Shown here piece by piece: positions 1 through 64,000 of a DNA stretch of 64,000 nucleotides. The stretch spans positions 13,578,001 through 13,642,000 of the forward strand of contig NC_043018.1 in NCBI RefSeq assembly GCF_006345805.1. The letters run 5' to 3'. Positions within the stretch are counted from its first letter, which is position 1; every line of letters begins with the position of its first letter. The position numbers and the translations under genes are program-made. The notes under the pieces were generated by a model. It had not been told where the DNA came from. It did no database searches and was given only the letters and a program-made list of their open reading frames with translations. This DNA comes from Octopus sinensis. Taxonomy: Eukaryota.

Positions 1-441
1 GCATGTGCATGCCAGAGATGCCAACCTCATAAAAAAATGATTAGTCAAGATAAATATTCAAGTCAGGAAAATATCTAATATAAGGATCGTTAAGGGAACC
101 AGGTAATGTTTTTCCTTCATTCTCCCCTAAATGATCCCATTGCCCTCCACAAACTAAAATGCAACATCCTACGTCTCCTTAGTGATTATTTCCCGTCCTC
201 ACTTCAGCACATCATCGGTGAAGGCCAAGCTTAGCTGATGAGACTAGAACTGGAACCAAGCTGGAAACGTGTCTAAAATTATCTCCAAGACTTATTGAAA
301 ACAAAAAACAAAAAAAAAATGAAAATAATACTAGTCACTGACTAATATTGTTTTTTTCCTTACTGTAAAATTATTAACTTTTAAAGTTATATTAACTACC
401 TTAATACTATGTTAAATATATTAAACTTGTTTTTTTAGTCT

Positions 442-554
442 GCCCCGGTAGCACAATCGGTTAGCGCGCCGTACTTATAGAGGGTACCTTCCTTGTGTTA
501 ACTCACAAGTCGGGAGATATGCAGAGGTTGTGAGTTCGTGCCTCACCCGGGGCA
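442..554 (+). tRNA. trnI-TAT: tRNA-Ile(TAT) with 39-nt intron (480-518); probably a pseudogene or variant
   Basis: Perfect acceptor stem GCCCCGG/CCGGGGC, A box TAGCACAATCGG, anticodon loop CT-TAT-A, perfect T stem GTGAG/CTCAC, discriminator A. Defects: A12-C23 and C28-A42 mismatches and A58>T in the B box. Confidence 0.85.
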
Positions 555-1139
555 GCGGTATCTCTGGCCGTTGCCAGCGCTGCCCCAACTGGCCTCGTGC
601 CAGTGGCACATAAAAAGCACCCACTACACTCATGGAGTGGTTGGCGTTAGGAAGGGCATCCAGCTGTAGAAACATTGCCAGATCAAACTGGGCCTGGTGC
701 AGCCTCCTGGCTTCCCAGACCCCAGTTGAACTGTCCAATCCGTGCCAGCATGGAGAACGGACGTTAAACGATGATGATGATGATGTTCTGAGACTAATCT
801 TGAATTAGTCCTAAAAAAATCATGAAATGGATTATGTTGATTAGATAAGGTGAAGAGGGAGCAGCAAGCTGATCCTCATACTCTCTCTCTCTCTCTCTTT
901 TTCCTTTCCCAATATTTTTGAGGAATGATTACTAACAATTAATCAACTGAAATACTTAACCTAATTATTTAATCAACCCAGAATTTTGAAATGAAAGTTG
1001 ACACCTACAGGATTTGAACTCTCGATAGAAAGGGTTTTAACTAAATACCACGAAGCATTTCATCAGTTGCTCAACTGATTCTATCAAATTGTCACCATTT
1101 TACCTCACAAAAAGTAACGAAAGAGATAAAAATGTTTAC

Positions 1140-1224
1140 CTGACAATGGTTGAGTGAACACAAAATTCTTTGTCCAGTTGTCCACTGCAAAGGTTAAAAA
1201 TCTGTATAGATCCTGAATTGTTAC
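1140..1224 (-). CDS. WDR11: WDR11 exon 12 (GNNSGSIQIFNLCSGQLDKEFCVHSTIVR); gene continues beyond position 1
   Basis: Matches GTSNGSVLVYHLTSGLLHKELSIHSCEVK. The 12 exons total 1712 nt of open frame. Confidence 0.92.
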
Positions 1225-1680
1225 CTGGGAAAAGAAAAAAAGACACACAACACTTCTTTTTAACATTTGTTTATCCCTACTTCATCCATGTTAGAATATG
1301 TGGGGTAGGATTTTATAAGTTTAACCTTTAAGTTGAGCTGTTGTTTAGCTCCAGGTCAACACAGAACAAAGAGAGATATGATTAATACACACACACACAG
1401 TTGTAACTAACTTGCTTATTTCTTCATCTATGATATAACAAGCATAAGTTATCTACTGATCTTCCAGTAGAGTGAGATTTGATGGAAATTTAGTGACTGT
1501 TTCTAGAAGATAGAGTAAGCACATTAAGCAGTCTTTTAACTTTGAGGTGCACTGGGATCAAGCAAAGAATTGTTGGTGCACTTTGTTTATATCATTTAAT
1601 TAATAATATTTGTGTATAACAAAATTATGAATGGTGTATTTCCTGGTATACAAGTTAAATTTTTCAGACCAAAATTTAAG

Positions 1681-1895
1681 GAGTGGCTGTGTGGTAAGTA
1701 GCTTGCTTACCAACCACATGGTTCCGGGTTCAGTCCCGCTGCTGCGTGGCACCTTGGGCAAGTGTCTTCTACTACAGCCTCAGGCCGACCGAAGCCTGGT
1801 GAGTGGATTTGGTAGACTTGAAACATCTACTATAACCCTGGACTAACCAAAGAATTGTGAGTAAATTTGGTAGACAGAAACTGAAAGAAGCCTAC
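1681..1895 (+). mobile_element. SINE family A, 5' part
   Basis: Same head consensus. Confidence 0.8.
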
Positions 1896-2668
1896 ACACA
1901 CACACACATACATATGGAATAAAATATTCCTCACTTAAAAAACAGGTAAGGGTTAGTGACAAGAAGGACATTTGGCTGTAAAACAATACCTCAATAACAC
2001 TTTGTAACAAAATTTATATATATATATATTTGCCTTTGGTCAGTAAGTGTTATTTCCTATTCGCTTCTATCTGGAAATCAATGGAAATTGACTGCTATTC
2101 CTGTCACACTTTGCTTTTCTAACCTGGACATCAATGTACTGAAACTGACCTATTTTCCATTACATTTCAGACAGATTCAGCACTGGGTTGCTGAAGCAGA
2201 AATATCATTAGATCAAATATTCTGCTCAAAACCACAGATTTGCTTGTCGGTTGCTTGACCATAACCAGTTGAACAAGCCCCTTAGTGGCTGACAATATGT
2301 GCATCTCTGATCGTGAGCAGGAGTAGTAGTGGAGCATCATAGGGGTTTGAACAAATGTAACAAATGCAAAATTTGAAGGAAATATCAGGCCTTTTTCATA
2401 CTTTCTAGGGATAAGCAAATAGGGAATAACAGTTTCTACTCAAGGACAAAAATCGTATCCCACAGTGTTATACATTTGTCCAACTCATTTGCATCTAGGA
2501 CTGCAGTGTCAAATATATCAAGGCCACATTGGACAATGCAGTCCTAGATAAACAGAAAGGTAGGATAGTCAAAGCAGGGTTGACCTGGGGTTTAAAAAGC
2601 AGGAGCAGTAGTAACAACAACAACAACAACAGTAGCAATGTAAAAGAGGAGGCGTTCAACAGACTTAC

Positions 2669-3026
2669 CAACAGCCAGAAGGGGTTTGTACATGGAAGCA
2701 TTTTTCTGGGTTAGTGGTGGTGACATCCTAATCACAGACACCGGGGAAGCAACGCCACTAAGGAGCCCTGTTAACATGAACTTGAGTGCAACACCATGGT
2801 TTGATACACGATACGGAGAACTGGACTCATACATTCCACCAGCACTCAACTGAGGCTGACCTATCAAATCATACAGTGTATTGCGAGGATACGGGATATC
2901 GCTGGTGATCGGGAATTGGTTTGTTCCATCGCAGTAGACAGTGTTGGTAAAACTGACCAGAGGGTCCAAAGAATAGCCAGGTGTGTACAAAGGAGAAGTC
3001 AGCTGTATTGGATAATTATAACCAAC
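2669..3026 (-). CDS. WDR11: WDR11 exon 11 (VGYNYPIQLTSPLYTP...LKFMLTGLLSG...IRMSPPLTQKNASMYKPLLAV)
   Basis: LKFLLTGLLSG and IRMCPPLTTKN motifs; |GTAAGT donor. Confidence 0.96.
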
Positions 3027-4612
3027 CTAAGGAAACGAAACAGATGAGAGATCAATCCATGATAATTAATAAGAGAAAAACACTTTCAACAGCAACCAAG
3101 TTTCATTACCCAACAAAGGGATTAAAGTTAATGAATTACTGGATGCACAATAATAGGTTTCTTTTGGACTTAATGAGGGGATACATGTCCAGCATCCTTG
3201 GCTCTTCAACCAACACCCTACCCAGTTTCATCAGGACAGAGATTGCCATTTTACAGAATAAGCTCAGTAGGTCGGAATGGTTCTTTCAGTACTCATTCTG
3301 TCTGCTGGGACTACAAAATATTTGCCTGACTCAAAATAACATATTTCTCAGTAATTAAAAAATATTTATGGTGCCATGGGAAAAGCCCCCATGCTGGAGC
3401 TACATAGGAGTACCCAGTGCACTTTGTAAAGTAGTTAGCATTAGGAAGGGCATCAAGCCATAGAAACCATGCCAAAACAGACATAGAGCCTGGGTGGCCC
3501 CTCTCAAACCATCTAACCCATGCCAGAATGAAAAACAGACGTTAAATGATGATGATGATGATTAAACATAATCATAATCATCGTCATCATCATCATCATC
3601 ATCATGGTAATTATACTGTCTCTTGGTTTGTTATTGTTATTGTTTAATCCAAAGCCAGGTAGGATCAAACAAAACTATGTTGAAAAGCATTCAAGACATA
3701 ACTGCAACATCATTTTTTGTTGACTTCAGGAATTGTGTATGCTGGACTACACTATCCAAGCCGACCTAGGTAGAGTATAGGTCTGAGGGATATTTGGCTG
3801 TCATGTCCAGAACCATATAAAGGCGATTATGTCTTGCACATCAAGAGACCACAATTATACATGTATGACAGAGTGTACACCCTGTGGCATGAGAGCCAAA
3901 CTTTCAAATTGATTTGAATAATTCAGTTTGGAACTTTCATCACGCACTCTCAATGATGCTACTCTAACTGCAACTTATCATGCTGGTTCACAATTCCTTT
4001 ATCAACAGAGCCCTACACTATATACACACACACATTATATATGTATGTATATCATCATCATCGTTTAGCATCTGCTTTCCATGCTAGCATGGGTTGGACG
4101 GTTCAACTGGGGTCTGGGAAGCCAGAAGGCTGCACCAGGCCCAGTCTGATCTGGCAATGTTTCTACGGCTGGATGCCCTTCTTAACGCCAACCACTCCGT
4201 GAGTGTAGTGGGTGTATTTACGTGCCACCGGCACAAGTGCCAGGCCAGGCTGGCAAACAGCCACAATCGGATGGTGCCACGGGGGCCAGGTGAGGCTGGC
4301 AAACGGCCACAATCAGATGGTACTTTTTACGTGCCAACGGCACGGGGGCCAGGCGAGGCTGGCAACGGCCACGATCGGATGGTGCTTTTTTATATAATAT
4401 TAATAGTTAGGAAATATAAAAATTCCAAGCCAACAGGGAAAAAAATTCAATTTAGTACACTAAAATCAAGAATTCACAATATATTATATATATATATAGA
4501 ATTTAGAGACAAACCGCTATTTATATATACACACACACACACACACACATTATATTAAAATGCAATATAAGATACAAGAAATATAAAGCAAATAACAGAA
4601 GGCAAAGGTTAC

Positions 4613-4800
4613 CTTGTATTCTGTAGCTTTTAACTCAATGAAAAGCACTCTGCTATCACTCATTACCAGAGCTAGTAACCTTTCTGATACAGCACATAGA
4701 GAGACTCCAAATACTTTACTATGTCGAGTTATTCGTAACGGATCTGATTGGCATCGTAGGTCATAGGAAATATCCAAAGCTGGATTCAACAAGCCATCAT
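4613..4800 (-). CDS. WDR11: WDR11 exon 10 (DDGLLNPALDISYDLRCQSDPLRITRHSKVF...LKATEYK)
   Basis: YDLR.Q.D..R.T motif; phases 1/0. Confidence 0.95.
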
Positions 4801-5039
4801 CTACAAAGGAAAGAAAAACATTGAGTGTAGGTGTCGTGAAAAAAATGTACTCAAGAACATTCTGTAAAATTGGTTGGTATGAGGAAGAATATCTAACCAA
4901 AGAAACTAAGTACGGGCACCAGTCTATAAGAGAAGCAGCTCCCAATAGGAACTGATTTGAACTGTGAGGAATCATCCAACCCATGCTTGCATGGAAACCA
5001 GACATGAAATAATGATGATGATTATGATGTGTGTGTGTG

Positions 5040-5275
5040 TGTGTTAGTTAAGTTAAGTTAATTTTTTGGCTCAAAAAGCAAAAAGCAAGGCCATGTAGGG
5101 GGACATGGAGTTATGTACAGGGTGGTGTTCATGCAAAGAGTTCAGGCCATTTGTGGTCAAGGGAGACTTTGGACCGAGCGGTCGTCGGCATCTTCACTAT
5201 CTCGTCCGGCAGCTTATTCCACGGATCCGCAACCTGGACGGAGAAAGCCCGTGCGTGCGTGTGATCCTTTGATGT
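5040..5275 (-). mobile_element. CR1-type LINE 3' end
   Basis: RAFSVQVADPWNKLPDEIVK...LD C-terminal motif and (TAACT)n tail. Confidence 0.75.
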
Positions 5276-5539
5276 CCGTTTTCCATGTTGGTATGGGTTG
5301 GTTGGTTTGACCATAGCTGGCAAGCTGGAGAGCTACACCAAGTTCCAATCTAATTTGGCTTGGTTTCTACAGCTAAATGTCCTTCCTAATGCCAACCACT
5401 TTACAGGGTGTGTTGGGTGCTTTTAATGTGGCACCAGCATGAATACTTTCTACATGGTTCCAGTACCGAACTCATGCAGCCCAATCCTCTTCACCATGGG
5501 ATGCAACCTTAACAACACTTCTGCTGCTGCCGTATTTAA

Positions 5540-5760
5540 CCCTTTCGTTACTGTATTTATTTTGAGATGTTCTGTGTTTCTTTCAATTACTTTAACTATA
5601 ACAAAGAATTTAGTAAAATAACTTAGTTATCATTAAGCTAATGTTAGGAACATAAATTATGACTAAGGTTTGGTGGAAGATTTTAATTCAAAACTTATGA
5701 AAACAAGACATTTGTACTCAGAGTACAGAGCTGGTTTCAGCCGGGTTGGTAATGAAAGGG
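5540..5760. mobile_element. piggyBac-type MITE
   Basis: TTAA|CCCTTTCGTTAC ... GTAATGAAAGGG|TTAA; second copy at 42948-43171. Confidence 0.85.
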
Positions 5761-5983
5761 TTAATGCTGCAACTTTTAGTAGATAAAGCTTAAGTACAGT
5801 GAATTAAGGAACCAATGACTTGCTTGTTAATGTCCAAAATGACTATCAGGATGCAATTCTTTTAGTCTCCAAAACACAATCTTGGATCAAATTACTAAAC
5901 AAGGGTAACTCAAAAGTAAATATCTACCGATAAAAATTCTTTCTATATTAATTAAAATGATAAATGATAAAATAGTTTCTTAC

Positions 5984-6107
5984 CAAATGCGCCGGTTCCC
6001 TCTGATGCTGGAGTACTGATTATGTTTGTTTTGCGGCGCACACGTACGGTGATGCTTCCATTCTCATGAAGACACATCAGTACATCCCTCTGTCGACAGG
6101 ACAACAC
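5984..6107 (-). CDS. WDR11: WDR11 exon 9 (VLSCRQRDVLMCLHENGSITVRVRRK...)
   Basis: CLHENG.IT.RVRR motif; AG/GTAAG boundaries; not in the ORF track. Confidence 0.95.
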
Positions 6108-6326
6108 CTACCAAAACAGAAAATAATCCCAAAATATAAAGCTATTGAAGTATTCTTCGGTTGGCTTGACTCAACATTTTCCTTAAGTCCAATACAACAT
6201 GGCCATACTACAGTCTCACAAACCAACAGAGGAACATCTACATACTTGCTCAACAAGAAGCTATCAAATTTCTCTCAAATCACATGACAACATATGTTTT
6301 AACATACTAAAGAAGCGTGTGTGTGT

Positions 6327-6760
6327 GGCACGTAAAAGCACCATCCGTTCGCGTCCGTTGCCAGCCTCGGCTGGCCCCCGTGCCGGTGACACGTAAAAGC
6401 ACCGTCCGTTCGTGGCCGGTTGCCAGCTCTGTCTGGCCCCGTGTCGGTGGCACGTAAAAGCACCATCCGTTCGTGTCCGTTGCCAGCATCGCCTGGCCCC
6501 GTGCCGGTGACACGTAAAAGCACCATCCGTTCGTGGCCGTTCGCCAGCTCTGTCTGGCACCTGTGCAGGTGGCACGTAAAAAACACCCACTACACTCGCG
6601 GAGTGGTTGGCGTTAGGAAGGGCATCCAGCCGTAGAAACACTGCCAGATCTGACTGGGCCTGACGAAGCCTTCCAGCTTCACAGACCCCAGTTGACCCGT
6701 CCAACCCATGCTAGCATGGAAAGCGGACGCTAAACGATGATGATGATGATGATGATGATA
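6327..6760 (+). mobile_element. RTE-type 3' tail repeat with internal ~60-bp VNTR and (GAT)n end. Other copies at 565-785(+), 3370-3610(+), 4050-4390(-), 8330-8655(+), 21960-22200(-), 27566-27890(-), 33357-33640(-) and 36370-36790(-)
   Basis: GGCGTTAGGAAGGGCATCCAGC...CCAACCCATGCTAGCATGGAAA.CGGACG.TAAACGATGATGAT consensus; the RTE link is inferred. Confidence 0.8.
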
Positions 6761-6841
6761 TATATACTGTGTATATATATATGTATATACTTTATTTAAA
6801 AGCAGCAGAAATATAACAAATATTTCGTTTGTCCACTTACT

Positions 6842-6880
<39 letters not shown>

Positions 6881-7163
6881 TGTGAAATGGGGTTACTTTG
6901 AACAGTTTTAGTCTTCTTATTGCAATAATTTCATAACACTTTTTTTTTCAATCTTAACTAAATTTGACTATGTTAGGGGGAGTAAATAGGTAAACTGATT
7001 TCATTGACCCCACAAGGATGAAAGACAATGTTGACCTTGGTGACATTTGAACCTAGAATATAAAGAGCTGGATGAAATTTCTCTAAGCAGTTTGACCAGT
7101 GCAATAACAATGCTGCCAACACACAGCCCTCAATGGACTGATCATAAAATCTATGAGATTTAC

Positions 7164-7344
7164 CTGCATAAAAGGTGAACCAGTTCTCTCCATGGGTATA
7201 ATTCCAACAGTTTGGTTGATTTTCAGATCCAGTATGAGAACTTCTCGAGGATAAACGAGTATCAAGTGATGCCGACAGCAATTATGGTAAGCTAATTGCA
7301 GACATTCATTCAAAGTGAAAGGTTCTTCATCATTTAAGTTTGAC
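7164..7344 (-). CDS. WDR11: WDR11 exon 8 (...LNECLQLAYHNCCRHHLILVYPREVLILDLKINQTVG...FMQ)
   Basis: Closely matches NDCLQLAY...YPREILILDLEVNQTVG of WDR11. Confidence 0.96.
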
Positions 7345-7599
7345 CTAGAAATTAGAAATAAAAGACAAAATTGTTAAACAATGTGGAAAGATTTTTTTTG
7401 GGGTTTTTTTTTACTGGTTTCAGTCCCTGGATACTGGTCATGCTGGGGTATTCTCTTCAGTAGATCTTAATCCATTGTATTAACCCCAGGGCCTTGTCTC
7501 ATACCGAATTTAGTTTTTCACAACAAAGGACAAAAGCTGCAGAACATCAACAACAATAAATCATTATATGAAATAAACTTAAGCTTTAAAATAACTCAC

Positions 7600-7699
7600 T
7601 TTAATTTGCTCTCACCAACAAGGACCCTAGAGACCCTTTTCGCAAGATTCCGGGACGACTTTTTATCCAAAGATTCAGAATTTGACGATCGATTTGAAC
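7600..7699 (-). CDS. WDR11: WDR11 exon 7 (GSNRSSNSESLDKKSSRNLAKRVSRVLVGESKL)
   Basis: Poorly conserved linker; ttccag| acceptor and AA|GTGAGT donor give exactly the 1/2 phases needed between exons 6 and 8. Confidence 0.82.
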
Positions 7700-9322
7700 C
7701 TGGAAATGTAACAGTGAAATATTTATTGTTTTTTTTTTTTCAGCTAAGTACTCCTGGGTAGGGTTTTAAAAGCTCAATGATTGTGTATTGCAAAAGTATA
7801 AAAGCAGAATTGCATATGAATTCCCTTGGCAAAGGATCGAAACAAACCCAGATGGCTGTTTCCCATTTATCTGCAAGCAAGAATTTTGCATTTACAAGCA
7901 GACACTTCGCATTCATCATAATATAATGTTACAGAAATCCTCTACAGTTTGGTATATTATTAATAAAACAGTGTTAAAACACTGGTAATTTATCACTAAT
8001 ACATTTGAAAACATTACTATATCTGACGCCCTTAAGGCGTTGAGCTGGCGGAATTATTAGCGTGCTGGACGAAACACTTGGTGGTATTTCACCTGTCGCT
8101 ATGTTCTGAGTTCAAATTCCACTGAGATTGACTTTGCCTTTCATCCTTTCGGGATCAATAAATCAAGTACCAGCGAAACACCGGGGTCGATGTCATCGTC
8201 TAGTCTCCACCCACCAAATTTCAGGCCTTGTGCCTAAAGTAGAAAGGACTATATCTGATACCATTAGCATTTGCAATGATAATATGAGAATTGAAATCAA
8301 TCAACATCAATGGAAATTGCAGCTGTGATACCAGTGCCGGTGGCACATAAGAGAACCATCCAAACGTGGCCGTTGCCAGCGCCGCCCCGACTGGCCTCGT
8401 GCTGGTGGCACGTAAAAAGCACCATCCGTTCATGGCCGTTTGCCAGCCTCGTCTGGCACCTGTGCGGGTGGCACGTAAAAAGCACCCACTACACTCATGG
8501 AGTGGTTGGCGTTAGGAAGGGCATCCAGCCGTAGAAACACTGCCAGATCAGACTGGGCCTGGTGCAGCCTTCTGACTTCCCAGACCCCAGTTGAACCGTC
8601 CAACCCATGCTAGCATGGAAAGCGGACGCTAAATGATGATGATGATGATGATGAATATGACACTCCTGTCTACTTTATAGCAGAAACAAAATGACTCAGT
8701 GAATACAGATCAAAGCCTTTCTTTGAAATCTACTGTTATTTTGTAGCTGTTATTGTTTAACTCCAGATCAACTTTGATTGAACAGACCTGTTATCAAAAG
8801 CATTCCAACAATAGTCATCATATCTTTCAATGTAAAACTACATTATCCAATGTGTCTTTCTTTTAAGAGAACAAGATGATGACAGGTGACTGAAACGTTT
8901 GGTGATTTGCTGCGCCTGAGAAAATACATCATCCCAAGTGAAATCATAGTCGTAGCCAGGGCTGGTGACACATAAAAGGCACCTGTGCTGGTGACACATA
9001 AAAGACCCAAAACGATAAATAAAAGTTCCACTCCTGGTGCCATGTAAAAATGTCTGTGCCAGTTCCTTGTAAAAGCGCCCGTGCTGGTGTCACATAAAGA
9101 CACCTGTGCCGGTGCCATGTAAAAGCAGGTGTCATGTAGAATACACTCTGTAAAATGGTTGGTGTTAGGAAGGGCATCTAGCCATAGAAACCCTGCCAGA
9201 ACAGATAATTGGAGCCTGAACAGCACTTAAGCTGGCCAGCTTCTGTCAAACTGTCCAACCCATGGAGAACAGACATTAAAAGATGATGATGAAATAAAAA
9301 CCGTTTTGTAAATGATGCTTAC

Positions 9323-9424
9323 CTTGTGCCGAAGGACTAGAAATGTAAAACTTCTTCCCATTACTAGATGGGAGTTTATTCACAGAGAAGTCATCCACAA
9401 ATATGATACAATCCTGACCCAGAA
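9323..9424 (-). CDS. WDR11: WDR11 exon 6 (LGQDCIIFVDDFSVNKLPSSNGKKFYISSPSAQ)
   Basis: Matches IVFISDFSPSKPPSGPGKKVYISSP; phases 1/1. Confidence 0.93.
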
Positions 9425-11276
9425 CTGAAAATATGAAAAAAAGTATTTCAAAATTAAATGAAAGTGGCAGTAGGGGTTTTATAAAAGGGGAAAATAAAAG
9501 CAAAATATTCACCACAGAAAGAGGAAACGGAATAAACAGAACAGAAAGAGACATGTGGGATAGAAAGTTGCTGAAGAGGTCACAGGATGTTTGTTGAAAG
9601 GGACTAAACTACTAAAACTGAAGCGAAGACCAAATACTTGGCACAGGTGTTTAATCTCTTTTATAAAATCCGTTCTGTCTGTGTGTCTTCTAGGATCTCG
9701 GGCATCCTCCATCTGATTGTGCTCAAATTTGATATGTAGATACCGACGGTATCAGGGTGTGTATAAGTCTTGAAAAAATTACAAAAATCGATTCCAGGTG
9801 AGAATGCGACCGATAAAGCCGTTTTTGTCCTGCTTTTCTTCCGTCAACCTTTACATAACTGCACCTTCCATTTTTTGTTGTTTTTGTACGTTTCTCCCTC
9901 CTGCCAAGCTTACAGTTTAAACCATGTTTGTGTTCTCCCAGTCAACAGCCTTATCATTACTGGTACTTTAAACACTTCGGTTGCATATTTGTGTGAATAA
10001 AATCGTTTTTCTTTAGAATAGAAAAAAGTCTATCTTTATTTTTTCGTTTGCTGGTGTCTCTAATTTAGGTTAAATCAGTGTTTCTCAAAGGGGAGGCCTA
10101 TGGGACGGTTGGATAAGTTGTTTTGAGGAAATTTGGTTTAAATGTTTGACAACTCAGTGCCGTCGATTGGACGCGGGGCGTTTTGCTCGTTGGCAATATA
10201 TGACTATCCCAAAATATAACAATATCTGTTTCAACACACAATTTCACAAGAATCTTCTTGCAAAACAAATACATAAACGTAAAAGCAAAATGATTTTCAT
10301 AAAAATAAGAAATACAATAGCTGTACTTCTTATAATGGTTTTTAAGTTATTCACAGAGCTTTTTGTTATCTTTGCTTTAATAATGGTTTCAAATTTTGGC
10401 ACAAGGCCAGCAATTTCGGGGGAATGTGCTAAGTCAATTACATCAACCCCAGTGCTCAACCGGTACTTACTTTATCAACCCCAACAGGATGAAAGGCAAA
10501 GTCACCATGGCAGAATTTGAACTCAAAGCTGGCAAGCTGGCAGAAACGTTAGCATGCCAGACGAAATGCTTAGCAGTATTTCGTTTGCTGTTACGTTCTG
10601 AGTTCAAATTCCGCCGAGGTCGACTTTGCCTTTCATCGTTTCGGGGTCAATTAAACATAGAGGGGACAAACAAGGACAGACAAAGGGATTAAGTTGATTA
10701 CATTAACCCTAGTGCATAACTGGTACTTAATTTATTGACCCCGAAGGGATGAAAGGCAAAGTTGACTTTGGTGGAATTTGAACTCAGAACGTAACAGCAT
10801 GCTAACGTTTCTCCCAACTCACCGCCTGATGCTCTAATAATTCTGCCAATCCGCACCCACCTTATAATTACAACAAGAGCACTAACAACAACAACAACAA
10901 CATTAATAACACTGATATCAATAATACATGTAAGTACTGATAAGAATCATAAAATCACTAACATAATTACCAAATTTATTTTTAATACGCTTCGGCAGGT
11001 TCAGACGCAAAAGATGCTGGTTGTTGTTGTGAACACATTGCAGAAGAAGAAGAAGAATTTCTCTTTTTTATAACAACAGTTTGTTCAACACACTTGGTTC
11101 ATTGGTGCAAAGGATTCTGGGACATGCTGTGTCATGCCAAGCAGAAGCACCGAAACCTTTCGGCCTCAACCAGCTGCACTTATAACGTTAGCAGTTATAA
11201 GCTTTAACATTAACAACACTTGGCACAAATAACAGAATGAGGGAGAACAACAACAGCAACAACAAGCGTAACTTAC

Positions 11277-11450
11277 AAGCAATGTTCTTCATTTCAAACG
11301 GGTCAAAGACAAATGAGACGAGCGATTCTGTGTACGATTTCTTCCAGATTTTATTTCCAGTCTCTGCATTCCACAACACCAAAGAATAAGGAGGGTGTAG
11401 AGCCACTAAGTAGCTGTGGTTTGTGTCCTGACATGACAGCCACTCCATAT
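11277..11450 (-). CDS. WDR11: WDR11 exon 5 (DMEWLSCQD...LHPPYSLVLWNAETGNKIWKKSY...FDPFE)
   Basis: WD-repeat HPP..LWNA.TG.K.WKKSY signature; |GTAAGT donor. Confidence 0.96.
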
Positions 11451-12011
11451 CTACAAGAATTAAATTCATCTATCAAAATAATATTCAAATCACAGACACT
11501 GAATAGCTTCAACAAAGCTACAACATTCTTTCCATCTTCTTTAATCGTGAATTAAAACAATTAAAAACAATTAAATGCTAAACCTTAAATAAGGTTTATT
11601 AAAATGGTATAATTTACATTTCAAACTGCCTGATATAGAAGTGTATATTACTTAATATAGTATCTGTATTCTTGAAGAATTCTTCAAAGCTAAGAAACTG
11701 ATATGAGTTACAGCTGGTCAAATCAATAGCCAAAGGACCTTCTATATACAGGCTTCAATATTTGCATCTAAACATTCGGTAAACATTTTCAAGTCCATCT
11801 GAGTTCTTGTGCTTTATCAACGGAAGCAACCTAAGATACCTGATGTATTGTGACCCCCTTTGGTCATGAATGACCATGGGATTGCACCTAGAAATTTACC
11901 CACCCAGGCACAAGTCTGGGCAAGTTTGTTTATGGAAGACCAGAGGTGACATGGAACAAGGTTCTAGAACATCTTTAGTTTGACTTGCAAATGTCTGTGC
12001 CAACTGCATCA

Positions 12012-12063
<52 letters not shown>

Positions 12064-12307
12064 AATAGGAAATGAATCACTAACAAGATTAATTTTCCTT
12101 CAAAAATGTAAGTTTGTTTCTATGAACAGCCAGCCCAGCAACGATAATTTTTTTGGTAAAAAATGGCCAATAATATCCAAATGAATTTTTTAAAGTCTTA
12201 GAACAAGAACGTATACATGAAAAACAATGACAATAAAATGAGAATTCTACAGACTTAAAAGCATTTTGTTATTTTAAAGAGAATCAAATCAAACAAAATT
12301 GTCACAC

Positions 12308-12461
12308 CTTGGATTGTCTTGTTCCCATCTGAAAACTCTGATTTAACTTCACCAGTGACAACATCCCACAGCATGATTGTACCTGATGCATCAGCCGAAG
12401 CGAGTTGCAGTGTGTAGGGGCTGGCAGTGTCATGGTGATAATTCTGTCGGGCCCATTTAAC
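12308..12461 (-). CDS. WDR11: WDR11 exon 4 (VKWARQNYHHDTASPYTLQLASADASG...)
   Basis: Strong similarity to VKWARENYHHNIGSPYCLRLASAD; AG/GT boundaries; phases 0/1. Confidence 0.96.
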
Positions 12462-13277
12462 CTAAAGAAAAATATTTACTTTAGTTTTTTCACAAACAAT
12501 AAAAGTAGACAAGCACATGGAGTTGAAAAAGGCTGCAGAACATGTAGCAGAACATGTAGCAGCCAGTAAATTAATCTTAATACATTTAATACTCAGAAGG
12601 CTGCAAATCTAACTAAAAATTAGGTGGCTGGAAAAATTTCCATATTAACCAATGGCTATTACTATATTCGGAGGTGCAATGGCCCAGTGGTTAGGGTAGT
12701 AGACTCACGGTCGGAGAATCGTGGTTTCGATTCCCAGACCGGGTGTTTTTTTATTACTATATTCACTTTTCAAGTAAGTACAGAAGAACCTCAGACATAT
12801 TTTGGTCTTATTCTGGCAGTATTAACAAAAAATGACCTTTCCTTATGACTGGAGTGATGAAAGAATCACTAGGTACATGTTGGCACATGCACAGTGACCA
12901 ATGCATTCAAGATGTGCATTTGTGTTAGCGAAGAGAATGTGATGAGTGTTTGGTTGCAGCAAAGTCAGTCTATCAACGAATACAGATATTTCCAAAAAAA
13001 TTCACGATACTTTGTTGTTATCAAAGTACATCGTCCGTTCACACCTGATATCCATATCAAAATAATCATCTATCATACATACAATAAAGTGTGACATGAG
13101 GGAACTTTGACTGTAATTTCTAGCAACTTAAACAACTACATATGCAGTCGCTTGCTTATATTATTGTTGTTGCTTAATTTCTCCCTCCCTTCACAGCAGA
13201 CACACCTATGAATAGAAGCACTATAGACACGACTAATTAAATGAAAGGGCTTCATTTAATTTAGTGAAGTTGTTTAA

Positions 13278-13496
13278 CCCTTTAGTGTTCAGATTATTCA
13301 ATCAAACATAATGCCTATTAATTCCCATTGATTTGAATTAATCATGCATTATCTCATATCTTCAAGATCTTGATGGTGTAATTACTTAATGTAGAATAAC
13401 ATTGTAGGGTAGGTGTGAGAGCCTGGATCTGGCCAGTTTGAACATAAAATGGATTAGCTACTTTGGCCGGATATGGCCGGTTTAAATACTAAAGGG
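13278..13496. mobile_element. piggyBac-type MITE, second family
   Basis: TTAA|CCCTTTAGT ... ACTAAAGGG|TTAA. Confidence 0.8.
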
Positions 13497-13542
13497 TTAA
13501 AGTACACGTCATGACAAGCAGAATAATATCCCGGATCCTTAC

Positions 13543-13584
13543 CTTGACCACGTTACTCTTGTGTTTTTCTAAGACTTGAAAAAC
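13543..13584 (-). CDS. WDR11: WDR11 exon 3 (VFQVLEKHKSNVVK), 42 bp
   Basis: Poly-T acceptor ttttcag|, donor |GTAAGG; matches QVLEKHKADVVK of WDR11. Confidence 0.93.
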
Positions 13585-13847
13585 CTGAAAACAAGAAAAA
13601 AAAAAAAAAATTAATTGAATCAATTAAAACAAAGGTTTAACATTTCCCACAACTTGTAAGAGTTTGCTGAGGAGAGACGAATGGCAGAAAGGATTGAGGG
13701 GAAGAAAAAATGGGGAGAGAAGAAAATGTGGAGGGATTAACAGTTCAACATGAAAGGGTCAGAAGAAAGAGGCTGGGTGAAAGGGGGTCCTTTTTTTTAA
13801 ATATATATATATATAGAGGAAGAGTTTATGAAAATATATATATATAT

Positions 13848-14068
13848 TTCTTTACTGCCCACAAGGGGCTAAACATAGAGGGGACAAACAAGGACAGACG
13901 AAGGGATTGAGTCGATTAAATCGCCCCCAGTGCGAAACTGGTACTTTATTTATCGACCCCGAAAGGATGAAAGGCAAAGTTGATCTCGGCGGAATTTGAA
14001 CTCAGAACGTAACGACAGACGAAATACGGCTACGCATTTCACCCGGCGCGCTAACGTATCTGCCAGCT
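13848..14068 (-). mobile_element. tRNA-derived SINE family B (Deu/Nin-domain-like core). Other copies at about 8033-8240(+), 10370-10830, 15870-16031(-), 16240-16420(-), 29128-29358(+), 30945-31178(+) and 46592-46806(+)
   Basis: GAGCTGGCAGAAACGTTAGC head, GAGTTCAAATTCC B box and GCCTTTCATCCTTTCGGGGTCGATAAA..AAGTACC core resembling the Deu/Nin SINE domain. Confidence 0.8.
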
Positions 14069-14087
14069 AAAGAATTAAATCACTTAC

Positions 14088-14157
14088 TTGCACAGTGCGG
14101 GGATCAATAATGGTTATAAAACTGTGGCAGGCATGTGCCAAGAAACCTTGCCAACCC
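14088..14157 (-). CDS. WDR11: WDR11 exon 2 (GWQGFLAHACHSFITIIDPRTVQ)
   Basis: tttcag| acceptor, |GTAAGT donor; GWQG motif; phases 2/0. Confidence 0.95.
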
Positions 14158-14699
14158 CTGAAAGCAAAACAAAGATTAAATTTACTTACAGAAACACTGC
14201 AGAAAACAAAATTACAATTATATAAATGTGAGTGTGAATGTGTATAAGTGTGAATGTATTTGCGTATAAATGTAGGGTAGATACTAATTAAATTCATATT
14301 ATAAAGTTGACATTAAGTACCCAAACAGATACCTTCAAGGTCTACACTGTCCAGTCACAGTTACATAAGGAGAACCTCTACATATATACTCGGCTTACTA
14401 GAAATAATAGTGACATCACCCTCACATCATGCCCTGCTGTCTTAAAACAGAAGAGACCTCCAAAAACATATTGCTAAATAAAATGGAATGGCCATGGTTG
14501 GCTAGCCAGAGGAGGAGGCTGGTATCAGTAAGTTTTGCAGGCCCATCAGATTGGTGGAATATATGTGGCTGATGCTCAAATTAAATATTTGCAGATTTAT
14601 AAATGTCTGCAGTAAAGATATGTGAGGATAGAGAAATGAAAACTTGGTCTAGATGTCTGCAGCATTGTGGATCCAACTAAAAACATTGAAATAGATGTG

Positions 14700-15032
14700 A
14701 AGGTGCATGGCTTGGTGGTTAGAGTGTTGAGATCACAATCGTGAGGTAGTGAGTTTGATTCCTGGACCAGGGTGTGTGTTGTGTTCTTGAGCAAGACACT
14801 TTATTTCATGCTGCTCCAGTTCACTCAGCTGTAGAAATTAGTTGTGACATCACTGGTGCCAAGCTGTATCGGCCCCTTTGCCTTTCCCTTGGATAACACT
14901 GGTGGCATGGAGAGGGGAGGTCGGTATGCATGGGCGACGGCTAGTTTTCCACAAACAACACTGCCAAGACCTGTGCCTCGGAGGGTAACTTTCTAGGTGC
15001 AATCCCAAGGTCATTCATGACTAAAGAGGGGG
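14700..15032 (+). mobile_element. tRNA-derived SINE family C (Meta-like GTTGTGTTCTTGAGCAAGACAC core); 3' fragment at 11850-11945(-)
   Basis: tRNA-like A/B boxes, core and a tail shared with the 11.9-kb fragment. Confidence 0.7.
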
Positions 15033-15435
15033 TGTGTCTTTTTTTTAAATATATATATATATATAAATGGTGGTGCCCCAGCATGGCCACAGCTCGTGAG
15101 CTGAAACTAGATAAAAATAAAATATATATATATATATATCAAAATAAGCAACAAGGATATCCAGAGGGTAACCAAAGGCTACCTCTGAATATCCTTGTTG
15201 CTTATTTTGATTTCAATCACCTTACTTTGAAATTGTATGGATAATACCGTACTAAATTCTGGTGCCTCAACTTGAGTACCATATTCATCTGAATCTAAAT
15301 TTTTGCTGAATTCATCTACCACACCCAATGTATATATATATATATATATATGTCGGTCCCGGGTTGAGTCGGGGTTAACCACAGTAAATAAGGTACTCAA
15401 TACATAGCAGAGTAAATTAATTTATTTTATAGATG

Positions 15436-15488
15436 GAGCTTCTACAGGACTAGAACTGTTTCATTCAAATGAAATCTTCAGGAAGCTC
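15436..15488 (-). ncRNA. Type I hammerhead ribozyme fold (Penelope-type) in WDR11 intron 1
   Basis: GAGCUUC-CUGAAGA-U(UUCA UU UGAA)U-GAAA-CAG(UUCUAGUC)CUG-UA-GAAGCUC: 7-bp stem I, intact core, GUA cleavage triplet. Position 10.1-11.1 is U-U instead of G-C. Confidence 0.75.
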
Positions 15489-15496
15489 AATATATA

Positions 15497-15538
<42 letters not shown>

Positions 15539-16031
15539 TTTTATAATTACGAATATAATTATAATTAGGGTTCAGCAAATATTTGCTTTACCACATATCG
15601 AACTTTAGAAATAGCAGCCAAAGAACCTTAGCTAGTTCTTCTGCTATAACAAGAGACTCCCGGACAAAAACAAAATACTCTTGGACAGGATTTGAAAACA
15701 GATTGTAAAGAAGCGGAACAAATATAGCAAAGCATTTTCCCAACTCTCTAATTCCGCCAATCCTACAAGAGTGACAGACGAAGGGATCATTGTAGGGACA
15801 AATTACAGAAAAAGAAAAAAAAGGAGGGGTGCACAGAATAACAACAACAACAAAAATAATAATCCTTTCTACTCTAGGCACAAGGGAACATTGTGTTCCA
15901 CTGGTACTTAATTCATCGACCCCGAAAGGATGAAAGGCAAAATCAACCTTGGCGGAATTTGAACTCAGACTGTAGCGACGTGTTAAGCATTTCGTCCTGC
16001 ACGCTAACGATTCTGCCAGCTCGCCGCCTTC

Positions 16032-16032
<1 letters not shown>

Positions 16033-16074
<42 letters not shown>

Positions 16075-16118
16075 TAATAATAACAATATAATAATAATAA
16101 TAATATAATAATAATAAC

Positions 16119-16149
<31 letters not shown>

Positions 16150-16210
16150 TAATAATAATAATAATAACAATAATAATAATAACAATAATAATAATAATAA
16201 TAATAATAAC

Positions 16211-16242
<32 letters not shown>
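16033..16242. repeat. (AAT)n/(AAC) microsatellite; similar tract at 63878-64000
   Basis: Direct reading. Confidence 0.95.
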
Positions 16243-16244
<2 letters not shown>

Positions 16245-16425
16245 CCACAAGGGCAGCAATTTTGGAGGAGGGGATAAATCGATTAAAATCGATTCCAATG
16301 TTCAAATGGTACTTATTTTATCGACCCCCGATTGGATGAAAGGCAAAGTCGACTTCGGCGGAATTTGAACTCAGAACATAACGACGGACGACATAACACC
16401 AAGCATTTCGTCCAGTATGCATAAT

Positions 16426-16467
<42 letters not shown>

Positions 16468-17142
16468 TAAGACGATCATTTCTAAAACTAGCACAAGGCC
16501 ATACATTTAAAATGGACACATCTCGATTGAATATGTTGCAATACGTTACAAAACAGTTAGAAATAGCAGTTAAATCTCACTCAAATAACACCATATTATT
16601 TTCAAAGGACAGAGGGTCGATAAAGTAAAGTATGAGTCAAGCACCAGAGTCGATTCCTTTAATGCATCCAAGACATGAACAGAAAGAAGTCGAGAACACG
16701 TAATATGTTGTCCCAAAATACCCCAAAATTTGGAGGTTTTTGATAAAAGGGTTGCAGGATCAGGATTGACCTGGGGCTAAACAACAACAGGGATCTTATT
16801 TTGGCAATTCCAGAAGGACATAATTACGTCTCTTAATGCGTTTGGTTGCTTGACCTGTTAGAAATAGCAACCAAATTACACACTCTTGTAAAAGGAAGAA
16901 CATGTTGAAATGATATAACCTGGGATGTATTTGTTGTTTGGAAACAAGACGAGGTGGTCACAGCTGGAACGATTTTCACTACAGACCTGATCGATCGGAA
17001 CGAAACAACAAGTGGAACAAGACACAAATTGGTTTTGTGAATTCTCAAACAAATGCTTTTTGAGTAGAGAATAGGAGTAGAAAGAGAAAAAGCTTATTTT
17101 TTGGGGGGTTTGAAAGAAGAATAGCAGACGAGCAACACCCAC

Positions 17143-17276
17143 CAGTCGGAAGCATTTCGGTTCTGGGAATGCAAGACTCCAGTCAAGACTTTCGGGGACA
17201 CCAAAAGCTTCCAGAGGTTCTTGTAGATGTTGTTCTCTTTAAATCCGCTCATGCTATTATTGTCTTGCTGATCCAT
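17143..17276 (-). CDS. WDR11: WDR11 coding exon 1 (MDQQ...LLVSPKVLTGVLHSQNRNASDW)
   Basis: Translation resembles the vertebrate WDR11 N-terminus (KVSARTLTGALNAHNKAAVDW). Donor TG|GTGGGT, phase 2, matches the next exon. Confidence 0.9.
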
Positions 17277-17829
17277 AATCCGTGTTCACTCTTAAGCCAA
17301 GTCGACTGCTACATGTAGGAGGAATGTCGTCGACGCGGCGGCCACCACCATCTCACAACAGAAACCAATTCCTGTTCCACACCAAACACCTAACAACAAT
17401 TACACTGACATCTTCCACAGAGACCAGTCCAAAGCATTAAAATAGTCCTCAAAGGCAGTGGAACATTACTTGTATGCAGTCCTGGGTTGTTGAAATGAAT
17501 TGATGGGCGAATCAGATGAAAATGACGATCTTTTTTCAGAGTCGACTTCGACGAAGAAAATTTGGGAAATGAGGAAAAAAGACAACAAAATTCAGTATGA
17601 CTGATTATTCACAGCCGTTATTTTCGTATAAATAATAATAATGAACCGACAAAGTCCCATTATTTAAAGCTGGAATATACATACATACATACATATACAC
17701 ACACATATATATATATTAATATTTTTTATATTTTATATTTTATATTTTTTTAATTAATTTTTTTTTCTATGTATTGGCTTATGATTTTCACTGTTTGATT
17801 TGCCTAATAGTGGTTTTATCTCTAATTTA

Positions 17830-17870
<41 letters not shown>

Positions 17871-17895
17871 AGGTATGTATATATGTATATATATA

Positions 17896-17938
<43 letters not shown>

Positions 17939-17949
17939 TTCGACCTAAT

Positions 17950-18080
17950 ATTTAAAATAATACATGTTTACTACGGACTTCCGGTAACGCATGTGCAATG
18001 ACCTCGTACACGCTTTGTCCTGTCCGGAGGGAAGTCTCCATAACCGGAGTACAATTTGTGTACATGCGCAAAAGCAACGT
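17950..18080 (-). promoter_or_regulatory. Probable WDR11 housekeeping promoter
   Basis: ETS/GABP core ACTTCCGGT (17977-17985) and NRF1-like GCATGTGCA / CATGCGCA upstream of a CpG-containing 5' region (17280-17630). Confidence 0.5.
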
Positions 18081-18438
18081 TTTTTTTCCTTTAATTTTTA
18101 CCTGTCAAACCTTATTATTTTTTTTGGTGGGGATCTTTTCGTTTTGAACGGCACTTTGTAACATAATTTCTAGGTAACTAAAAAATGTTAACTTCGTATA
18201 CTGGTAGAATGTGTTTATAAAACATCATTTTCTCTTGGCTTTATTGAGAAAATTCTATAGTTTGTAAGATATTTCGTCTGAAATTTGGAGCATTTCGGCA
18301 GTTTTAACCAATCGATTACCTCCATTTAGGTAAATAACATTCTGTGCATAATGAATATGTCCCTCCTTTAAGAAACAGATTGTGTTTATTTACATTTGTG
18401 AAGAAAAAAGATACCCTTCCCCAACCCCTAACCCTAAA

Positions 18439-18608
18439 TCTAAAATAGATTGAAATGCAATTGATCTATACTAGGGCCATAATTATGGGTGACATTTTCA
18501 TTTGACACCGCTAGAAAAAAATCACATTTTCCGTAGCGGTGTCGTATGAAATTGTCACCCATAATTATAACCCTAGTATCGATCTATTGCATTTCAATCT
18601 ATTTTAGA
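18439..18608. repeat. 170-bp inverted repeat (75-bp arms, 7 mismatches, 20-nt spacer)
   Basis: TCTAAAATAGATTGAAATGCAAT...GACACCGCTA / TAGCGGTGTC...ATTGCATTTCAATCTATTTTAGA. Confidence 0.9.
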
Positions 18609-18863
18609 TAAGGCTTGTGTCCTGCATATGCAGCCCTACAGATTTGGAAGGACACATACAACACTTCATCCTCCACATGCAATTCTCTGGCTACAACCAG
18701 AGGATTAGAATGTACAAATGGGGCCATGGCTAAGTACAAGGCCATCATAGAGGGTGATAGAAATGGGATCTGCTTGCTATACAGGGGTAAATCCTGGAAC
18801 AGTAAAGAAAGGACCAGGAAAAAGATCGATGAAGCCAACTCATGGAATGACAAAAACAATTTA

Positions 18864-19388
18864 GGTGCAGGAGTGGCTGTGTGGTAAGTAGCTTGCTTTA
18901 CGAACCACATGGTTCCGGGTTCAGTCCCACTGCATGGCACCTTGGGCAAGTGTCTTCTACTAATAGCCTTGGGCCGACCAAACCCATGTGAGTGGATTTG
19001 GTAGATGGAAACTGAAAGAAGCCTGTCATATATATGTATATATATATGTGTGTATGTCTGTGTTTGTCCCCCCCCCCAACATCACTTGACAACCGATGCT
19101 GGTATGTTTACATCCCCGTAACTTAGCGGTTCGGCAAAAAGAGACCGATAGAATATAGTACTAGGCTTGCAAAGAATAAGTCCTGGGGTCGATTTGCTCA
19201 ACTAAAGGCGGTGCTCCAGTATGGCTGCATTCTTTCAGTTTCCGTCTACCAAATCCACTCACAAGGCATTGGTCGGCCCGGGGCTTTAGCAGAAGACACT
19301 TGCCCAAGATGCCACGCAGTGGGACTGAACCCAGAACCATGTGGTTGGTTAGCAAGCTACTTACCACACAGCCACTCCTGCGCCTATG
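18864..19388. mobile_element. tRNA-derived SINE family A: + copy followed by an inverted 5' head
   Basis: A box TGGCTGTGTGG, B box GGTTCAGTCCC, ACCTTGGGCAAG core and internal (TA)n(TG)n. Confidence 0.85.
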
Positions 19389-19709
19389 GCGAACATTGGT
19401 GGAAGCTGAGAGGAGAAAAGCTTGTCAGTGCTCTACCAACATGCTCAAGTACAACATAGAGGTTAAGGTGTATTATCGATGCATAGAACTGACATGACAC
19501 TTAGACAGATTACAGAGGCCAACACACAGCAATAGACAGACTGAGCCTCAACAAAGAACAGGAATGGAACAATAACCACACCACACGATGACTAAAGACA
19601 GAAAGGAAAAAGAAAAATAGTCACAGCACAAAAAGTGTAATACACACACAAGACAAACATGCACATAATTATGATGAATATAAGAAATAGAGAAAGTAAA
19701 AATAAAACT

Positions 19710-20090
19710 AGGAGTGGCTGTGTGGTAAGTAGCTTGCTTATGAACCACATGGTTCCAGGTTCAGTCCCATTGCGTGCACCTTGGGCAAGTGTCTTCTACT
19801 ATAGCCTTGGGCCTACCAAAGCCCTGTGAGTGGATTTGGTTGACAGAAATTGAAAGAAGCCTGTCGTATATATATATATATATGTGTGTGTGTCTGTGTT
19901 TGTGCCCCCAACATCGCTTGACAACCGGTGCTGGTGTGTTTACATCCCTGTAACTTAGCGATTCGGCAAAAGAGACACATAGAATAAGTGCCAGGCTTAC
20001 AAAGAATAAGTCCTGGGGTCGATTTGCTCGACTAAAGGCGGTGCTCCAGCATGGCCACAGTCAGATGACTGAAACAAGTAAAAGAGTATA
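19710..20090 (+). mobile_element. SINE family A
   Basis: Full head through the GACTGAAACAAGTAAAAGA tail. Confidence 0.85.
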
Positions 20091-20479
20091 TATAAAGGGC
20101 ACAGATACAACATAATAAGCAAAACCCTATACACACAAACGACTGCAACAATAACAACCACAACAATATGAACAAACACAAAAAGATACAGTATCAAAAG
20201 TACGGGCCAAGAACGGCAACAACAGAAAACATAGGTGGGGAGGGGTCAAAGTACCACTGAGAATGACAATGATAACAGTAACAACAACATAAAGGACATG
20301 GATAGAAAGTGCAGTGGGCAAGCCCATATAAGCACATATAAGCACACATGCGAAACACATAGACATGCATACACACAGAGGCACACATGCAAGAGCATGT
20401 GCAGATAAGGATGCACATCATAGAAGGACTGAATAGACTTTCAGTAGAAATGTGATGCAAGGAATGTATTGCAGAGGCA

Positions 20480-21000
20480 GAGAGCTTTCCAAAAATTGTT
20501 GTTTTAGCACCCAAAAATATTGATATTGATCTCATTAATGAGGAAACCCTAAAACTTTTCAGGGATCGAAAGATTCTCTTTAGTCATGATCAATGTTCTC
20601 ATCAAGATGACCCTTCAGAATCGACAAAGAGATTACTTAAATATGCTAAATACTTCAGGCTTACTATTACACATATTAAAGACTAATTCAGTAATCATTC
20701 TCTTACATACAATTGACCAAGCTAATGGCATGTGTAATGGTACATGTTTAGTTATTCCAGACCTTCAAGAAAAAGTCATGAAGGCCAAAATAACTGAAGG
20801 TTCACATCACAGAAAAACAAGTTCTACTAGGAGTTACCCTTTCTTCAATGCCATTTACAGGAGTTCAACAACAGATGAATCAACAATGACGAAGACGATT
20901 AATAGATAACAAGAGCAAACATTTGAAAAAAGCCTATATTTACATATGAACAAAGATATGCTGCTTTCTCTAGAGTGTTCATAGGGTTCCCAGGATTGAA
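20480..21000 (+). mobile_element. Helitron PIF1-helicase fossil
   Basis: VLAPKNIDID; LN.SGL..H.LK....IILL..IDQANGMCNGT.L; TIN..Q.QTFEK; YAAFSRV. Confidence 0.8.
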
Positions 21001-21137
21001 CACATTTACCAAACGGCAAACACTCCTCAGAGATAATTTTCTGAAATTGTGTTCTGGATATGTTATATAGTATCTTTAAAGCATTTAGAGAAGGTCATTT
21101 GCATGGCTGATATAGTTTTTGTAATATAGAGGACCTC

Positions 21138-21518
21138 TTACTCTTTTACTCTTTTACTTGTTTCAGTCATTTGACTGCGGCCATGCTGGAGCACCGCCTT
21201 TAATCGAGCAACTCGACCCTGAGACTTATTCTTTTGTAAGCCCAGTACTTATTCTATCGGTCTCTTTTGCCGAACCGCTAAGTAACGGGGACATAAACAC
21301 ACCAGCATCGGTTGTCAAGCAATGCTAGGGGGACAAACACACACATGCATATATATATACATACATATATACGACGGGCTTCTTTCAGTTTCTGTCTACC
21401 AAATCCACTCACAAGGCTTTGGTTGGCCCAAGGCTATAGTATAAGACACTTGCCCAAGGTGCCACGCAGTGGGACTGAACCCAGAACCATGTGGTTGGTA
21501 AACAAGCTACTTACCACA
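21138..21518 (-). mobile_element. SINE family A
   Basis: Reverse complement of the family consensus. Confidence 0.85.
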
Positions 21519-22199
21519 TTTGTAAAAAAAAATATATTTTCACTCAGAGTCAAAAATGCAGTAGAAAATCCTCCTTGTGCCCACCACCGACTATTGTTTA
21601 AATGGACAGTTGTTGTTGTTGTTCTAGTAGCAGATTAAATAACAACATATGACAACCTTGTATTTATTTGAATTTGATTTAATGTTGTTGATTCTGTCCA
21701 GGTCAACCCGGGCCCAGCAGATTTACAATCAATGCTGTCCCAGCTGTTACTATTATCGTTATTTTCATTGTCGTTGTTTCCATGCTGGCTTTTTCCATGG
21801 GTTTACATCTGATGACACTGTCATGTCTGGCTGTGTATCCTCTTTTTCTTTTTTTTTTTAAGCCATAGTCTATCTAGGAGTGCATTACTGAATGTATACA
21901 ACAGCAGGAGTTTAAGACAGATTGTCTTTGGGGACACCCCCAAATGGTGTTGACCTTATTCATCATCATCATCATCATCATCATCGTTTAACGTCCGCTC
22001 TCCATGCTAGCATGGGTTGGACGGTTCGACTGGGGATCTGGGAAGCCAGAAGGCTGCACCAGGCTCCGGTCTTATCTGGCAATATTTCTACAGCTGGATG
22101 CCCTTCCTAATGCCAACCACTCCGTGAGTGTAGTGGGTGCTTTTTACGTGCCACCTGCACAGGTGCCAGGCGAGGCTGGCAACGGCCACGGTCGGATTG

Positions 22200-22760
22200 A
22201 AGAATAAATTTCAGGCATTGAAACAAAACCTGAAATTGAATGGCCTTAAGGTAAACTTAGCCAAGACTGAAGTTGTGCTAAATAAGAAACAAATACATGA
22301 CCACCACTGTCTGGGAAATAATCATGTTCCAAATACAAAAAAGATATGAACAGGAACCCATTAAAGTGTACGCTGAAGACAGGAGGAATATTGGGACCCC
22401 GGGAAGACGAACAAATGCCGGTGGCCTTCATATAAAATTGATGCTGAGGAACATTTAGCAGAAAGAATATCCAGGAAATACGGAGCGGGGGGAGGGGTTT
22501 ACCCAAAAGTAACCTCAAATGTCCCCTGTTGTACTTCACGCTTCCATTGCTAGAAGCCACTTGATGTAACCCTCAGGCATCAGCCTGCCAACTGGCATTG
22601 TTGGGTACAGTTGTACTGGCGTAAGGGGGATCTTTGTTTTGCAGTACTTCTCCCCCTGTTTGTTGATTTTTGAAATGGCTGAAGTAAAGGAACAGTGTGC
22701 TTCCGTGAAATTCTATTTTCTGCCAGGGAAAATGGTGGCCAAAACAGTTGCCATTGTCTC
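22200..22760 (+). mobile_element. Degenerate RTE RT-thumb remnant
   Basis: KFQALKQNLKLNGLKVNLAKTEV resembles the RTE GL.VN..KTK motif. Confidence 0.5.
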
Positions 22761-24180
22761 AAACAGCTTACAGGGATGCTGCCATGAGCAAAACACAAGA
22801 AACTGTACAAGAACAGACATTTTCTCAGATAAACGTATGTACACACACACACACACACACACACAATGTAAAACTTATGATGTTGTGATTTGAGGGAATT
22901 TGGATGCTATTTCAAACAGATTGAAGAATTGCAAAGATGTTCTCGTTTACTTGTATTCATCAGAACGTTTCTATTTGTCTATTTTAACAACTGTACATTC
23001 TTGTAAGTAATTCCCTCAATAGACTTTGGTAAATGTGTTGAGTTCTGTTTTGCTGAGGAGGTTCGATTACACTGAAATATCCCCAGAGTTTTCTCCCCTA
23101 TTTTTCATACAATATAAGTGGCAATAAACCACTTTATCATGTTGCTACTGTATAAGTCTCTCCGAGAGATTTAGAAATGCAATATTTCTAAATTAAAATA
23201 TTTAGTTAATGGCAAATATTTTTTTTTTCTTTTTACCGCTCAATTTTCCCATTTTCTAATTTTTTTTTTTGCTAAGATCGCCGCTTTCTGTTACTAAAGG
23301 TAAAGCTTTAGTTTCCCAAGAAAAGTTCGTTCTCAATGGATATTATTAAAATAAATATCAGTATTGTGTAATGCTTGGTTTAAAAGTTTAAAGTGGTCGA
23401 CAGTAATTCCTTGTATAGCACGCATTATGTCATAGTTACATAGACATCGTTTCTTTTTAGAGACATTTCGTTAGCATAATCTTTCGGTCTGACTCCCTCT
23501 GTATTCTGTCAAATATACTCATACGATTTGTTTAGCGTAATATATGATGTATTCTAAAAAAAAAAAAAATAATAATTATGATTTTAGAGGAGCCGTTCAA
23601 TTTCTGGCTGACAATATTTAATAAAATTCGCTGCAAGAAAACAGACACCTAAGCCTGTCCTAACCCTTCATCCTTTGTGAATACAAGTTTCATAGGATAA
23701 TATATTATTAAAACGGTTTAAAACTGACTTTAATACATTCGTACGAACATTTACAAGGCTACAAACAATTACGTAGGCAATTGTGCGCTCAGAGAACCTG
23801 CAGACCAGATTATATAATGAAAATTCGTTGATTTGTATATAGGCCTGTGTGTGTATATAACATGAATATACACATAACACATACATACATCTCTGTGTGC
23901 ATGTATGTATGCATACACAGACACATACATGTATAGTCATACACTTTATAGCGAGAGCGAGCGAGCGAGAGAGAGAGAGAGGTTAATAAGTGCTCTATAT
24001 ATGTGTGTATAAAAAAAGCTGAAAAAATTTCCATTTGGAGAAAATTGAATTTTATACACAGAAATCTGTATAATTTTTTTTTTTTTTCAGTTTCATTAAA
24101 GAAAGTTATTTATAATATCTTTAATTTTCTATTAAAAAAATCATTACTGATATTGTTTCCTGTGTCAATATAGAGACAAC

Positions 24181-24297
24181 TGAAATAATGTATGAAGTTT
24201 ATTGAACGGAAAGAAGCGAAGCTGGCAGAGCAGCATCGGCGGAAGCCTGTTCGGGTCGAGTGCCACGGCGGCAACACTTCTTCGCCTCGTCTCCTTC
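24181..24297 (+). other. Probable non-coding first exon of the PLPP gene (5' end not defined)
   Basis: CpG-rich island in AT-rich DNA ending at a consensus donor C|GTAAGT. The first coding exon has an acceptor 12 nt before its ATG and so needs an upstream exon. Confidence 0.5.
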
Positions 24298-24532
24298 GTA
24301 AGTATTAAATTCACACATAAAAAGCATCACGATTGTATTTATCAACCAATTAACTGTTAATTTAAATTAATTAGATTCTTCCGCGGGAGTCAGTGCTTTA
24401 CTAATTTATAAATATAAAAGAAAAAAAACCCAAAAAACATCTCCGCCGTCGCTCGATGAAATCTCATTCAAATCCTAAATCCCAAAGGAAGATATACTAA
24501 TTAATTTAATTAATGTGGTCGTAACGAGAGAC

Positions 24533-24539
<7 letters not shown>

Positions 24540-24575
<36 letters not shown>

Positions 24576-25151
24576 CGAAAGATTGCCATATATATATATA
24601 TATATATATACGCATACACACACCAACATACACGAGGTGGTCATGATTGGACTGTCCTAGTTGGCCTACTGGTTTCGTATTGACACCCTTTTTTCAGATC
24701 GATTGTCGAGACAGCAAACATTTCTGCCGTCAGCCGTCTGTAAATAGATCGAAGACATTACCTACATACATACATATATAAACAAAGCGAAGAGGGTTTT
24801 TTTTTTCTTTCTTCCCTTCAGTATTTGCCAAAATCAATCTCCTGAGACACAAAAAAAAAGAATTTCAAGGAATTAGATATCGATGACTAAAAAAAGTGTG
24901 TAGTTTTATGTGGTGATTTGATTTGCTTGAAATAGCAGCCAGATTTGCCGCAAGCCACACACTGACGTCTCGGGAAAAATGGGTGGAGACATTGGTGAAT
25001 GTTGTCCTTTGTAGACTTAGCCTGAAGGAAAGAGAAAATCATAGAATGGACATCGGCTGGAACCACCTTACCGTTAATAACGTCTTCAATTGTGTATTAA
25101 TTACTTCTACAACACCACTATCGTCTGCTATATATATATATATACACAACT

Positions 25152-25206
<55 letters not shown>

Positions 25207-26342
25207 TATCTCATCATCATCGTTTAACGTCCGTTCTCCATGCTAGCATGAGTTGGACGGTTCGACCGGGGATCTGGGAAGCCAGAAGGCTGCACCAGGC
25301 TCCAGTCTTATATATTACACACACACACAACAGTATGTATATATTATATATATATATGTGTGTATGTGTGTGGTAAGTAGCTTGCCACATGCTTCCGGGT
25401 TCACTTCCACTGCGTGGCACCTTGGGCAAGTGTCTTCTACTATAGCCTCAGGCCGACCAAAGCGTTGTGAGTGGATTTGGTAGACGTCCTATATATGTGT
25501 GTATATATATATATGTATGTGCGTGTGTATATGTTTGTGTGTCTGTGATTGTCCCCCCCCCCAACATCTGGTGCGTTTACGTCCCCGTAACTTAGCAGTT
25601 CGGCAAAAGAGACCGATAGAATAAGTACTAGACTTACAAAGAATAAGGCCTGGGGTCGATTTACTCGACTAAAGGCAGTGCTCCAGCATGGCCACAGTCA
25701 AATGACTGAAACAAGTAAAAGAGTAATACAACTGTATATATAATATATATATATATATATATGAGACGAAAGATTGCCATATATATATATATATATATAC
25801 ACGCATACACACACCAACATACACGAGGTGGTCATGATTGGACTGTCCTAGTTGGCCTACTGGTTTCGTATTCACACCCTTTTTTCAGATCGATTGTCGA
25901 GACAGCAAACATTTCTGCCGTCAGCCGTCTGTAAATAGATCGAAGACATTACCTACATACATACATATATAAACAAAGCGAAGAGGGTTTTTTTTTTCTT
26001 TCTTCCCTTCAGTATTTGCCAAAATCAATCTCCTGAGACACAAAAAAAAAGAATTTCAAGGAATTAGATATCGATGACTAAAAAAAGTGTGTAGTTTTAT
26101 GTGGTGATTTGATTTGCTTGAAATAGCAGCCAGATTTGCCGCAAGCCACACACTGACGTCTCGGGAAAAATGGGTGGAGACATTGGTGAATGTTGTCCTT
26201 TGTAGACTTAGCCTGAAGGAAAGAGAAAATCATAGAATGGACATCGGCTGGAACCACCTTACCGTTAATAACGTCTTCAATTGTGTATTAATTACTTCTA
26301 CAACACCACTATCGTCTGCTATATATATATATATACACAACT

Positions 26343-26389
<47 letters not shown>

Positions 26390-26941
26390 ATATATACATA
26401 TATATCTCATCATCATCGTTTAACGTCCGTTCTCCATGCTAGCATGAGTTGGACGGTTCGACCGGGGATCTGGGAAGCCAGAAGGCTGCACCAGGCTCCA
26501 GTCTTATATATTACACACACACACAACAGTATGTATATATTATATATATATATGTGTGTATGTGTGTGGTAAGTAGCTTGCCACATGCTTCCGGGTTCAC
26601 TTCCACTGCGTGGCACCTTGGGCAAGTGTCTTCTACTATAGCCTCAGGCCGACCAAAGCGTTGTGAGTGGATTTGGTAGACGTCCTATATATGTGTGTAT
26701 ATATATATATGTATGTGCGTGTGTATATGTTTGTGTGTCTGTGATTGTCCCCCCCCCCCCCAACATCTGGTGCGTTTACGTCCCCGTAACTTAGCAGTTC
26801 GGCAAAAGAGACCGATAGAATAAGTACTAGACTTACAAAGAATAAGGCCTGGGGTCGATTTACTCGACTAAAGGCAGTGCTCCAGCATGGCCACAGTCAA
26901 ATGACTGAAACAAGTAAAAGAGTAATACAACTGTATATATA

Positions 26942-26972
<31 letters not shown>

Positions 26973-27512
26973 ATATACATATATATCTCATCATCATCGT
27001 TTAACGTCCGTTCTCCATGCTAGCATGAGTTGGACGGTTCGACCGGGGATCTGGGAAGCCAGAAGGCTGCACCAGGCTCCAGTCTTATATATTACACACA
27101 CACACAACAGTATGTATATATTATATATATATATATATGTGTGTATGTGTGTGGTAAGTAGCTTGCCACATGCTTCCGGGTTCACTTCCACTGCGTGGCA
27201 CCTTGGGCAAGTGTCTTCTACTATAGCCTCAGGCCGACCAAAGCGTTGTGAGTGGATTGGTAGACGTCCTATATATGTGTGTATATATATATATGTATGT
27301 GCGTGTGTATATGTTTGTGTGTCTGTGATTGTCCCCCCCCCCCAACATCTGGTGCGTTTACGTCCCCGTAACTTAGCAGTTCGGCAAAAGAGACCGATAG
27401 AATAAGTACTAGACTTACAAAGAATAAGGCCTGGGGTCGATTTACTCGACTAAAGGCAGTGCTCCAGCATGGCCACAGTCAAATGACTGAAACAAGTAAA
27501 AGAGTAATACAA

Positions 27513-27515
<3 letters not shown>
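24540..27515 (+). repeat. Near-identical tandem duplication (~1.19 kb x2 plus a third ~0.58 kb sub-unit)
   Basis: GAGACGAAAGATTGCC at 24572 and 25762; TCTCATCATCATCGTTTAACG near 25209, 26405 and 26986; junctions lie in (TA)n tracts. Confidence 0.95.
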
Positions 27516-27547
<32 letters not shown>

Positions 27548-27959
27548 AATGTGTCTATATATGTATATCATCATCGTTGTCGTTTAACGTCCGCTTTCCA
27601 TGCTGGCATGGGTTGGACGGATTGACTGAAAACTGGTAAACCTGGAGGCTGCACCAGGCTCCCGTCTGATTTGGCAATGTTTCTACACCTAGATGCCCTT
27701 CCTAACGCCAACCACTCTGAGAGTGTAATGGGTGCTTTTATGTGCCACTGGTATGGGAGCCAGTCAGGCTGCACTGGCATCGGTTATGCTCGAATGGTGC
27801 ATTTTACGTGCCACTGGCACAGGTGCCAGCCAGGCAGCAGTGGCATCGATGGGGCTTTTTAAATGCCAGCCAGGTGGCACTGTCATCGTCTATGGTTTCA
27901 TTCGGTTCAGCAGGTCTTCACAGCATATTGTCCAACATTTTTTTTTAACTGGACACTGG

Positions 27960-28370
27960 CATTGGCCACAATTATGATCTCGCCTTGCCGGGTCTTCTCA
28001 AGCATGGCAAATATCTCCAAAGTTCTTGGTTGTGTGTCATTGCCTCTGTAAAGCCCAACCTTTGAAGGTCGTGCTTCACCACCACATCCCATGTCTTCCA
28101 CAGGTTCCTCCATTGTTAGGGTGTGACACATCTTCACACACTGTCCTCATCCATACGCATCACATGGCCATACCAGCACTGTTGTCTCTGCACACCACAT
28201 CTGATGCTTCTTATGTTCAACTTTCATCTACTAACATTACACATCCAGCAGATCATGCTAGCTTCATTTCTTTCAAGACTACACGTCCTCAGCAGTCACA
28301 ACCCATGTTTCACTGCCGTGTAGCATGGCTGTTTGCCTCCCCCCACCGACTTTGTTTCCTCATACCCTCC
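27960..28370 (-). mobile_element. RTE LINE C-terminal fragment
   Basis: Degenerate WYGHVMRMDEDS.VK.CHTL..E motif. Confidence 0.7.
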
Positions 28371-29862
28371 AGAAAAATGGATATTTTTAATGAAATTTCC
28401 TACAAATACCCTTCAGATGGTGTAGATTCCAATTATATCGGAATTTGTTGTGAAAAAATTTTTCCATGGGTGGGGGAGAGGAGTTTTGGAAAATTCACGC
28501 GAGTTGACTTTGTTTCCTCATGACTTTGAGAAAAATGGGTTTTTTAGATGAAATTTTCTACAGATCTCTTTCAGAATGTATAGATTGTAATTATATTGGA
28601 ATTAAAAAGAGAAAAAAAAAAACAAAAAGACTGGTGGGCTCACATACTTGTGATGTGTCAACACATCACATATATGATAGAGGAAATTTCGAAAAAGCTT
28701 GTGTGTGTCAGTCTGCATGTGTGCATGCTCACTATTTTTCTTTTCATATCTAATTCCGATATAACAGTACAAGAAAGACTGCATTTGATGTTAATATTAC
28801 TATCATCAACTTTTCAGGAAAAATACTCATGCATTGTCTTCTCCTTTTCTTTCTTCTTTTTTCGGTATGCTGAGCATTTCACATCCAGGTCTCCTTTGAG
28901 GTAGGTTGCTTATGCCTTTATTTTTGCTACTGTTGTTCATAACAGGTGCCGTCTGAAAGATACCGTACACCATTTCCTTGGCTCCCTGCTGCACTGGTCT
29001 CAAGCCTCTGCCTGCTTCGGTAGAACCTTTTGATATCACTGTTTTTGTGGGAATTTCCACTTGATGTCAGGATCATGCAGATTTTAATGTCTATGGAGTG
29101 GATTTCCTCTACAGACTAGTCAAGTATAAGGTGTCGAGCTGGCAGAAACGTTAGCACACCAGGCGAAATGCTTAGCGGTATTTTGTCTGTCTTTATGTTC
29201 TGAGTTCAAATTCTGCCGAGGTTGACTTTGCCTTTCATCCTTTCGGGGTCAATAAATTAAGTACCACTCACACACTGAGGTCGATGTAATCGACTTAATC
29301 CCTTTATCTGTCCTTGTTTGTCCCCTCTGTGTTTAGCCCCTTGTGGGCTATAAAGAAATAAGACCAGTCAAGTATCCCAAACGTTGGTACCAACACTGGT
29401 ACTGCAAATGCAAAAACTGTTGCTCCTACTGTCATACGGTACATATGTGCATTTATGTTTGTACCCCACTGCTTGACAACTGGTGTTTGTTTGTTTACAT
29501 CCCAGTAACTTAGAGCTTTGACAAAAGAGGCCACTAGAACAAGCACCAGACTTCAAAAATATGTATAGGAGCGATTTGCTCAACAAAACCATTCAAGTCT
29601 GTACCCCAGAATGGTTATAATCTGATAACCGAAACAACTAAAAACTAAACGATGAAAAATAATGAAACTACATTATCAAAATCCATGGAATGATGGAAAT
29701 GATAACTTGCATTCCTGTTCTTAATTACATTCCAGTTGATTTGAACATGAATATGCTTATCACTGTTGTGTTTTGTCGCAGGAAAATAGTTCCTCCTTTA
29801 TGACAAATACGTGTTCACAACATACTCAGTTCATTAGCACAAGGGATTCTGGGACACCCACT

Positions 29863-30177
29863 GTTTTGACATTGTTGTCTCATTGTTTGTTCCTTCTCGA
29901 GCCATGCCTGGCTCATAAGGGCTGGTTTCCTGGTTTCCTTGGCGTATAGGCTCCCCACCTGGATGGGACGCCGGTCCGGCGCAGGTGAGCTGCAAGATGC
30001 AGGAGGAAAGAGTGAGAGAAAGTTGTGGCGAAAGAGTCAGCAGAAGCTCGCCATCACCTTCTGCCGGAGCCGCATGGAGCTTAGGTATTTCGCTCATAAA
30101 CACACACATCATGCGGTCTGAGATTTGAACCCGCGATCCCTTGACTGCGAGTCCGCTACTCTAACCACTAGGCCATA
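29863..30177 (-). mobile_element. tRNA-derived SINE family D; isolated related head at 12671-12742(+)
   Basis: TGGCCTAGTGGTTAG A box and GGTTCAAATC B box followed by a non-tRNA body. Confidence 0.65.
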
Positions 30178-30584
30178 TGTCTGCACTGTTGTCTCATTAG
30201 CCAGAAGCACCTCCAGACCAATGATACTCTTGTTTAAACTTCAGTGAACAGTCTGGTTGTTGATCTGTGCCAATATTTGCCCCAACTGATAATAAATCCT
30301 CATCATGCATGATGGACAGTGTTCTATGTGCCTCTGTTTCAAGTTCACATCACAGAGGATTGAACCCTTCTCCATAAATCCATCATTCTGAAATTCTAGT
30401 AACATAGTGGGATTTCTTTAACAGTCCAATTCCTTCCTCTACCAACAATCACCAGAAGCCAATAATAATTATCTTAAAGCTTGAGTGTTTAAACAGCTTC
30501 TACTGTTTCATGTATGAATATGATTTTCAATTTGTTTTTATAAGGTATACTGAATGAATTTCTTTCAAGCAGAGCACAGAAACC

Positions 30585-30649
30585 ATGAAGATTTTGGAGA
30601 GCTTTGGCGCAGAAGTACTTTTCCGGATTCTTTTCTTCCTATTGTATTT
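30585..30649 (+). CDS. PLPP5: PLPP4/5-like phospholipid phosphatase, coding exon 1 (MKILESFGAEVLFRILFFLLY)
   Basis: FGAE..R..LF resembles the PLPP5 N-terminus; Kozak aaccATG; donor TT|GTAAGT, phase 2. Confidence 0.85.
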
Positions 30650-33600
30650 GTAAGTGGATAAATACTCAGTATTGTTTTTCTTCTCTCGTATGCATGCTAG
30701 CATGTGTGCCCACAGCCACTCTCACACTACCATCGTCATCACCATTGCCATCATCATTATCATATGTTTCTTTTTTTGCCATACTGGCAGGAATAGGATG
30801 TGCCTCATCAATTTCCCCCTCACCTTTGATACAGACAGCAACTGAGAAAACCTGCCAAATTTGGTTCTGTTTGTCTTACAGTGTTGAGACTGCATGCACT
30901 TTATTATATCTTCAGCACTACAAAGAGGGCTGCAGCACGATTAAAGAGCGGAGAGCTGGCAGAAACGTTAGCATGCCGGGCGAAATGCGTAGTTGTATTT
31001 CGTCTGCCGTTACGTTCTGAGTTCAAATTCCGCTGAGGTCGACTTTGCCTTTCATCCTTTCGGGGTCGATAAATAAAGTACCAGTTTCGCAGTGGGATCG
31101 ATATAATCGGCTTAATCCCTTTGTCTGTCCTTCTTTGTCCACTCTATGTTTTGCCCCCTTGTGGGCAATAAAGAAATACAAAGAGTCCCCTTTACTGTGT
31201 GCCGTCGTCATTTCTTTTGGTTTCTGTTCTCTTAGAAGCTCCCTGTTTAGTAAGAAGCTTGCTTCCCAACCACGTGGTTCCAGGTTCAGTCTCACTGTGT
31301 GGCACCTTGGCAAGTGACTTCTACTATAGCCTCAGGCCGACCAAAGCCTTGTGAGTGGATTTGGTAGAGGGAAACGGAAAGAAGCCCATCGTACATACAT
31401 ATATGTATTTGTGTGTCTGTGTTTGTCCCTCCTCCATCACTTGACAACCGAAGTTGGTGTGTTTACATCCATATAACTTAGCGGTTTGGCAAAAGTCTCT
31501 GATAAAATAAGTATCAGGCTTACAGAGAATAAGTCCTGGGGGTGATTTGTTTGACTAAAGAATGAAAGAATATGCCCATGTCATATCAGTGCCAATAAAT
31601 CTTGTTCTTGTGTTCGTTTTTCTCTGCTGGTATGGGTTGGCTGGGTTTGCAGCACACAATCTCATCTAATTATCTTGCTCCTGCACCATCGTATCAGTGA
31701 CACTCAACATCTTCAGCTCTAATTTTACCACTTTTTTTTCATTATCACAATCTTCCTCTGCCGTGGCTGTTCTCCTCTCTCAACCCGTAGCAATTTCTCA
31801 TCCAACACTCATCATTTCTTCCCATCATGTCTTTAGACCAGTTCAGCATCACTTGTGCTATGTATACTTTAGTCTTACAACTCACATATTTACTACCTAA
31901 ACAGTCTCTCAACTCCTTTCTGTTTGGTTTTTTTCAATATGGCACATTGAATGTATAACACTTGCCTCATCTTAATATTACTAAAACTTTAGAAGATGTT
32001 TGTTTGTTCCTGAAATATCTCAGAAACAGTTTATTTTATCTTAATTTTTTTTTTACATATTTATTTTCATGCTTACTTTATGCACTGCAGTACAAGGTTT
32101 TGTGATATTTGGACCTCTGTTTATTAAAGAAAACGATTAAACACAATTTTTGCATGTTATTTCTTGGCGAAAAAAAAACATGGCTTCCCTGATGTCAACA
32201 CACATACAGAATGCACACACATATATAATGAATGTCATGGCTTGTGATTCAACACAAACATATGTATACTATCTGTGACATATTCACACACATAGTCATC
32301 ACGCTCACTCTCTATCACTCTCTAAGGAAAAAAAAATGTTGACTTTCACCCCTTCCTTTCTCATTCATTTGTTGTGACGGAGAAAAACAAAAGAGAAAGA
32401 TTGTTTCTATTTTCTCTAGTTAAACACAGCACGAAATTTTGTCAGTGAACAGGTCACGGTTTCAAAGTGACAAAAATATTTTGACACTAATCAAATTTAA
32501 ATGTTGAAGTGAAACTAACGGTTTTTGTGCATTCTTAAAATGGCTTACAAACATCTTCCACACTGCAATTGTTTTTGTTTCAGCACACGATCTCAGATCA
32601 AGTCACTTGCTATGCTAGTACATCTTCGTAATATTTTAACCATTTAGAAATATTTTTAAGTGAATTTGATTACAAAAATGTAAGTTGTTTTTGTACAGTA
32701 AGTATTTATATTTTAGCTTTATTTGAGCAGACAATATTTTAATGTTTTATTTTCAAGTGAATACCATTACAAACATTTTTTGGCATATTTAAAAAATATT
32801 TTCAAGTGAAAATGGCTAAAAATATGGTGAATATTTCATAAAAGACCCGTTCATAACCGTAACAATTGTTTGTGATAAAGGACCTGAAATACTTGTTACC
32901 TGGTAGTTGGGCTTGCAAGAAATAGCAGCCAAATTTTACCTTTTGGAGGAAAGGAGCTGTTTACGCGTGATTTCTATGTCACATCCAAGGAAAGCATGCG
33001 AAATAACCTTGAAACGAAAATATGAATTCGCCCATAAAACAAAACCCCATTGCTGGGAAACTCGGAGTTTGCTTGTGATCCGACTGGTCACGGCTAGTCT
33101 GCTTTCTAATCCCTGTCAAATCTGTTTAGCATTCATATTTCACTCTTATACATAATTTCCTTGCTTATGTATGATTTTAGATATTAAACAGGGGGCGTAA
33201 CTCTCTGTTGCTGACCTGTAACAGTTCCATAAATTTCCTTCAATTCTTTTCTTAAACCCCATCTACAATTGTTACCTCCACAATCACTTCCAGAAAACAT
33301 TCAACTATATCTGATGATCATATATGAGTATCTCTACTTTTGATTACATTAATCAATCATCATCATCATTGTTTAACGTCCGTTCTCCATGCTAGCATGG
33401 GTTGGACGGTTCGACTGGGGATCTGGGAAGCCCGGAGGCTGCACCAGTCTCCAATCTGATCTGGCAGTGTTTCTACAACTGGATGCCCTTCCTAACGCCA
33501 ACCACTCCGTGAGTGTAGTGGGTGCTTTTTACGTGCCACCTGCACAGGTGCCAGGCGAGGCTGGCAACGGCCACGGTCGGATTGGTGTATTTTACGAGCC

Positions 33601-33795
33601 ACCGGCACGGAAGCCAGTCGAGGCGGCGCTGGCATCGGCCTAATCACTAATATTATAATTATTTTGTCAAGTACTTACCATGTAAAGAACTGAAAATAAA
33701 TTCAAAGAGAAGGTAAAATCACAAAACATGCTTAATTTATTTTGTTATTTGTTAATTCTACTGTAATCTTTTTTTGTTTTGTTTTGCTATTGTAG

Positions 33796-33901
33796 ATACA
33801 CAGATAATCTAAAGCCATTTGAAAGACATATTCAACCTGAAGAATTATGGTTGTATAAGAATCCTGAAACTCCCAGTTATATACCGGTTAAATTTTTGTG
33901 G
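33796..33901 (+). CDS. PLPP5: PLPP exon 2 (YTDNLKPFERHIQPEELWLYKNP...)
   Basis: PFQR.IQPEE.WLY.NP signature of PLPP4/5. Confidence 0.95.
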
Positions 33902-34212
33902 GTTAGTTTTCAAATCTCCTCCTTTTTTTACAGAATCACACCTTTTGAGATTAGAGACATCGCATATATTTTTGATTTTTCCTTCCTACTTATATTTATT
34001 TATACATGCGTTTAGTGTGTAGCATTTTATTTTTAAGGAACTAAATGTGAACACATCATAGAAATAGTTTCCTATTTAAAGTACTTATAACATGTGAGTT
34101 AATGCAGGAGACTCTATGAGACCATTTGAATTGCTAGAAATAGCAGGCAAATGATACTACTTAGAGTCTTCACAAAAATGAAAGAGCACATTAAATAATA
34201 TAGTCTTAGATA

Positions 34213-35600
34213 ATCATCATCATCATCATCATTTTTGATCATTTAGTGACTCAGCTATTAGAGCAAGGTCATCAGCATAGAGAAGCTTCCGGGGGCATCC
34301 TGTCTTGAATTTCTCTGTTATTGCCTGAAGGACTGTGATGAATAAGCGGGGGCTGAGGACTGATCCTTGGTAGACCCCTACTCCTACTTGGAATTCTTCA
34401 TTATACTCGTTGCCAACCCTCACCTTACTGACAACATCCCTGTACATGGCTTGTACAGCTCTCACTAACCATTCATCTATCCCTAGTTTCCTTATTAACT
34501 ACCAGATAAGGGATCTGGTGACCCTGCCAAAGGCTTTCTCCATGTCAGCGAAAGCCAGGTACAGAGGTTTATCTTTGGCTAGGTATTTCTCCTGCAGCTG
34601 TCTTCCCAGGAATATAGCATCAGTGGTGCTTTTCCTTGGCACAAATCCAAACTGCATCTCATCTAGACTGATTCTCTCCCTAATTAGTTGGACTATGACC
34701 CTCTCCATGACTTTCATTACCTGATCCAACAGCTTGATACCTCTGTAATTATTTGTATCTAAGGCGTCACCTTTACCTTTGTAGCAGTTGACTACAGTGC
34801 TGCTACACCAGTCATTGGGTATGACTATGTGTCTGCCAGATCGGTAGGGGAATAGGAGACTGGCAGGTTCCGGAAGTTCGTATTACAAATCATAAGATCA
34901 TTTGCATTGCAGAACTCCAGCAGCCTGGTTCCCTCCTCATTGCGGAAACCAAAACCGTAGCCTCCATGTATGCCATGGAAGCCCCCTGCATGTTGTCCAA
35001 CATGCCCATTGAAGTCACCAGCCTCAAAGAGAAGGTCCCTGTCATTTGTCGACAAGGTAGTCTGCAAGAGGGTGTCATAAAATCGATCTTTCCATCCATC
35101 AGGTAGCCCTAGCTGAGGAGAATAAGCCGAGATAATGGTTGCTAACCCATGACGAAGCACTAATCTAATCGTAAGTATTCTATCGCAGACTCTGACTACC
35201 TCGATTGCTTTATCAACCCATTTCTGCGCAAGAAGTATACCCACGCCCCTGACCCCGTCAGTGTTCCCTGCCCAGAAAATCTTATACCTGTGTTGTTTGC
35301 CTGTGAGGAACATAGCAGACCTTCCTCTCCACCTTACTTCTTGGATGCCACACAAATCTACATGTCTCCGTTCAAGCATCTCAACAATTTCACCAGGCCT
35401 ACCTTTCAGTGTGCCCACATTGAGTGTGCCAACCCTCAGGAAGTGGGCAGTGTGGGCCCGTGAGACCCTAGGATGGGGGACAGCAGTGTCATGTACCTGA
35501 AAAGAAAGCTCACATTTGGCAGAACTCATGTACATACAATAGTCTTGAGCCTGCATACACTACACCATCATTTTTATGCGCTACATGATCACTACCTTAC
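34213..35600 (-). mobile_element. RTE-clade LINE, internally deleted (APE endonuclease and RT fragments)
   Basis: LRVGTLNVGTLKG...IQEVRW...GDFNGHVG (APE); QFGFVP..STTDAIF, QGSVLSP, LYADDLAL (RT); frameshifts. Confidence 0.92.
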
Positions 35601-35999
35601 ATAGGAGATAAACCCTAAGTAAGGGTGGGGATGGCATTAAGCCTTTAGAAGTGGTCATGGGAGACATCCGATAGAAGTCAGAGTAGTTATTCTATTTTTC
35701 TTTTATCATTGATGTTGGCATTTGGAAGAACCTGAGCATCACAGCTCCCATCACTCTCATCACCACCACCCAAGCCTTCTGTTTAATGTGTACCTCAACA
35801 AATCATTGGAATACCGCTGTATATAAATATCCCTGGAAACTCTGATATCATAATGAGCAATATTTCAACCTAGCTGTCATATTTGAGCCAAAGAAGCATC
35901 TTTGTGGATGCTAAATCCACCTAAAATAACTTCCGTATCACATGAAATCACATGTTGCTATCTAATCTAAACTGGGGCTAAACACCCAACTAGATGATA

Positions 36000-36190
36000 T
36001 GAGGGGGCTAATGAAAAGTTCCTGGATTTAAGGGCATTGCAAAAGGCCTGGTTACAGGGCTTAGAAAAACTGAAGGACCCTTGCAATAAGTGTGAATCTG
36101 AGAGGGGAATATGTTGAATAAAATCATAATTAACTGATCCTCTTGTAGTTTCTTTTGCCCAAAGCCAGGAACTTTACGGAACCCCCTCAT
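36000..36190. mobile_element. mariner-derived MITE
   Basis: Imperfect TIR GAGGGGG..AAAGTTCCTGG and a GEYVE* C-terminal remnant. Confidence 0.65.
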
Positions 36191-36263
36191 TTATTAAAAC
36201 AAAAAGTAAGAATTAAGAATTCTTTGCTCAGCTCAACATTTATATAATTTTTGTATTTTACAG

Positions 36264-36351
36264 GTCATTGTAACTATTTTACCTTTGGTTTCAATTGTGT
36301 CTGCTTACATCAGGAACAGAAACAAAACAGATGTGACGTGTGCTGTTCTGG
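36264..36351 (+). CDS. PLPP5: PLPP exon 3 (VIVTILPLVSIVSAYIRNRNKTDVTCAVL)
   Basis: Transmembrane segment; tttacag| and |GTAAG; phases 0/1 fit. Confidence 0.9.
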
Positions 36352-37170
36352 GTAAGAGTTGTTTGATAATCATCATCATCATCATCGTTTAGTGTCTGCT
36401 TTCCATGCTAGCATGGGTTAGATGGTTCGACCGGGGATCTGGGAAGCCAGAAGGCTGCACCATGCTCCAGTCTGATCTGGCAATGTTTCTACAGCTGGAT
36501 GCCCTTCCTAACGCCAACCACTCCATGAGTGTAGTGGGTGCTTTTTACTTGCCAGACGAGTCTGGCAAACGGCCACAATCGGATGGTGCTTTTTATGTGC
36601 CACCGGCACAAGGGCGAGGCAAGACTGGCAACGGCCACGAACAGATGGTGCTTTTTATGTGCCACGGGCACAAGGGCCAGGCGAGGCTGGCAACGGCCAC
36701 GAACGGATGGTGCTTTTTATGTGCCACTGGCACAAGGGCCAGGCGAGGCTGGCAACGGCCACGAACGGATGGTGCTTTTTATGTGCCACCGTAGATAATT
36801 TTGATTTCCTTTTTACAACATTTCTCTTCCATTCCGTTCTATGATTTCTATTCACATTCATATTATTGTCTGAAAGTATTCATTTATAGATGGTGTTTTG
36901 ACCAAAGCATTAGTGTTAGACTAAAATGCCTTGTAATATTTATGGTCTGAATTCAAATCCTGTCAGAGTTATGAAAAAATAGTACCAGTCAAGTACTGAA
37001 TCTGATTTGATCAACTATCACCATCCCCAGAATTTAAGGTCTTCTGCTTAAGTTAATATAAATATTTATTGTTTTGGACAAATACCTTGTGGTAATTACA
37101 TTTTTTTTTACATTCTAAGTTCAAATCCCACAAGTTTATCTTTATCTGTTCAGGTGTTGATAAAACGAAG

Positions 37171-37696
37171 TACCAAAAATCTTCGAGTATTGTCTGCCCT
37201 TGAGTATAATACGCAGGGGATTTTTAGGGGGCTGTCCCTCTGGAAAACCTAAACCTTGTGTATAATACGCACCCCTTCTCTAACTTGAGTTGTGCGTAAT
37301 TAAGCCAGCAGCACCTAGTCGAACAAACACTTCTGCGCATGCGTAATACAATAATGGTGATGTTCTTAACTGTTATATGGGAATGTAAATATGTTTGCAA
37401 ATTGTTTTTTTTACATGTTATTCTGTGTTCTGAATACTTTTATTTTAATAAATGTTGCTTACTGCAAGTTATGGATGATTCTTTTATGACTTCATTGCTT
37501 TCAGGCTTAGCTGAAGGTATTTTCAGGCCCGACATCACAAAATGCGTCTGAATAAACATTGCCGGACAGCAAATAGAGACTCGGGCATTGCTTAGAAAAT
37601 AATTTTCATTTTTAACCTCATATATAGTACGCACCAGGGATTTTGACCGTTAAATTTTGTGAAAAAAATGCGGATTATACTCGAGGATTTACGGTA
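37171..37696. mobile_element. pogo/Tigger-like MITE (another right end at about 60280-60315)
   Basis: TACC..AAATC.TCGAGTAT / ATACTCGAGGATTTACGGTA terminal repeats. Confidence 0.65.
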
Positions 37697-37814
37697 CCTC
37701 TCAAGTACTGGGTCTGTTTAATTGACTGTTACCCAGTGACCAAATCTGTGGCCTTGTATACCAGAAATTACAATTTATGTCATGAATTTACCTTTATGTA
37801 TTTTTATCTTTCAG

Positions 37815-37878
37815 GTGTGACTCTATCTATATTCTTTACTGCTTCTCTTACAAATGTGATAAAAATCATTTTTGGACG
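37815..37878 (+). CDS. PLPP5: PLPP exon 4 (GVTLSIFFTASLTNVIKIIFGR)
   Basis: TN.IK...GR, start of PAP2 motif C1. Confidence 0.94.
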
Positions 37879-38483
37879 GTAAGTAGATCTTTCTCGCTAT
37901 ATATGTGTAAATGCACGTATATAGGTGTGTTGGGGGTGTGCATGTACATGAAGGTGTCTGTGTGGTTGAGGGTTGCATATATGTGTATGTGTGTGTGATT
38001 GCATATTATGTGTGTGTGTGTGTAATAACTTTGCACACACAAAAGGCACCCAACCTTTCCTTTGCTTGTATCTGCCATTTGAAGCCATGTCCAGTAATTT
38101 ACTTGTTTGCTCTTGTCATCCACTTTTAATTGCTGTAAAATGATATGGCTTCGACTTTAGATATTCCTGCACCTGACCTCCCGCTTATGAGAGGCTGTTG
38201 ACTTCTTTGGGCTTTGAGTAATCCCTTGACAAATATCTTGAATAACGTCCAGCATTCAAACTGTAGGGTCTCTTTGTTTTGGGGTGTTGTGTACTCACCC
38301 TGTAGTGTGCCACTTCTTAACCAACATTTGTATCATTGCCAGTAAACTTTTACTTGGAAACTTCAAAAATTTCTTGTGTTTGTTTAACAGGACCTGTTCT
38401 CACATAGGCTTCCACACTGTCCATTCTTTCTGCTATTGACTCTGTCATTTTGCAGAAAAAGCTAAAGATGTTCACACATTGTA

Positions 38484-64000: not shown

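What the first reader, a model, noticed from the sequence alone, without database searches (positions are those of the whole stretch)
442..902. Intron-containing tRNA-Ile(TAT) fused to an RTE LINE tail with no Pol III terminator: a SINE-like chimera
Seen: a nearly canonical tRNA-Ile(TAT) (442-554) retains a 39-nt intron with an internal CTTGTG/CACAAG hairpin and the C32-G516 anticodon-intron pair. After a 10-nt spacer it runs directly into the RTE-type 3' tail (565-785, ending in (GAT)n). The first T4+ run is at 898-902. Established: SINEs arise as tRNA Pol III head plus LINE 3' recognition tail, and tRNA genes normally have an oligo-T terminator just downstream. Inference: this is either a single proto-SINE made by a 5'-truncated LINE tail inserting about 10 nt behind a tRNA gene, or a member of an undescribed SINE family that keeps the tRNA intron (mobilised from unspliced pre-tRNA). 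Three stem/B-box lesions suggest tRNA function has been lost.
Basis: partly seen in the sequence, partly recalled or inferred. Interest (0 to 1): 0.75.

Follow-up and report, generated by a model that had tools for sequence, protein, structure and literature searches.

The report
Decayed tRNA-Ile gene beside LINE fragment
A lone, mutated, intron-containing isoleucine tRNA gene in an octopus genome has a broken-off tail of a very common jumping gene (a LINE) sitting 10 bases behind it; this looks like an ordinary accident of a repeat-rich genome, not a new family of mobile elements.

Summary
There is a tRNA-Ile(TAT) at 442-554 with a 39-nt intron at the canonical site, two broken stem pairs and T58. 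A 10-nt spacer follows, then a 221-bp repeat ending in (GAT)5G. No T4 run occurs before 898. The repeat is the 3' UTR of a LINE. One window copy and one independent contig continue upstream into a LINE ORF C-terminus. About 30 other copies (window plus Octopus vulgaris loci) have ragged 5' ends, as expected of 5'-truncated LINEs. None of them carries a tRNA, and no other tRNA was found in about 187 kb searched. The RTE clade itself was not verified.

The tRNA looks dead. It has five uncompensated changes at positions identical in mouse and fly (about 7%). That matches the tail's 7-9% divergence from its family consensus. No significant target-site duplication flanks either the tail alone or tRNA plus tail.

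Most likely this is a solitary tRNA gene or pseudogene with a truncated LINE inserted behind it, possibly deleting the terminator. A one-step chimeric retrocopy by template switching is not excluded. A SINE family that keeps the intron is unsupported. The genome-wide junction search and the orthologous empty site could not be obtained. Interest is low.

The parts
430..436 (+). T7 run 5 nt upstream of the tRNA, in AT-rich single-copy flank
442..479 (+). tRNA-Ile(UAU) 5' exon: acceptor, D arm with an A12.C23 mismatch (A at 453), anticodon stem 5' side, anticodon TAT at 476-478
480..518 (+). 39-nt intron at the canonical 37/38 site; internal CTTGTG (492-497) / CACAAG (504-509) complement; G516 placed to pair with C32 (474)
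   Evidence: ARAGORN -i; read
519..554 (+). tRNA 3' exon: anticodon stem 3' side with A42 (523) opposite C28, variable loop AGGTT, T arm GTGAG/CTCAC with T loop TTCGTGC (T58 at 539), acceptor 3' strand, discriminator A
555..564 (+). 10-nt spacer GCGGTATCTC. It has no CCA and no oligo-T, and it resembles nothing in the LINE 3' UTR
565..621 (+). First (A-type) ~57-nt repeat unit of the LINE 3' UTR; this is the 5' truncation point of this copy
622..769 (+). Unique ~150-nt terminal part of the LINE 3' UTR, 7.2-8.6% diverged from the family consensus
770..785 (+). (GAT)5G microsatellite end of the LINE
786..897 (+). Single-copy 3' flank with no T4 run; ends in (CT)n
898..902 (+). First T run (T5) downstream of the tRNA, 344 nt after its 3' end (123 nt if 565-785 is removed)

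Best explanation
This is a solitary nuclear tRNA-Ile(UAU) gene copy lying antisense inside or beside a WDR11-like host gene. It still has the eukaryotic pre-tRNA layout, with the intron at 37/38 and an anticodon-intron pair, but it is no longer under selection. A 5'-truncated copy of a very abundant octopus LINE inserted by target-primed reverse transcription 10 nt behind it, in the same orientation. That copy comprises one 3'-UTR repeat unit, the unique tail and (GAT)n. The insertion left no recognisable target-site duplication, so it probably removed a little target DNA, including the oligo-T terminator (inferred). Either that loss or earlier decay made the tRNA a pseudogene. The tRNA and the LINE fragment have since drifted by similar amounts. 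The composite is a chance juxtaposition. It has the architecture from which SINEs are thought to arise, but there is no sign that it was ever copied.
For: Shown:
- The tRNA call and intron are confirmed.
- The tail is one of at least 10 copies in the window and about 23 in 81 kb of O. vulgaris DNA, at 82-92% identity.
- The copy at 27567-~28200(-) and contig L003 continue upstream into a LINE ORF C-terminus (...GSETW...RLRWYGHV.RMDED...GRPRKTWD.VVKHDLQ.LG...stop), followed by the same repeat units and tail.
- Copy lengths run from 125 to 915 nt with different 5' ends, which is the signature of 5' truncation.
- No other tRNA was found anywhere in the window or in seven further loci.
- Nothing matches 430-564 elsewhere.
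- The flanks are single copy.
- Against mouse and fly tRNA-Ile-UAU, which differ from each other at only 3 of 74 positions, the window copy has two compensated acceptor pairs plus 5 uncompensated changes: G9A, G12A, pair 28/42 and A58T. Both stem breaks are CpG-to-CpA type, read from the sequence.
- The tail is 7.2-8.6% from its consensus, which is comparable to 5/74 = 6.8% for the tRNA.
Inferred: the target deletion and the order of events.
Against: - No TSD for the tail alone (best 4/6; 88% of random placements do as well), so the independent-insertion model needs an atypical integration. Two sister copies show clean 6-9 bp TSDs.
- Even with 565-785 removed, no T4 run lies within 120 nt of the tRNA.
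- The tail starts only 10 nt after the tRNA and in the same orientation. That is roughly a 1-in-600 coincidence per tRNA locus at the local density of tails.
- A 7/10 match (TTTTTAGTCT at 432-441, TTCTGAGACT at 786-795) abuts the two outer boundaries exactly. Its nominal P is 0.008, but it was found post hoc.
Confidence: 0.62

Rival explanations
1. One-step chimeric retrocopy. While copying its own 3' UTR at a target site, the LINE reverse transcriptase switched template to an unspliced, 5'-matured pre-tRNA-Ile(UAU). The tRNA, a short trailer and the LINE tail were then inserted together, in the way U6/L1 and other small-RNA/LINE chimeras form. The tRNA part would have been dead on arrival.
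For: - The architecture fits: a full small RNA in sense, then a 5'-truncated LINE 3' part.
- There is no terminator and no TSD for the tail alone.
- A 7/10 direct match abuts G442 and the end of (GAT)n exactly.
- The tRNA part and the tail show similar decay.
- Template switching to small RNAs is the proposed route for SINE module acquisition (PMC4758252).
- tRNA/L1 chimeras do exist in primates (bioRxiv 10.1101/2025.02.02.635956).
Against: - The junction has neither CCA nor an oligo-U remnant (at most one T).
- The TSD is not significant once registration freedom is allowed (P about 0.36).
- Known tRNA/L1 chimeras are mostly half tRNAs in antisense orientation with 9-19 bp TSDs.
- A 5'-processed, intron-containing, trailer-bearing RNA is a minor species (established pre-tRNA processing knowledge).
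Confidence: 0.15
2. Member of an undescribed SINE family whose head is an unspliced tRNA-Ile(UAU) and whose tail is the LINE 3' end.
For: Only the architecture, and the fact that RTE-type LINEs have spawned many SINEs (Malik and Eickbush 1998, as cited in PMC9115989).
Against: - None of about 30 tail copies has a tRNA head, and no second tRNA was found in about 187 kb searched.
- Nothing matches 430-564.
- No O. vulgaris protein hit extends from the tail into the tRNA part of the junction ORF.
- The genuine tRNA-derived SINE in the same window has about 20 copies with one uniform 5' end, which shows what a family would look like here.
Confidence: 0.04
3. A still-transcribed locus: a working or weakly working Pol III gene whose transcript reads through the LINE tail to T5 at 898-902 (about 460 nt). 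This would be a live proto-SINE or a source of a novel small RNA.
For: The A box TAGCACAATCGG still fits the consensus, the T stem is intact and the intron geometry is preserved. There is a TATA-like AAATATATTAAA at about -30, although the flank is 67% A+T.
Against: - Five uncompensated changes at positions invariant from fly to mouse, including B-box A58 and two stem pairs.
- The MFE fold is not a cloverleaf.
- (GAT)n would lie 113 nt inside the transcript rather than at its end.
- There are no daughter copies.
Confidence: 0.08
4. Assembly artefact: a high-copy LINE tail was wrongly joined to a tRNA locus.
For: The tail is a very abundant repeat.
Against: Both sides of the tail are unique sequence, and the copy has its own private substitutions and its own unit composition. 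Nothing suggests a collapse. No reads were available.
Confidence: 0.03

Closest known systems
Eukaryotic nuclear tRNA-Ile(UAU) genes (intron-containing)
   Same: 65 of 74 mature positions are identical to mouse. The D loop, anticodon loop, variable loop and T stem are the same. The intron sits between positions 37 and 38.
   Different: Two broken stem pairs, G9A and A58T. The intron is 39 nt, against about 19 in the mouse construct and 22-26 in fly. There is no oligo-T terminator.
5'-truncated copies of an octopus LINE with a tandem-repeat 3' UTR and (GAT)n end (RTE-like)
   Same: Homology covers one repeat unit, the unique tail and (GAT)n. Divergence is typical of the family.
   Different: No recognisable TSD. 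It has only the A-type unit and no B-type units.
tRNA-derived SINEs that share a LINE tail (Ohshima and Okada model; octopus OK/OR SINEs)
   Same: The order of modules is the same: a tRNA-related head followed by a LINE 3' tail.
   Different: Single copy. The head is a complete gene with an intron. No TSD brackets the unit, and no terminator or usable 3' end follows the tail. The true SINE in this window has an intron-less, diverged head and a uniform 5' end.
Small-RNA/LINE chimeric retrocopies (U6/L1 type; tRNA/L1 chimeras)
   Same: A small Pol III RNA in sense orientation is fused to a 5'-truncated LINE 3' part.
   Different: No significant TSD and no oligo-U or CCA at the junction. The intron is retained. 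Described tRNA/L1 chimeras are mostly antisense half-tRNAs.

Membership tests
Nuclear tRNA-Ile(UAU) gene | Cloverleaf scoring above the family threshold, with anticodon UAU | tested here: met
   Rfam 39 bits against a gathering score of 29; ARAGORN -i calls tRNA-Ile(tat)
Nuclear tRNA-Ile(UAU) gene | Intron at the canonical 37/38 position with an anticodon-intron pair | tested here: met
   39-nt intron at 480-518; C32 (474) and G516 read
Nuclear tRNA-Ile(UAU) gene | All stems paired and conserved tertiary and B-box bases intact (functional gene) | tested here: not met
   A12.C23, C28.A42, T58 and A9
Nuclear tRNA-Ile(UAU) gene | Oligo-T Pol III terminator shortly downstream | tested here: not met
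   The first T4+ run is at 898-902
tRNA-derived SINE | Many dispersed copies sharing the head-body junction | tested here: inconclusive
   None in 64 kb plus 123 kb. The whole genome was not searchable. The JGI metagenome scans were empty and uninformative
tRNA-derived SINE | Target-site duplications bracketing the whole unit | tested here: inconclusive
   Only a 7/10 match in strict register. It is not significant once registration freedom is allowed
tRNA-derived SINE | Intact internal A and B boxes | tested here: inconclusive
   The A box fits the consensus. The B box carries A58T. The effect on TFIIIC binding was not measurable here
tRNA-derived SINE | LINE-derived tail at the 3' end of the transcript | tested here: not met
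   The tail is present, but no terminator follows (GAT)n. The predicted RNA would run 113 nt further
LINE 3' end (RTE clade claimed) | The sequence is continuous with the 3' end of a LINE ORF in longer copies | tested here: met
   Window copy 27567-~28200(-) and contig L003
LINE 3' end (RTE clade claimed) | Ragged 5' truncation and a microsatellite 3' end | tested here: met
LINE 3' end (RTE clade claimed) | Reverse transcriptase groups with the RTE clade | not tested
   Only about 130 C-terminal codons were available. The protein search gave one unnamed hit. Microsatellite tails are common in RTE elements (PMC9115989), but that is not diagnostic
Small-RNA/LINE chimeric retrocopy | TSD around the whole chimera, and the small RNA's true 3' end (oligo-U or CCA) at the junction | tested here: not met
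   No significant TSD. The junction reads GCA-GCGGTATCTC-TGGCCG, without CCA or a T run
Small-RNA/LINE chimeric retrocopy | The whole unit is absent from the orthologous site in relatives | not testable with these tools
   No orthologous octopus locus could be retrieved

The most novel reading that the evidence does not exclude
The locus is a single-event chimeric retrocopy. An octopus LINE reverse transcriptase jumped from its own 3' UTR onto an unspliced pre-tRNA-Ile(UAU). That would be the RNA-recombination step proposed for SINE birth, caught with the tRNA intron still in place. It might also be the founder of a small family not sampled here.
Probability: 0.12. Interest if true: 0.6.

Novelty: already known. 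Interest (0 to 1): 0.2.

Why it matters
If it is what it most likely is, it matters little. It is one more decayed tRNA gene next to LINE debris, in a genome where repeats make up about two thirds of the DNA (PMC13282606). Its small value is as a natural example of the raw material from which SINEs are thought to be built: a Pol III head placed in front of a LINE recognition tail. Had the composite been copied, or been made in one step from an unspliced pre-tRNA, it would bear directly on how SINE heads are acquired. That can be settled by a simple genome-wide search and a cross-species comparison.

Tried and rejected
- Exact-protein look-ups of two ORFs over the junction and the 3' flank found nothing on record.
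- A protein search with the minus-strand ORF spanning intron, tRNA, spacer and tail gave only 4 O. vulgaris hits, all confined to the tail part. The sample is too thin to be a real family test.
- I tried to reach the orthologous locus through the host gene. A WDR11-like exon at 7164-7344(-) was found, but its only database relatives are 58-78% identical and come from distant species. Their loci share no DNA similarity with the window and hold no tRNA.
- A protein search with the decayed LINE C-terminus gave one unnamed hit. It was useful as contig L003 but did not settle the clade.
- The 842-aa O. vulgaris ORF next to a tail copy in L007 is not a LINE ORF.
- JGI metagenome scans for the junction pattern and, as a control, for a conserved tail motif were both empty. 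That collection holds no octopus DNA, so the result says nothing.
- The full-text search for the tail sequence found no paper.
- The MFE fold of the pre-tRNA is not the cloverleaf, because the intron's CUCACAAG competes for the T-stem strand. I did not treat this as evidence either way.
- I rejected the idea that the 221-bp element is itself a SINE with a fixed head, because its 5' ends are ragged.
- I rejected the idea that the spacer is LINE-derived, because it has no similarity to the L003 3' UTR.

Full report
**Observation.**
- Rfam's tRNA model matches 442-554(+) at 39 bits (gathering score 29) over the whole model, with anticodon UAU and a long insertion after position 37.
- The session's ARAGORN tool, which does not allow introns, finds nothing.
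- The 5' exon is 442-479, the intron 480-518 and the 3' exon 519-554.
- The intron holds CTTGTG (492-497) and CACAAG (504-509). G516 lies three bases before the 3' splice site, where the anticodon-intron pair with C32 (474) is expected.
- cmscan flags two non-canonical pairs, A12.C23 (453/465) and C28.A42 (470/523). The T loop reads TTCGTGC, with T at position 58 (539).
- The spacer is 555-564, GCGGTATCTC. The repeat runs 565-785 and ends in (GAT)5G.
- The only T4+ runs nearby are T7 at 430-436 and T5 at 898-902.

**What the 565-785 element is.**
- Self-blastn finds at least 10 copies in the window at 82-92% identity. In several of them the homology starts exactly at 565.
- Reading the copies with their flanks gives the family layout: a variable number (0-4 or more) of ~61-bp tandem units, a ~150-bp unique part, and (GAT)n.
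- The copy at 27567-27783(-) continues upstream into a decayed ORF end of the kind found in non-LTR retrotransposons...GSETWVVTAEDV...WYGHVMRMDED...KTWDVVVKHDLQRLGFTEAMTHNQELWR.
- A protein search with that fragment found one homologue. Its 1.6-kb contig L003 has an intact ORF end, a stop codon, about 190 nt, repeat units, the same unique tail and (GAT)n.
- The tail is therefore the 3' UTR of a LINE.
- Four Octopus vulgaris loci, reached through spurious ORFs in tail copies, add about 23 more copies at the same identity range. That also places the window in Octopus or a close relative.
- Copy lengths range from 125 to 915 nt with different 5' ends, which is the pattern of 5' truncation.
- The RTE clade itself was not verified. 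Microsatellite ends are common in RTE elements (PMC9115989), but that is not diagnostic.

**Is the tRNA-tail composite a family?**
- No other tRNA is detected in the window, even at E <= 1.
- None is detected in L001-L007, and ARAGORN with introns finds none across all 187 kb.
- Nothing matches 430-564 elsewhere. The flanks 1-441 and 786-1600 are single copy.
- The O. vulgaris proteins that match the junction-spanning ORF cover only its tail part.
- By contrast, a genuine tRNA-derived SINE is present about 20 times in this window. Every copy starts at the same base, GGCGCAGGAGTGGCTG.... A real family here would be easy to see.
- This sample is small against a genome of gigabase size, so the negative result is suggestive rather than final.

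**State of the tRNA.**
- I aligned the mature part to mouse and Drosophila tRNA-Ile-UAU. Those sequences were taken from bioRxiv 10.1101/2025.06.19.660564 and PMC4536317.
- Mouse and fly differ from each other at 3 of 74 positions. The window copy differs from mouse at 9.
- Four of the nine are two compensated acceptor-stem pairs (3-70 and 6-67), which is the mark of past function.
- Five are uncompensated: G9A, G12A, both members of pair 28/42, and A58T.
- Both stem breaks can be read as single CpG-to-CpA transitions (GCGC to GCAC; TGCGG to TGCAG).
- Depending on the native octopus sequence, that is 3 to 5 lesions in 74 nt (4-7%).
- The tail differs from its family consensus by 11-13 of 152 positions (7.2-8.6%), all transitions.
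- The two parts have therefore drifted by similar amounts. The tRNA seems to have lost constraint at about the time the tail arrived, or earlier.

**How the two came together.**
- No significant target-site duplication brackets the tail alone. The best match is 4 of 6, and 88% of random placements do as well. Nor does one bracket tRNA plus tail (P about 0.36).
- In strict register, the ten bases before G442 and the ten after (GAT)n match at 7 of 10 (nominal P 0.008). I found this after looking, so I count it only as a hint.
- Two sister copies do show clean 6-9 bp duplications.
- With 565-785 removed, the tRNA would still have no T4 run for about 120 nt.
- The simplest account is an ordinary 5'-truncated LINE insertion that deleted a little target DNA, including the terminator.
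- The main rival is a one-step chimera made by template switching onto an unspliced pre-tRNA. That is the mechanism proposed for SINE module capture (PMC4758252) and it is known for U6/L1 and tRNA/L1 chimeras. Against it, the junction has no CCA and no oligo-U. The described tRNA/L1 chimeras are also mostly antisense half-tRNAs with clear 9-19 bp duplications.

**Context.** The tRNA lies antisense to, and about 6.6 kb downstream of, a minus-strand exon at 7164-7344. That exon has homologues in other animals and a weak WDR11 beta-propeller match. The tRNA is therefore probably intronic. At the local density of same-strand tails (about one per 13 kb), a tail starting within 20 nt behind a given tRNA has a chance of roughly 1 in 600. 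That is rare per locus but expected several times in a genome that is two-thirds repeats (PMC13282606).

**What could not be done.** No octopus genome could be searched by DNA. The orthologous locus could not be reached through the host gene. The JGI metagenome scans were empty even for the tail control. No reads or expression data were available.

**Verdict.** The 'SINE-like chimera' reading is not supported. Most likely this is a decayed solitary tRNA-Ile(UAU) gene with a truncated LINE fragment inserted behind it (confidence about 0.6). A single-event chimeric retrocopy remains possible (about 0.15), and a SINE family is unlikely (about 0.04). Interest is low, at 0.2.

Noticed in passing
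window 18862-18982(-), 57381-57503(-), 60673-60794(+), 19269-19388(+), 54107-54221(+) and about 15 more; tandem array 44060-44577: An abundant tRNA-derived SINE. Every copy starts at GGCGCAGGAGTGGCTGTGTGGTAAG and carries a B-box-like GGTTCCGGGTTCAGTCCC. At 44060-44577 a 129-bp piece of it is repeated four times in tandem at 98-100% identity. The Rfam tRNA model does not detect these heads.
   Followed up: partly
window 7164-7344(-) and 1140-1224(-): A probable host-gene exon (7164-7344) with 58-78% identical homologues in other animals and a weak WDR11 first beta-propeller match. A second candidate exon (1140-1224) has good splice signals but is unverified. The tRNA lies antisense and downstream, so it is probably intronic.
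   Followed up: partly
window ~25100-25460, 26291-26657, 26932-27242: A composite block (SINE fragment, partial LINE tail and (TA)n) is present three times at 97-98% identity. This looks like a local segmental triplication.
   Followed up: no
window 432-441 and 786-795: TTTTTAGTCT and TTCTGAGACT match at 7 of 10. They abut the tRNA 5' end and the end of (GAT)n exactly. This could be a decayed TSD of a tRNA-plus-tail unit, but it is not significant after allowing for choice of register.
   Followed up: yes
window 34828-35556(-), 45189-45683(+), 58443-58862(-): Fragments of other mobile elements: an AP-endonuclease (LINE) ORF, a MULE transposase domain and a mariner-type transposase piece.
   Followed up: partly
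window 51770-53264: A 1.5-kb (CCAT)n microsatellite, about 376 units, which creates long spurious ORFs in several frames.
   Followed up: no
window 501-509 versus 529-535: The intron's CTCACAAG can pair with TTGTGAG of the T-stem 5' strand. As a result, the predicted minimum-energy fold of the pre-tRNA is not a cloverleaf.
   Followed up: partly
L006 3679-4596(-): In O. vulgaris, the last ~131 nt of the LINE tail is repeated about six times head to tail with a period of about 137 bp. The tail can evidently seed satellite-like arrays.
   Followed up: no
L007 7027-7103: A mir-9/mir-79 precursor match above the Rfam threshold in one of the O. vulgaris loci.
   Followed up: no
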